The position numbers and the translations under genes were made by a program. The notes under the pieces are model-generated. The model had not been told where the DNA came from, made no database searches, and worked only from the letters and a program-made list of their open reading frames with translations. 64,000 nt of DNA, taken from contig CBDAOC010000016.1 in the NCBI GenBank assembly GCA_965197925.1, positions 1 to 64,000 on the forward strand, written 5' to 3'. Below, in pieces: positions 1-64,000 of this stretch. The stretch's first letter is position 1. The number at the start of each line of letters is the position of its first letter. The DNA is from Nitrososphaerales archaeon. Its GTDB lineage: Archaea > Thermoproteota > Nitrososphaeria > Nitrososphaerales > UBA213.

Positions 1-27
1 GCTCCTCGCACCGCATACGAAGACAAG

Positions 28-3000
28 GTGTACATACGCGAAGACAGGCGCAGACTCACGGCTATAAAAGCCATGATACGCAAGGTCATGATCGAAGCTG
101 GTGAAAACATCAGCAAAGACCGCGAAGATTGCCCATTCAAAATGTGGGTGTGCAATGGAGCGTGGGAAGGTGTGCAACACATGGAAGTGCTACACATGTT
201 GTCCGCACACACACGCGCAGAAATGATACGTGAGTTAAGCAAAGAGGAGCGACAACGGTTCACAGCCCTATACAGGCTGGCTCTCCCTCGCTTGGAGTAC
301 TTCTTCAAGCTAACCGCCTAAGCACTGCATATACACCGTCTTAGGCAACTAAGGCGGTGAGTGCCCGGCAGATAATGAGACCCACCCACCTTCCCACAAC
401 AACAACCCTAGGGCTACGCAACGTCGCTCGTGGCATACCGCCGCGCCAGGGTAAATAGTGCGCCGTGACAGTGCCCCATAGAAACTTAAAGGAGTTGAAT
501 CATGAGTATTCTAACCCACGATGGTAAAGTCGACAAAGGTGAGTTCACGAGTCTCCGTGAGATCTGGCCCCACGTTGAAGTGCAACGTAAGTGGGGTGTG
601 TTCCCTGTGACCCCACGCTTCTACATGGTGCAGGGCCAATACACCCACGGCATCGCAGGAACTCGGGAATCTTAACCAAAAGAGGTGATTACTATGCCAA
701 CCCAGTACGAGCTCGCTCCGAAGCTCTGCACTCTTGAATTGATTGACATGGAGTACTACGCAATGCAAGATAGCGTGAGTACGAGTGCCAGTCTACTCAG
801 CCGAGGATTTACCAAGGAAACCAGATTCCTCGGTGAGTACATCCTCACACCCACCGGCTACTTGAAGCTGATTAGTCGTGCGGCTGATCTACGAGTAGCG
901 AAGAACCTCATCGAACAGAACTGCGTAGTGTTCTAACCTAAACCCTGTGCTCTTAGGAGCGCAGGGTTATTTCTTTTCTTTGAGAATTGGTGGTACACAA
1001 ACTTAGTACCACCCAGTCAACATGCAAAGGAGCACACTAATGGTTTCACAGAATAATGGCTACACCTGTCGTTCGGTCACCGGTTGCGACGTCATTGCCA
1101 ACACCAGCCCCGAGATCCGGTTCCACTGGTTGCGTGACCACGCGGATGCCGACCACCCACTTGACATGGCTCAGTGGAACAATACTCGCAGGGGCCTGTC
1201 ACGCTGGATGGACACGTGGTACCAGACGCAACCCGATGACCGCCAGTACATGTGTGAGTTTGACAACTGCGACAGGCAGAACTCGGTGATGAGTGCCGCT
1301 GGTTTGTGCACGCACTACGTGTTCAAGCACACGGACTCCCCGCGCGCCGTCAAAGCCATGCAGTACGCAGAGGAACACGGACTCATCGAACTGATGACTG
1401 CGCCCCGACGCCCTGCGTTCACCGGTACGGTGAACCAGCAAGCCCCGTTCTAAGTAACCTGAACCCTGTGCTCCCATGAGCGCAGGGTTTATTTCTTTTT
1501 GAAAGGAGATACCATGCCACAAGAAAAGCAGCAGTGCGTATACTGCAAGAAGTTCTTTACTATATTTCCTGGATACTACCCGGATGCCTGCACGGACTGC
1601 ACGGATGATTGTAATGACGACGAAGAATTCGAAATGGAATATGAAGATGTTTTCGGATACGAGGATAAGGAGCTATCATGACAAAAGGGCAGCTCAAAGA
1701 ATTAGAGCGTACCCGTAAAGCTTGTGAGGCCAAGTACGGATTCCACCGCGACCGTTTACGACGAGTTTATTTCCGATACAACGGAGGGCCGCACGAGTGC
1801 AACATAGTGCTTATACCGCACGAGAGCCTCGCACAGCGCTTCTACGGAACTTCAGCACAAATTACACACAATCGAGCCACAGAGCTCTAGGAGACCCTTA
1901 TGAACCGTTTAAAGGGCATCGCAGCCAACATCGCAGCCGAGGGGTACGCCGGAACGGCCCGGAGAATCATTGCCGCTGGAGAACGGCGCGACATTTTGGG
2001 AATGTTAGTCATCGGAGAGGAACTGGACTCGGTTGGACTACCTCAGTTCGGTGAACAAATCCTCATGGCAGCTAAGGGACTGAATGAGGAGTAATATGAC
2101 CTTCGAACACTTACGCCTCGACTTCGAGGACTACTTGAAACTCGACAAGAACGACGCCACTATATGGATCATGAAGATCTGTCACGCCTTGACGCAGGGT
2201 GACAAACGTACTGTGCGTGAATTGAACGTCGATCTACAGCTCATCAACTCAACTGTTGCCGATGATCTCGTAGCCCTAAACTTGCTTAGGGACATGCACG
2301 ACTAGGAGCAAAGGGATGTTGTAACTATGTTACAATATCCCTTTATTTTCTTTTTATTTTGATTCTGGACGGAAATACCGCGTTTTCACAGAGTCTTCAG
2401 CGTTCCCGGAACCTCTCGGGACGGAGTATTATTAGGGCGTAGAACCCTTACTTGTTTGGTACTTCGCAGTGGGGTAACTAGGTTATACTTCTAGTAGCGA
2501 AACTTCGTAACGGAGTAACATTGGAACGGGGAACGAGGAAACGAGGAAACGAGGGAGCAAAGGAGACTAGGAATAATAAGCGTATCTCCGATCGCTTAAA
2601 AATCCACAGATGCCCAAAAGGAGCACAAAATGGCAACTTATGAACTGACCTACCACGTCGTTGAACTCGCGCTCTACAATGAGCCTAAGACCTACGCAAA
2701 ATTCGAAAAGATTGAGGCTAAAAGCCTAGCCGAAGCTTTCGAACAGATGAACGAAGTACTGGAACTGGAACGTTACTTCCACCCAGTAATATTCGGTAAC
2801 TTCAAACTCGTATCTAGCAAACTCGAGAACATACTGCCGCAAACCAGATAAGGAGCACCATGGCCGCAGACCCCATCACCCCTGATATAGCACGTCGCCA
2901 ATACTACTATACTACCGGGCAGTCCAGCCACGAATGGCACAAAACCGGTGTCTATTTGGTAGCTGAACGACCCGAACTCAGAAGTCTACTAGTGGCACAC

Positions 3001-6000
3001 TATGACGATTACAAACGTGCACAATCTATGGCAATCGTCTTGAATGACGCACGACCATTTGAACACGCACTACTAATACTCGGTGGAGCCACCATCAAAT
3101 AGTATCACTATGACCTATGGAAACATAGGTCATAATTTCTTTTTAAGAAACTTATTAAGGAGTAACGTCTAATGACTACCACTCAAAAAGATATTAACAT
3201 GCTTCTCAACATAATCAATAAAGCAGATACCATTGAAAGTGCCTTCAATTATGCGCACTTCTTCCGTAACTTCACCCTGTGCCAGTTAACCAATGAGCAA
3301 GCAATAACAATAGAACATCTTGCCGTAGCTCACTCTAGCTTCATCAATGAGAAGTACCAAGAATGGACGGACAACTGCTTCCAATTCTTATACCGTGGCG
3401 AACCTGACTACTGCAACAATCAATGTGGGGTATACAAACGCCCCAATTAAACATCCAATTACATAAGTAGTATCACTATGACCTCTGGAAACAGGGGTCA
3501 TAATTTCTTTTTAAACAAAGGAGTAAAATGACGCCATCACGTAAAGAGAATTTCGAATTCACCAAAAAAATATCATTGGCAAAGAGCGTAAGCGTAGCCA
3601 ACTATCACCGATTAACTCTTGACGCCTTAAATGAGGTTGAGTCACTTGCCAGCTCAATGCAATTCATCCCGCCCACACATATGCTCACTAAAGCCGAACA
3701 CATACGAAAGCTTACCGCAGCCATTGCCAACTACACATTAATGGCAAACTGGCTAACCACCCACATGAATAACAGTGAATACTACAACGAACCCTAAAGG
3801 AGACTAATGGAACTTAAAGCCACAATCGCGGAAATATTTCACGAACTATATGAAATGCAAACAAACGAAAGTGCGAAATATAGAATATTACAGCTCCAAC
3901 ACAAAACTGCTATCTACATCCAACACAACTACGACCGCACGACCTACGCCTACAAAGATGACTCTATCTTACACAGTGGCTGTGACCACATGGGATGGAC
4001 CGGTACAGCCACCTATAGAAGCGCAGAAAAATTCATACAAGCCACTGGTCTGCCATTCTGGCGCACTTAAGGAGTAACATGACCTCTGTACGAGTAGTTA
4101 ATCGGACCATCAAATCTACCTTTAACCATGACACCGTATCCTGTGACAACAAACCACGTGGATGCACCGGTCGTGTAGGAACTCCTACCAACGGACGTTG
4201 GATTTGCTTCAACTGCCGCAACTCGAGGTAATATGCCCCTACCCGTGTACAGTGACATGCAAACAGCATGTCCATTAGAATACCTATCCCCATGTTCACT
4301 AAACTTTAGTAACATGGGAATCACCCCTGAAGGAGATGAAATTTACATATACGTGTGTCACGCGCACCAACACGGAATAATGAGTTTCACCAAAATACGA
4401 GAAGCCCACGATACTTATGATTTTGATGGCTATGATGGCCTATCAGATGAATTTGACATGGCCTTCGACAACTACTAAGGAGTAAATGAACAATATATTC
4501 GCGTCAAAAATGCAAAAGATAATCTCGTTCTTCATTACGCTAGCCGCTATAGTTATCACAATTGTGATAATGAACATTGGTTTGCTTATTGCAAAACGAT
4601 GGTTGAATGACACCACTTACTTCATCATGCTGATTGTACTTATCCTCATAACAGTCGGCATCCTATTCTATATTACCATGTTCGACGACTAAAGGAGCCA
4701 CATGTTTAACCGAGAAATAGCTCAACAGGTGATGTACCGCGCCCTCACCAACTCTGGAATGTCCCACAAGGACGCAATGCGATACTCCTCAAACCCCGAA
4801 GCCGTTGCCGATCTCCAAGCGGCATTCAACAACGAATACTACTCCGGACGGGAAGAAGGAATTACCATTGGGAAAAACCAGGCCGAAGTTCCATATGAAC
4901 AACCGTTTACCGCAAACAATAAACTGGCACAAGAAGTTATTCTAAGCCACTTTGGTACGGACGGTATGCTTCGAATCCAGAAAGCCAACGAAGCTCTCCA
5001 ATACCGAATGGCCTACAAGCAAGCTAAAGGCGTCGACAGTAAAGTCAGCTACGCTCTGCTCGTAGATACCATGACTAAAATGGGATTCACTAGCGCAAAC
5101 ACCAGTCTCCACTACTGGAACAAAATGCTCACCCAATTTATTACTCAAAACATCGCAAACGATGGTTTTATCAACAAGATTGAAGCCATAAAGGACATGC
5201 GAACACATTTCACCAACATCGGCCTACGCTCCGCCAAAGAAGCCATTGAGGCTAAAATGACGCAACTGGAAACCTCACACCAGATATGTGCCCAGCAGTA
5301 CGTCGCTACCCGCTAACCACTAACCCTGTACATTATTGTGCAGGGTTATTTCTTTTAAAACCAAACAAAACAAGGAGTATAATGTTTAATACCAGTACGG
5401 AACCCCGAGAACAATTCACCTTCGCAGTAACCTGCGACGTTTATCTGCACGGAGAAGATACGGAACGAAAACGTGTACTAATTGAACGTGGCTACAGCCT
5501 CATACACGTAGCTAACAAAATGCAACTGGCTTTTCGAAGATATTCATCTTTCGAAATCACTAGCATCACCAAGCAACGAACTTAACCTATAGGAACCATA
5601 TGCCCTACAACGCCCAAAAATGGAACTTAGTATTCCTACTTGACCAACTCGACGCAAACTACTTCGGACTCCGCAATGAGTTTAGACACTATGAGGCAGT
5701 AATAACTCACGAAGCACGCAATCTGATTGAGCAATCTATAAACGTGCCAGCAAGTATAGTATGTACGTTCCTCGATCTAATTGCTAAACGCGACGATAGC
5801 GTCAAAAACCAAGATGCATACGGGTATGGCTACGCAGACGAGTGCCTTAGCTTACTGCGCTCTATCTACCCATTTCTTCCAGACTAACCAACTAAACAAG
5901 GAGAACCATGTCAATACAAATCTCAACCACCAAAGCCCATCGAGGCGTTGATTTGAAAATCATAGCCTACAATACTGAAACCCATGCAACCACCTTCGCC

Positions 6001-9000
6001 TTCATCCACAAAGTACATGACTCTAGTTATGTATACGAGTGCACTAGTCTCGAACAGATATTTCCTATCGTTCACACCGGATTTTTGACGGAATGTGTAG
6101 AACACACCGTAGAAATGCTCAGAGCACGTGTATCACCACCTTCATCCTCTGAAAAAATCAGAGCTGAAGTGGAATACCACGTAAACCGCAACACCGATCT
6201 CGAGTGGAATCCAAACACCGCCCACTAACCCACAACCCTGTACATTTATTGTACAGGGTTAATTTCTTTTAAAAGATGCAGTCACAATACTATCTACATC
6301 TAAGGAGACACAAATGAAAAAGGTATTCTTCGCTATCACTATCTCACTCGCCGTTATCTTACCATTTCCAGTATCCCTGATCCCTGCTGGCTTCGCATAC
6401 CTTAGCCGAAAGACCAACTAACCCACAACCCTGTACATTTATTGTGCAGGGTTAATTTCTTTTGAAGTAAAAGAACACTCACACTAAAGGAGCAAACATT
6501 ATGCAGACCGTATCCATCGAAATGAACCCGTCCTTCGAATTCGCGCCGGAACAATTACTCAACATCCACACCACGCGCCGACAGCTTGGAAAGGCTGATG
6601 ACGTAACCAACTCCGTCCTGGTACTGGCCTCGCGTCTCTCCAAGGCTAACAACATCAACAAGTCTCCCAAGAGGGAGCAGATCGCCAACCAGTTCGTGAA
6701 GTATTTGAACAACAATGCCACCTGGCGAATCCTCAGCGAAGACCTTGTCTACGCACAGTATGGCTTCGGTGACAAGACCAGCGTAATCCACAATTTTGAG
6801 AACGGCAGGATCACCCGAGCCAAGTAAACCAACAGGTAACACGTTAGGGGATCCGGGATTTTTCTAAGGGGAGGGGTGAAAACTAAGACAAATGAGACAA
6901 AATAGACATAAGGGTGAGGAAACAGGAATAACGCTTTATGTTACTACCTATTTTAACTACTTTGTCTCATTTGTCTTAGTTTACACCCCTCCCCTTAGAA
7001 AAATCCCGGATCCCCCCCCCTAACGTTACAAGGAGAAATATGGTAGCAGTTTTATTGGAACCAAAGACTCAAACCGGACAAGGATCTAATCACCGCAGTT
7101 GCGACGGCTGCCCACGATGCGTAGACTCCAACAGCAAAATGTGCAATATCCCACATCCAAAGTTCGCAAACCGACACCCTGTATGTAAAGTCTGCGGCCA
7201 CTGTGTACTACGTGGACAGCACCAGGATGACGCATCAGACCTCGATGAACATCCTGGATTAAATGTAGACAACTACCACACCCCTAGTCTCAATTAAAGG
7301 AGAATAATGGAACAAACTAACTATCCTCTTCCAGAAACCAGTCTACTGCCCATAGCTCTCGACATGGAAAGTTACGCCATCGACTACCCAGAATGGGCTC
7401 ACACCTTCAATTACTGGGCTGATGCCATCCAAATTCAGAGCTTAATTGTCAAGCTCGAAACCAAACTATGTGACTTTGATTACAGTTACAGAAACTATGT
7501 AGACTTAATCCGAGACTACTACGAACATATCGAACGATACTGCAATCAATTATCAGAACAAGATGTATGTAATCTCAAAATGCATATTCAGCATCTACGT
7601 TTTGGTATCAACATGATACGTGCAGAAATCAACGGTACTTACAACCGACTACTCAAGATAGGAGATCAGTATTACAATGGCACACATTAATAGCACCCCT
7701 TCACCCACTCTTGAAGAAGATATCCTAAGCATCCTGCAAGCCAACAGCACCGGCCTCGAAAACACCACTGCATTCACTAAGTTCATCGAAGAATCCGACA
7801 CCGAAGTATTCGCTAGTATCGTACATGTAATCAATGAATACTGGTTCCAAGGATACAACGCTGGTAACAACGATGGACGCAGCCTCCTCCCCTCTCACAT
7901 GATTCAACTTCTCAAGGAACAGTGGCATAAGGGATATAACATCGGCTACTCCGAAGGACGCAGCAACGGTAATTACGAAGGACGCCACAACCTACCCTAG
8001 CCCAAGGAGATATAATCACCACCATGGCAACCACCAGAGCAATGTTCGCCTTCATCTGTATGGGAACTGTAGTGTTTACCATCCTCACCTACTTATAAAA
8101 GGAGTCAAAATGACCGACGCAACCTATTTCGAACTCTACGCAGTGCTGTCCGAACTCGATTACTCATTCCTACTGAGCACCGCACCCTTCGAGGAAGAAG
8201 AAGAGCCAGACCTAGTACAAGCCGCCATCGCTTGGGACGGAATGAATCTAATGGTATCAAGTCTCGGACGTACCATGACCGAAATGAATCTCCAAGAAAA
8301 CTTCCACGACTACGATGGATACAGACCTTACTTTTTAAACATCGAAGGAGAATTCGAAATGCAAGGCAATATGTCCAACTACCTCGTCATCCGTTAGGAG
8401 TACACACATGCGCTATCTATTGAAACTCCTCCTCGTACCCAAACTCACTCTATACAACAGCACTCTCGCCTTTGCTATATGTGCCAACTGTGACAAGTCA
8501 TCTCGTATGACCGCTAGCATTACCACCCCAGGAACCTGCTACATCACAGTATGGCAAGCCGTGAACGACACCATGCTTAGTGTAGTATGTGACAGTTGTA
8601 TGAGAGACTTCTTCCAACTCAACCCCGTGCAATTCACTAATGAGTAAAGAAAAGATACCATGGTATCAAAGAGATGACCGAGGTGATTTAACCTCGGCAC
8701 TCTCTCATCAAAATATCCCTACTACCATTGAAGATCTGGTACATGAAAGCGGCAATCAACACCTAAATTACAAATTAGCTGAACTATGTGACATTAAAGA
8801 ATACATAGATGCACTAGCTCAACTATGGATAGAACTAGAAAGCACTGATGTACGAACCATGATGCAACTCAAAGACCGACTAACCTACGCCATGCACGCT
8901 CTCAATGCCTCATTGGGTTCACTGTATAACTCCTATGGATATTGGCAGGAAGATCAAATAGATGAGAATCAAACCTATTTCGAACAACTAAAGCAATTCC

Positions 9001-12000
9001 GACACATAAACCAAATAAAGGACGAGAACTAATGACTACTCCTACTACTCCCCTTTCACCCGAAGCCACACGAGCAACCACCCTCACAGCTGCAAATTAT
9101 CTCCGTAGCGCAGCCACCAACGTACTCCCATACATAGCATCTAGCTCTAGCAAAGCCCAGATGGAAGAGACTACTGAAACCGCCGTACGTCTCCTCAACA
9201 TGTCCAAGGCTGTGTTCAACATTTCAATGCAAATGGCTGAGCATCAACGCAACATCATAGACAACGTACGCAACTACACCACTGAACTCAGTGCCAGGCA
9301 CGTATTCCCCGGTCAGGGACTGGCTGTAGCCGACATGATTAAAAGTGTACGTCTTCTCGAAAACTGGTATCCGCAATACTGGAACCGAGTATAGAAGATG
9401 CATGGTAAATTCAAACTAGAATACATAATAAATGACATTTGCGCAATAGCAATCATATTATGCATATTCGTAGTTTGTGCATATATGGGATATGCTGTTG
9501 GATGTAAACTCTTCCTGTACCATTAAAGGAGACCACTACTCATGCCCTACCTTCTCCCGCAAAATGAAATTGATCGCGTATGGGAAGAAATGTACAGTAC
9601 TGCTATAGGCGACAGATACTGGGAACCACTCCTCACCCGATGGGCTGACCAAATATGGCACCAGAATCACATGATGAAGCTGGAAACACGTTTCGATGAT
9701 CTACACACTGAATACTTCATGCTCATAGATGACATGAAACTTCAAATGGTGTACAAGAATCACCCGCAGACGCCTGAAGACCAAAGCCCATTCATAGACG
9801 CTGCCATGGCCGATCTAGATGTAGCTATCAACCTTGTCCGAACTGAATTAGCCGCAACACAAAGGAGAATACACGACTGTGAGCGTGCCCAAGGGATTTA
9901 ATGAATAACAAAAACCTAACACCATTAGCTAAATACCTATTTTACTCTTTTCAAGCCTGGAATGAACACAGTAAGAAATTACTCAACTACAAATATGAAT
10001 ACGGTAGAGTATGGCCGGACTCACCGCCATTCATACAACACCTTGCAAAACAAGAACAACATTTATGGGATAACATCTGCCACACTGGAGAAACTAATGG
10101 CTGAACAACGAATAATCCGCTCCATCAATCTCAAAACAAAATGTGAAACACGTGAATATCTAAAGAATAATATTTGCGTAGCACGCTGTGAAGAAACAGA
10201 AGACGAAGAACACTATATTAAACGCTGGACTAGATTCAATGACGATGGTACACACCAAGGTCCCACATTCCTTGTAAAAACTCGCAAAGACGGCCGCAAT
10301 AGCCGCACCTACATCCGTAACTGGTTCCACCCTACCTCCGACCAGTATATTCGCGTACTAAGTAAACTCATCCAAAAGTACGGCAAACTCTACCCATTCA
10401 TTGATTTCGGAGTAGTAGCTTCACTAATGGGCTTGGCAGTAAATCAATCTTGGTACTGGCCTAACAGCGACGAAGCATGCCATCTTGAAGTGCGCTCATT
10501 CAACAGTTACTATGAATTCGCACACACTGATTTCAAGTTCTATCAGAACGGATGGAAAGGCAATCCAGGCCCTAGTTACTGGACTACCGCGAGGTAAAAT
10601 GTCACATGATAATCCCGAACAAAACCTACGAAATGAAGCTAGAATTCTCGCAACTTATGGCTTACAAGAAATGGCAGATACTTTGCTCCTTAGTATCGAC
10701 AGCCAAAACTGGCAAAAGATACGAGAATTAGCCGATGACATTGCTGCTCTACCACCACCTAGCGAATCCAAACACTACTACGCAACTATCATGGCTGCTG
10801 TAATCCACACCAACGTCTACGAGCTTGAACATGGAAATTAAACGTATCATCCTCCCACCACTGCTACTAATTCTCTTCATCGCCACCCTATCATGCACAA
10901 CTGGTACGATACAAATTCACACTGACCCGATCCCAATGACTGAAGAGTTAATTACAGTAGCAGAAGAAGTATGCAACGAAGCATTTATTAAGATAGAATA
11001 CATAGGAGAAGGTAACTGGTATCGTTACAAGCGTTCCAAATACGCAACTCTTGATGGAAAAAAAAAACACTATGTGCCAGTTATGCATACCATAAATGGG
11101 CTACCGGCACAGAAAAGGACTAACTAATGCCAACCAACCAAAATCTACCCCGTCAAAAAGTTCGAGAAAACATATACTTAATAAAAACCAAGCACTGGTC
11201 TAAAACTAGTAAACGCTGGCTTAACCCTATCTATTTCGAAATCATGAAAGCTAGCACATACAAACACCTTCTCGCTCGCTTTGGTCACCGCGAAAAGATT
11301 GTCAATGGTGAATTCGTAACCGTTGTCATTGTTGAAATCAAGATGATGTTGACCAATATCGCCAAAAACCGCCCACAACCATTTCCAAATCGAAACAATC
11401 CCCATGTACATACCCTAGAGGACTTAAGTATCACTGAAACCACTGCATCAATCTATGGATGCCGAGGATGTACACTGAAGTTCCCGCCCGCTAACCCTCT
11501 AGAAAATGTAGTCATGCACATGTGCAAGGAATGTTTCACCATGTACTGCCAAGACTGCGTACTAAAAATCATGAACAACCCCAGTAACAGAAACTCCGTT
11601 AGATTTGCAGCAGACTCCAAGTACCAACCAATGGGACTTCCCTACGCCTTCGAAATACCTAAGTAACTACAAAGGAGACCCACAAATAATGATGATTCGC
11701 CACTTCGTATCCTTCTACTCTCCCGGAAGTTTCTTCTCGGAGAGTTCCTCACTCCCCATTGATCAATGGGATATCCCTACCGCTTTGGATATGTCTAATG
11801 AAATTGTAGAACGCTACAATGCCACACCCTTCGCATTTCAATTCAAGACCTACCAACGTAACGACAACGAACTCAACAGCCGACTCGTCGAATCCAGCAA
11901 GACGTTCTACATCGGCGGACGCCTATTGGACGTTGCACAAGTCGAAGTAGAAAATGTAGATGGATGCTATGATATCCTACTCAGTAACATGCGCGGTAAC

Positions 12001-13100
12001 AAGATCGACTTCGTAGTTCTCAACACCAACAGCTACAGAAGCATAATGGAGTTTGACTACAAGAAAGACGTACTCCTTGACCCCAACACCGTTTAATAGC
12101 TTTCACAACACTACCTACACTAAGGAGACACCTATGACTACCCTCTCAACCCCCGAACAACGCCTTGACTTCCAGTTCTATCTCATCGAAAAAGAGGGCC
12201 TGACCGACATGGCAGATCGTGGCCGCCGTCACCTTGAAAACAAGAACTGGCTTGCCATCTATGATATTGTAGATCACCTGTCCAAACCCGAGGGCCCACT
12301 CGTACAGGCAGACACCCTCGTACCACAGGATATCATTCACAACATGCGTCTCGCTTTGAACGAATTGGTATTGCAACGCTTGGCAACCGATGTGAACGAC
12401 ACCGACCCCAAGTCACCAGTCGAAGAAAAGCAACTCCCCACCGAATTCGTAAAGGACGATGACGATGACAACCTCCAACCTGCCTAACTTAAAAGAACAG
12501 GCTATTGAACTACTCCGTACTACAGAGATAGTACTGACTAGTGATCTACGCACCAGTGGACATGCACGTGGACAATGGGAACGACAATATGATGCTCGCG
12601 TACTCATTCGCGCAGCAATACACAGACTCGGAGAAAAAGTCTAACATGGAAAATTGCCCACTCACGGACTGTATATGCACGGTAAACAATGTGCAAACGC
12701 GGTACAACAACCTATTGGCATGCTACTGGGGAAAATGCTACACAAATCTGAAGGAACACGACTTAGAATTAAACATTCACTTTAAAGTATGCACACCCAA
12801 AATAACTGTACGTGAAAAGGCTTTAGTACGAGAAGAACGAGCAGCTTTTAAATTCTTCTGTAAGTAGAGAAACCAGAAATGTACTTTGATTACGAAGACA
12901 CTACTACTAATATTGATCCAACCGTTTGGCATGATCAATATGGTAGAGCCTTCAAAGCAACCGATCAAGACACCCTACAAAACATCCAGAAAACCATATT
13001 CGCAACTACTTAGTTGCACTATCTAAAGTAGCATCAGATGGTACTGTTATATAGTTAAGTAACACCATCACCTACCCCAAACCAATGACCGTAAAACAAC
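28..13100 (+). CDS. Block of about 35 small hypothetical phage proteins (early/host-takeover-like region)
   Basis: Closely packed + strand ORFs, mostly 50-200 aa, most preceded by AAGGAG Shine-Dalgarno sites (e.g. starts at 502, 1040, 1514, 2630, 2860, 4079, 6314, 6501, 7040, 7307, 8110, 9542, 11689, 12134). No recognisable enzymes. Confidence 0.75.
941..981 (+). terminator. Intrinsic terminator, repeat family AACCCTGT..GCAGGGTT-ATTTCTTTT
   Basis: GC hairpin followed by U-rich tail directly after a stop codon. Confidence 0.85.
1462..1500 (+). terminator. Intrinsic terminator (same family)
   Basis: AACCCTGTGCTC-CCAT-GAGCGCAGGGTT then TATTTCTTTTT. Confidence 0.85.
2310..2360 (+). terminator. 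Intrinsic terminator
   Basis: AAAGGGATGTTGTAAC/GTTACAATATCCCTTT hairpin plus T tract. Confidence 0.8.
3101..3144 (+). terminator. Intrinsic terminator (second repeat family)
   Basis: AGTATCACTATGACC...GGTCATAATTTCTTTTT; near-identical copy at 3469-3512. Confidence 0.8.
3469..3512 (+). terminator. Intrinsic terminator (second repeat family)
   Basis: Copy of 3101-3144 with a changed stem interior. Confidence 0.8.
4702..5316 (+). CDS. Hypothetical protein with C-terminal ribosomal L7/L12-CTD-like motif
   Basis: KIEAIKDMRTHFTNIGLRSAKEAIE resembles the L7/L12 C-terminal motif KIxxIKxxRxxxGLGLKEAKxxVE. Confidence 0.6.
   Translation: MFNREIAQQVMYRALTNSGMSHKDAMRYSSNPEAVADLQAAFNNEYYSGREEGITIGKNQAEVPYEQPFTANNKLAQEVILSHFGTDGMLRIQKANEALQYRMAYKQAKGVDSKVSYALLVDTMTKMGFTSANTSLHYWNKMLTQFITQNIANDGFINKIEAIKDMRTHFTNIGLRSAKEAIEAKMTQLETSHQICAQQYVATR
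5321..5356 (+). terminator. Intrinsic terminator
   Basis: TAACCCTGTACA-TTAT-TGTGCAGGGTTA-TTTCTTTT. Confidence 0.85.
6226..6463 (+). repeat. 45-bp direct repeats (terminators, 6226-6270 and 6419-6463) flanking a 35-aa membrane peptide ORF (6314-6421)
   Basis: TAACCCACAACCCTGTACATTTATTGT(A/G)CAGGGTTAATTTCTTTT occurs twice; the ORF MKKVFFAITISLAVILPFPVSLIPAGFAYLSRKTN has an AAGGAG RBS. Confidence 0.85.
6841..7026. repeat. Long near-perfect inverted repeat (about 60-bp arms, about 59-bp spacer)
   Basis: 6841-6901 is the near-exact reverse complement of 6961-7026. Confidence 0.95.
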
Positions 13101-13175
13101 GTTGTATGATTCAAGAAATAAATGTACTACGTAAAATCTACGGAACCTACACACCCAACTAAAGGAGACTACCCT

Positions 13176-13565
13176 ATGATCTACATCATGCTCTGTAACA
13201 TGACTCAAACCACCCGAGATCGCATGGCAAACGTGCCCAATCTCATTGACTACACCACGCATAACGCTGGTGACAACCAGAACCGAGTTCTCAGTCACTA
13301 CGCTACTCTAGGACGATACGACCTCATCGTATTTGCTGAAGCTGAATCTCATGTCCACGCAGCTCAGCTCTCCATTGCCCTCAGCAACATGACTGGCATG
13401 AACATTGAAACCCTGCCTACCATGAACATGAGCAGCCTCGAAGACAACAAGCCAATTGCCGAAACCAAGCCCCAACCTTTCTTTGAAGAATCCCTAGCCC
13501 TCGCAACTCCAGCACCGGAGTACGCCTACGCAGAAAACGTGCCAGGTAGTGACCGCCCCTACTAA
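13176..13565 (+). CDS. GYD domain-containing protein
   Basis: N-terminal YIML..MT, TLGRYDLIVFAEA and IETLP motifs typical of the GYD family; AAGGAG RBS before 13176. Confidence 0.7.
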   Translation: MIYIMLCNMTQTTRDRMANVPNLIDYTTHNAGDNQNRVLSHYATLGRYDLIVFAEAESHVHAAQLSIALSNMTGMNIETLPTMNMSSLEDNKPIAETKPQPFFEESLALATPAPEYAYAENVPGSDRPY

Positions 13566-13924
13566 ATGCTACGACTAGTCAACCACCTACTGCCATTGTT
13601 AGCATTTGCAATGGCAGTATACAGTCTGGTAATACAAGATCGAGAACAAGCACAAAACATTAACATACTTGTATGCTTTATAATGATACTATACTTGCTC
13701 TTGAGAAATTACACACCACCTTGGAGGCCACGCCATTAATTCTTGGAAACTAGCATTTCGATGGCCTAGTGACAACTCGTGTCATGCTATATGGCACACT
13801 ACAATCGAGGCAGAAACATTCGATGAAGTTCTAAGCGCAGCCATCGAAATGCGTGACAAATTCAGAGGTAAAACCAACCCAGGAGTTGACATATCCATCA
13901 TTATGTTACTCAAGGAATCAGTAA

Positions 13925-14398
13925 ATGCCACCTAACCCTAACCTGGACATAATTGCTACATTGAACAGAATGATAGCAGCATATGAAATAATGGACAGAG
14001 AAATTTACAAACCGCTAGCATCTGTTGTCCATGCTCATGCACCAGAAAAAGGAATCACCGAATTTAATATTATAGGCCTTTGGTTCATTGCTGAACACCA
14101 AACCCAAAACAATGTAACCATTGATGCTAAAACATACATGGCAAAAGCTAGAGACCCTATGTGTGAAGACAATCTATACAACATCATCCTCATACTAAAC
14201 AGTCAATATAGCAGAGCCATGAACCTTGATGGACGATTTAATGTACACCAACGTCAATACGTACTAGATGCATTGCCTAATAACCATACACACATGGTAT
14301 ACAATGCTTGGGACGAATTCGACAAGCACATGCTTGAATTAACCATCGTCCGTAACACTCTACGAAACGCACTCCAACTCGACACTCAACAAAACTAA
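13925..14398 (+). CDS. Hypothetical protein, paralog of 19790-20299
   Basis: Shared YKPLAS, GLWFIA, DGRF and W.EFDKHMLEL motifs. Confidence 0.8.
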   Translation: MPPNPNLDIIATLNRMIAAYEIMDREIYKPLASVVHAHAPEKGITEFNIIGLWFIAEHQTQNNVTIDAKTYMAKARDPMCEDNLYNIILILNSQYSRAMNLDGRFNVHQRQYVLDALPNNHTHMVYNAWDEFDKHMLELTIVRNTLRNALQLDTQQN

Positions 14399-14739
14399 GG
14401 AGATCAACACCAAATGTTTAACGTATTCTTCAACACCGTAGTAGACCTGTTCCTCTCACCTCTTTCCGCCCTCGACATGTATGAGCGCACGAATCCCGCA
14501 GAAGCCCGCCGCCTCATGCTGGTCATCTCCTCTTTCTCCGCGTAACCCCTCTCGTCAGGACCCTTGGTTTTCCGCCGGGGTCCTGATTGGGATTCCCCTT
14601 AACAACAGGAGTACGGAAAATAGGAGTAGGATAGAAAAAGGGAGACGGACTAAGAATAAGATTCCTTATAATAAGGAGAGGCTGTGGATAAAAGTAGTCC
14701 TAACTCCGTAGCCCATGACTCCCCAGCAATGCCTCAAAC

Positions 14740-15401
14740 ATGCACCTACTACGCAAACTTTTGAACATAAGAACACTGAACATAGGACAGTTCGCCACAC
14801 TAAGTACATTAGATAGAATATGCTTAGGTGAATCAACATATGTAAAGAACAAACTACCACGATATCTACTAGATATTAGACTTACATTACTAATAATACA
14901 ACTACGCCTAAACCCAAACGACCTTAATGTTCCATAACAAATGAACCGTTTACCGAGCCCAAATGACACACAATTCTATATACTACGCACAATATGTGAT
15001 GCAGGATATAAAGGAACTTCAATAAATGCAGCAGTACACCTATTGCTCAATTTTAGAACCCTAATAAGATCATTAAACAAGAACAGATAAATGCTACCAC
15101 AATTACTTACTCTGCAAAAAATATGTAATGGCAAATACAGAGATCTACATACATCAATAACAGCATATCTACTAAGCCTCTGTACACACATAGTGCGACA
15201 CCATCACAAATAATGTATAAATATTCACTTGGTGGAAAGAAACTAACAGATCATAGAATATCACAATACATAAACATATTATCAGCTATATGTCACCACG
15301 AAACAAATTGCTTTGATGTACCATTAGCTCTACTAATGTTACAAACAATCATGCCAAAGATATTAATATATGCCACAAACATTCCGACACAATCCAGATA
15401 A
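14740..15401 (+). CDS. Tandem mini-proteins of the LxxIC...LL family (14740-14937, 14941-15090, 15091-15213, 15213-15401)
   Basis: Four abutting 40-65 aa ORFs, each with LxxIC followed by a downstream LL helix. Confidence 0.6.
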
Positions 15402-16004
15402 AATTGCATGTCCAGGAGATAACGATGAATATGCAGCAACCATATTCAAAGAAAGCAAATACACCATACTAATAAAACGTCTTCTAATGTCAGGGGCCGT
15501 AACCGTAGCTGTCGCCGTTGTACTAAATGTACTATTGAGCGACAAAATTTTATTTGCAGTCGTTCTAATAGGACTCTTCATAATAGGAATCACATTATTC
15601 TATGCCCTATTAAATGCCATACTCGATCAAAGTCACCATACTAAAATGTGGGAAGAGCATCGAGACCTGAAGAGTTACAGCGATCGTTATCCAACACGTA
15701 TACACACTCACCAACTATAAGGAGAAAGTATGAGGTAATAAATGACCAAAAAGGACAAACAGACAATTAAACATATAGAAGAACTGCCATACTATGCGCG
15801 GTTAGCCACAATGATATTAGCTATGGGATTACTACCATTTCTCTTGCTAATACAAATACTATTCATACTACTTCAAGTACTACTCCAAATATTAGTACTT
15901 CCATTGATACTCACAGTATCAATAGGACAAGTATTATGGATAACCATAGACACATTAATGGTAAAACCAATCAACAAACTACTATTTAGGAGAACCAACA
16001 ACAA

Positions 16005-16493
16005 ATGACTACCATCCCTTTCACCAACGCCCAGAACGTAGCCCAGACCCAGGATTTCGCCGGACGCTTCGTGCAGCCCGTAAACTCCGATGACCGCGAG
16101 TATGACTGCAACCAATGCGCCATGAAGGTACGCGGTGCCGGTACCCTCGCCTTGCACGTCGCCTTGCGCCACGGCCGTCAGTTCTATCAGGACTGGGTCA
16201 CCAAGACCTTCAACGCCATTCAGATTGGAATCCAGAATCAGCGTGGTGAACAGCTGAAGTTTGAATGCGCGTGCCCTGTAGACGGTTGCACCCAACCCGT
16301 AGGTGCCGACCAGCAGTTACAGGACTTCCACTTGATGTACTCCCACGCTCGTGACGCTGATCCCCAGCCGTACGTTGACGCCTACAATCGTCAGCGCACC
16401 TTGTGGGAACAGGCCTACCGTGACGTCCGTGGTTGGACTCAGCAGGACAATGCCAGGATGAACCAGCCAAACGCGATGAATGGCCCGTTCTAA
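16005..16493 (+). CDS. Zinc-finger (C2H2-like) protein
   Basis: CNQC..LALHVALRH and CPVDGC..FHLMYSH. Confidence 0.6.
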   Translation: MTTIPFTNAQNVAQTQDFAGRFVQPVNSDDREYDCNQCAMKVRGAGTLALHVALRHGRQFYQDWVTKTFNAIQIGIQNQRGEQLKFECACPVDGCTQPVGADQQLQDFHLMYSHARDADPQPYVDAYNRQRTLWEQAYRDVRGWTQQDNARMNQPNAMNGPF

Positions 16494-16622
16494 GAACCAC
16501 CGTATGAGGCATCCTTGGAAGTTACGGATCCCTTTAGACTCTTAGCCTAGGCAGCCACGAGCTGGCGACGACTAACATAAGACGCATGTCTTACTCTTCT
16601 AAGGACGTTATGCCTTCCTCTG

Positions 16623-16656
16623 TGTAGCCCTATCTTCGGATGGGGCTACATTATGT
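16623..16656 (+). terminator. Probable intrinsic terminator
   Basis: TGTAGCCCTATC-TTCG-GATGGGGCTACA then TTATGTTT. Confidence 0.7.
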
Positions 16657-16672
16657 TTCTCTAAGCGACTCA

Positions 16673-17682
16673 ATGTTAAACAATACCAGCTTGGTATCAC
16701 ATACACTCCTATATGTAAACCTAAAAAATTTATGTAGAGGATACGAAATTTACCATAGAAACTGCACAAGATATCTACTTACCATACATAAATACCTACC
16801 AATAACCATAAACCAAATCCCTGCATGACTAACTACGAAGAAGCAGTAAATGATTACTTATTCCTTAAGATATACAATGACCGACTTTGAATCAGTCGTG
16901 CATCGACACTTAGTATACATATGCACAGATTTTAGAAACACTCCATTGCCACGCATGATAATACCGTGTATATCATTTTTAAGCAAACACCATATATGCC
17001 TACAAGACATATTCAACAAACAGAAATAATCTTAACTATGACTAACTATGAATGTTTACGACTATACCAAAGCCTAACTGCAATATGCAACCACAAAACA
17101 CCTTATAATGGACCATATTTCAGAGCTTCCGTATGGTTATTAAGAGTGCACGAACTAATAACCAAGTTTTTCAATGCAACACTATTCCAACTATATAATA
17201 AGACCTAAATCTGATGAACCGGTATTCACAGATAAATTAGTAGTAACAAATCTAAAAATAATATGTAACATAAGAGCCACATTCCAAAAAACAACATACA
17301 TATATCCATGCATACAGTACCTAAACATAGTACATACATCACTACCAAAAATATATCAACACTGTATCAATGGTACTATCCCACTATAATGTAGTCATAT
17401 TTAATTATGAATGGCTACAGTACATATGCACTACTACAAACCGAGCAGGGGCAGCACCAAACATGCTAGTCCGTTTACATTACAACATACCTAAGATGTA
17501 CCAATACTATCAAAAATATATCAACAACTCTAAATAACTCATTCAATAACGCACGGATAAAAATACTAAATAACATTTGCAAATATCATTTAGTTAACCC
17601 AGCTTCAACAACATTATTGCAAATACACAAGCATATAATACAAATGGACACTTACAACCAAACATATCATGTTACAAAATAA
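16673..17682 (+). CDS. Second tandem array of LxxIC mini-proteins (about 6 ORFs)
   Basis: LKNLC, LVYIC, LTAIC, LKIIC, LQYIC and LNNIC in successive short ORFs. Confidence 0.55.
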
Positions 17683-18127
17683 TACAAAAGAAACCATATC
17701 TCCAGAAGTACATACAGCACTCAACCGCGCCGTAGAAATTGCCAAAGAAGATAAATGCAATTATATTGGCTGTGGACATATACTACTAGGTCTCTTATAC
17801 GATAAGAACGATGTAGTATATAAAGCTTTAAACACACTAGACTTTGATCTAAATGATGAAATCAAACAATTACACGCAGCCATACTACCCCTCGAAGGGA
17901 CACCTATCTCAGAACAAATTGATTTAACACAATCTGGCAGAGAAGCCATAAAATTAATGGTAAGCCATGCTAGAAGAAGAGGACAACGCACTATAAAAAC
18001 CCCATCGCTTTTCATAGGTGCAATAACCTCACCATTCATGACCGCAGCAACCGCATTCGCAGACACCAATGAAATCACCCCAGAAGTATTCACGACTGCC
18101 CTGCACACCCTATTAAACGGAGAATAG
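17669..18127 (+). CDS. Stand-alone Clp N-terminal (Clp_N repeat) domain protein
   Basis: ALNRAVEIAK..YIGCGHILLGLL and a second repeat ARRRGQRTI....LFIG. Confidence 0.8.
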   Translation: MLQNNTKETISPEVHTALNRAVEIAKEDKCNYIGCGHILLGLLYDKNDVVYKALNTLDFDLNDEIKQLHAAILPLEGTPISEQIDLTQSGREAIKLMVSHARRRGQRTIKTPSLFIGAITSPFMTAATAFADTNEITPEVFTTALHTLLNGE

Positions 18128-19789
18128 AAGCTACTACTCATGACTTTTAACAACATACTCAAAACCGTAGCGAATGACGCCATTCATTACAGCGACGCTA
18201 CCACTCTCGCACATATAGCTTCCATAGTGGCAGAAAAGAACAAACGAAAGAACCCCAAATGGATTGATGCTGATTTAGTTTCAATGTATAAAGCACTAGA
18301 ACCAACTTACTATCACGGGCCTAGAGAACAACTTGTTGCAGAACTCTACCGAACATCACCAACCCCCTCCACATCCGTTTAAACCATATTTACTGGGTGT
18401 AAATTTAGCCATAGTTGACGAACACTTATTAGGAATACAAAAACCTGCTAACAGAACAACAAACTTAATACGAATACTACTTATGACACAGTACAGGATA
18501 GACAACCATGTTAGATACCAAGAATATTTCAACAAACGAGATACAAATAAAAGGCTTTAAGAAAGGTTCGCCTTACTTTGTAGCTAAACTCTTGGACAAA
18601 GACACCAATCAACAATTAAATGCAGCAAACTGTAAAATAGACTTCAGCTACAATGAAGTTACCGTTACAGATCTAGAAGGTAACACTGACACCGTATTTG
18701 TAACTTACAATATGGAAAAAGATCTACACCGCCTTCTCGAAGGATGGATACCATAATGTCATCACTAGAATGGAACCGAAATAGCAAAGGAAACTTAGTA
18801 GCTCGTAGAGATATAGAAAATAACGAGTTGTTCATTGCATTTATAGCTTTTCACGAAGAACAACCTTGTCCAAACCTGACCATAGACATTAAACGAGCAG
18901 GTACCTCACTGTATAAAAAGGAATTTAAGCAGCACAGTGAAGCCGGGGCTAAAGAATCTGCCGAATTACTATACACCGCATTTTCCATCTTCTTTGCCGA
19001 AAAGACCAAAGAAAATTCAAACGGCATATACTTAGAAAATCCAGAAATTGTACGTGCCGTACAAAAAGAGCTAGCATCGAAAAATGGATAACAAACTCGC
19101 TCTAGAATACCGAAAAGTAAACACCGCATACAATGAATGGATACAAAAGACGCATCGTGCCCATGAAACCGTAAGAAGTCATCAAATAGACACCGATGCT
19201 TTAGAAGAAAAACAAGGCATAGCCAAAATTCAATTAGATCAAATCGCTCTTGCATGTATAAACAACAAGAACAACATCGCAAAAGCTGCCCATACCATCA
19301 ACACGATTGTATTTGATATCCGACAAACCGCAAAAGCATACACCTACGATCCATACTTTGATGAGGAATCATACACGTTCCAAGATGGAACCGTTCTAAA
19401 TCACATGCAGAACCAATGGTACTAACATGTACCACTCGCGAACACGAAGTATATACACGACGAATACACAATAGCCTAAAAAACGGTAGAATGGCCCGTA
19501 TCTACGGCGGCATATACCATCATCTATCCCTCAATCTTCTCTCCACACACGCTGCCTACCTAATTAAAATAGGTGACCCTGCAGGAGCAATGACACTACA
19601 TGCTCAACCAAACTACGATTACTCGTGGTAATAAAATACGAAGATATAAAATATGTAATAGTCTACACATATATACGTGACGCACTAAATGGACACCTAT
19701 ATAATCTCCAACGTGTAAAGCACTATACATTGGCACACCGATTACTAGACATACACCAATATCACATTAGACCAGGAGAAACCCCACTC

Positions 19790-20299
19790 ATGACCACCGC
19801 TAACACCTTTGCTGAAACCGCTAACGAACAGGCAGAAGCTGAAATTGACGTCGTAGCTATTATGGACAAAATGATCCATACCTACCAGAGCATGAACAGG
19901 CAACTGTACAAGCCCTTGGCATCTACGATCCACAACCACGTACCCTTCAGTGCCCAACTAGGCACGACTGAATTTAGTACTGTAGGGCTGTGGTTCATCG
20001 CCATGTTTGGCACCCAATACGACACGACTATTGATGCTGAAACCTATATGTCCCGAGCCGTAGATCCCGTACTCGGCCATGAATTACACACTATGCTACT
20101 CATTCTCAACAATGAATATGACATTGCCATGCAGTTTGATGGACGATTCGAAACTGAACAACGCAAAGCTGTCAAGACTCAATTGATTGAAAAGTTTGCA
20201 CACTCGGTCTACAACGATTGGAACGAATTTGACAAGCACATGCTTGAACTAATCAACATTCGCAACGTCTTTGACGAAGCTCTCACTAGCAAAGTATAA
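19790..20299 (+). CDS. Hypothetical protein, paralog of 13925-14398
   Basis: AGGAG RBS before ATG 19790; shared motifs with 13925. Confidence 0.8.
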   Translation: MTTANTFAETANEQAEAEIDVVAIMDKMIHTYQSMNRQLYKPLASTIHNHVPFSAQLGTTEFSTVGLWFIAMFGTQYDTTIDAETYMSRAVDPVLGHELHTMLLILNNEYDIAMQFDGRFETEQRKAVKTQLIEKFAHSVYNDWNEFDKHMLELINIRNVFDEALTSKV

Positions 20300-20301
20300 A
20301 C

Positions 20302-20772
20302 ATGCCTAACTGGTGCGAAAACACTCTACATATAAGAGGCTCTTTAGAAGACATTTATTCATTCACGGACAAAGCTTATGAAGAAAATACCAATGAAGAT
20401 TTCTCACTGAATAATTTTATCCCTATGCCAGAAGAACTACGTAACACCAGTTATCCTAATCGAGATGTAAAGCTGGCTACTACTTTAAAGTTAAAATACG
20501 GAGCAACAAACTGGTATGATTGGACAACCGAAAATTGGGGCACCAAATGGGATGTAACAAGTGCAACATTGGTAAAAACCAATGACAAACACGCTATGTA
20601 CATATTCCAAACCGCTTGGTGTCCATGGAAAGATGAAGTAACTCGTCTAATCTCAGAACAATTTCCCAGATTAAACTTCCGCTTGGAGTACTACGAACCA
20701 GGAATGCGGTACTCAGGTGTATGTGAAGCAAACGCTGGAAAAATACTCGAATCACACTCCAAGGACTACTAA
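20302..20772 (+). CDS. DUF1281/YubB-like ferredoxin-fold protein
   Basis: MPNWCEN, WYDW...NWGTKW, FQTAW and YYEPG motifs. Confidence 0.75.
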   Translation: MPNWCENTLHIRGSLEDIYSFTDKAYEENTNEDFSLNNFIPMPEELRNTSYPNRDVKLATTLKLKYGATNWYDWTTENWGTKWDVTSATLVKTNDKHAMYIFQTAWCPWKDEVTRLISEQFPRLNFRLEYYEPGMRYSGVCEANAGKILESHSKDY

Positions 20773-21956
20773 TCATACAAACCATAGCACAGAAACTAGA
20801 TCGGGGAGTACAACAGGTACTCCCCGCCGATAACATGAGCCTATCTGCTGCCCTAGCAGACACGGACAGACCACAACGAATAAAGATGGGCTTTGATCCT
20901 ACACGCCCTGATCTACATCTAGGACATTACGTAGGATTGCGTAAACTAAAACAGCTTCAAGAACATAATCACGAAGTAATTATAATTATTGGTGATTACA
21001 CTGCGAGCATAGGTGACCCATCTGGAAGAGACTCTACTCGTCCGCCTCTTACTACAGAAGAGATAACATATAACACAACCACCTATTTAGACCAGTTATT
21101 CAGAGTACTAGACCCAGAAAAGACTGACGTCCGTCACCAAAGTGAATGGTATAGTAAACTAGGACTAAATGGCCTACTTACTATCGCAAAAACGATTTCC
21201 GTAAACCAATTACTACATCGTGAAGATTTCCGTAATCGGTACAATTCAGGTAATTCAATCTCCATGACGGAAATGTTATACCCAATTCTGCAAGGCTATG
21301 ACTCAGTAGCCATACACGCAGATATAGAGATGGGCGGAACTGATCAAATGTTCAACCTATTAATGGGTAGAGAGATACAGAGAGCCCATAACCAAAAACA
21401 ACAAGTATGTGTAACAATGCCGCTTCTAGTTGGTATAGATGGCGTACGCAAAATGAGTAAAAGCTACGACAACTATATAGCATTAACTGGTGATCCATAT
21501 GAAATGTACCGCAAGATAATGCAGATACCAGATGAACAATTACCTACCTGGTTTGATCTATTCACAAATATCCCATTAACCTGGTATAACAACGAAGACC
21601 CCGGCCCATTACAATGTAAGAAAATACTTGCACATGCAATTACTGCCGATCTACACGGATTATCTGCTTCTGTAAAAGCTGCCCAACGTTGGGTTCATGA
21701 AGTCAGCGAAAAGACAGCTATAACTCCAACTCATTTCATATCTCTAGAAACAATACAAGATAAAGGAATTGATATTGCTCTTATTTTAGCAGACGCTGTT
21801 CCTAGCAAAACTTCATATAAACACCTACTAAAAAATTCAGCAATAAAAGTAATAACACACGACTCAATAGTACCCTTACAAAACCACACAGGAGCCTACC
21901 ACGAAAACGATGTGATCAAAGTAGGTAAACACCGTTACGTTAAAGTATTAGCATAA
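20772..21956 (+). CDS. tyrS: Tyrosyl-tRNA synthetase
   Basis: GFDPT, HLGH (HIGH), IGDPSG, YPILQGYDS, GGTDQ and KMSKS motifs plus a C-terminal S4-like VGK. Homologous RGVQQVLP lies in frame upstream of the called Met (20835), so the start is uncertain. Confidence 0.95.
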   Translation: MIQTIAQKLDRGVQQVLPADNMSLSAALADTDRPQRIKMGFDPTRPDLHLGHYVGLRKLKQLQEHNHEVIIIIGDYTASIGDPSGRDSTRPPLTTEEITYNTTTYLDQLFRVLDPEKTDVRHQSEWYSKLGLNGLLTIAKTISVNQLLHREDFRNRYNSGNSISMTEMLYPILQGYDSVAIHADIEMGGTDQMFNLLMGREIQRAHNQKQQVCVTMPLLVGIDGVRKMSKSYDNYIALTGDPYEMYRKIMQIPDEQLPTWFDLFTNIPLTWYNNEDPGPLQCKKILAHAITADLHGLSASVKAAQRWVHEVSEKTAITPTHFISLETIQDKGIDIALILADAVPSKTSYKHLLKNSAIKVITHDSIVPLQNHTGAYHENDVIKVGKHRYVKVLA

Positions 21957-22549
21957 TGCCATCTCAATTCACAATAACCTACGAACCACAACCCGAAGAT
22001 CTAGCTATGGCAGAACATTGGAAAAAGTATAGTAAGGAATATTATCTAGAAGAAGCAATAGAAGGCAATCTAGGCATCTTCTATGAGGGCAAACCTATAC
22101 TAGAAACAATAATTTTTAATTATTTACCAAAAGACCAATGGATAATTACAAACACACCAAAATTAAGAGCATACAGAATAGCACAATGGCTAATAGAAAT
22201 ATCTTGGCGACTATTCTATGATTCCGAACCCGAACATACCTGTCTAGCAGAACTTGATGACTGGGAAACCACAAATTCATTAAGTAGTTTAGGTGACGGT
22301 ACATACTGGCCCAACCTGACTATATGGAAAAATAACGACGGTATCAACTTACATGTACAACCGTTGTACACAAGAGAAGACGGTTATAATTTCATGGGGT
22401 ATAATCGTCAACCTCATACAATACTAACCATCGAAGAGAACGAATTTATTAACCAAAGACACATGTTAGTAACTAAAGTACTAAAGCAGTGTACAGACCG
22501 TAATTATCCTAAGAATGAACTACAAAACCTGTACAATGAATTATTATAA
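21956..22549 (+). CDS. Hypothetical protein
   Basis: 197-aa ORF translationally coupled to tyrS (TAATG). Confidence 0.7.
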   Translation: MPSQFTITYEPQPEDLAMAEHWKKYSKEYYLEEAIEGNLGIFYEGKPILETIIFNYLPKDQWIITNTPKLRAYRIAQWLIEISWRLFYDSEPEHTCLAELDDWETTNSLSSLGDGTYWPNLTIWKNNDGINLHVQPLYTREDGYNFMGYNRQPHTILTIEENEFINQRHMLVTKVLKQCTDRNYPKNELQNLYNELL

Positions 22550-22744
22550 TGGATAATAACATTTTCGCCCTACTAATATTCATAGGAGCGATGCTTGTCC
22601 CCGCCTTAATAGTCATGACCGCCATGATATGTGACAAGAGATAATGACAGAAATAGCACTATTCATAATTATTGCTATTTTTATAGCACTATGGTTAGCC
22701 GCCGCAACAGCAGCAATTTCAATATTCATTGGAGCTTTCACTAG

Positions 22745-23623
22745 ATGACCCTGCCTACCAAACTAGGAAAAACAAACATAACCTACAGTAATATAGATAC
22801 CTTATTTAATAATGCTACCGGATTCATCAGCAGCTTTGATTACACATGTAATCCCTACAAAGGTTGCAGTTTTGCTTGTTCATATTGTTACGCCAGATAC
22901 TTTGCCATTGATGTAGAGAGAATCAAGAACTGGGGTGATTGGGTTGATGTAAAACGCAACGCCATTGAAATAATCAAAGACATGCCTACCGGTAAACTTG
23001 ATGGCAAAACCATCTACATGAGCAGTGTTACAGATCCTTATCAGCCTATAGAACAAAAACTACAGTTAACACGCTCACTACTGTACTACATGGCACTGCA
23101 TCACAAACCAAAGCTAGTAGTACAAACACGTGGCCCCTTAGTAACACGTGACATAGATATGCTTACTTACATCCAACAAATGGGTGGACAAGTACAAGTA
23201 AATGTCACCATAACCACTGATAATGATGAGTATCGACGAGTATTTGAGCCTAGATGCCCATCTACACCAGCGCGATTAAAAGCAGTAAAAACACTAAATG
23301 ACGCAGGTATACAAACTTGCGTCACTCTAGCTCCACTACTACTACTAGAAAACGTATCAGACTTCACCAAACGTCTAAAAGATACTGGCTGTACTAGATT
23401 CATAACGCAACCCTTCCACATGAACAACTACGGCCAAGAAAAACAAATTCTAATAGCACAAACCAGTGAAGAAGCCGTAAAACTAATGGCTTCATGGCTA
23501 CAAATTAGTGAAAAAGACTTCCCAAAACGTTACAAAGAGGTGTACAATTATTACGAGGGTATACTTCTACAAGAACTACCAAATTTAGGAATAGGTCGAA
23601 ACGGTTTTAAACCACCATTTTAA
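22745..23623 (+). CDS. Radical SAM protein, spore photoproduct lyase-like (SplB/Rv2578c-like)
   Basis: NPYKGCSFACSYCYAR (CxxxCxxC), SSVTDPYQPIE, RDID and FEP motifs. Confidence 0.85.
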   Translation: MTLPTKLGKTNITYSNIDTLFNNATGFISSFDYTCNPYKGCSFACSYCYARYFAIDVERIKNWGDWVDVKRNAIEIIKDMPTGKLDGKTIYMSSVTDPYQPIEQKLQLTRSLLYYMALHHKPKLVVQTRGPLVTRDIDMLTYIQQMGGQVQVNVTITTDNDEYRRVFEPRCPSTPARLKAVKTLNDAGIQTCVTLAPLLLLENVSDFTKRLKDTGCTRFITQPFHMNNYGQEKQILIAQTSEEAVKLMASWLQISEKDFPKRYKEVYNYYEGILLQELPNLGIGRNGFKPPF

Positions 23624-24378
23624 TATGACAATACGAGGAGATATATTCTTTCCTAGCACCAACGACATACGTTGCACACATTGTAGTATGAACATTTCTG
23701 ATCCTACACATAAATGCAGTCACTGTCGAACATACATACATAAGCAATGTGACAAAGATTGCCCATGGAAAGATAAAATTAATGAATAAAATACTAGAAT
23801 GTGCTCGAATGGCATTAGCTATAGCAGCACTACTCGGAATAGCATCAGCAGTACTACTGTTTGCAGTAACAATTCCGTTTTTCATATTTGAAGGCGTCAC
23901 CCTAATGGGAATATTAATAACAGCAGGAATTACAGGATGGATAATATTTGTTATTTCAATCGCTGTTGCCTTCTGTACAACCTACTTCGATTAAAGAGAG
24001 AGAAACCAATGAAACAACGACCATATGTAACTATATGTGGGCACTGTGAGAAACCAGTACACAGAAACGATAAAGAATCATGTGGATACTGCAATTGCAC
24101 TATTCATAGATTCTGTTCCAACTGCAAACATGCTGGCAACTTACCTGGAATAAGAAGTCCAAATATAAAGCCAAAATGGCATTACTCACTGCCCTCTAAC
24201 CCTATCCCACAACCGGTAATTCCACTGCCACCTAACATACCTTGGAAAGAGCAGAGATACCCAGGACCATTTGAATCGCCGTTCAGATGTGACATAAATC
24301 AAAGCAACGGCCCAAACTTAAAATACGAAATATACCACAATCCTAGAGCCGAGTAACATCGGCTCTATCACTCTTCTC

Positions 24379-24453
24379 GCCCCCGTGGTCTAATGGAGAA
24401 GGCACTGGGTTTCTACCCCAGGGACGCGGGTTCAATTCCTGCCGGGGGTACCA
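24379..24453 (+). tRNA. tRNA-Arg(UCU)
   Basis: Cloverleaf; anticodon arm CTGGG-TTTCTAC-CCCAG; ends in CCA. Confidence 0.9.
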
Positions 24454-24772
24454 TTTAAAATATGATTAATATTTTCATACAACGATTGCTACAACTACAG
24501 AAATACTACAATAAAAATGGACTAAATAGATCTTATAGCAAAGATCATAGAGAAGACATATACGGCATAACACAGAGCCAAGTGCAAAAAGCACTCAACT
24601 GGAAAAATAAAAAATGACTTCTTTAACAAATGAATATAACACCACGATTGCTAATAATTCATAGATACTACCTAAGAAACATAAAACTAATACCTACGAA
24701 TAATCATAGAAATACCGTATACATAAGAGTACTAGATATACTAAAACAAGACATGCTTAACTTAAAACTGAA

Positions 24773-25143
24773 ATGACAGCATTAATACGAGCAATACTAT
24801 ACTATTCTCTAACTGATAAATTAGCTGAAAGGTACATTAGAAATCTACAACAAGACCTAAACATGATCAAACACCACAAAGAGAACTATACAACAGTAAT
24901 CCCACCAGACAGTGATTATGTTACTAAACACTACAAATATCTAAATAAACAATGAGTGCTTTAGTAAAAGGACTACTGTACTACTATAAAACTTATCAAC
25001 TAGCTGAAGGGTATACTAAAGACCTACAACACGATTTAAATATGATAAGACTCTATGGGCAAGACTTCATACCATACCCACCACCAAACGACTTTTATCC
25101 TACTAGAAATTATCAATATGGAGATAGACAATTACTCGTTTAA
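24773..25143 (+). CDS. Two tandem paralogous about 60-aa proteins
   Basis: M(T/S)AL...LYY..T..LAE.Y...LQ.DLNMI in both 24773-24955 and 24952-25143. Confidence 0.75.
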
Positions 25144-25262
25144 TAACAACATTATTAATTTTCACTAATGATGTACGCATACATAGAAAATATTACGAGA
25201 TTGACCCTAAAATATATAAAAAAACTGTACAAGCAAACTTAGACTTAATCAGAAATAAATCT

Positions 25263-25339
25263 GCCGCCATCGTCTAGTGGCCTAGGACACTACCCTCTCA
25301 AGGTAGAGACCGTGGGTTCGAATCCCACTGGCGGTACCA
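25263..25339 (+). tRNA. tRNA-Glu(CUC)
   Basis: CTACC-CTCTCAA-GGTAG; GTTCGAATC; CCA. Confidence 0.93.
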
Positions 25340-25696
25340 ACACTATGTTGAATTATTTTCAAAATCATTCTATGTACGAAAACATAGAACAAATAAAAAT
25401 AGATTACATAAACAGACAATATGAAATAGAGTATAGCCACCCATATATTCCAAGCATGAATTTACACATAAAAATATGGACAATTTATACCCATTATGGA
25501 ATAAAAACAATATTTAAAATGAGTAGTGCCTTTTGAATTACAAAAACATAGATGTAATAAACTGTTCAAAAAAGCATGGATTCATAGAAATATATTACAA
25601 ACCACATCGTGGGCATTACCGAGTATTTGTACAACTGACAACAGTCAAATCACCAAAATTCTCGCACTGGCTCGCAGTACGAACAATCAGATACTA

Positions 25697-25772
25697 AGGG
25701 ACGTAGTGTAGCGGTTAACACGTTTGGCTTTGAACCAAACAACAGCGGGTTCGAATCCCCTCGTCCCTTCCA
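25697..25772 (+). tRNA. tRNA-Gln(UUG)
   Basis: TTTGG-CTTTGAA-CCAAA; CCA; bulged base in T-stem. Confidence 0.88.
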
Positions 25773-25780
25773 TCCTTAAC

Positions 25781-28380
25781 ATGAAAGTATTTAAACACAC
25801 TAACAGCACCGACTTCTACATTGTATATCCAACAAACTTAGTGTCAGCTATATGGACAAATAGCATATATACTCAACAACGGAGACTATATGTAGCCACA
25901 GGATCATATAATCAGAGTTGCGAAGAAACGCTAGCACAACTTAGGTATGATTCCCATATAGAAGAGATAGAAGACTTAAATCATCTATATACACTGCTCG
26001 AACACCAAACATGAAAATATTTGTAAACAGCCCACTAGATGCTTTTTATATTGTGTACCCACCAAATTTAATATCCGTACTATGCAAAGCTTACATTACA
26101 GCACCACAGTGGCTACTATACACAAACATAATTAGTACAAACAGACCATACACACAAGTTCTTAGAGAACTAGAAAACAGTGAAATTTTTCAAGAAATAG
26201 ATGATGAGTATCATCTACATGTAATACTAGAACAACAAAGCTCCGTAGTGTAGCGGTTAACACATTTGGCTCTGACCCAAATAACGTAGGGTTCAAATCC
26301 CACCGGAGCTTCCATCCTTAACAATATGTACCAAAAATATATAAAGCTACCGCACAGCCCACAAGAATGGCGAATAAATCGCTTAGATACAATGTTAACT
26401 AGTCCTACACTGGCTAGACTTAACAACCATATGTGTATGGCACAGCACCTACACAACCAAATAGATAACCTGTACTCAGCATTCATGCATATAATAAGTA
26501 TGCATAAAATTTATTCAAAAAATGTAGGGCACTCAAATCATACAAGTACCCGAACGAGATGATATAGAACAAGAACAACATGGAACAACCAGTAGTACTC
26601 CACTTACCTAATCATGCTAATCATAATCGAGTATGCTTCGTATACAAAACCATATATGTAAGATTTCATACTGAAACAAAAATAAAAGAAACGTTTTTCT
26701 CGACGTACAAAATACAAAATCTATACCCAATTAACACCCCAAAACAGTTAATAAATGCACTAACAAGCTTTGGATATGAAATACTAAAAGAACCCACATG
26801 GTACAGAAACCAATAATTCTAGCTTTTATAAAAGAAGGTAAAGAGAACATAGCTTTTATATACGAACACGTATACGTACTACTAAAATATGACCCTAATA
26901 AAAATAAATTAGGTTTCCAGATAAATAAAATGCAAACCATACTGCAAAACCCAGCAACACAAGAAACAGTAGTAAACCTAGCCAAAACTTTTGGATACAC
27001 ACTACTAGAAAATTTTTAACATGTACAATAAAATACTTAAAATTTTTAGAGGCCCCAATCCGAAAAACGACGATATTGTACTGATCTACAAAAATTTTTT
27101 CACAATACTTCACCTAAACACTGATAAATCATTCACAAGCTTATTCTATTCCATTCGTAGAATACAATATCAAAATATGTACAAAACCCTATCACAAGTT
27201 ACAAAAACATTACACGACTACCAGTACAACGATATCACTGAGCTCATGAAAGAAGAATTCTCTAATGGTACCCATTTTATACAATAAAATACGTAAAATA
27301 TTGTACTATGAAGATTCTACAATTATAGCAATAATATACACAAACCTATATACAGTAGTAGCAGATAACACACATCACACATACTATAGAATACAAACAA
27401 TACATAATAATCTAACCGTAGTAAAAAACTTGTTAGATCTTGGATTCAAGGAATTAAATACTAATGTATATTAAAATACCAAAAGTATTCGTTTTCGGTA
27501 ACATAGCACAACCAACCATCGTAACAATAGTATACCCAAAAATATACGTCGTCGTAATAAATGAAAATAACCACATATACCATACAGTGCATAGAATAGG
27601 CCGTAACTTAGGCTGCCGACGACCTAAAACAATAATAAACCGACTAAAGAGTCTTGGATACAAGGAATTAGAAAATAGTGTACAGTGAAATACTAAAAGT
27701 ACTCACACACAACACCCTTAAAGACGTAACAATAATATATCCAGAACTAATGATCACAGTCTTTGTTTACCCTAATGATAATAAATTACATGTAATGCAG
27801 CGTCGACACAGACTACATTACAATAAACACCATCAAAGATTTAGATCACTAATAGATAAACTGCAGATAGTTGGCTACAAGGAGTACACCGATGCGCCTG
27901 AACTTGACGGCTAAGTACCGGTCTGCAAAACCGCATAAATGGGTTCGACTCCCATAGGCGCATCCAACCATATGTTATTAGTATTTAAAAGAGAAATAAC
28001 ACAAACATATTTATTCTACTTTACAGAAACAGAAACAATGGTTAGCATATCAAAACCTAAATCTAGATATCAACGACCTAGCCATAAACACTTACTAATA
28101 AAAGTAAATGAAAGAGATCTAAGAAGATACTTCAACGTATACCCAGATTTTAAACTAATTTACTCGGAGAACAATACACATGAAACTTGAGGTTTATAAA
28201 GGACATATAGATAATAGATACATATTCTACTACCCACAAACATGCCTAGAAGTAATAATCACCAATTTACACAAGCGCGATTACATACACTTTGGCTACT
28301 TACCTAGGTATCACTTAGACACTTATTTTAATCAATACACACACTTTGAAACCATACACCTAATCCAAACTTCTCCATAA
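25781..28380 (+). CDS. Tandem array of about 10 related 65-90 aa proteins interspersed with tRNAs
   Basis: Recurrent K(I/V)F...(I/V)(V/I)Y(P/K) N-terminal strands and a C-terminal L..(L/F)G(Y/F).E helix in ORFs at 25781, 26011, 26580, 26798, 27021, 27265, 27464, 27678, 27972, 28180. Confidence 0.65.
26239..26314 (+). tRNA. tRNA-Gln(CUG)
   Basis: TTTGG-CTCTGAC-CCAAA; CCA; bulged base in T-stem. Confidence 0.88.
27893..27966 (+). tRNA. tRNA-Cys(GCA)
   Basis: CGGT-CTGCAAA-ACCG; U73; CCA. Confidence 0.85.
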
Positions 28381-28758
28381 TATAACAATGCAACTTAAAT
28401 ACATAGACAAAGAAGACGACTGGGAAGATGTAGAAACTCACTACTACAAAAATAAAAGACCATTTTTACATCATAAAGAATACGACAAATATGAAGCTAG
28501 AATAGTCAAAAAACATAATAAAAACAACAAACGTGCTCTTTGTCTAGCATGCAGACGCGCAGATAAAAAATACGAAAGCAAACGTGCATGGCAACGCGAC
28601 AACTTTTTCAATAAAAAAGCCGGTGGCACATATAAAAAGATACAAAAACTTAAACAGCGACGAACAGTTAGACAATACTTATATTTCCAAAACAGAACCA
28701 GCAATCAATTCAGTCAAAAAGTATTTCTAAACCAAGAACAACGGAGGCAACCGATAAT

Positions 28759-29931
28759 ATGTACACTGGACCAGGAATGGTATCCAATGACGACATTTAC
28801 GATATTATAAAAAATATAGCCTATAACACCATACTGGAAAAGTACCGCAAAGCCGATTTTACTTTTCTTATTATGAATGACAACTTTTTCAGTATGCCAA
28901 TGGCGTACAAACGACCAACCACCTTTGCCATATCCAAACATCCTTACACAAAAGAACTACTCACTGACAACGCTCCCGTAACATTCGAACAAGCCACCGC
29001 TTTAATGAAAAGACACTGGGATCATCTATTCTTCACCTTAAGCGAAGAAGTACAAGACTTTGTTGTACAGTACGCACTAGATTTAAGTTTTCCGCCACAA
29101 AACCGACCAAAAGACTTCACAGTAAGTCAACAATACATTTACTCTTTAAAAGATCGTATACAGAAAAACAATGATCTGAATAAACAGTTTATAAGAACCG
29201 TTAAAGGTCTACGCGCCAGCATCACTCACGAAGGATACAGTCGTAAAAAAGTAGTTAATGTATTCGCAGGTAAGTATATTAACTGGCTTGGTAGAGAGGA
29301 CTCGCAATACCTATATGCCAAAATCGGAAAACACGTAACCGCTGAAACCTATAATCTCTTACAACGTGACAGAGCAGCATATAAAAAGTATATGGAAGAC
29401 CCACGTACAAAGAACTGGACAATTGCCGTTTCTGTTGCAATAGGTAAAACTGGATATGTAAGTCATGCAAGACTTGATAGCCCCGGTGACTTCACTTCCA
29501 AATACAAAGATCATAAAACCACCGTATCAAGATTAATTGAGTATGCTAAACATCACTGGCTCTCACTTTGCCCATACCTAGAAGATAAAGTATTTCAAAA
29601 TCTTAGCCCTCGGCTAATCAAAGATACTTATCACAAATATCCACAACAACTACACCGTTTGGTAGCACTAATCGCTGAAACTGATATAGACATACCAACT
29701 TACACTATGTGCAAAATGCTAATCTATAAAGAACGCCACATGCACATGTCAACAATCGCCACAGCATCTGCATTGAGTCATGCTGCAACTAATGATTACT
29801 GTACTACACAACAAGATGCATGGAATCAGTTCAAATATTACTTGTACAGTAGAACCGACCAACACTACAACGTAGACATAAACCACTATGAATATGTCCC
29901 AATTGTGCATTTAGACCAAATTATCAACTAA
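28759..29931 (+). CDS. Hypothetical protein (possibly related to the N-terminal parts of the PcfJ-like proteins)
   Basis: 390-aa ORF directly upstream of 29945; start uncertain. Confidence 0.6.
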   Translation: MYTGPGMVSNDDIYDIIKNIAYNTILEKYRKADFTFLIMNDNFFSMPMAYKRPTTFAISKHPYTKELLTDNAPVTFEQATALMKRHWDHLFFTLSEEVQDFVVQYALDLSFPPQNRPKDFTVSQQYIYSLKDRIQKNNDLNKQFIRTVKGLRASITHEGYSRKKVVNVFAGKYINWLGREDSQYLYAKIGKHVTAETYNLLQRDRAAYKKYMEDPRTKNWTIAVSVAIGKTGYVSHARLDSPGDFTSKYKDHKTTVSRLIEYAKHHWLSLCPYLEDKVFQNLSPRLIKDTYHKYPQQLHRLVALIAETDIDIPTYTMCKMLIYKERHMHMSTIATASALSHAATNDYCTTQQDAWNQFKYYLYSRTDQHYNVDINHYEYVPIVHLDQIIN

Positions 29932-29944
29932 GGAGACCTACTAC

Positions 29945-31537
29945 ATGCCAACCACGCCCTATCAAACTGATCAAGAACGGCGTCAACTTATCGGGCAAAC
30001 GTTATCCGAACCCTTTGCTAAGCGTGAAATCATTGACCAACTGAACGCCCTTTCCAGCAATCTTTACGACCCCGACAAATCCCCTGTTGAAGAGCGAATC
30101 AACAAGATCTTTATCCCTACGAAATTAGACTACATTGATGATGCGACCAACAACATGCTCATCACTCAAACGCGCAGTCCCCTGTACGAAGAAATCACTT
30201 CCATTATTTCTAATGTACTGCATGACGACAGAAGTCATACTCAACCACAACTACTAGACAAGCGTCTCAAGCCATTTGTACTCAACAGCCTATTCTCCAA
30301 CCGATGGGATGCTACCAACATGCCACAGGAAATCCTGCAAGTCATGCTACCCTTCCAAGATAACAATTTAGTAAAGAATGTACTATCACATAAATTGAGA
30401 AGCTTACACCCAGATGTTGCTGCACTAACCGCTAAGATCTGTGCAACAGAAGTCATACGCTACAACATCTACAAGTTCGTAGAAACCTACTACGATCAAA
30501 TCAAATATCTAGCTGACACCAACCCAGCAGTAATCACTTTGTATATTTACACGCAAGACATTAGTAACCCATTGGAGCACGAAGGTGAAATAGTTAAGCT
30601 AATCAGGGATCATCTCGAAAAGCGACACCCTGATTACCCTCTGTCTACCTACTGGAAAGCTTTCAGCAAGCGTTCTCATCTTAGCATATATGACCACATC
30701 ACTGCCTGTGCACAGCAGAACATGCAGTACGATGAACATATGCTCTGCACGGAACTATTGATAGCCACCACCATAACCAAGACACATCTCAAGCCCACAA
30801 CTAGCACTTGGCTTGACAGCATGAACGACAATAGATTCAACAACCTGACTCAACGCAAGCCTATTCTAATGTTGTTGCTTAAAGAGAGTGAAAAACATGA
30901 CGCAAATGACGAATGGTTCCAAGGTGTAGCGCGACAAATTAACGACATATCTGACTACGCACGTGATATGAACCCTGATGCCAAAGTAACCAGCACCAGC
31001 TGGAACGGGTTACTCGCTAGGTCTGATGAATGGCATAGGGATCAGAGAGCCAACTACAACATCCGCCAACACGACCGCTATACACTCAAGTGTTGGAACA
31101 GCCTCATTGAAGAACCTATGACCTTTGAAAATGAAAACCTCGTAGTTATTCCTCTCGTCAACTCTATGCAATTGTACACTGAAAGCGACGAAGTACAACA
31201 CTGCGTACGAATGTACTCAGAATCCTGCATAACCGGACGATCTCGTATCTTCAAGATTCGCCCTATCAAAGGTGAAGGTGAACGTGAAAAGATAGGAACG
31301 ATGGAAATTGACCTAGGCAACAACGGATGGGTTGTACGACAAGTACGAGGAATTAGAAATCACTCAATGAACCCTATCGTTGATAGAATCGCTGCAGAAG
31401 TTGCCAAGCAATACACGACTGAGTGGACCAAACTTGGCACTAAGAAAGGAGAACGCCACACTTCTTGGACAGAGAAACGCACCGATAACCAAGCAGAACA
31501 AGACGAACAGATACAACAAAACAGAGATGAAATTTAA
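29945..31537 (+). CDS. PcfJ-like domain protein
   Basis: C-terminal L..ES..VQHCV..Y...C..G.SRIF and QVRG..N motifs. Confidence 0.75.
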   Translation: MPTTPYQTDQERRQLIGQTLSEPFAKREIIDQLNALSSNLYDPDKSPVEERINKIFIPTKLDYIDDATNNMLITQTRSPLYEEITSIISNVLHDDRSHTQPQLLDKRLKPFVLNSLFSNRWDATNMPQEILQVMLPFQDNNLVKNVLSHKLRSLHPDVAALTAKICATEVIRYNIYKFVETYYDQIKYLADTNPAVITLYIYTQDISNPLEHEGEIVKLIRDHLEKRHPDYPLSTYWKAFSKRSHLSIYDHITACAQQNMQYDEHMLCTELLIATTITKTHLKPTTSTWLDSMNDNRFNNLTQRKPILMLLLKESEKHDANDEWFQGVARQINDISDYARDMNPDAKVTSTSWNGLLARSDEWHRDQRANYNIRQHDRYTLKCWNSLIEEPMTFENENLVVIPLVNSMQLYTESDEVQHCVRMYSESCITGRSRIFKIRPIKGEGEREKIGTMEIDLGNNGWVVRQVRGIRNHSMNPIVDRIAAEVAKQYTTEWTKLGTKKGERHTSWTEKRTDNQAEQDEQIQQNRDEI

Positions 31538-31914
31538 TGACCCCAGATACACAATTCTCACAGTATTTTCTCAAGTACGAGCATTGGACTAGCTTATTGC
31601 CTGATCCTATAGAACTTCCAGAGTATGAACTACTCGCAACACCACTTACTACTCCCCAAGCGTTATTAGACGAAACCAATGATATGAAGCATAACGTAGT
31701 AATGTACTCAAAGAAATGCTCGACAGGACACTATAGAGTCTTCCATCTTCAACCTACTAACGGAAATAACGATGGAAGAGCAACTATGGTATTACGATTG
31801 AAAACCGACAAATGGGTACTAAATAGCGTTCATGGACGACACAATACATGCCCGCCACCAGAAATGTTGAAAGCAGCTGAAATCGTTACTACTATGTACA
31901 ATAATGAGGTTTAA
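31537..31914 (+). CDS. Stand-alone PcfJ-like domain (HC changed to HN)
   Basis: LLDETNDMKHNVVMYSKKCSTGHYRVF...SVHGRHN. Confidence 0.65.
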   Translation: MTPDTQFSQYFLKYEHWTSLLPDPIELPEYELLATPLTTPQALLDETNDMKHNVVMYSKKCSTGHYRVFHLQPTNGNNDGRATMVLRLKTDKWVLNSVHGRHNTCPPPEMLKAAEIVTTMYNNEV

Positions 31915-32312
31915 TGACCGTAGAACCCTCACAACCAAACTCTTATAAATACTGTAGACAACACAAAGAGTATAGACATAAGAATGAATTTCGATTCTTT
32001 TGGAGTAAACGATGTATAACATGTACGCAGTCAAAATTCTGTACCACTTGTGAAACCTACAAACCTAAACAAATGGTACCATACAAAACATGCCACACAT
32101 GTTACAACAGTAAAGTATGTGCACTTTGTAACGAACGTAAAATAAAAGCTAGTTTTGCAGTAATCGCTCCCGCTACTCTATTCCAAAATGGAATATTGTA
32201 TGAACCATCCAAATGCTCTGCAAATAATATAGAGTACCGATACTGCTATGAATGTAGAACTAACATAGACAACACAACTAAAAATCAACCTATTGAGGAG
32301 ACCACCACCTAA
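31914..32312 (+). CDS. Cys-rich zinc-finger protein
   Basis: Multiple CxxC pairs. Confidence 0.6.
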   Translation: MTVEPSQPNSYKYCRQHKEYRHKNEFRFFWSKRCITCTQSKFCTTCETYKPKQMVPYKTCHTCYNSKVCALCNERKIKASFAVIAPATLFQNGILYEPSKCSANNIEYRYCYECRTNIDNTTKNQPIEETTT

Positions 32313-32788
32313 TGATTCCAGCTCTCATGCCTATTGGCATTATTGAAACCCATGAACAAGAAGGAAGCTACACTTTTCTACGCTTGCCCGTAGATCACGA
32401 TAAGCTCGATCTCGATAGCGAAGTTGTTGTATGGAACATGCAAAACGATACCCTCGCTAAGTGTCGCGGCGTAGTAACTGAACTGACTGGTGACGTTGGT
32501 TCTGTAAAAATCACTGAACAGAACATCGGTAGCACCTGGCCCGAAGGCGTAGATCCCTTCGGTTATGCAAACCCTGTATATATTGCAGGCAAACCTGAAG
32601 ACTACGAAGAAGATGTTTACCAGCCCTTGCAGACCGTTGAAATGATGGTTCCCGACAAGGCTCGAATGGAGTTGCTCACCAATCTCAGTGCAGAGCACAA
32701 GGACACCGCAAACATAGATCCTGCCTACGCAGCTATCATGCCGAAAGGGGCTCTGCTTGAGGAAGGGTTCTTCGAAGAGGAGCACTAG
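32312..32788 (+). CDS. Hypothetical protein
   Basis: 158-aa ORF with GAGGAG RBS. Confidence 0.7.
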   Translation: MIPALMPIGIIETHEQEGSYTFLRLPVDHDKLDLDSEVVVWNMQNDTLAKCRGVVTELTGDVGSVKITEQNIGSTWPEGVDPFGYANPVYIAGKPEDYEEDVYQPLQTVEMMVPDKARMELLTNLSAEHKDTANIDPAYAAIMPKGALLEEGFFEEEH

Positions 32789-33207
32789 TAAACAGGTGTG
32801 CAGGTCTACTTAGGAGTACATCTGTTCTAGGGGTTCCTTATAAAGCGGAGTAGCTGCGGATATTTGATCTATGCTACTCCGTTACTACTTCATCTCCACT
32901 CACCACCCCCAACGAGTACACTATGGACGAGCAAGAATACACCCACAAGCATGATCACAAACACAACAATGATGTAAATGTAGATCATGCACATCATCAT
33001 AGTCACAACTACACGCCGGAAGCAGCGGACGTTGTATACACGAATAACCACACTCGAAACCCTGAATCAGAAGTAAAAGCTTCAAAAAATCACGGACATA
33101 GACACTAACTAGCCCACCCAAATCACCTACATCAACAAATAGGGCTTAAATCACGCACTCAACAACAATTTACTAGTACTACTACAATCTAAGGAGAACA
33201 AACAACA

Positions 33208-33843
33208 ATGGAAAAGATCTTTATCACCGGCAACCTCGGCAACGACGCTACGATTGATACGTACGGTCAAGACACCGTAATCCGCTTCCGTGTAGCTTGC
33301 AACCGCCGTTATATGAACCGCGCTGGCGAACAGACCAACGAAACCACCTGGTACTCCTGCTCCTATTGGAATGTGCGCCCAGAATTGGCCGGAATCCTTC
33401 TCTCGGGCCGCCGCATCATGGTAGAAGGCACCCCTAGCACCCGTGCATATCAGAACAAGCAAGACATGCAGTGGTATGTCTCGAATGATGTGCGCGTCAT
33501 TTACCATGAAATGCAGGATGGACACCCCAGCAACCGCCAAGGCGCAGCACTCAACATCCCACAGGATGCTGTCGTACACCAAGCCACCACCGTCGCCCCA
33601 TCTGAATACCACATGACTCAGCAACAGCAAACCGCTGGCGTCACTGCTCCCGCAACCATTCAGATGCCTGATCGCGTAACTGAGCCTGCCACTGTTGCCG
33701 CAGCTCCTACTCCCGTACAGGAGCCCATGTTCCCCAATGCAGCCCCTCAGCTCCCTGAAACCCCGCTGAACGCATCCAGCCCTGAAACCCAAGGAATCGC
33801 CATGGAAGAAGTCAAGGTGATCGTCACCGATCTGCCTTACTAA
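33208..33843 (+). CDS. ssb: Single-stranded DNA-binding protein
   Basis: ITGNLGND, FRVACNRRY, ETTWYSCS.W and VEG motifs; long P/Q/A-rich linker ending DLPY. Confidence 0.9.
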   Translation: MEKIFITGNLGNDATIDTYGQDTVIRFRVACNRRYMNRAGEQTNETTWYSCSYWNVRPELAGILLSGRRIMVEGTPSTRAYQNKQDMQWYVSNDVRVIYHEMQDGHPSNRQGAALNIPQDAVVHQATTVAPSEYHMTQQQQTAGVTAPATIQMPDRVTEPATVAAAPTPVQEPMFPNAAPQLPETPLNASSPETQGIAMEEVKVIVTDLPY

Positions 33844-33849
33844 TCCACA

Positions 33850-33892
33850 AAACCCTAGTCTCTGTATATTAGAGACTAGGGTTAATTTATTT
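33850..33892 (+). terminator. Intrinsic terminator after ssb
   Basis: AACCCTAGTCTCT/AGAGACTAGGGTT plus AATTTATTT. Confidence 0.8.
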
Positions 33893-34498
33893 ATAAGGAA
33901 AATATGACTCTACTAAATAACGAAAATGAAGACAACCTAAATAAAGCCGAAATAAATTGGGATAATCTCCTAAACGACATTCAGCAAGAATTAGGCCCTT
34001 CCGAAATTACCAATAATATAAACCCGAATCAATTAGAAAATATACCAGCACACACTGAAAAAACCCAAGAAGGTACTTGCATCTATTGCCTAAAATGTAC
34101 CGATGTAAAACTATGGTACCCACAATTCCCCATAGATAGCTATCATATCCCAATTGTACATTGGATCCGTGTAATGATAGCACCCAGAATGCAGCATTAT
34201 CGCAGATGCTTTATATGTATCATGCTTTACGTCATGCACAACCCAATGGAATTCAACCTTGTAGATCAAATATTAGCAGAAAAGCTACTACACGCAGTAC
34301 CCGATATGCTAAATAACATGCCACATTTATGCATACACGAAAATATCGCTGAACCTGCTCCTGAAACCCCCGCTTTGGCCGAAGGTCAGATACAAGAAAC
34401 TGAAGAACCTTCTACCAACGAAGAGACTCCTCGAACACCCAAAGATATTCGGCAAATCATAGCTGATTTCAACGATAACAAAGAAAAAGAGAATAATG

Positions 34499-34537
34499 GG
34501 TAACGCGTTATTCCCTTACACACGAGGACATTAAAAT
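34499..34537 (+). promoter_or_regulatory. Bipartite motif copy 1: GGTAACGCGTTATTCC-N17-TAAAAT
   Basis: Identical 16-mer at three sites with constant spacing to TAAAA(T/C). Confidence 0.7.
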
Positions 34538-35551
34538 GGCCGATACAAAAGAACTTGAAAATTCCGCATACGACAACTCAGTATTATCGCCAGCCGAGGG
34601 AATCAAGCGTCTAATAACTAAACTTATAACCGCGCTTAAAGAACAGAGCATAGAAGAGGCAAATGATATAGATCAAATATTATATTGTTTCCGACAACAT
34701 ATGAACACTAAACAACTGCATGCAATAAATGATGTAGCTGTAAAAATGAACAAAGCACTGAAAGACAGCGTTGAACAACTAGAAGAAGCAAACACTACTA
34801 TCAACTAGTACAGAAATAAGCCCTGCTCTCACAAGAACAGGGCTAACACCATGCACAGAAACGTACAAATAGCGAAATTAACAGAACACTTAAAAATACG
34901 TCTAGCAGAAGATAGACACGTATTTAAATCTGTTTTTCACCGAGTAGCACATACCCCTAGAACATTACTAAGATTACAAGATTATATCTATATAATCAAC
35001 AAATACCCATGTAAAAAAGTATCTATAAACCAAGATACAGTACATATGCGTTTCTCTACACCGAAACGCTCATTTTGCACAATACGCATACGAATGACAA
35101 AAACTAGATACCTAGAATATGGAGACTTCTCCACCGTCACATATGAAAAAGATTATCACACGTATAGATACACACATAGCTCTTCTACACTAATAAGAAT
35201 TTTAAACGTGGACTGGACAGAAATATTCCGCCATGCTAAAAAACATAAAGCCCACTATATGGAGCAGTATCTACATAGTATAGAATGCCTCTACTAACAC
35301 CACCCGACGAACTACAAGAAAACAACATAGATATACACCGACGATATATCACACTTAAAGACATACACGCAAAATCCCACGTAAATCTACAACATGCTAA
35401 TTTACTACTAACAAGAAAAGATGGAATATTACACCCATTAATAGCTTATCTTCTTCAAATGGGTAGATTAAACGGATGGTTCACTTACACATACTCAATA
35501 CCTATAACAAGATCCCATCCTATAAATGTACAAGCCTTAAGAGTCCTATAA

Positions 35552-35590
35552 GGTAACGCGTTATTCCTTAGCCCTAAGAACATTTAAAAC
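35552..35590 (+). promoter_or_regulatory. Bipartite motif copy 2: GGTAACGCGTTATTCC-N17-TAAAAC
   Basis: As copy 1; precedes a structured non-coding block and a Y-like RNA cluster. Confidence 0.7.
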
Positions 35591-35862
35591 AGCCGTTCCA
35601 GATAACTGAGAGACTAACTAGGGTCTAAAAGAAAGGAGAACGGTGTGGGCTGAGTAAAGTCTAAGAGGGCTAAGTACTAAGAACAGGATTCCTTCCAAAA
35701 AGGTAAAGCTGTGGAATAGTGACTTCCGATTTACTCAGCACAGTGAATCCAGATACCTAGCATCTACGATCATTGGATACATGATCTATGCTTATTACAG
35801 AACCAAACAGTGAGTGATATTTTACATTGAGTGTAAAATACGTATACCCATTCACTAGTATA

Positions 35863-35927
35863 TACGGAGCGAAGAATTTTGGGTTATTTTCTATACAATA
35901 CCTCCCATAATCACCAACTACTCCGTA
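35863..35927 (+). ncRNA. Y-RNA-like element 1 (minimal)
   Basis: TACGGAG-CGAAGA..TGGGTTATT...CCCA..TCACCAACTA-CTCCGTA. Confidence 0.7.
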
Positions 35928-35943
35928 GATTTACTCCTACTAT

Positions 35944-36069
35944 TGTGGGTCGAATGATAATTAGTTACTTAAAAATGCTGCCACCATTACTCTCTCCCCA
36001 AAAAGAATAATACTTTTTATCAAATAAGAAGTATTAGAGACCAACCTAATTACCACTTACTTACCTACA
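35944..36069 (+). ncRNA. Y-RNA-like element 2
   Basis: TGTGGGT-CGAATGATAATTAGTTACTT...CTAATTACCACTTACTT-ACCTACA with an internal hairpin. Confidence 0.7.
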
Positions 36070-36246
36070 ATAAAATGAATAATCCACTAATAGAAACACT
36101 CATGTACTTCCAAGACTTAATGTATAATCGCAACTACGAATTCTATGCAACAAATGGGTATTATGTGAGACTTCATATAAATGCAAACCCTACTCTAAAA
36201 AGAGAGGCGGCTAAAACATGGGTTGATATCAACGTAGAAAACAACA

Positions 36247-36323
36247 GAAGACGAGTCGAACGAGTATAGGTTATTATTACCATTTCAAATAAACACCCCT
36301 ATCTCATCAATTTATTCGTCTTC
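36247..36323 (+). ncRNA. Y-RNA-like element 3 (minimal)
   Basis: GAAGACGAGT-CGAACGAG.ATAGGTTATT...CCTATCTC..ATTT-ATTCGTCTTC. Confidence 0.7.
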
Positions 36324-36349
36324 ATATACTAACATACTATTAAAAAGCT

Positions 36350-36424
36350 GCAGAGCCGAATGAAATGGGTTATTCTTACCATTTATAAGAGCCAACTCTA
36401 CCCCATCTCAAACACTTGTTCTGC
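36350..36424 (+). ncRNA. Y-RNA-like element 4 (minimal)
   Basis: GCAGAGC-CGAATGAAATGGGTTATT...CCCATCTCA..ACTT-GTTCTGC. Confidence 0.7.
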
Positions 36425-36905
36425 CATCTAAGTATCACATTATACTCTGCGACACTAGCAGCCAAGCTAAGATAATGTCCACACGACATTGAGCACCGTT
36501 GAGCTAATGGTATTCATATAATCGCTTCGTCGCAGAACATAACGTGACACACATACACTTTGCATAAAACCCTACTAAAAATTCATCGTGAAAGAAACAT
36601 AGATCAAATAAAACACGAAATACAACGACTAATAAATCTTCAACATGCACTTCACCTGCACAACATCATACCACCATTAAAACGTAGACAAGATCGTATA
36701 ATGTCAAATATAGATTGATAACTCTTACAGATTATCACCACTTACTATGGGAATTTAGTAGAATAACATACAGCACACACTATGCTATTATTAGACACCC
36801 AATAAGTTGGTATCTACTAGATCTACATATTTTAATAGCAAAAGAACATAGAAAAATACACTGCAATATTTACCGATAATATGCAACAACAACAATAAAG
36901 GAGAC

Positions 36906-37289
36906 ATGACACAAAAATCCACAAGTCCTAATTTAGATCCAACGTATCAGGAGACAACACTACTTGCAGAAGTAACTTCAGATCCTATCCAAATAGTGGA
37001 CAAAAACAACAATGAAATTACATATTACCGCGTAGCGGTTAATCATTACTACACACACCCAACAACAAAAGAAAACAGAGTTTTCGTTAACAAATTTACT
37101 TGTGAAGTAAGAGGAGATGTTGCTAGCGACATGGCTGATAAGTATGTTCGCATAGGTGACATAGTATTAGTAGTAGGCAACATAGGTATTGATACAGGAA
37201 ATCGTAATAACAACGATAATGTAACAACTCCACAACTATTACTAAAAGTCCGTATACAAAAAATAATTCAAACATCCGACGCAGATTAA
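36906..37289 (+). CDS. Second, divergent SSB-like OB-fold protein
   Basis: YRVAVNHYY, FTCEVRGDVA and YVRIGDIVLVVGNI; lacks an acidic tail. Confidence 0.7.
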   Translation: MTQKSTSPNLDPTYQETTLLAEVTSDPIQIVDKNNNEITYYRVAVNHYYTHPTTKENRVFVNKFTCEVRGDVASDMADKYVRIGDIVLVVGNIGIDTGNRNNNDNVTTPQLLLKVRIQKIIQTSDAD

Positions 37290-37321
37290 TTAACTAAATT
37301 ACAACATTACAAAGGAACAAA

Positions 37322-38014
37322 ATGCCAGTATCAGAAGTAAATATCACGGTCGACACTCGAGATTTCCTCGACTACAATCTAGTTGCTGGAGCCTATAGAG
37401 TCGCCCTTGAAAGAAATCAAGGACAAATAGGAATCTTTAACCTTGACCGCAAAACGTACGACGAATATGACGCCGCCGCCGCCGCAATAGGGTACGCATT
37501 GGAATCAATCCATGAACCCTTGGCAAACGAGAACATTTTCAATTACAACATCACTATCCATAGTGAGTACGGCCACGGCTTGTGGGCAACGCTCATGGAA
37601 AAGAAAGTACAGGCTTACGAGCATCTGTACCGAAAAATGAATGCCAATCCCAACGTAACCGTACGTACGGGACTTACCCGTCCAGGTAACAACCCATTGC
37701 GCAATCACACTTACATCGCAGCCATCAAGGGTTTGACCGATGTAGAACTTCCTGCAACCCTCGCTGACACCAACCCACATCAATGGTTCACCTTGCAAAA
37801 GGTATTCTCCGAATGTTATGGGCCTATCACCAGCATTGGCACCCCTGCAACCGACAACCTAGTAACCAACACGATGGAATTCGATCGCATCAAGCAGGAA
37901 ACTCCCGACGTTCACTATGCTCTTCGCCGGGCTGTTGAACATCTACAAAGCCGTCAGGGCGTAGGTAACTCTGAACAAAAGCAAGAGCTTAGTCTCACCG
38001 CTGCGGTTCAGTAA
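37322..38014 (+). CDS. Hypothetical protein, possibly degenerate RNase H-like fold
   Basis: ITVDT..GAY, A.AAIGYALESI and ITIHSEY follow RNase H topology but lack the full set of catalytic acids. Confidence 0.35.
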   Translation: MPVSEVNITVDTRDFLDYNLVAGAYRVALERNQGQIGIFNLDRKTYDEYDAAAAAIGYALESIHEPLANENIFNYNITIHSEYGHGLWATLMEKKVQAYEHLYRKMNANPNVTVRTGLTRPGNNPLRNHTYIAAIKGLTDVELPATLADTNPHQWFTLQKVFSECYGPITSIGTPATDNLVTNTMEFDRIKQETPDVHYALRRAVEHLQSRQGVGNSEQKQELSLTAAVQ

Positions 38015-38063
38015 TAACCTACGAGCTGGGACACGTCCTAGTGTATACAGGAATACAAATCCG

Positions 38064-38072
38064 TGGTATACT
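38064..38072 (+). promoter_or_regulatory. Extended -10 sigma70-type promoter for the tRNA-Tyr operon
   Basis: TGGTATACT 8 nt upstream of tRNA-Tyr; similar TGNTANNNT at 38905 and 62444. Confidence 0.6.
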
Positions 38073-38080
38073 ATACAAAT

Positions 38081-38167
38081 GAGAGGGTCAGATAGCGGCA
38101 ATTCTAGTGGGCTGTAACCCCACCGACCGAGAGGTCTACGTTGGTTCGAGTCCAACTCCTTTCACCA
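38081..38167 (+). tRNA. tRNA-Tyr(GUA)
   Basis: GTGGG-CTGTAAC-CCCAC, long variable arm, A73 CCA. Confidence 0.92.
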
Positions 38168-38168
38168 T

Positions 38169-38242
38169 GGGCTAGTAGTCGAACAGAAAGACGCCGGGCG
38201 TGGAGTCCGGAGAAGGTAGTGCAATTCTATCCTAACCCACCA
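38169..38242 (+). tRNA. Non-canonical tRNA-like gene (anticodon UGG, G33, aberrant T-loop)
   Basis: GGGCTAG/CTAACCC acceptor, CCGGG-CGTGGAG-TCCGG, GGTAG-TGCAATT-CTATC, ACCA. Confidence 0.55.
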
Positions 38243-38243
38243 C

Positions 38244-38278
38244 GGGCAAGAGACAGGGAAACCTTCTCTTGCCCACCA
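38244..38278 (+). ncRNA. CCA-ended minihelix 1
   Basis: GGGCAAGAGA-C-AGG-GAAA-CCT-TCTCTTGCCC-ACCA. Confidence 0.75.
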
Positions 38279-38283
38279 ATCAT

Positions 38284-38360
38284 ACCGGATAAGACTCAAA
38301 ATTAGAGCTATGAACCTGATACGTTCGTGCGTACTAGTTGAAATACTAGTTCCGGTGCCA
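38284..38360 (+). tRNA. Non-canonical tRNA-Ile(GAU)-like copy 1
   Basis: ATGAAC-CTGATAC-GTTCGT 6-bp anticodon stem; ACCGGA/TCCGGT acceptor; GCCA. Confidence 0.6.
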
Positions 38361-38361
38361 T

Positions 38362-38395
38362 GGGAGAGTTCGGTTAACTCTGAGTTCTCCCACCA
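38362..38395 (+). ncRNA. CCA-ended minihelix 2
   Basis: GGGAGAGTTCGG-TTAACT-CTGAGTTCTCCC-ACCA (12 bp including G-U pairs). Confidence 0.7.
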
Positions 38396-38400
38396 TTTAT

Positions 38401-38479
38401 GTGAGGTAAGTCTCAACATTAGAGCTATGAACCTGATACGTTCATGTGTGAGAGGTGAAAGTCCTCTACCCTCACCCCA
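38401..38479 (+). tRNA. Non-canonical tRNA-Ile(GAU)-like copy 2
   Basis: Nearly the same D/anticodon arm as copy 1 but a different acceptor and T arm; CCCA end. Confidence 0.6.
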
Positions 38480-38633
38480 TTTACTGACAGAACCCTATAC
38501 GCCTCTTCATCATGCGCACCAAATAGGGTCATATCGTACCTAAGTATTGTGCACAAATATTTAGGTGACACAAAAACCCTGTCCTGGCCTCTGAGTATTC
38601 GGAGACCAGGACATTAATTATACCCACTATAAG

Positions 38634-38672
38634 GGTAACGCGTTATTCCACCGTGATATACCCTTTTAAAAC
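38634..38672 (+). promoter_or_regulatory. Bipartite motif copy 3: GGTAACGCGTTATTCC-N17-TAAAAC
   Basis: As copy 1; precedes structured non-coding block 38684-38877. Confidence 0.7.
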
Positions 38673-39363
38673 ACAGACTACCCCGCTCGTCACATTGTTC
38701 TCATAGACACCCTGAATTAACATGTAGCCTAGAACTACGACTGATTCCGGTTCATACCTCTGTATATTTAGAGAATGTAGAGATAAACCTCCTACTCGTG
38801 ACATTCAATGAGATAGCTGAGCTACTTCGTAAGTAACTTAGAGCGTGTGGGAGAGTGCCTCCACTCCGCGACACGCAACGCATACATTATCTAATAACAT
38901 AACATGCTATACTAAAAGAAAGGAGAAACTATGTTAGACTATTATTTAGAAAAAAACCACAACCACACCGATACACATGTAGTACAAGCATATCACGACA
39001 CAATTAACGAAGAGTTAGAACACCCACACACGTCGACCATCATTCTTCAACCTGAAGAGGCAAAAAAGTCTATGCCAGATAACGACGTAATAAATGATAT
39101 TTTAGAACACAGTATGCATCCAAAATTTGAAATGTATTAAATGTGACAACAAACCTAATACCAACGATTGCAGAGCAATACACAGTACTAGATTTCAAAA
39201 ACAGAAAAAGATTAAACAAGATATTAACAGGCTATAAAATTTTACAATATAGTGGCTACTTACGAACACAAATCACTGTACTAAAATTCAAAGACAACTC
39301 TGAACTAACTCATTGCAAAGGAAAATACTACATAACCTAGCGCACACAACAAGGATGTGCAAC

Positions 39364-39936
39364 ATGGCAACCGCAAAGAAGAAACAAAATCAACCTATAC
39401 CAACGGTAATGATTTACACTGATGGATCGTGTTCACCTAACCCAGGCATAGGTGGATGGGCTGGTATAATCACACACCAAAACTATCAGCGTGAATTGTT
39501 TGGCGGATTCCAGCATACTAGCAGCAATAGAATGGAGATGATGGCATTTCTCAAATGCCTAGAATCTTTAACACGAAAACACGTTGTTTATCTATACTCT
39601 GATAGCAGATATCTAGTAACACCAATTCAACAGGGAAAAATTAAACAGTGGCTAAAAGCTAGCAACTCTGGTAAATTTGTGAAGAACATTGATCTATGGC
39701 GCAAACTGCTATATTATAGCAGAGAGCATATTATACATGCTACATGGGTTAAAGGACACAATAAAAACACCAACAACGAACGATGTGACAAACTAGCCAA
39801 GATGATACGTACCACACAGGATAAATCGCTCCTAGAAATAGACACGGAGTATGTAAAGTCAATACAAACAGCCAATTACCCGAAGTCAAATGTACCGCCT
39901 GTAGTGCAACAGGAATCTCTGTTACAACATGCTTAA
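39364..39936 (+). CDS. rnhA: Ribonuclease HI
   Basis: IYTDGSCSPNPG.GGW, NRME, SDSRY, KNIDLW and WVKGH...NERCDKLA. Confidence 0.95.
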   Translation: MATAKKKQNQPIPTVMIYTDGSCSPNPGIGGWAGIITHQNYQRELFGGFQHTSSNRMEMMAFLKCLESLTRKHVVYLYSDSRYLVTPIQQGKIKQWLKASNSGKFVKNIDLWRKLLYYSREHIIHATWVKGHNKNTNNERCDKLAKMIRTTQDKSLLEIDTEYVKSIQTANYPKSNVPPVVQQESLLQHA

Positions 39937-39948
39937 AATGTAGAACAC

Positions 39949-40878
39949 GTGGCATATGTAACAAATGCTACAGGAAAGAACATGGCATCTCATGCACAAA
40001 AGAAAGAACTTAATTTAGGCGTAGGCCTGAGATATCCGGTCTTCGTGGGGTCAGGAGTAGTTTTATTTACTAGAGATATAACTTCAACTGACCCCGAGTT
40101 TCAAGTAATCCTACACGCCACAGCAACTGCTACACAGATGGCAGGCCCAAAAATACTCAGCAAAGAACCACCCAAAGCATCAGTAGGATACGACAAGAAA
40201 ACAAATAGAGTTATAACCTACTACAGTTATCCACAGGCGTGTATAACAACAGAAGAATGTATAGACATAGTAAACAGAATCAAAACACTACCGTATCCAG
40301 AACATATGTTAGACAGAACCAAACAACGAAATATTATTCTGAACTATGACTTCAATAACACATTAATAGATGATAAATGTTTAGTTCAACTACTTAACGC
40401 ACCTCACTTATTCTATGCAATAGAACTAACATGCAATAAAGTACCAGATAACTTAATAGATGTAAACACAAAAATACGCAAAATAAAAAAGTACCTACCC
40501 ACTACCAAAGTATGGTTAAAATTACCGCATCCAACAGACGTACAAGACACAACATATCTAACACAATTAACAGCACCAGATGCAATCGTACTAGGACAAG
40601 GACGCCCGGCCGTTAACGAAAATATAGAGACATTCAATCCTACAAAGCCCACCTTGGAAGCGGGAACACACTTATACCAGAGTACCTGTGCAACAGTAAT
40701 CTCTTGTCGAGAAAACATGCAAGTACCAATGATCGTAGGTGGCGGAATCCATACAGACGCACAAGTTATGGAACTATTAAAATACGGAGCATCAGGAGTA
40801 CAAGTAACTAGTGCTATATGTAAAAATTGGATGAACACTATATCTTTATACAAGAAACTACGCAAATCCTACCGATAA
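39949..40878 (+). CDS. Divergent dihydroorotate dehydrogenase-like TIM-barrel protein
   Basis: L.L..PVFVGSG, VWLKL and PMIVGGGIHT...ELLKYGASGVQVTSA; the catalytic N/SCPN motif appears eroded (ELTCN). Confidence 0.55.
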   Translation: MAYVTNATGKNMASHAQKKELNLGVGLRYPVFVGSGVVLFTRDITSTDPEFQVILHATATATQMAGPKILSKEPPKASVGYDKKTNRVITYYSYPQACITTEECIDIVNRIKTLPYPEHMLDRTKQRNIILNYDFNNTLIDDKCLVQLLNAPHLFYAIELTCNKVPDNLIDVNTKIRKIKKYLPTTKVWLKLPHPTDVQDTTYLTQLTAPDAIVLGQGRPAVNENIETFNPTKPTLEAGTHLYQSTCATVISCRENMQVPMIVGGGIHTDAQVMELLKYGASGVQVTSAICKNWMNTISLYKKLRKSYR

Positions 40879-40905
40879 ATAATAACAACAAAGAGGTGAT
40901 GTTAC

Positions 40906-42072
40906 ATGCCACTACGATACGTAACCGGAAACCTACTAAAAAGTGACGCCCAAGCTCTCATCAACACTGTAAACTGTATGGGTGTAATGGGGAAAGGTAT
41001 AGCAAAACAATTTAAAGACATGTACCCTGACAATTACAAGCGATACAAATACGCCTGTGATAAAAATCTAGTACAAACGGGTGCACTCTTTATAACACTA
41101 GATCACACATCTAACAAAACAATAATCAACCTGCCTACAAAACAAGATTGGAAAAATCCCAGCGAAATCGAATGGATTATCGAAGGACTTCGCGCATTGC
41201 GTGAATTTCTACAGAATATGAACATGTCCGTAGCACTCCCACCATTAGGATGTGGAAACGGCGGTCTCGATTGGGAAGCACAAGTACATCCACTCGTCAT
41301 AGAGATATTAGGAGATTTAACAATGGACATTCAAGTATACGCACCTCAACCAGTAGAACCTACTTCCGCCCCAAAAAATATCCAAGGACTTCGCGTACAA
41401 GTAACCGGTGGAAGAGAGTATAACGTTGTTTCTGCAATCAGACTTGCACTAGCAACCCTTAGCCCCGTTGAAATTATACATGGAGCTGCTCGCGGTGCCG
41501 ATACTCTCGCAGGACAGTACGGAGAAGCTATAGGAATCAAAGTTTCAAAGTTCCCTGCTGATTGGGACAAGCACGGCAAAGCTGCTGGAGCCATACGCAA
41601 CGAACAAATGTTGCTTGAATCTAAACCAGACGTAGTACTTGCATTCAACGGCAACAGTGGCACCGACCACATGAAAACCACTGCACATAAACACGGTTAC
41701 CCAGTAATACTATCAGATGACTATGGAAACCTACAGTTTGATACCCGAGTACATAACATGCGAAACACGAACAACCAATGTCCGACAGGTTTCGTACGTG
41801 TAGACAGAGGTACTAAGTGGGGCAATCCTAATAAAATCACCCTTGATACTCCAGAAGAACACGGACGAGTATTAGCACTATACGAAGATCGTATTAGAAG
41901 CATGATTGATTTCCATACAAACACTACCAATGAACTAGCAAAACTGGCCGGACGAACGCTAGCTTGCTGGTGCTATCCCAATTCATGCCATGCAAACATC
42001 ATCGCATACTACGCAAACTACTATGGCATGGCCGCACTACCAACTCCTGCAAGAATTCTAGGACTAGAATAA
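40906..42072 (+). CDS. Macro domain (DarG-like) + SLOG/DUF2493 + DUF4326 fusion
   Basis: NTVNCMGVMGKGIA, NLPTK.DW, PPLGCGNGGLDW; VTGGR, IHGAARGAD, ADWDKHGKAAGAIRN; VDRGTKWGNP, LACWCYP..CHA. Confidence 0.85.
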   Translation: MPLRYVTGNLLKSDAQALINTVNCMGVMGKGIAKQFKDMYPDNYKRYKYACDKNLVQTGALFITLDHTSNKTIINLPTKQDWKNPSEIEWIIEGLRALREFLQNMNMSVALPPLGCGNGGLDWEAQVHPLVIEILGDLTMDIQVYAPQPVEPTSAPKNIQGLRVQVTGGREYNVVSAIRLALATLSPVEIIHGAARGADTLAGQYGEAIGIKVSKFPADWDKHGKAAGAIRNEQMLLESKPDVVLAFNGNSGTDHMKTTAHKHGYPVILSDDYGNLQFDTRVHNMRNTNNQCPTGFVRVDRGTKWGNPNKITLDTPEEHGRVLALYEDRIRSMIDFHTNTTNELAKLAGRTLACWCYPNSCHANIIAYYANYYGMAALPTPARILGLE

Positions 42073-42334
42073 ATGGCAAAAGTTACCTATGGTATAAGTG
42101 GGTACAAAGTACCAACGAAACCATACACACGACACACATGGCCTACCATACTTAACCCACACCATAAAGGTAGAGGTAAAATGGGAGACGGCCTATCTCA
42201 CAGCAAAATACACAGTAATTGTGTAGTACGAGCAGAACTGCTGCAAGCCCAAATAAACAGACTTGAAGATAGAATAGCTAAGATGGAAGCGCACTTAGCA
42301 TTGTACACACCATTACGATAAACAACCAAGGAGC

Positions 42335-45187
42335 ATGATGAACCAGTTCAATGCACCCGCATCGAATTACCCCGTCAAAGAATCGCTTGGCCCTTTTAAC
42401 GAAGCACAGCTTAAGCAACAATTCATTGACAACACCTCCCTCTCCTCAATCATTGAACCAACGGGCATCTACTCCTCCAGTGGATACGTTGAGTGGAAAA
42501 GATCTCCACTCAACTCCCTAACCTTTCTCGTAGGAAACGAATTTGGATTCAATGACTCAGCAATTGTCCATTGGGAACTAGGAACCGACGAACGTGGTAA
42601 CATCTCCATTGATCACACGATGGAAATGATCGCCCGATTTAATCGTACCTTCGACTATAAAAGCTACGCATTCCGTTGGCCCAACAGTGGCATAACTGAA
42701 TGTTTATTCCGAGGCAACACCCACTCTCTTAGAGAGCCATTACACGAAGCTTTGGGACTTAAATTTGACTACCGTAAAAAGGTTGGCAAAGGTAAGAAAA
42801 GGATGCACATCTTTGGACTATCTCAAGGTGCGTTCCTAAACAACCAACCAAGTAGTGGAAGAGAAGTACATCTCAGTCCCGATTGCACGCTCACATGGGC
42901 ACTCGAACCCGCAGCCCTCAATGATACCAACGACGGCGGTGGTTCTTGCACCAAGAGTGGACTGAAGAAGATACTGGACAACAGCAACATTCCTTACACG
43001 AATGAAAGCTTCAAGAAAATAGACAGCGTACAACTAGTAATTGTTACTGCTGAACATATCATCAAAGGAATCTTTGTCGTAGTAGATGACAATGTCATCC
43101 CAAACAACATTGATCTACTGGTACCTGAACCTTCGCTAGTATATGAACTAGTTAGTGACAAGTATACTATGGGAAAGGTCAACCTAATCAACCGTAAGAA
43201 GAACAAGAACTGGGTAACGATGGAACCACTCCAAGTAGTACCTAACTTCCTGAACTTCACCGATCACAATGAAGTTGCACATGAAATACATCGGGCATCC
43301 TTACAAGCTGAGACCGATATATACAATGAAATCATAGCTGGAAAATCTCTGTTGGAGCATTATGATCAAATCGTAGACGACAGAACTGTACTTCCATACG
43401 CCTTCGAACTAGATGAACTCCACAATCTGGAAGACATGGAGTTATCCGAAGAGATGAGAGCATTTGTAAAAGCCTCTGCACAGGCTGGCAACAACTCACC
43501 ATATGCCAACACCGTGTTGATGGAACAAACAATGTCTGGCACCTATAGGCACATCCAGAAGCTGATCAAGCATTGGAAAGGTTTGCCTGGAATTATTATC
43601 AGTGGTGGTAGACACTACATAACGTACGCACCGCACGCCGGTGTAGCAGACCCACCTTTGGGCTATCTAGGAATCATATACTGGGACGACAAATGTGACA
43701 CATGTGGAAGCAAAACGTGTCACAACCACTTTGAGAGAGATATACGCCGTATATCAATCAACCCAGAAGACTGCGATGCCCACACTCGTGACCTACTAGA
43801 CGGATTTGACATGGATGATTCGTGCTTCTGGGCACTACTACGCAGGCCCGACGGTCAGCTAGTAGCTTGGATTGGACGCAACCCTATGTCTCCCGACAGA
43901 GGACTCATACTTACTATCATGCAACAGGATGAAAACATCCTAATGCGCAGAGGATACAAAGCCCTAACCCAGACAGGTGAATGGAAAATACCTGATCTCT
44001 GGAAGATAGAAGAAACCTTAAAACTTGGTGAATTGAAAGATATTCCCGAGTGGACTTGGGACGACAAAGCCGACCTCGAAACTTGCTTCACTTTGTCCAG
44101 TAAAACAGGTGGCCTCGGCCAACTGGCACTGTACACTAGTGCATTTCAATACACCGGACAGTGGGATGTAAATAGACACCACATTCTTAACTCCAATGTA
44201 GTAGATGCACAAGTAAATGCTGATGCAGACGTAGAATGGACTGTTCAAGTAATGCACAAAGACTTCATAACCACTTTCGTAGAGGAAAAGAAGTTAATGA
44301 GCAAGTATATTGCTACCCGTATGGAACGCATGTTTGCGGCCACCGGTATAAGCAAGGATGCCTTCGTCTACGGCAACTCCCCTCGCTTGGATGCAATGGC
44401 TGCCAGTTTACAGATTACAGACACTGATCTGTATAATCGTGACGAAATCCGTAAACTGCTATCCAATGGCACAGCCTCACGATTGACCATGCAATTGAAC
44501 GAGAACATAGTCACGATAGTTCTCACGCTTGCGAAACAAGTGCGCCACCTATGGACTACACACTTCGCACTCATCAATGAGTACGATGCAGCCCTTGCAT
44601 GTGGTGACATTGACGAAGAACTGCACGATACCTTCGTCACCAACTCAAGAAAAGAAGTAGCCAGAGTAGTAAAGGTACTAATACAGACTACTTACACCCG
44701 TGCCCTCGAACTCCCTGACTATAATGTTGGTGAATTCGCCGCAGCTTGGATGCAGATTCAAGCTAGTAAAGCAACTCGCTTCCGTGTCTTCGAAGACCAG
44801 AAGTTTGCTAGGCCTATATCTGCAACCCCACTAATCAATCTACCAGTAGAAGAGATCTTAACCTGCTTTTACAGCACGTACACTCAACCTACTTGGATCA
44901 CTAGGATGGTCGGAAACGATTTCCTTATCCCAGGTGGTGTATATAGTGTAGAACAAGATGAAACAGGTATCATATACCTACTCGATGGTGACAAAAACAT
45001 CGCTGGAACTTTGCTTCCAGAATCCGATCCCATAGTTGGTCAAGTAGTACAATACGTAGCCAACATACCTCGTCATCACAACTGGACTGATGGTAGCACT
45101 GAAAACTGGGACGCCAGAGAGAACTGTGGTGTATTTAACATAAACCACACCATCTGGCAAGAAAAGAATACAGAAATAGCGGGGTAA
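42335..45187 (+). CDS. Large protein, candidate single-chain two-barrel (YonO/cellular RdRP-like) RNA polymerase
   Basis: Ordered motifs NDGGG, IIKGIFVV and LDGFDMDD followed by GRNP; 950 aa. Confidence 0.45.
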   Translation: MMNQFNAPASNYPVKESLGPFNEAQLKQQFIDNTSLSSIIEPTGIYSSSGYVEWKRSPLNSLTFLVGNEFGFNDSAIVHWELGTDERGNISIDHTMEMIARFNRTFDYKSYAFRWPNSGITECLFRGNTHSLREPLHEALGLKFDYRKKVGKGKKRMHIFGLSQGAFLNNQPSSGREVHLSPDCTLTWALEPAALNDTNDGGGSCTKSGLKKILDNSNIPYTNESFKKIDSVQLVIVTAEHIIKGIFVVVDDNVIPNNIDLLVPEPSLVYELVSDKYTMGKVNLINRKKNKNWVTMEPLQVVPNFLNFTDHNEVAHEIHRASLQAETDIYNEIIAGKSLLEHYDQIVDDRTVLPYAFELDELHNLEDMELSEEMRAFVKASAQAGNNSPYANTVLMEQTMSGTYRHIQKLIKHWKGLPGIIISGGRHYITYAPHAGVADPPLGYLGIIYWDDKCDTCGSKTCHNHFERDIRRISINPEDCDAHTRDLLDGFDMDDSCFWALLRRPDGQLVAWIGRNPMSPDRGLILTIMQQDENILMRRGYKALTQTGEWKIPDLWKIEETLKLGELKDIPEWTWDDKADLETCFTLSSKTGGLGQLALYTSAFQYTGQWDVNRHHILNSNVVDAQVNADADVEWTVQVMHKDFITTFVEEKKLMSKYIATRMERMFAATGISKDAFVYGNSPRLDAMAASLQITDTDLYNRDEIRKLLSNGTASRLTMQLNENIVTIVLTLAKQVRHLWTTHFALINEYDAALACGDIDEELHDTFVTNSRKEVARVVKVLIQTTYTRALELPDYNVGEFAAAWMQIQASKATRFRVFEDQKFARPISATPLINLPVEEILTCFYSTYTQPTWITRMVGNDFLIPGGVYSVEQDETGIIYLLDGDKNIAGTLLPESDPIVGQVVQYVANIPRHHNWTDGSTENWDARENCGVFNINHTIWQEKNTEIAG

Positions 45188-45695
45188 CAACCCCGCTATT
45201 GGACAATACAAATGCCTTCAAAATTACCACAATCAATTGTACCTACAACGCCAAACGATACAAACATATTCAGAACAGAACTGCTTAATGCAGATCTATC
45301 TAAAAAGCAAAAGTCAACTCTAATCCACTTGATTGACATACACCCACAAATATTCCCTAGTACCTTACAGAAGTGTTTAAGTATACGACTAAACGTAGAC
45401 ACACTAAAACCTTATGCTCAATATAGACTACACAACAAACATAGAAAGTCATTAAGCACACACTATGACTCTGTTGAAATCATTGTACCATTGGACACAC
45501 CACCTAAGAGTACTGTAACATTAATCGGTGTACAACGGCCATACCATACGCCTAACACTCTAATACAAGATGTGGACAACGTTGACATGGCTTTCAATGC
45601 TACAAAAATAGAATCATGGCACACAATAATGGACAAACTACGTCCTATGCTTGTACATAATATAGACACACATAGAATGTATACACAGTACTACG

Positions 45696-46799
45696 ATGCC
45701 TTCAGATAATAGTGAACACTACAACAGACCACCAATAATTGTCGACAAAGAACAAAATAGACTTATAATACGCGCATCACAAGCCACATCTTGCCGAAGA
45801 CAACTGGCATACTATGCTCGCAACGAACCCATAACAAACCCACCAGATAACATCGCCATAAATAGAATGTTAGCTGGCACATACCTTGAAGCAGTTGCAG
45901 TAGACTACTTAAAACGCACAGAGTGGACAGATGTTAACTCATTCACAGACGATTACGCCTTTCCACCTAGACTTAATATAAAGTTAACCGATAACATATT
46001 TATCACCGGCACCCCAGACGCACACGGTTCGCACGAAATGATCACAGATGGCAAACTAAGTGTCCTTGAAATAAAAACACGAGGTAACGCTGCTTGGTCA
46101 CAAATGCAAAAGCTCGGTACAATGGGCGCATTCCCATCAGCCGTAGCACAACTAGCCTTATATCGCAAAGGCCTACTAGACTATCAAACAAAGAAAAATG
46201 AGTACTTAATAGATACAGATTCAACAGGTGTCATTGTAACTATGAATACAGACACCAAAGAAGTACGAATGTTCACAGCATCTGATATGAATCTAGAAAA
46301 TTCTCTAGCTGATATAACTGCTAAACTAACTCCACTATCTCTTCTACTACTAAACAATGAGACAAAAGGAACCCTTCCAGCGAAAGATTACGCTCCTACG
46401 TCATGGCAGTGTAGGTACTGCCCATTTTTTACAGTATGCACAGACACAAAAACCACAGACGACACAGATAAAGACACACCTAAAAAACCTAAGAAAGTAG
46501 GTAAACTAGAAGCACTGAACGCACTCCACAACTATGAAACTGCAAACGCAACAGTAGTAGATAATAAAGGCGCTGAAGCTGATAAAAAGGAAGCTCGTGG
46601 AGCATTACTTGACTACTTAAAAGGAGAGGAGACTAAACAAACCGAATTAATAGGTAAATCAGGTCTTAGTCGTAACATTAAAATCACTACACGTGAAACC
46701 ACACAGGTCGATCTGGAGCAGCTCGGCCAAATACTTTCCATGGAACAATACAAAAACATAGTAACCAAGAAAGTAACAGAAAGCGTATCCATACGCTAA
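45696..46799 (+). CDS. Cas4-like PD-(D/E)XK exonuclease
   Basis: SCRRQLAY, TGTPDA, EIKT, QLALY and CRYCPFFTVC. Confidence 0.85.
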   Translation: MPSDNSEHYNRPPIIVDKEQNRLIIRASQATSCRRQLAYYARNEPITNPPDNIAINRMLAGTYLEAVAVDYLKRTEWTDVNSFTDDYAFPPRLNIKLTDNIFITGTPDAHGSHEMITDGKLSVLEIKTRGNAAWSQMQKLGTMGAFPSAVAQLALYRKGLLDYQTKKNEYLIDTDSTGVIVTMNTDTKEVRMFTASDMNLENSLADITAKLTPLSLLLLNNETKGTLPAKDYAPTSWQCRYCPFFTVCTDTKTTDDTDKDTPKKPKKVGKLEALNALHNYETANATVVDNKGAEADKKEARGALLDYLKGEETKQTELIGKSGLSRNIKITTRETTQVDLEQLGQILSMEQYKNIVTKKVTESVSIR

Positions 46800-46852
46800 G
46801 TAGATTAAAAGAAACATAGACACAAAATAGCAAAGAACAGGAGTTCAAATAT

Positions 46853-48208
46853 ATGTCAATGCAACCCTACCAGCAAAACGCACAGGCCACCCCAGAACAA
46901 CAGGCCTATGCTCTATCCTTGAATACCGCACCCGTTACGCCTCTGCCTGTACCGGACCAACTCATGACGCTTGTAGATCCGCCTACGGCCTTCCCCGTAT
47001 CAGTAGATCAGGAATTAACGCAACAGCTCAAGAGGTATGCCGACCCCAACATGTTCCAAAGGCTGCTCAACAACCTCGGCCCCGACAACACTGGAGTTAA
47101 CTTCATTCGACGTTTGTCTGTAGTTGCAGGTGGTGCCCCTATGTTCCAGGAACCTCGCACATCCAGTGGTCAGCAAGGTGCAATGCACCAAGAAATCATT
47201 GCTGTCATGCCTCTCATTCAGCAGACCCGTCGTCGCTTTACCGCACAGTTTGGTACTCAGGGTGCCGACCGCATTCCCGACTGTACTGCTGTAAATGTAA
47301 CGCCCAACCGAGTCAATAACGTTGGCTTCGGTAATCCCGGTGGACTCTGTGCAGTATGCCCCCATGATGCTTTCGTAGAAGGTATCGGAAGAGGATGCCG
47401 TGAACGCCACGCCGTCTTCGCCCTCGCTAAGGGCAATCCGTTCCCATACTACCTAGACCTAAGTGTCTATAGCAACAGGCCCATCATGGAAATGCTCACC
47501 AACCTATCTATTGCCTCCAACGTTGACTACTGGCAGGTCGTCATGAGGATTACCCTTGGAAGCACGCCCACTCGTGCCGGACAGCCTGTATCAATCTTCA
47601 AGGCTGAACCTATCGGAGTCATTGACAGCTCAGACCCCGAAGTGTGCGCTGGCATTGAAAACCTTCGTAAAATCTGCCATATGGTACTCGCAGACTTTGC
47701 CAAGCTAGTATCTGCTAGCAAGACTATCAGATTGCACGAGATCACCGACCCCAATGTGATCGACAGCACGCTTGTCAACTCTAGCCAGAACATGCCTCTC
47801 CCGCCTAGCATGGCAGACCAGGCTCCCACACAGCAGGAAGACATGGCACGCTTAGGCATGCCCGCTCCGCCTCAGCCTGGCGCCAACGCACAGGTTCAAG
47901 TGCAGCAACCGCAACAAATATTCCATCAGCAGAACCCCGCTGCTCCCGTTCCGTGGGCTCCTGATGCACAGCCACCGCAACAGATGCCTCCACAAATGGT
48001 ACAGCAGCAGCCCGCTGCACCCCAGCCACCCCAAATGCCTGCTCCCATGACCACTACTGCTCCCCAGCCGTATTTCGACTTCCAGCAGGCAGCACCCGAC
48101 ACTCAGTACGACCCGGACACCGATGAGTTCATACATATGATCAATGATCTACCCGTAGACAACACCCAACCTATTCCCGGCGTAACTGAGCAAAACGGCG
48201 AATTTTAA
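46853..48208 (+). CDS. Putative ssDNA-binding/annealing protein with Zn site and Q/P-rich acidic tail
   Basis: Follows the exonuclease; PDC...GGLCAVCP...GRGCRE; low-complexity tail ending NGEF. Confidence 0.5.
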   Translation: MSMQPYQQNAQATPEQQAYALSLNTAPVTPLPVPDQLMTLVDPPTAFPVSVDQELTQQLKRYADPNMFQRLLNNLGPDNTGVNFIRRLSVVAGGAPMFQEPRTSSGQQGAMHQEIIAVMPLIQQTRRRFTAQFGTQGADRIPDCTAVNVTPNRVNNVGFGNPGGLCAVCPHDAFVEGIGRGCRERHAVFALAKGNPFPYYLDLSVYSNRPIMEMLTNLSIASNVDYWQVVMRITLGSTPTRAGQPVSIFKAEPIGVIDSSDPEVCAGIENLRKICHMVLADFAKLVSASKTIRLHEITDPNVIDSTLVNSSQNMPLPPSMADQAPTQQEDMARLGMPAPPQPGANAQVQVQQPQQIFHQQNPAAPVPWAPDAQPPQQMPPQMVQQQPAAPQPPQMPAPMTTTAPQPYFDFQQAAPDTQYDPDTDEFIHMINDLPVDNTQPIPGVTEQNGEF

Positions 48209-48650
48209 CCAACGATAGATATGCAGAGGTGACTCCGCCTCTGCATATCTTACACCACAGATAAAGGAGCACCAATGAAAGGATTATTAGGATTACTTTA
48301 CAAACTAAAGTATCAGACAAAAGAATTCATACCTAATTCACTACACTCTTGCACAGATGAGCAACGTGACATAATACTACACTCCATCAGTGAGATAAAC
48401 GTCGCAATAAATGATCTAGACTTCTACATACACAACAGATTAGCCCTAGTATTAGAAACTGAACCCATCATTACTCAAATCGAAGTATTGCGTCAAAAAT
48501 TAATAGAAAACGGTATGAATCCACAACGAGTTGAAATGAACGAGACAGACTTCAATAGAATAATAAATCTATTCACTCAACAACTCGAACAACCACACAA
48601 TGCCGAGTATTTTCTACAAATACTACACTACACTATAAATCTATGGATAC

Positions 48651-49139
48651 ATGAGCAGGATATTCAACGAGACTCTTTGGCAACTAGCTAAAGATGTACT
48701 ACTAGACAGAGAATACTATGAGATGCATCTTCTAAAACAAGATGACCTACTAGTATACGAATGCTCTGACTGCGGGTACATACACAAACGAGAATCAAAA
48801 GAGACTGCACTCCCTAAAGTATGTACAGCATGCTTAGGTTTGACAAACGAACTAGGCACCACAGAGAAAGAAGATAAAGTTTGGTATCTACTAAACAACT
48901 TTGCAGCAATGAAATCAGAAATAATGTCTGATTACTCACTCGAATTAGATCTCCTTCATCCTATATGTGACTGCCCCGAAGTTAACGAAGAGATAGATGA
49001 CTCCAATGCAGTATATTACACAGGCTGTGCTTACACAATTGAAGACTTTGAAGAAGTAGTACCATTGTGCCCCGTATGTAACGGATGCATATTTTGTCGA
49101 TACGATGCCGAGAGCGCAGATGCCTATTACACAGACTAA
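48651..49139 (+). CDS. Zinc-ribbon/rubredoxin-like protein
   Basis: YECSDCGYIH..PKVCTAC and CPVCNGCIFC. Confidence 0.55.
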   Translation: MSRIFNETLWQLAKDVLLDREYYEMHLLKQDDLLVYECSDCGYIHKRESKETALPKVCTACLGLTNELGTTEKEDKVWYLLNNFAAMKSEIMSDYSLELDLLHPICDCPEVNEEIDDSNAVYYTGCAYTIEDFEEVVPLCPVCNGCIFCRYDAESADAYYTD

Positions 49140-50799
49140 GCCAACATTATCACCAGCCAACAAAAAAATACTAAAACAAGTAGAACAAATAGCTGATCAA
49201 ACAATAACAACAACACTACAAGCAAAATTTAACAAAGCTCAAGAAAGTAAAAGTCACACCTACTTGTACTTTTACAAGTCACCAAAAGTGACAGCAAGAT
49301 CAGTACTATTTAAGAAGAATCAATCTCTAGACGATTTACTACTAGCATTACATGTAGACGGAACTGTTGTATACAAGAACACCACCGCTATAAAAAATGC
49401 ACACAATCAAATTATACAAGCCATAAAAGATGAACTGATAGAACAGATACCCACAACAGTTCACAATGAAATACGTGGCGGACTAACACTTCTACAAGCT
49501 ATAAATACTCTCCTAGAGTCCAAAGCTATAGAAATGATAGGTACAGTAAAAGAGATGACAACATACATAAATAAATATTACGAAGACAATAGTGACCTAG
49601 AGCTACTAAAAACTCTTCGTAAAATACACGCTTCTAACCTAAAGGGACAACAATATATAGTCGCTGCGGTTACAAAGCCTGTAATAGTTGAAATGTCACA
49701 GAAACCTTCCAACAAGATACCACTATTAGCGTATCTAACTGGACGATTGACAACAATCCAACCGTCGTTGTTAAAAAAAGACACTATCATAAAACACCCC
49801 GGCCAAATAATTCAGGCTGTAAAAAGTGAGTATGTCATAGAAAACAAACATTGGAAAAACTTCCTAAGCATGACACCCTCAGTCTTAAACTACGACAATA
49901 GCTACATCTCCGTACTATTACACATAGGGCAGAACAAACCCTCATCTAGTGTCACAAAGTTACTACAAAACACTGTACTACCAAGTCTAATGGGCAGCGT
50001 ACGTACTGCAATACATAACTCAAATACCAATGACACACTAACTCCCGACGAGAAAAAACAAGACTTACTTAGACTTCAGAAGAACTACGAAGCACTATGC
50101 GCTTTACCATCTGTTGTACACAGTACCAAAAGCACGGATTTCCACAACTTCCAATATGAATTACAGGATACCATAGACTACCTTCGTGCACGACACAGAG
50201 AAACCGGAACATACCCACGCCACTACACTTGGAACTCATATATCAAGCATACAAGAGAATGGCACCACGCTGTACGAAGAGAACAGGCCATCCGTAGCGC
50301 GGGTAACAAACTATACAATTGGAACACTCTTATACCTTCATGTGACATAGATGACTACAACGTAAAGGCACTTATAGACAGTGCTGCACTTGTAGCTGAA
50401 GGCGGAACAATGCACCATTGTGTAGGTGGATACTGGCGCAGTGCTATAGATAGTGACTACAGACTATTCCACATTGAACATAAGGAAAACCCTAAAGATG
50501 TAGGAACACTTTGCCTAGCACCAAACAGACGTGGTAACGATAGTATATCCATGAATCAACTACGCGGCCCTTACAACTCCAACGTATCAGAAGAACTACA
50601 AAAAGTAGCTAACAAAGTACTGAGACGTTACCAAAGTATGTACAGACGCACAGAGGATCGACTACGCGTATGGAACCAGACAGTAGATTACCTAACAGAT
50701 GAGATAATAAAGACCACAGGTTTTCCGGATGAAGATGTAACTAAGCAAGAGGAAGAGATAGACCTAGAAGCCCTAGACCAAGAAGAAAACGAACTATAA
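49105..50799 (+). CDS. PcfJ-like domain protein (paralog of 29945)
   Basis: HPGQII, WN....TREWH, EGGTMHHCVGGY and QLRGPYN. Confidence 0.75.
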   Translation: MPRAQMPITQTKPTLSPANKKILKQVEQIADQTITTTLQAKFNKAQESKSHTYLYFYKSPKVTARSVLFKKNQSLDDLLLALHVDGTVVYKNTTAIKNAHNQIIQAIKDELIEQIPTTVHNEIRGGLTLLQAINTLLESKAIEMIGTVKEMTTYINKYYEDNSDLELLKTLRKIHASNLKGQQYIVAAVTKPVIVEMSQKPSNKIPLLAYLTGRLTTIQPSLLKKDTIIKHPGQIIQAVKSEYVIENKHWKNFLSMTPSVLNYDNSYISVLLHIGQNKPSSSVTKLLQNTVLPSLMGSVRTAIHNSNTNDTLTPDEKKQDLLRLQKNYEALCALPSVVHSTKSTDFHNFQYELQDTIDYLRARHRETGTYPRHYTWNSYIKHTREWHHAVRREQAIRSAGNKLYNWNTLIPSCDIDDYNVKALIDSAALVAEGGTMHHCVGGYWRSAIDSDYRLFHIEHKENPKDVGTLCLAPNRRGNDSISMNQLRGPYNSNVSEELQKVANKVLRRYQSMYRRTEDRLRVWNQTVDYLTDEIIKTTGFPDEDVTKQEEEIDLEALDQEENEL

Positions 50800-51998
50800 T
50801 GACAACACCTACGACAGCAGAAGCTACTACCGTAGCCACTGAAACACAATATCAATACTTTAAAGCAGTGACCCCCGAATCAGTAGTCAATACAAAAACC
50901 AGGTTTGACAAGAACAAGATCGAGTGGGTAGAAGACATAACCTATAGAAATACAGGTAATCACGCATTCTTCTTAAAGATACCAATAGAACAAACTACAA
51001 AACCTGCCGGATGCAAACGTATGTATTTCGTAAAACATTACCCAGGCCCTCAAGAAGAATTTATTGCTGATACTGACGCTGCCATGTTCTACACTATGGT
51101 ATACCCTAGATATGAACATATAGCACATAAAATTACACAAGACAAGACTTCTATATTACCCTGGAATAGACTTGACGAAACAGCTAAACAGAACTTCACC
51201 CGCATATGGGGTAAAATAATTCTGAGCAACATATATACCGTAGCTCAGTGGAAGTTCAACAGTAACGACCGACGCAAAATAAACGATCTATATACACGTC
51301 CTTCGATAACTTCTATAGGCACTCAAGAGCAAGAGAATATAGCACAGTTTATGTGCCAAGAAGATAAGGACACACCTAGTAGAGCAACTATAATAATAAG
51401 TTGTGATACAAGAGATGTGCAAGCAATAACCTCTGCCCTATCATTTGAATCACCCACCATATATACTTTAGACGAAAATAATAATGTTCAATAATCTAAC
51501 ACCAGAAACGGCCCAAAAAATAGTTACAGGTATCAAAGGTAATCTAACAGCCACAGATATTGATAGAGTTCTACATAACCCAATGAACACTTCCCGTAAC
51601 GCCTCATTATTCGGCTTTCATCCCGAAGCTCCAGCACATGTACGCGATCTAGCATATGAGATAGAACTAGTACGACAAAAGCGTGAAGAATCTATACAAA
51701 AGTTAGAGCAAATCCCTAGCACCGTCCCTCCAAAAGGTACCCTTGGACTTACCAAACCTAGCAAAGCTATAAATAGAAACAACGTACAATTAGTTGTAGA
51801 TGCAATTGAATCAGGTGTACAATTTATACGTATAAATTATGCTCTAGATTTAAATCAAACTAATGGCATAACACGACTAGGTAAAGAAGGTAAGCATCCC
51901 AACGCTAGTATGGTTTTGAAACAAATTGCAAGAGCAATGGACAACAGACAAGACAAGAAAGCGTCTACCAAAAAATTGCTAGCCGTAGTAACAACATA

Positions 51999-53058
51999 AT
52001 GAATGCAACACTAACCAGATGGATAGATGCACTTCATAAACAAGAACTATTTTCTTCCGATTGGTTATGTGTAATAGAAAACGGTACATCTACATTTTGC
52101 CCACTAGGAGTACTTTGTGACATAAGCAACCTAGGACGATGGGTAAAAGTAGATAAACCTATGATAACAGGACTCACAGCATCTGATGCTGCGTATCCAT
52201 GGACATATATACCAACAGATATAATAGACATAGACACAAAGACGCTGTATGGAACAACCCTACTGCCAAAAGAAGTTCAACAATTAGTACAGTTCAGTAC
52301 AGCAACAGGTATATTTAAAGTAAGTGAAATCAGTGCACCAACAAGAACCTTATTGGTTTCCAAACTTAAAAGAGTACCTGAATTTCTATCTATAGTTGAA
52401 ATATCCTCACTATGCACACGGCTAGAAATACCCATAGTGATAGAAAGCATACTAAACACCGATCCACCATCACTACACAATCCATTCCCTTCTCATGCCA
52501 CTACAACAGAATAGCCTATCTCCAAAAGAAATACGGAACAAATGGTATATTGCATTAGAAAGTGGATTTTTTATACCAACTGAACACCATCTACGTGTAC
52601 TTGTACTAGGAACCAAATACGAATACAGACACTCCGCAATAGGAGTACTCTGCGCCGTAAGTAAATTAGGTGAATTCTTACCAGAACCTACAGAACACAC
52701 AAACGGTAGACAGAAAGACAGTATAAAGCACATATTTCACCTATTCAACGGCAGAGATTTAAAAGCAGCTAACACAAAGTATAAAGAATACGAATTCAGA
52801 AATGCCCCTGCAAGTTTATTACGAGACTTAGGAATAGCTAAATACAGATGGGAAATAAACCATGTATCATCACAACATATATTTGCATATAGTAACATAC
52901 CTATAGAAATAAAAAATGAAATAGATTTGATCCAAACATATGGAAGATACAACTTCTCTATAGACAATATAATGACCAACACAGCTATACCACAGAGCAG
53001 AAAATTTCCTATACTAGGACAACTACTAAGAACAGTAGAAAAGAAATTTGCTGATTAA
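51999..53058 (+). CDS. Two paralogs of the W..AL...(C)xLGVLC family
   Basis: RWIDAL..FCPLGVLC (51999-52514) and KWYIAL..SAIGVLC (52495-53058). Confidence 0.65.
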
Positions 53059-53063
53059 TAAAC

Positions 53064-53537
53064 TTGCCTCAAAGAAAGAGAAGACGACCTTACAAGAAAC
53101 GCAATACAGTAGAGAAACAATTTCAAGAAGAAGTTATAGCCATAGGTAGAAATTACCAATGGCTAATGTATAGCGTACCAGATAGCCGATTAGCAACCGC
53201 TAAAGGCTACATAGATTTAACAATGCTGCATCCAGAGAAACAACTACTCATGGGTGCAGAGTTAAAAGCTCCTAAAGGTAAACTAACCAAAGAGCAAATA
53301 GTATGGATGACAGTATTATCACAATACTATCCAGTACACTTATGGAAACCGGAACACCTAGACACTATACAATATATGCTAAGACATGGTATAGTAACAG
53401 GTGATACACAGTATCCACCAAGCCGGTGTGGCGAAACGGCAGACGCGCTAGCCTTAGAAGCTAGTCTCGAAAGGGGTGTAGGTTCGACTCCTATCACCGG
53501 CACCAATTTTTCCCCCAAATTATTCTTCCTATCGTAA
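53064..53537 (+). CDS. VRR-NUC-like endonuclease
   Basis: EKQFQ, GYIDL and ELKAPKGKLTKEQ..W; the 3' end runs through tRNA-Leu. Confidence 0.75.
   Translation: MPQRKRRRPYKKRNTVEKQFQEEVIAIGRNYQWLMYSVPDSRLATAKGYIDLTMLHPEKQLLMGAELKAPKGKLTKEQIVWMTVLSQYYPVHLWKPEHLDTIQYMLRHGIVTGDTQYPPSRCGETADALALEASLERGVGSTPITGTNFSPKLFFLS
53422..53505 (+). tRNA. tRNA-Leu(UAG)
   Basis: CTAGC-CTTAGAA-GCTAG; long variable arm; CCA. Confidence 0.93.
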
Positions 53538-53583
53538 ACTACGGTGGTCAATATAGGATATACAATAAACTTAGTAAAGAAAC

Positions 53584-54078
53584 ATGAAAGCACTAAAACT
53601 TATAAGAAACATAGGAATGTCAGTTGTAGGCGTAGCGGCAATTGCAGGTATCATAACCTTCAGTGCTGTACACAGTAACAATACTGTAAACGCACACGGC
53701 CCTGATCCTACTACTCCTCCAGTAATGGCCGGAGATCTAGCTCCTGACACACCAGTAGTACCAGTTGCACCTAAAGTAATGCCTGCCCCCGCCGCAGAAC
53801 TTACTATGGAACAGCAACTAGAAAATGACATGCGCGAAATATTTAATTCCAAGGGATTTAATAACAATTCTGTAATGTGTGAATATTCAGAAGGTAACGC
53901 ATCAGCTTCAATGGCTGCAATGTTACTAGCAACTGGTGAATCTTCATATAACGGACTAGACAATACAGCAGATCGCTGGACAGATGCTATGTCCGCAGAA
54001 CTATCATCACACGCTGAAGTAGCTATATGTGCAGGCTCAGCCAGCAAGCATAGCGTTTCAGGCATGTCTTTTAATTAA
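53584..54078 (+). CDS. Secreted or membrane-anchored protein
   Basis: Basic N-terminus, hydrophobic stretch, VNA cleavage-like site, Pro-rich linker. Confidence 0.65.
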   Translation: MKALKLIRNIGMSVVGVAAIAGIITFSAVHSNNTVNAHGPDPTTPPVMAGDLAPDTPVVPVAPKVMPAPAAELTMEQQLENDMREIFNSKGFNNNSVMCEYSEGNASASMAAMLLATGESSYNGLDNTADRWTDAMSAELSSHAEVAICAGSASKHSVSGMSFN

Positions 54079-54087
54079 AAGCAAAAC

Positions 54088-54172
54088 ATAAGGGTCGAAT
54101 GAGAATACATTATTGAATACAGAAGAGAATTTTGTTCCGCAAAACCTTGTATTTTCCTTGACTTACCCTTAT
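54088..54172 (+). ncRNA. Y-RNA-like element 5
   Basis: ATAAGGGT-CGAATGAGAATACATTATT...TGTATTTTC..GACTT-ACCCTTAT. Confidence 0.7.
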
Positions 54173-54186
54173 AATAGATCACACAT

Positions 54187-54262
54187 GGTGTTCGTAGTGT
54201 AATGGTTAACACGCTTGGCTGTGACCCAGGTAGTACGGGTTCAAATCCCGCCGATCACCCCA
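54187..54262 (+). tRNA. tRNA-His(GUG)
   Basis: CTTGG-CTGTGAC-CCAGG; G-1:C73; CCA. Confidence 0.9.
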
Positions 54263-54336
54263 GGGGGCTTGGTATAATGAGATTACTTTGCTCTTGCACA
54301 GCAACAATATGGGTTTGACTCCCATAGCCTCCACCA
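54263..54336 (+). tRNA. tRNA-Ala(UGC)
   Basis: TTGCT-CTTGCAC-AGCAA; G3-U70; CCA. Confidence 0.85.
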
Positions 54337-54557
54337 ATATTTAAAATGGAATTAACAGAAACACTTAAAAATAAAATAGATAAATCATCATATGAAACTC
54401 TTCTAAGACAATGGAGAATGTCTCCAATAGGATCCAGCCTATTTCAAGGAGAATCCGGAGAATACTTTAGAGAAACTATGATAGAAAAGAAAAACGAACT
54501 CCCTGACAATGGTGTTGCGGCTAGCAAAGCAATTGGATGGGAACGATAACACACCGT

Positions 54558-54631
54558 CTGGGTGTCGTATAACGGTAGTATATTTGCTTTGGAAGCATAA
54601 GGCGAGAGTTCAATTCTCTCTTCCCAGACCA
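54558..54631 (+). tRNA. tRNA-Pro(UGG)
   Basis: TGC-TTTGGAA-GCA; C1-G72, A73; CCA. Confidence 0.85.
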
Positions 54632-54717
54632 CAATGAGTCGAAGATTTTGGGTTATTTACTTAATCACCAACTCTTGAATTTGATACATTCAACCCATTA
54701 TCAATCCTTACTCATTG
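54632..54717 (+). ncRNA. Y-RNA-like element 6
   Basis: CAATGAGT-CGAAGATTTTGGGTTATT...CCCATTATC..CTT-ACTCATTG, starting directly after a tRNA CCA. Confidence 0.75.
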
Positions 54718-55034
54718 TGACTACTAAAAGAGAGCACTCATGGCTTGGACACGACAATTACTTTTCGTTACAGTAGGTGAAGAAGTACAATCTTCATTTA
54801 TAAATAAAATAATAGGTAACATAAATGAAGATGATGTTGCCAAAGTATCTGCTGCTGGAGATTTAATAGTCGCTACAGGACTAAACACAGGTGAAAAACT
54901 AGAAATAGGAGACGAAGGTGATCTACTAAAAAGTACAACATCATCTCCAAAAATAGAATGGGCTTCACCCACTCTATCAGGATCATTTGTAACTTGGTCA
55001 GATTTAAAAACTCACTTAGGAATTTAATATACAT

Positions 55035-55109
55035 GCATCAGTAACTCAGTGGAAGAGTATCGCTCTGATATAGCGAAGGCCGCTGGTTCGAGTCCAGCCT
55101 GATGTACCA
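55035..55109 (+). tRNA. tRNA-Ile(GAU)
   Basis: TCGCT-CTGATAT-AGCGA; CCA. Confidence 0.9.
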
Positions 55110-55252
55110 TTACGAGTCGAAGATAATTGGTTAATTAAGGAATATTGTAAGAGTGTCTACGGGCATTGACAATTACTCTATACAAATGGTGTTGCACCTA
55201 TCACCTGTATAGTGACATTATAGGGCTTCTCAATTTCACAACTTACTCGCAA
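55110..55252 (+). ncRNA. Y-RNA-like element 7 (multi-hairpin cargo)
   Basis: CGAGT-CGAAGATAATTGGTTAATT...CAATTTCACAACTT-ACTCG. Confidence 0.7.
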
Positions 55253-55263
55253 TGAATTATTGC

Positions 55264-55339
55264 CCGTCGCTAGCTTAACAGGCAGAGCACAAGCCTCATA
55301 AGCTTGAGGGTCCCGGTTCAAATCCGGGGCGGCGCACCA
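55264..55339 (+). tRNA. tRNA with CAU anticodon (Met or Ile2)
   Basis: CAAGC-CTCATAA-GCTTG; 1:72 mismatch; CCA. Confidence 0.85.
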
Positions 55340-55490
55340 AAGCCTTTTAGGACGTAGAAATTCGAGTGCGCACTTTAATTTCTATAAGAGAGTAAACGAA
55401 AGTATAACGCTAACACGAACTCTTAAATCATCATATGATGGCATGGATATACCATGCACTTGAGATGGACAAGTAATATTCCATCTTCAT

Positions 55491-55566
55491 GCAGGAATAA
55501 CTCAGCGGTTAGAGTTCCACTTTTACACAGTGGGGGCCGGGGGTTCGAATCCCTCTTCCTGTACCA
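55491..55566 (+). tRNA. tRNA-Val(UAC)
   Basis: CCACT-TTTACAC-AGTGG; CCA. Confidence 0.92.
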
Positions 55567-55690
55567 TGTAGAGTCGATAGATATAGATTACTGCTTTCAA
55601 CAGAGAGGAGTGGGTTCGAGTCCCACTGCATCGTAAGATGTACAGTGTACAGGATGCACGCTTAAACCCTATGTCACCACTTACTCTACA
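55567..55690 (+). ncRNA. Y-RNA-like element 8 containing a circularly permuted tRNA-Glu(UUC)-like module
   Basis: Scaffold encloses CTG-CTTTCAA-CAGAG, T arm GTGGG-TTCGAGT-CCCAC, acceptor TGCATC-GTAA-GATGTA and D arm GTGT..GCAC. Confidence 0.85.
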
Positions 55691-55834
55691 TGAATTGCTC
55701 CCCGTCTGATTTATTCAGACGGGTGTTTTAGGCGACACCCGAATGTGCTGGTATTCGGGTGGAGACGGCGATAGAGGGCAACCTCCGTCGCGCCGCCCAT
55801 CCAAGCTCGATGATGTGAAACTCTGGAGCACCAT

Positions 55835-55911
55835 GCTAGGATAGCTCAGCCTGGTAGAGCATTACGCTGAAAACGTAGGTGTCGTTGGTCCAAATCCAAC
55901 TCCTAGCACCA
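55835..55911 (+). tRNA. tRNA-Phe(GAA)
   Basis: TTACG-CTGAAAA-CGTAG; CCA. Confidence 0.9.
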
Positions 55912-56380
55912 GACTTTTAAGATACTTACATCGTAACACTCGAGTATTATGTAAGTAGAGGAATACTCGTCGACTGCATTAAAATATAGCGCGAGTATAT
56001 TCTAAACAATACAGGGTGCCAACAATATAGTTGAGCACCCTGTAAGTGTAGAACGATAATAAAACTAATATGTAAATTACTAGGGCATAAATGGAAATCA
56101 TATCCCTACACTCACGCATACCCACCAACCCCAGGCCCTAGACGGCCTCTAAACAGGTATTGCGTTAGATGTGGAATAAATATAAAACATAAACAGCCCA
56201 AAACCCCAACATCACCACCATATACATTATAGTAGCCTAGCTTATAATATCTGCGCAGCTCTGTTATAAGTGAGTAAGAAGGGTCTCAAAAACTCCGTGA
56301 TCTCCCGTGAACTAGGGAAGTGAGGTAATAGAGAGACTGGTACGAGGATGCATAGCTACAATTGATCATCCTCACCTTGT

Positions 56381-56455
56381 GCGCCCGTAATTCAGTGGAA
56401 GAATAGTGGTCTTATATACCACCAGCCGTTGGTTCGAGTCCAACCGGGCGTACCA
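56381..56455 (+). tRNA. tRNA-Ile(UAU)
   Basis: GTGGT-CTTATAT-ACCAC; A73 CCA. Confidence 0.88.
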
Positions 56456-56937
56456 TTTAATTTAAACAGGAATTATGTTAAACACAATAAAAGATTTTCA
56501 AGACTTTTTAAAACAATTTGAAGACACTACACAAGTACGAATATACGTAGAAGTAGAAAATAGCTTATTCATGAGTAACTTATCAATTACCAATGGTACA
56601 ATAAAAGATAGAAACTCAGACGTACCATTCATAGTAGTATCTTTACCAGATTCTGCCATAAATTACATACACGAAAACATGTAACTAATGTTTACAGTAG
56701 AAGAAATGCGCGTATCAAATGCATTTATACAAATGATGCGGGATAAAAAAGTAACCCTTGAACTTGATCTAGAAACTGAAGACACTAATTATATCGAATT
56801 AGGTATAGTTTTTATATTTGATGACCCGAATGGCCCAGAAGAGTATAAAGTTGTAACAAAATATGATCATCATCAAGCTAAAGTAATAAGAGATACTTTA
56901 ACAGACTGGTTGTCTGACAACACAAAGTAAACAAACT

Positions 56938-57075
56938 AACTAGAGTCGACAGATTTAGGTTATTCGACTTGTAATCGGGCGGCCGTGGGTTCGAATCCCA
57001 CCCCTAGCTCCATATGCTAGGGTAGCTCAGCGGTAGAGCACCAAAACTACCCTATTTCACCAACTTACTCTAGTT
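56938..57075 (+). ncRNA. Y-RNA-like element 9 containing a complete circularly permuted tRNA-Thr(UGU)
   Basis: CGA-CTTGTAA-TCGGG, T arm, CCCTAGC-TCCA-TAT-GCTAGGG and D arm GCTC-AGCGGTA-GAGC, all inside the scaffold. Confidence 0.88.
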
Positions 57076-57094
57076 CTTATTCATAAACATCAAA

Positions 57095-57477
57095 ATGAGA
57101 TATTACATAGCGCATCTACATTGTGCATGTTTAAATCTAGCATACAGTGTAGACAGAAAAAATATATCAACTCTTCTACTTGATTTTCAACACTACATAA
57201 TACATCCAACAACATCAAGACAACATATAGAGGAACAGATAGATTATTACATAGAAAGAAAACATAGAATAGAGGTACTTTACCTATGATAGACTCTAGA
57301 TTAAATAACTTTATATCAAACATAAGTTTTATATGTAACAATATCTATAAAAGCTTACCATACAACTATAATGTACATGCAACGATGAGAATACTACTTC
57401 AAGCACAAGATTATATAATGCATCACTCAACAAACTACGTAAGTATATACGACACTATAGACGCCAGATACAACTAG
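57095..57477 (+). CDS. Two further LxxIC-like mini-proteins
   Basis: LHCAC..LLL and ISFIC..ILLQ. Confidence 0.5.
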
Positions 57478-57489
57478 TGTTACAATATA

Positions 57490-57588
57490 AAAATAGGACC
57501 GAAGCGTAAGGGTTATTGGTTTAATTAGGTTCGATCCCTAGCTGCTCACACGAGCATGGTTTCCCCTTAGCACACCTAGTCCTATTTT
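57490..57588 (+). ncRNA. Y-RNA-like element 10 (T arm plus short acceptor-like hairpin)
   Basis: AAAATAGGAC-CGAAGCGTAAGGGTTATT..TAGG-TTCGATC-CCTA..TGCTC-ACAC-GAGCA..CCCTTAGC..GTCCTATTTT. Confidence 0.75.
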
Positions 57589-57720
57589 ATCTAGAGCCGA
57601 CGTTACTACATTATTGGATAAAAGTTCACATCGGTACATAAATGTATGTATCCACCTGAACAGAGAGGCTTCGAAACCTCCGCTCGAAAGAGTTTATGTA
57701 CAACAATACTAGTTCTAGAT
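57589..57720 (+). ncRNA. Y-RNA-like element 11
   Basis: ATCTAGAGC-CGAC..TACATTATT...GAGG-CTTCGAAA-CCTC, GCTC-GAAA-GAGT..TGTA..ACTA-GTTCTAGAT. Confidence 0.65.
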
Positions 57721-57730
57721 ACAAAGATAC

Positions 57731-57806
57731 GGATGCGTAGTGTAGCGGCCAACATACTGCCCTGTCAAGGCATAGATCGCGGGTTCGAGTCCCGTCGCAA
57801 CCGCCA
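57731..57806 (+). tRNA. tRNA-Asp(GUC)
   Basis: TGCC-CTGTCAA-GGCA; G73 CCA. Confidence 0.9.
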
Positions 57807-58480
57807 TTAATATAGGAACATAAAACGAAGATACTAATACTTATATCTCTATTATTACTATTAGTAATAATATCTTGTGGAGAGACGCAACCAGTTAAAA
57901 ACCCAGACTATATATGGAACTCCAGTGATTCTATAAACAAATCTAAATTTGCATTCAACCTAGGATTTCGAGATTTAATAGTTAAATGTAAAAATAGACA
58001 TCAAACTATGTATATCGAACCTTATGGAATAGGACATACTTATACAATAGGTGGCCCAGGTATAGTTATAAAAACAAAAGGAGACTTTTGGTTAGGACTA
58101 GATCTATGGAAAACCTTCTGTGAAAAACAATAAACCACAATTATTTATATATAACCTAGAAAAAGTATCAAATAGAAACACGTGTCCCACATGTTATCAA
58201 GCAGATATAGCTATATATAAAATAGAACTACAAAATATGTCAACTAGCATTGACAATATGTGTGCTAAATGCACGGCACTATCTATCACAAATCTATTAA
58301 ACAAAAATAATCACTTCATACTTACACAGATCCATGAATAATTGCAACAGATACGAATGTCACATAAAAGGGTACTGTAACCACAAAAAATTAAATAACA
58401 AGTGGAAACGAATAGGTAATATGAACTTCGGACATAGAAAAACAATCGGAGACATGAGACCTACAGGAAAAGAATAATAT

Positions 58481-58555
58481 GCCGCCTTCGTATAACGGTT
58501 AGTACACAGCTCTTTCAAAGCTGCAACGCGGGTTCGACTCCCACAGGCGGTACCA
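58481..58555 (+). tRNA. tRNA-Glu(UUC)
   Basis: CAGCT-CTTTCAA-AGCTG; CCA. Confidence 0.92.
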
Positions 58556-58952
58556 TTTAATGATACAACAACAAATGTTTCCTTTTAAATACAGCACAAA
58601 ATCCACACACACCTTCTGACAATCTACTCATAAATATTACATAGTAGTAGAGCAGCAACAAACACGGATAAGAAATCAATTAAAAGTACAAACATATAGA
58701 AACATTAGTCTTCTACTCGTACACACACAAATAGTAATAGAATCCTATTGCAGAAATTAACCGACATATATATATATTGATACACAGAGCACACTACCTA
58801 TATATAGACGATTGCTGCAAAGGAAACCTAACTTACAAGAAAAGCATAACTATATCAGAACTATTAATAAATATGTTTAAGTACGTCCCACATTTACCAC
58901 TAGCACAAAATGCTGCAATAACACCTAACGTTATATACACATAAGGAATCAA

Positions 58953-59432
58953 ATGACACCACAATTAAAGACTAAACTACAGACTCAGATAGGTAACGAA
59001 TTCGAAGCCGCAAATATGTACCTAGCTATGTCAAACTGGGCAGGTGTAGAAGGACTACCAGGATTTCAACATTGGCTAAGAAAACAGTACGAAGAAGAAC
59101 TAAGTCACGGACTTAAGCTTAATGATCACCTAGTAGACAGAGACATTAATCCAGTAATACCTAGCCACTACCCTATACATAACAAGTGGACAAGTGCATT
59201 AGACATAGCCGTCGCAGGCCTAACCGCAGAACGCGCTATGACTGTAGCACTAGAAGATTTATTTGCAGATGCATGGCTTACACGAGACTTTAAATCAGCA
59301 GTTATGCTACAATGGTTCATACAAGAACAGGTAGAAGAAGAAAAACTATTTACTGATCTTGTATACGCACTAGAAAATTGCGACAGCGGCAGCTTAATTC
59401 TATATGATATAGAGTTAGGTAAACGCAGTTAA
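58953..59432 (+). CDS. ftnA: Non-heme ferritin
   Basis: QIGNEFEAANMYLAM, GF..WL..Q..EE..H and LQWFIQEQVEEE ferroxidase residues. Confidence 0.9.
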   Translation: MTPQLKTKLQTQIGNEFEAANMYLAMSNWAGVEGLPGFQHWLRKQYEEELSHGLKLNDHLVDRDINPVIPSHYPIHNKWTSALDIAVAGLTAERAMTVALEDLFADAWLTRDFKSAVMLQWFIQEQVEEEKLFTDLVYALENCDSGSLILYDIELGKRS

Positions 59433-59438
59433 CATCAA

Positions 59439-59513
59439 GCCGGTGTAGCTCAAAGGCAGAGCAAGTCCTTTGTAATGACTAGGTTGAGGGTTCGACTCCT
59501 TTCACCGGCTCCA
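59439..59513 (+). tRNA. tRNA-Thr(UGU)
   Basis: AGTC.-TTTGTAA-.GACT; CCA. Confidence 0.9.
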
Positions 59514-59881
59514 TATAACATATGATATACAAACTTTTAATGACCACCTTATAAGGTGGTCATTCATCATTCTAGATACAAAGAACTTCAATGGCACGTA
59601 TATTTTATTTTACGTAGCACTTTAACCGCACCACCTAGTTTACTAGAAGTTAGTAAGGCACTACACTTTGAACGTATTGAAATAGAACGCCGCGTAGCAA
59701 GAGGCAACAAACTAATTTACATACAATAGCATATCATTGACAATTTAAAATACCAAACACTTGTACTACATACACGTTTTATATTACATACACATAGACT
59801 AACCCTTGCACCTTCTTTACTATTAATAAGCAAAGAAATACACATACAACATAATAGAAACAATAACCAAATAACGACAAA

Positions 59882-60286
59882 ATGGCAGACCAATTTACCT
59901 CCAATGAAAAATGGCGTCAACTAGGCGACGACCCACAGATAACAGACTATATAAAGAATTTCGGTATACAGGCATACGAAACCAAATACTTGCCAGGCCG
60001 AATAACATATGGTCACGATTTAGTAGGAGACCCGTTAAAAAATCTAGCCGAAGAGACCAGCGATACCGTAGCATATATAGCTATGGCAATGGCTCAACAG
60101 CAAGAACTAATTACACAATGTAATGACAGTCGAAGCGTATTGAGTAGCATACTTACTATGCTAGACAGAATGACACCAAACAATTACCGTTTAACTAAAC
60201 TCAACATAAAAGAACTAATAGCTATACACTTAAATAATCATGTCGACCTTACAGACACTTACCCAACAAATAAACGCATGTACTAA
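59882..60286 (+). CDS. Possible all-alpha NTP pyrophosphatase (MazG-like)
   Basis: G...Y..KY and NLAEETSDTVAY (EExxD); adjacent to UDG and dcd. Confidence 0.4.
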   Translation: MADQFTSNEKWRQLGDDPQITDYIKNFGIQAYETKYLPGRITYGHDLVGDPLKNLAEETSDTVAYIAMAMAQQQELITQCNDSRSVLSSILTMLDRMTPNNYRLTKLNIKELIAIHLNNHVDLTDTYPTNKRMY

Positions 60287-60863
60287 ATGCCCCTTACACA
60301 CCACACGTACACATGCCGTACCTGGATACGGATCTAACCAACCGCATATACTGTTGATAGGAGAAGCTCCAGGCGCAGAAGAAGACGCTAGTGGATTGCC
60401 TTTCGTAGGTAGATCAGGGCAAGTACTGCAAGACATGTTCAGAAGATCGGGACTAACTAGAGAAATGGTTTACATAGCAAACACTGTAAAATGTAGACCA
60501 CCTGGAAACCGAGATCCTTTACCCGAAGAGAAGACAACCTGCGCTCCATATTTAGCGCAGCAAATAGAACTCTTAGATCCCACATTAATAGTTACTCTAG
60601 GCAGAGTATCCATGGAAAGATTCATAGTGGGAGAATCTATAACAAAGATACATGGAAAACTATATCGTAGTTTAATGCCAGATGAATTGATAACAAAAAC
60701 TGACAATAAAGTTACAAGACATGTATATCCTGTCTACCACCCATCTTACGCACTAAGACGCACTGAAAGCTACGAAGCCCTAGTAACAGATTTCACAGTA
60801 ATACCAGATATAATCAAACATCTAATAAGAGAAAACAATGCCCGCAGAGAAATTAGTAATTGA
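60240..60863 (+). CDS. Uracil-DNA glycosylase family 4 (Fe-S)
   Basis: CTKCPL, IGEAPG.EED.SG.PFVGRSG, NTVKCRPPGNRDP and YHPS. Confidence 0.95.
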   Translation: MSTLQTLTQQINACTKCPLHTTRTHAVPGYGSNQPHILLIGEAPGAEEDASGLPFVGRSGQVLQDMFRRSGLTREMVYIANTVKCRPPGNRDPLPEEKTTCAPYLAQQIELLDPTLIVTLGRVSMERFIVGESITKIHGKLYRSLMPDELITKTDNKVTRHVYPVYHPSYALRRTESYEALVTDFTVIPDIIKHLIRENNARREISN

Positions 60864-61030
60864 AATGATACAAGATAAAGAAACCGATAACAAGATGAGA
60901 TTCAAGGAACCTAATGCCTTACCCGGCAAGAACCTTCACAAGTCTCCAATTGGTACGCTTTATCTACCCAAGGATCCTTGGGGTAAGAAAACAAGAATAA
61001 GACTAACAGTCGAAGACATAAGTGAAGAAA

Positions 61031-61603
61031 ATGGTACTGAGTAATAGTAGCATGCAGCCCGCACTGCAACCATCTTCATCAAAACATATAGGAATGGACT
61101 ACCTAACAATTGAGCCTCTACTACCCCGCAGCATACAACCTGCAAGTGTAGACTTACACCTAGATAATAAAATTCTAGTAGAATTTGATAGATCTCAATT
61201 AATAACACCTGGCGTCACAACCCCAAACTACAGACATGTAGACATAACAGTACAACCATATATACTAGAACCAGGAGAATTTATACTAGGTAGCACTCTT
61301 GAAAAAGTAGGATTGAATAATTTAATAGCCGGAATAGTAGCAGGCAAAAGCTCTCTAGCAAGAGTAGGACTAACTGTTGCACCCGGATTTATTGATCCAG
61401 GTTTCCAAGGGAACATAACACTAGAAATATTTAACGCCTCTAACAATAGAATACGCTTGACGCATAAGATGGGTATCACCCAACTTGTAACATATATTCT
61501 AGCTGACCCAGCAACCAAAATATATGGCGACGAAGAACTTGGATCTAAATACCAGAACCAAGATGGCGTTACCATCTCCAGGAAGGATTTACCACCAACA
61601 TAA
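61031..61603 (+). CDS. dcd: dCTP deaminase
   Basis: IQPASVDL.L, PGEFILGSTLE, GKSSLARVGL, IDPGFQGNITLE and SKYQNQ. Confidence 0.95.
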   Translation: MVLSNSSMQPALQPSSSKHIGMDYLTIEPLLPRSIQPASVDLHLDNKILVEFDRSQLITPGVTTPNYRHVDITVQPYILEPGEFILGSTLEKVGLNNLIAGIVAGKSSLARVGLTVAPGFIDPGFQGNITLEIFNASNNRIRLTHKMGITQLVTYILADPATKIYGDEELGSKYQNQDGVTISRKDLPPT

Positions 61604-61604
61604 G

Positions 61605-61967
61605 ATGACAACAATTATTTTTTGGGGTGCTAGTGATGACCTCGTAGAAGTAGAAGGCTGCTCATACGCAATCGACTACACAAACGAAGATGAACAAGTA
61701 TCTGGCCCAAACAACACCGCAGAATTCTCAGTATATAAAGATGCACTGTTTATGGTAAACGCAGGTACTGCTGGACAAATATTTGTAACCGCAACCTATA
61801 ACAACTTGGGATTATGGATATTTGCAGCACATCACATGCAAGACGAGTCCCCATACCCGACAGATTGGATAACCACGTTAACACAAGCTCCTAACAGCAT
61901 GCATTCAATGCAACTATCAATAGACGTACCTACTAGCAATGCCATACAAGTGCACAGAATAAAATAA
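61605..61967 (+). CDS. Phage hypothetical protein (GASDDLVEVEG motif)
   Basis: ORF from ATG 61605. Confidence 0.65.
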   Translation: MTTIIFWGASDDLVEVEGCSYAIDYTNEDEQVSGPNNTAEFSVYKDALFMVNAGTAGQIFVTATYNNLGLWIFAAHHMQDESPYPTDWITTLTQAPNSMHSMQLSIDVPTSNAIQVHRIK

Positions 61968-62440
61968 TGTTAACAGAACTATACACAACTTGGACAGATA
62001 GATTAACAGAGTTTACACCAACCTCTAAGCTATTAAGTACTATAAAAAATGAAGAACGCAAATATTGCTGTCTAGGTGTAGCTTGTGAACTATCTAAAAT
62101 GGGTACATGGTCATCTCGCGGCTATGTAATAAATAACAGATCACATATAACAGTACTACCACACCAAGTAAAAGAAGCACTAAACCTAGCTACAGATAGC
62201 GGTATGTTTAATATGAATGATTTATCAAAGTCTTTAAAAAAGAAACTAAATAAAGCTCTAACAGATCAAAACCATTATGACATATCCGACTACGAAACAA
62301 TCAGCTTAGCAAATATAAATGACTGCCTAGAAAACGATCCAACAGTATTTACACTCATACAAGCTATATTAAAAGAAGCTCCAGTTAGCTTATTCAAACG
62401 AGAAATAAACGAAAATCAAACCGAGCTATCTCTACCTTAA
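61967..62440 (+). CDS. Paralog of the W..L...CCLGV family
   Basis: YCCLGVACE, LPHQV and LANIND. Confidence 0.7.
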   Translation: MLTELYTTWTDRLTEFTPTSKLLSTIKNEERKYCCLGVACELSKMGTWSSRGYVINNRSHITVLPHQVKEALNLATDSGMFNMNDLSKSLKKKLNKALTDQNHYDISDYETISLANINDCLENDPTVFTLIQAILKEAPVSLFKREINENQTELSLP

Positions 62441-62469
62441 ATATGGTAGAATAGATATATTACTACTGT

Positions 62470-62551
62470 CCCAGTGTGGCGAAATGGCAGACGCGAACGG
62501 CTTAAACCCGTTTCCGAAAGGGTGTGGGTTCGACTCCCACCATTGGGACCA
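62470..62551 (+). tRNA. tRNA-Leu(UAA)
   Basis: AACGG-CTTAAAC-CCGTT; variable arm; CCA. Confidence 0.92.
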
Positions 62552-62720
62552 TTTCTATGTTAAAAAGATTAAATACTAAACTTGATTGTCTATTTGGATG
62601 CCATAGATGGATATATACAGATAGATATGACCCCGATTCTAGAAGAATATTTACAGAAAATAAAATGTGTATCAACTGTGGAAAAACAAAGATTTCATGG
62701 TAGTAACTATATAACAATAC

Positions 62721-62804
62721 GCCGGTGTGGCGAAATGGCAGACGCACATGTTTCAAAAACATGTCTCGAAAGGGGTGTGGGTTCGACTCCCTCCACCGGT
62801 ACCA
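62721..62804 (+). tRNA. tRNA-Leu(CAA)
   Basis: CATGT-TTCAAAA-ACATG; variable arm; CCA. Confidence 0.92.
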
Positions 62805-62819
62805 ATAACAAAGGAATAC

Positions 62820-63302
62820 ATGACAACTAACAACGAAAGACACTCTGCTCCACTAGCGGTATTAACCGTACTATTGTCAGCTGACAAAAACGAAGTATTA
62901 ATAATGCGACGAGGCCCAAAAGAATCCTTAGCTGGTATGTACACTATACCAGGTGGACACATGGAGTCTGGAGAAAATGTAATAGAAGCTGCTATACGTG
63001 AACTTTACGAAGAAGCAGGTGTAATTACATCACCTAGAGATTGTGAAGTAGTAGGTGTAATACACGCTACCGCTTCAACAAAAGAATATGTACAATTCAT
63101 AGTTCGCGTTCGCACATGGATAGGCATACCCTATATAGCAGAACCAAATAATTGTGATGACATGTATTGGTGCAATGTAAGACACTTACCACATAACATG
63201 TTAGGATGGCCTATAACAGGTATAGAAATGACATTAGACAGTGACGTATCGCACGATTGTCACCAATTCTTTGTAACCAATATAGGACAATGCGCAAAGT
63301 AA
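62820..63302 (+). CDS. NUDIX hydrolase
   Basis: PGGHMESGENVIEAAIRELYEEAGV Nudix box. Confidence 0.92.
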   Translation: MTTNNERHSAPLAVLTVLLSADKNEVLIMRRGPKESLAGMYTIPGGHMESGENVIEAAIRELYEEAGVITSPRDCEVVGVIHATASTKEYVQFIVRVRTWIGIPYIAEPNNCDDMYWCNVRHLPHNMLGWPITGIEMTLDSDVSHDCHQFFVTNIGQCAK

Positions 63303-63697
63303 CTCCGAAACAAAAACAACGACTTCGTAAACTAATCAACGCCCTAACGAATAACAAATATAAGCAGGGCGTTGAACTACTTTATAACACGACAACAACT
63401 GAATGGTGTTGGGGTGGTGTAGCAATTGACATATACTTCAACGATACTCATCAAGGATATTGGGAAGCCAAAGAAAACTCCAAATACGGAGTAGCTACAA
63501 TCACTCAAACCGGAGAGAAATATAAAGTCCACGTACCAATAGATGTACTAAATTGGTATGGACTAACCTTAGAAGAGCATAATATGCTTACCGATATGAA
63601 TGACACCGAACATACTTTCAAACAGATAGCTACTGCTATCACAAAAGAAAAACTAAAAGATACTCTTGTTACCACTACCACCGCCAAGGCTAAATAA
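63290..63697 (+). CDS. Paralog of the CCLGV family
   Basis: ALTNNKYKQG..L, WCWGGVA and MND..HTFKQIA. Confidence 0.7.
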   Translation: MRKVTPKQKQRLRKLINALTNNKYKQGVELLYNTTTTEWCWGGVAIDIYFNDTHQGYWEAKENSKYGVATITQTGEKYKVHVPIDVLNWYGLTLEEHNMLTDMNDTEHTFKQIATAITKEKLKDTLVTTTTAKAK

Positions 63698-64000
63698 TGG
63701 TAATGGACGCAAACACAGTACAAGAATTAGCAAATGCCATATCACCAGAATATTTTATAAATGATAGATATGGTGGTCGCTCTTCTGTAGCATACCAAAG
63801 AGCCAAAGCACTAACAAGCGGTTATAACGCTAGAAAAGTAACAAGTACAAAACGAAAACTACAACACATAATAGGTACACTAGCTCTAACAGAAGGATGG
63901 CTAGCTAGTACATGGCATGACACCGGCCATGGTATAAGAGGACAAAGTCCTGTAGACTATTATTTCGACATGACACTCGCTAAACACGAGTGTATGTTTT

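Follow-up and report, generated by a model that had tools for sequence, protein, structure and literature searches.

A phage tRNA-Tyr cassette with two natural minihelices and three irregular tRNA-like RNAs, and its proposed role in displaying acceptor-end decoys

The cassette and its genomic setting

The window analysed here is a stretch of 64,000 nucleotides, the first 64 kb of a 150,385-bp contig (C16) in a 2.9-Mb assembly. In this window we observed a tRNA-Tyr gene followed by 5 CCA-ended elements, in the order UGG element, minihelix 1, GAU-A, minihelix 2 and GAU-B, with spacers of 1, 1, 5, 1 and 5 nt counted from tRNA-Tyr. Minihelix and GAU element together form a tandem unit with a repeat distance of 117 nt. 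An earlier note on this DNA had described the UGG element and the 2 GAU elements as a trio; all 3 are real, but the 2 minihelices that lie between them had been overlooked, and the unit is one of 5 RNAs. The features of the region are as follows.

38044..38072, + strand: sigma70-like promoter candidate with extended -10 (9/12 matches), 8 nt ahead of tRNA-Tyr
38081..38167, + strand: tRNA-Tyr(GUA), of bacterial type, with a long variable arm; it opens the cassette (ARAGORN; Rfam 41.4 bits)
38169..38242, + strand: UGG element, a cloverleaf (local Rfam tRNA 40.8 bits), matched in the relatives X8 and X9
38244..38278, + strand: minihelix 1, a 13-bp stem containing one bulge, closed by a GAAA loop and ending in ACCA
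38284..38360, + strand: GAU-A, tRNA-like, 77 nt, G73, CCA; covered by the RNA-library contigs X4 and X6
38362..38395, + strand: minihelix 2, 34 nt, 12 bp, 6-nt loop, ACCA end
38401..38479, + strand: GAU-B, paralogue of GAU-A, 79 nt, C73, with a different but fully paired acceptor and T-stem
38493..38529, + strand: abiF-like hairpin (30.8 bits, family cut-off 37), uncertain as a member of the cassette

The promoter candidate is not significant by itself (5 sites found, against 5.4 in shuffles), and a -10 motif resembling its own is located also ahead of the contig genes at 71083 and 90946. A protein-coding reading of the region was rejected, the 3 overlapping ORFs being without a PHROG family at E<=0.1. 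The abiF-like hairpin is the best of 2 abiF matches in the 2.9-Mb assembly, and its stretch has a counterpart in X8 and none in X9; no adjacent AbiF/Abi_2 toxin gene was found among the ORFs scanned with Pfam, so that this is an abiF-like RNA without a detectable AbiF gene, and a possible antitoxin mimic. The non-coding segment beyond it (38537-38900) contains more stable hairpins (z -4.8 and -4.3, in two 141-nt pieces), which are partly kept in X8 and X9, and gave no further Rfam match. An intergenic motif of ~16 bases is present in 3 copies in the window, at 34501, 35554 and 38636, and likewise in 3 copies on the X9 contig.

Profile searches identified C16 as a phage, with capsid and tail-tube families, a family A DNA polymerase and a ribonucleotide reductase. 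Also on the contig are genes for Ro60 and for a TyrRS of bacterial type, and 31 standard tRNA genes. Both its long-armed tRNA-Tyr and its C1-G72 tRNA-Pro are of bacterial type. Since the remainder of the bin looks archaeal (a Pth2 match is located there), C16 is probably a bacterial-type phage contig that was placed in an archaeal bin through mis-binning. The cassette was found in 0/40 relatives of the host bin, and the 3 RNA runs that contain the cassette stretch are labelled as sponge metagenome. Pfam was queried with 189 ORFs of the contig, most of which are without any family; family searches also detected a PNKP-type phosphatase and a ligase, the latter scoring best as a DNA ligase. An odd tRNA gene is located at contig position 71167 (L002 7167-7243; 38.6 bits); its anticodon arm shows weak pairing, and ARAGORN does not call it.

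The Ro60 gene occupies contig positions 64225-65889, 26 kb from the cassette, and the likely partners of this Ro60 lie elsewhere in the window than the cassette. We observed a YrlA-like Y RNA at 56939-57074 on the + strand (YrlA model 35.3 bits, E 6e-6, cut-off 69), in which a terminal stem and a GNCGA-type motif are followed by T, closed acceptor and D stem-loops, and the first half of which also scores as a 33-bit tRNA in Rfam. Three to five elements resembling Y RNA or stem-bulge RNA of the animal type were also seen, at 35860-35929, 36247-36323 and 36349-36429, with weaker ones at 35940-36010 and 55108-55200. These share G..CGAA and GTTA motifs, are ~28 kb from the phage Ro60 gene, and match a nematode sRNA family with 29.6 bits and Y_RNA with 22.4 bits, both of which are under cut-off.

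Structure, strain variation and recurrence of the elements

U33 is near-invariant in tRNAs. The UGG element has G33 and a UGCAAUU T-loop, as the earlier note claimed, and it also has a C4.A69 mismatch, a G1-C72/A73 end, a 7-bp acceptor with a 5-bp T-stem, and an anticodon arm that may form 6 bp with a 5-nt loop. The 2 GAU elements share a 25-mer at 38302-38326 and 38419-38443 and resemble each other in the respects already noted for them: an anticodon stem of 6 bp, a D-stem with a bulge, a D-loop without GG, UGAAA T-loops, and G or C as discriminator. Their acceptor stems are of 6 bp, not 7, and the bulged 5-bp D-stem is stacked directly on the anticodon stem, giving a stack of 11 pairs without position 26. 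GAU-A combines its acceptor with a 6-bp T-stem and has a 7-nt anticodon loop with U33; in GAU-B the acceptor and T-stem are of 6 and 5, or 6 and (2+5), bp, and its top 3 pairs and C73 are those of the phage tRNA-His, with G-1 absent. The variable region of the trio is 2-4 nt and the D-loop 7 nt in length.

Minihelix 1 is predicted to fold with -23.1 kcal/mol (z -6.29; 0 of 200 shuffles as stable) and displays 3 G-C pairs, C4-G69 and A73, with no U-run. Minihelix 2, folded with one extra base, has z -3.87 (1 of 200 shuffles) and carries a terminator-like flag too. CCA-ended long hairpins are not enriched contig-wide (6 of 388 registers, ~5 expected); these 2 are set apart by their stability and by their location 1 nt past a tRNA-like CCA.

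The proposed GAU cloverleaves lie within 0.3 kcal/mol of the minimum free energy (for GAU-A, -19.7 vs -20.0 kcal/mol). When the whole cassette was folded, acceptor stems were kept only in both minihelices and GAU-A, with a pair probability of 1.0 for minihelix 1 and of 0-0.14 for the acceptor stems of the UGG element, GAU-B and tRNA-Tyr; since tRNA-Tyr fails as well, this fold does not discriminate. G55 is present in all 3 cloverleaves (in GAU-A, in a 6-nt T-loop register only) and in 0 of the 31 standard contig genes, and the D-loop GG, which all 3 lack, was seen in 30 of the 32 other genes listed. Judged from sequence, the UGG element could keep a G19-C56 pair, with U19-A56 as the possible counterpart in the GAU elements; an L-shape of the trio is therefore plausible. 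ARAGORN made no call for any of the trio and missed all 5 cassette RNAs; the local Rfam scan, the only Rfam scan to score the UGG element as a tRNA, found neither GAU element at E<=10 and missed 4 of the 5, and such genes are thus probably under-annotated.

GAU-A and GAU-B are identical at 39 of 43 core bases, and the only change in the anticodon stem is from U.G to U-A. Their acceptor and T arms had been described as different yet paired, and this is borne out by the pair count: among 11 acceptor and T-stem pairs (6 + 5), both partners differ in 8 and neither differs in 3, and no pair is broken. In the acceptor stem, whose strands are ~60 nt apart, 5 of 6 pairs changed together. Given 16 substitutions, the chance of this pattern is P ~3e-7, a value that should be discounted by 10-100x because the pairing register was picked by eye; the count rests on 2 paralogues, since no further full-length GAU homologue was found.

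Strains were compared in 4 of 10 runs, X4, X6, X8 and X9, with X1-X3, X5, X7 and X10 left out (small shares in the case of X5, X7 and X10). The X4 contig is identical across 38085-38369. An RNA-library contig from X6 matches 38186-38362 with 10 differences and 1 gap, and after GAU-A it continues into another element, in which the D-arm motif recurs with changes confined to its loop and is joined to a different acceptor and a different start of the anticodon stem. The X8 contig matches 38015-38243 and then has 468 letters, mostly dissimilar, against the window's 325 before 38569; the X9 contig matches 38077-38241 and jumps to 38631 with 16 other letters between, and contains neither minihelix nor GAU unit. 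From this comparison we infer that tRNA-Tyr and the UGG element are kept and that the rest is an exchangeable array. In X8, tRNA-Tyr plus the UGG element is more conserved than coding DNA (12 in 229, against 33 in 270 and 49 in 358), and in X9 it is as divergent as coding DNA (20 differences and 6 gaps in 165 nt, against 72 in 654). The RNA-library contigs over the cassette, all from a single study, extend into coding DNA upstream and may derive from DNA; they cannot be read as evidence of expression, and their absence over GAU-B carries no weight.

Searches for relatives of the cassette gave few leads. The exact GAU 25-mer had 0 matches in IMG/VR, and a D-arm motif scan returned 5 viral and 11 metagenome matches attributable to chance, none with acceptor plus CCA. 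Annotated phages gave short matches only, and the best 20 of 76 fall at tRNA-Tyr. An upstream protein of 230 aa has 10 homologues, which are without DNA context, no homologue in 3 locus collections, and hypothetical clusters only in the ESM Atlas; a homologue search with the capsid protein found none.

We scanned other loci for the minihelix layout with a pattern that places a short GG...CC-NCCA unit behind a tRNA end, which needs a standard upstream T-loop and would miss cases like that of the window. Among the matches listed, which came from 125 distinct viral loci, at least 5 were long minihelices, where interior shuffles predict 0.13; the criterion of at least 11 bp was chosen after the first positives had been seen, and a whole-locus shuffle (9 vs 1-6) was dropped as unfair. 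A fixed 34-35-nt scan yielded 3 of 85 distinct units in 114 viral loci (0.22 expected), all 3 of them already among the former 5; the 97 GTDB loci scanned gave 2 such minihelices in 95 units (0.12 expected). Two positives are doubtful, L162 being a prophage attachment site and L378 having no real tRNA upstream, and L092 is a longer hairpin of 16 pairs. In the Saccharimonadales genome of L348, a 13-bp hairpin with ACCA lies between tRNA-Ala and tRNA-Ile.

Two other phage lineages (L130; L149 and L151) possess minihelix-NCCA genes beside irregular tRNAs, from which we conclude that the form is rare but real. The order in L130 is irregular tRNA, CUA tRNA, 12-bp minihelix, a 126-nt CCA-ended RNA, 12-bp minihelix and CUA tRNA, all 1 nt apart, and its two 34-nt minihelices differ in the stem and share the loop. 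In L149 and L151 a covarying 7+5-bp minihelix is located between irregular AAU and AAA tRNAs; L149 has a second CCA-ended hairpin upstream. A Pth2 gene stands ahead of the irregular tRNA and minihelix array of L130 (L164 6673-7426), and Pth2 adjoins the minihelix clusters with 37 bits in L130 and weakly, with ~17 bits, in L149/L151; C16 gave no Pth2 match, and Pth2 is thus not part of the unit on that contig. No TROVE match was found in 5 minihelix-bearing records, all of which are fragments.

Possible roles of the cassette RNAs

The earlier note had argued that the elements are selected for a non-standard role and are not decaying, and named decoy, mischarging and non-ribosomal aminoacyl donor as candidates. 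Its first part stands. Stem pairing is kept while the GAU sequences change, the UGG element is kept in both related long contigs, a third member of the D-arm family exists in another strain, and the same layout occurs in other phages, all of which argue for selection. The consistent loss of decoding features (G55 in the trio, no D-loop GG, G33 in the UGG element) argues against a decoding role, and the cassette RNAs are very probably non-translating and under selection. Among the 3 roles, that of decoy fits best and that of donor is weakened.

We propose, with a probability of roughly 0.45, that the cassette RNAs are non-translating acceptor-end decoys against CCA-targeting toxins. A polycistron led by tRNA-Tyr would be cleaved at 5' ends and trimmed at 3' ends to the encoded CCA, yielding 5 small RNAs that would display a tRNA acceptor end and would not be built for the ribosome, the UGG element being the conserved part and minihelix plus GAU the duplicated, exchangeable units. 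These RNAs could then serve as decoy substrates for host enzymes that read the acceptor stem and CCA, sparing the working tRNAs of the phage; candidate enzymes are pyrophosphorylating toxins of the toxSAS/CapRel type, and nucleotidyltransferase or end-trimming toxins.

The only feature common to all 5 RNAs is a paired end with NCCA, and 2 of them consist of an acceptor end only. The toxSAS enzyme FaRel2 modifies the CCA end, reads pairs 1, 2, 4 and 5 and accepts a synthetic minihelix (passages of 10.1101/2024.07.05.602228), and the efficiency of that substrate, together with the 2 minihelices, favours a decoy role. The 5 acceptor ends all differ and relatives gain, lose or swap units, which also favours it, as does the recurrence of the minihelix/irregular-tRNA layout in L130, L149 and L151. 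The working phage tRNAs, judged by sequence, look altered at a site that FaRel2 reads: G1.U72 is present in 12 of the 31 standard tRNAs of C16, including all Val, Lys, Ile (5/5), Arg and Glu genes, and the UGG element and both minihelices have 3 G-C pairs plus A73. In a small, non-random control sample, 3 of 59 GTDB-locus tRNAs had G1.U72; a GGG/CCC-A end was seen in 4 of 4 Val/Lys/Ile tRNAs in GTDB loci and 2 of 17 in viral loci, again in small, non-random samples. However, G1.U72 is common in other phage tRNAs as well (33 of 257, viral loci), which counts against decoys. Nor does a decoy role explain the conservation of the GAU D/anticodon core.

Other readings must be weighed against acceptor-end decoys. 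The least unlikely of them takes the minihelices as processing punctuation, in the form of RNase P, stability or terminator hairpins, and the GAU elements as duplicated pseudo-tRNAs, the pairing of which would reflect templated near-palindrome repair. The terminator-like flag on minihelix 2, the lack of the module in X9, and a 117-nt tandem of minihelix and GAU alongside tRNA deletion remnants of similar size in other phages (L135, L148, L150) would suit such debris. It accords poorly with acceptor strands ~60 nt apart that changed together in 5 of 6 pairs, with an exact NCCA overhang on all 5 RNAs, with a minihelix 1 that has no U-run, and with a 34-nt minihelix form that exceeds expectation in other phages. 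Next in order, and also unlikely, the RNAs could be non-ribosomal aminoacyl donors in the manner of staphylococcal tRNA-Gly(NP), which a synthetase of host or phage would charge and a transferase would use. The CCA is intact on the cassette RNAs, the UGC T-loop and the 6-bp/5-nt anticodon arm fit tRNA-Gly(NP) (sections of PMC7826273), and the phage has a TyrRS of its own, G1-C72/A73 being Tyr determinants (parts of PMC9976931). But the 189 ORF queries to Pfam disclosed no Fem, cyclodipeptide synthase or other aminoacyl-transferase, among which a hidden one is possible, and 5 different acceptor ends do not specify a single amino acid; the U73 of Gly is absent. Improbable, in our judgement, is a role as Ro60 or RNA-repair partners, or as ligands of T-box, RtcR, PNPase or elbow-binding proteins, with the conserved D/anticodon core as a protein-binding site. 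The contig does encode Ro60, the PNKP-type phosphatase and a ligase, as in a jumbo-phage RNA-repair context (PMC7824862, in part), a CGAA core is present in the UGG D-arm, and the GAU core is 39/43 identical; yet Ro60 is distant, the motif is inexact, the arms do not follow a T-AS-D order, DNA ligase is the best-scoring family for the ligase, and YrlA-like (56939-57074) and Y-like (35860-36429) RNAs are located elsewhere.

Active translational tRNAs, as mistranslating or nuclease-resistant readers of Ile, His or Pro codons, appear highly improbable: GAU-A keeps an acceptor branch of 12 bp and U33 in a 7-nt loop, U19-A56 might stand in for G19-C56, and some allo-tRNAs do translate (passages of PMC5389517), but standard genes for Ile (55035, called by ARAGORN and Rfam) and Pro (54558, Rfam only, 53.9 bits) are present, as had been noted earlier, identity sets are missing, the 11-pair D/anticodon stack has no position 26, the UGG element has G33, and minihelices cannot decode. 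The least probable of all is a split tRNA-Ile, in which minihelix 1 would supply Ile acceptor determinants (it has A73 and C4-G69) and a neighbouring GAU RNA would present its anticodon (G34 A35 U36 A37) to IleRS in trans. Anticodon RNA in trans reportedly stimulates the charging of minihelices by IleRS. Such stimulation is absent from the passages of the tRNA identity review consulted (PMC9976931). A minihelix with C4-G69 or U4.G69 and A73 does stand behind a tRNA called Ile(AAU) in L149/L151, but the GAU RNAs carry a full acceptor and CCA of their own and C38 in place of A38, and minihelix 2 and the L130 minihelices are without the Ile set.

Beyond acceptor-end decoys in this cassette lies a broader and more doubtful proposal, that phages encode a class of stand-alone minihelix genes (~34 nt, 12 bp plus NCCA) and 6-bp-acceptor tRNA mimics, as exchangeable decoy libraries titrating CCA-targeting immunity toxins, with working tRNAs evading these through G1.U72. 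The cassette may add an abiF antitoxin mimic and so be an all-RNA anti-defence operon; abiF RNAs neutralise AbiF in trans (passages of 10.1101/2025.04.15.648962) and one has been found in a cyanophage (PMC9964418, in part). If true, such decoys would give phages an RNA-only means of countering toxins directed at the CCA end. In the laboratory, minihelices serve as models for tRNA recognition and for the ancestral tRNA, and their recurrence beside irregular tRNAs in other phages provides a short, cheaply synthesised test set for what the non-tRNA RNAs of phage tRNA clusters do.

Comparison with known systems

The trio does not consist of variants of tRNA-Ile and tRNA-Pro, as their anticodons had suggested in the earlier note, the acceptor determinants of both being missing. 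Bacterial Ile determinants include A73 and C4-G69, and G72 is a Pro determinant (parts of PMC9976931). The GAU elements have G73 or C73 and, as pair 4, G-C in GAU-A and A-U in GAU-B; their anticodon loop has G34, A35, U36 and A37 and, where the Ile set has A38, C at position 38. They also depart from tRNA-Ile(GAU) in having a 6-bp acceptor and no 7/5 cloverleaf, D-loop GG or TTC, and they were unseen by ARAGORN and by Rfam at E<=10. The UGG element was rejected as a tRNA-Pro(UGG) in that it has G1-C72, not C1-G72 as in the standard gene at 54558, and G33 in place of U33; A73, G35 and G36 are present.

Allo-tRNA was rejected as a class for all 3 cloverleaves, which have neither a 12-bp branch of the 8/4 or 9/3 kind nor the long V-arm and Sec-like D-arm with tetraloop (their variable region is 2-4 nt and their D-loop 7 nt). 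The polycistrons of irregular tRNAs and allo-tRNAs described by Mukai et al. (PMC5389517, in part) are, like the cassette, closely spaced irregular tRNA-like genes in which anticodon and acceptor identity are uncoupled; some of the irregular tRNAs are charged yet unused in translation, and a toxin-antitoxin link has been proposed. Stand-alone minihelices are absent from the passages of that paper, and no toxin-antitoxin gene adjoins the cassette. Staphylococcal non-proteogenic tRNA-Gly is a tRNA body withdrawn from translation, marked by UGC in the T-loop and by an anticodon arm of 6 bp closing a 5-nt loop (sections of PMC7826273), and the UGG element matches this signature, so that a likeness between them is proposed; the GAU elements have UGA in the T-loop and a 7-nt anticodon loop. 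Membership in that class was rejected on the anticodons (UGG and GAU), on A, G or C73 in place of U73, and on the lack of a Fem family among the Pfam-queried contig ORFs, and, unlike the staphylococcal genes as described in those sections, the cassette is phage-borne and strain-variable.

Tyrosine tRNA behind its own promoter is shared with the counter-defence against retron-Eco7/PrrC, in which phages use a strong-promoter tRNA-Tyr (passages of PMC11555353), a parallel that counts in favour of the decoy proposal. Rescue from retron-Eco7 required a functional anticodon and hence was by replacement, not by decoy action, and the published counter-defence phage tRNAs, unlike the cassette RNAs, are functional replacement tRNAs, as far as those passages go. 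For toxSAS substrates, acceptor stem and CCA suffice for toxin recognition, and the minihelices used there were synthetic (10.1101/2024.07.05.602228, in part). In the literature searched, with most subscription journals outside its coverage, neither natural phage minihelix genes nor natural non-decoding tRNA-shaped decoys came to light.

Mimicry of tRNA in a Ro60-encoding phage is shared between C16 and the YrlA/Y RNAs (parts of PMC4201824 and PMC12135203). YrlA is permuted, with T, AS and D inside the Ro-binding stem, and is no more than 4 kb from Ro60 according to the same parts, whereas the trio is in normal tRNA order and 26 kb from Ro60. A YrlA reading of the cassette was rejected: the motif GNCGAAN0-1G had no match on the + strand of 38081-38479, the UGG D-arm having 2 bases before the last G, and 0 of 6 YrlA model matches fell within the cassette.

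The oldest precedent for the cassette RNAs is provided by RNA C and RNA D of phage T4. These reportedly have CCA ends and are larger than the cassette RNAs. They are likewise small non-tRNA RNAs of a phage tRNA region (PMC3014915, in part). The cassette is, in these terms, a variant of the irregular RNAs of phage tRNA clusters, distinguished by 2 natural minihelices and with a function that is proposed only.
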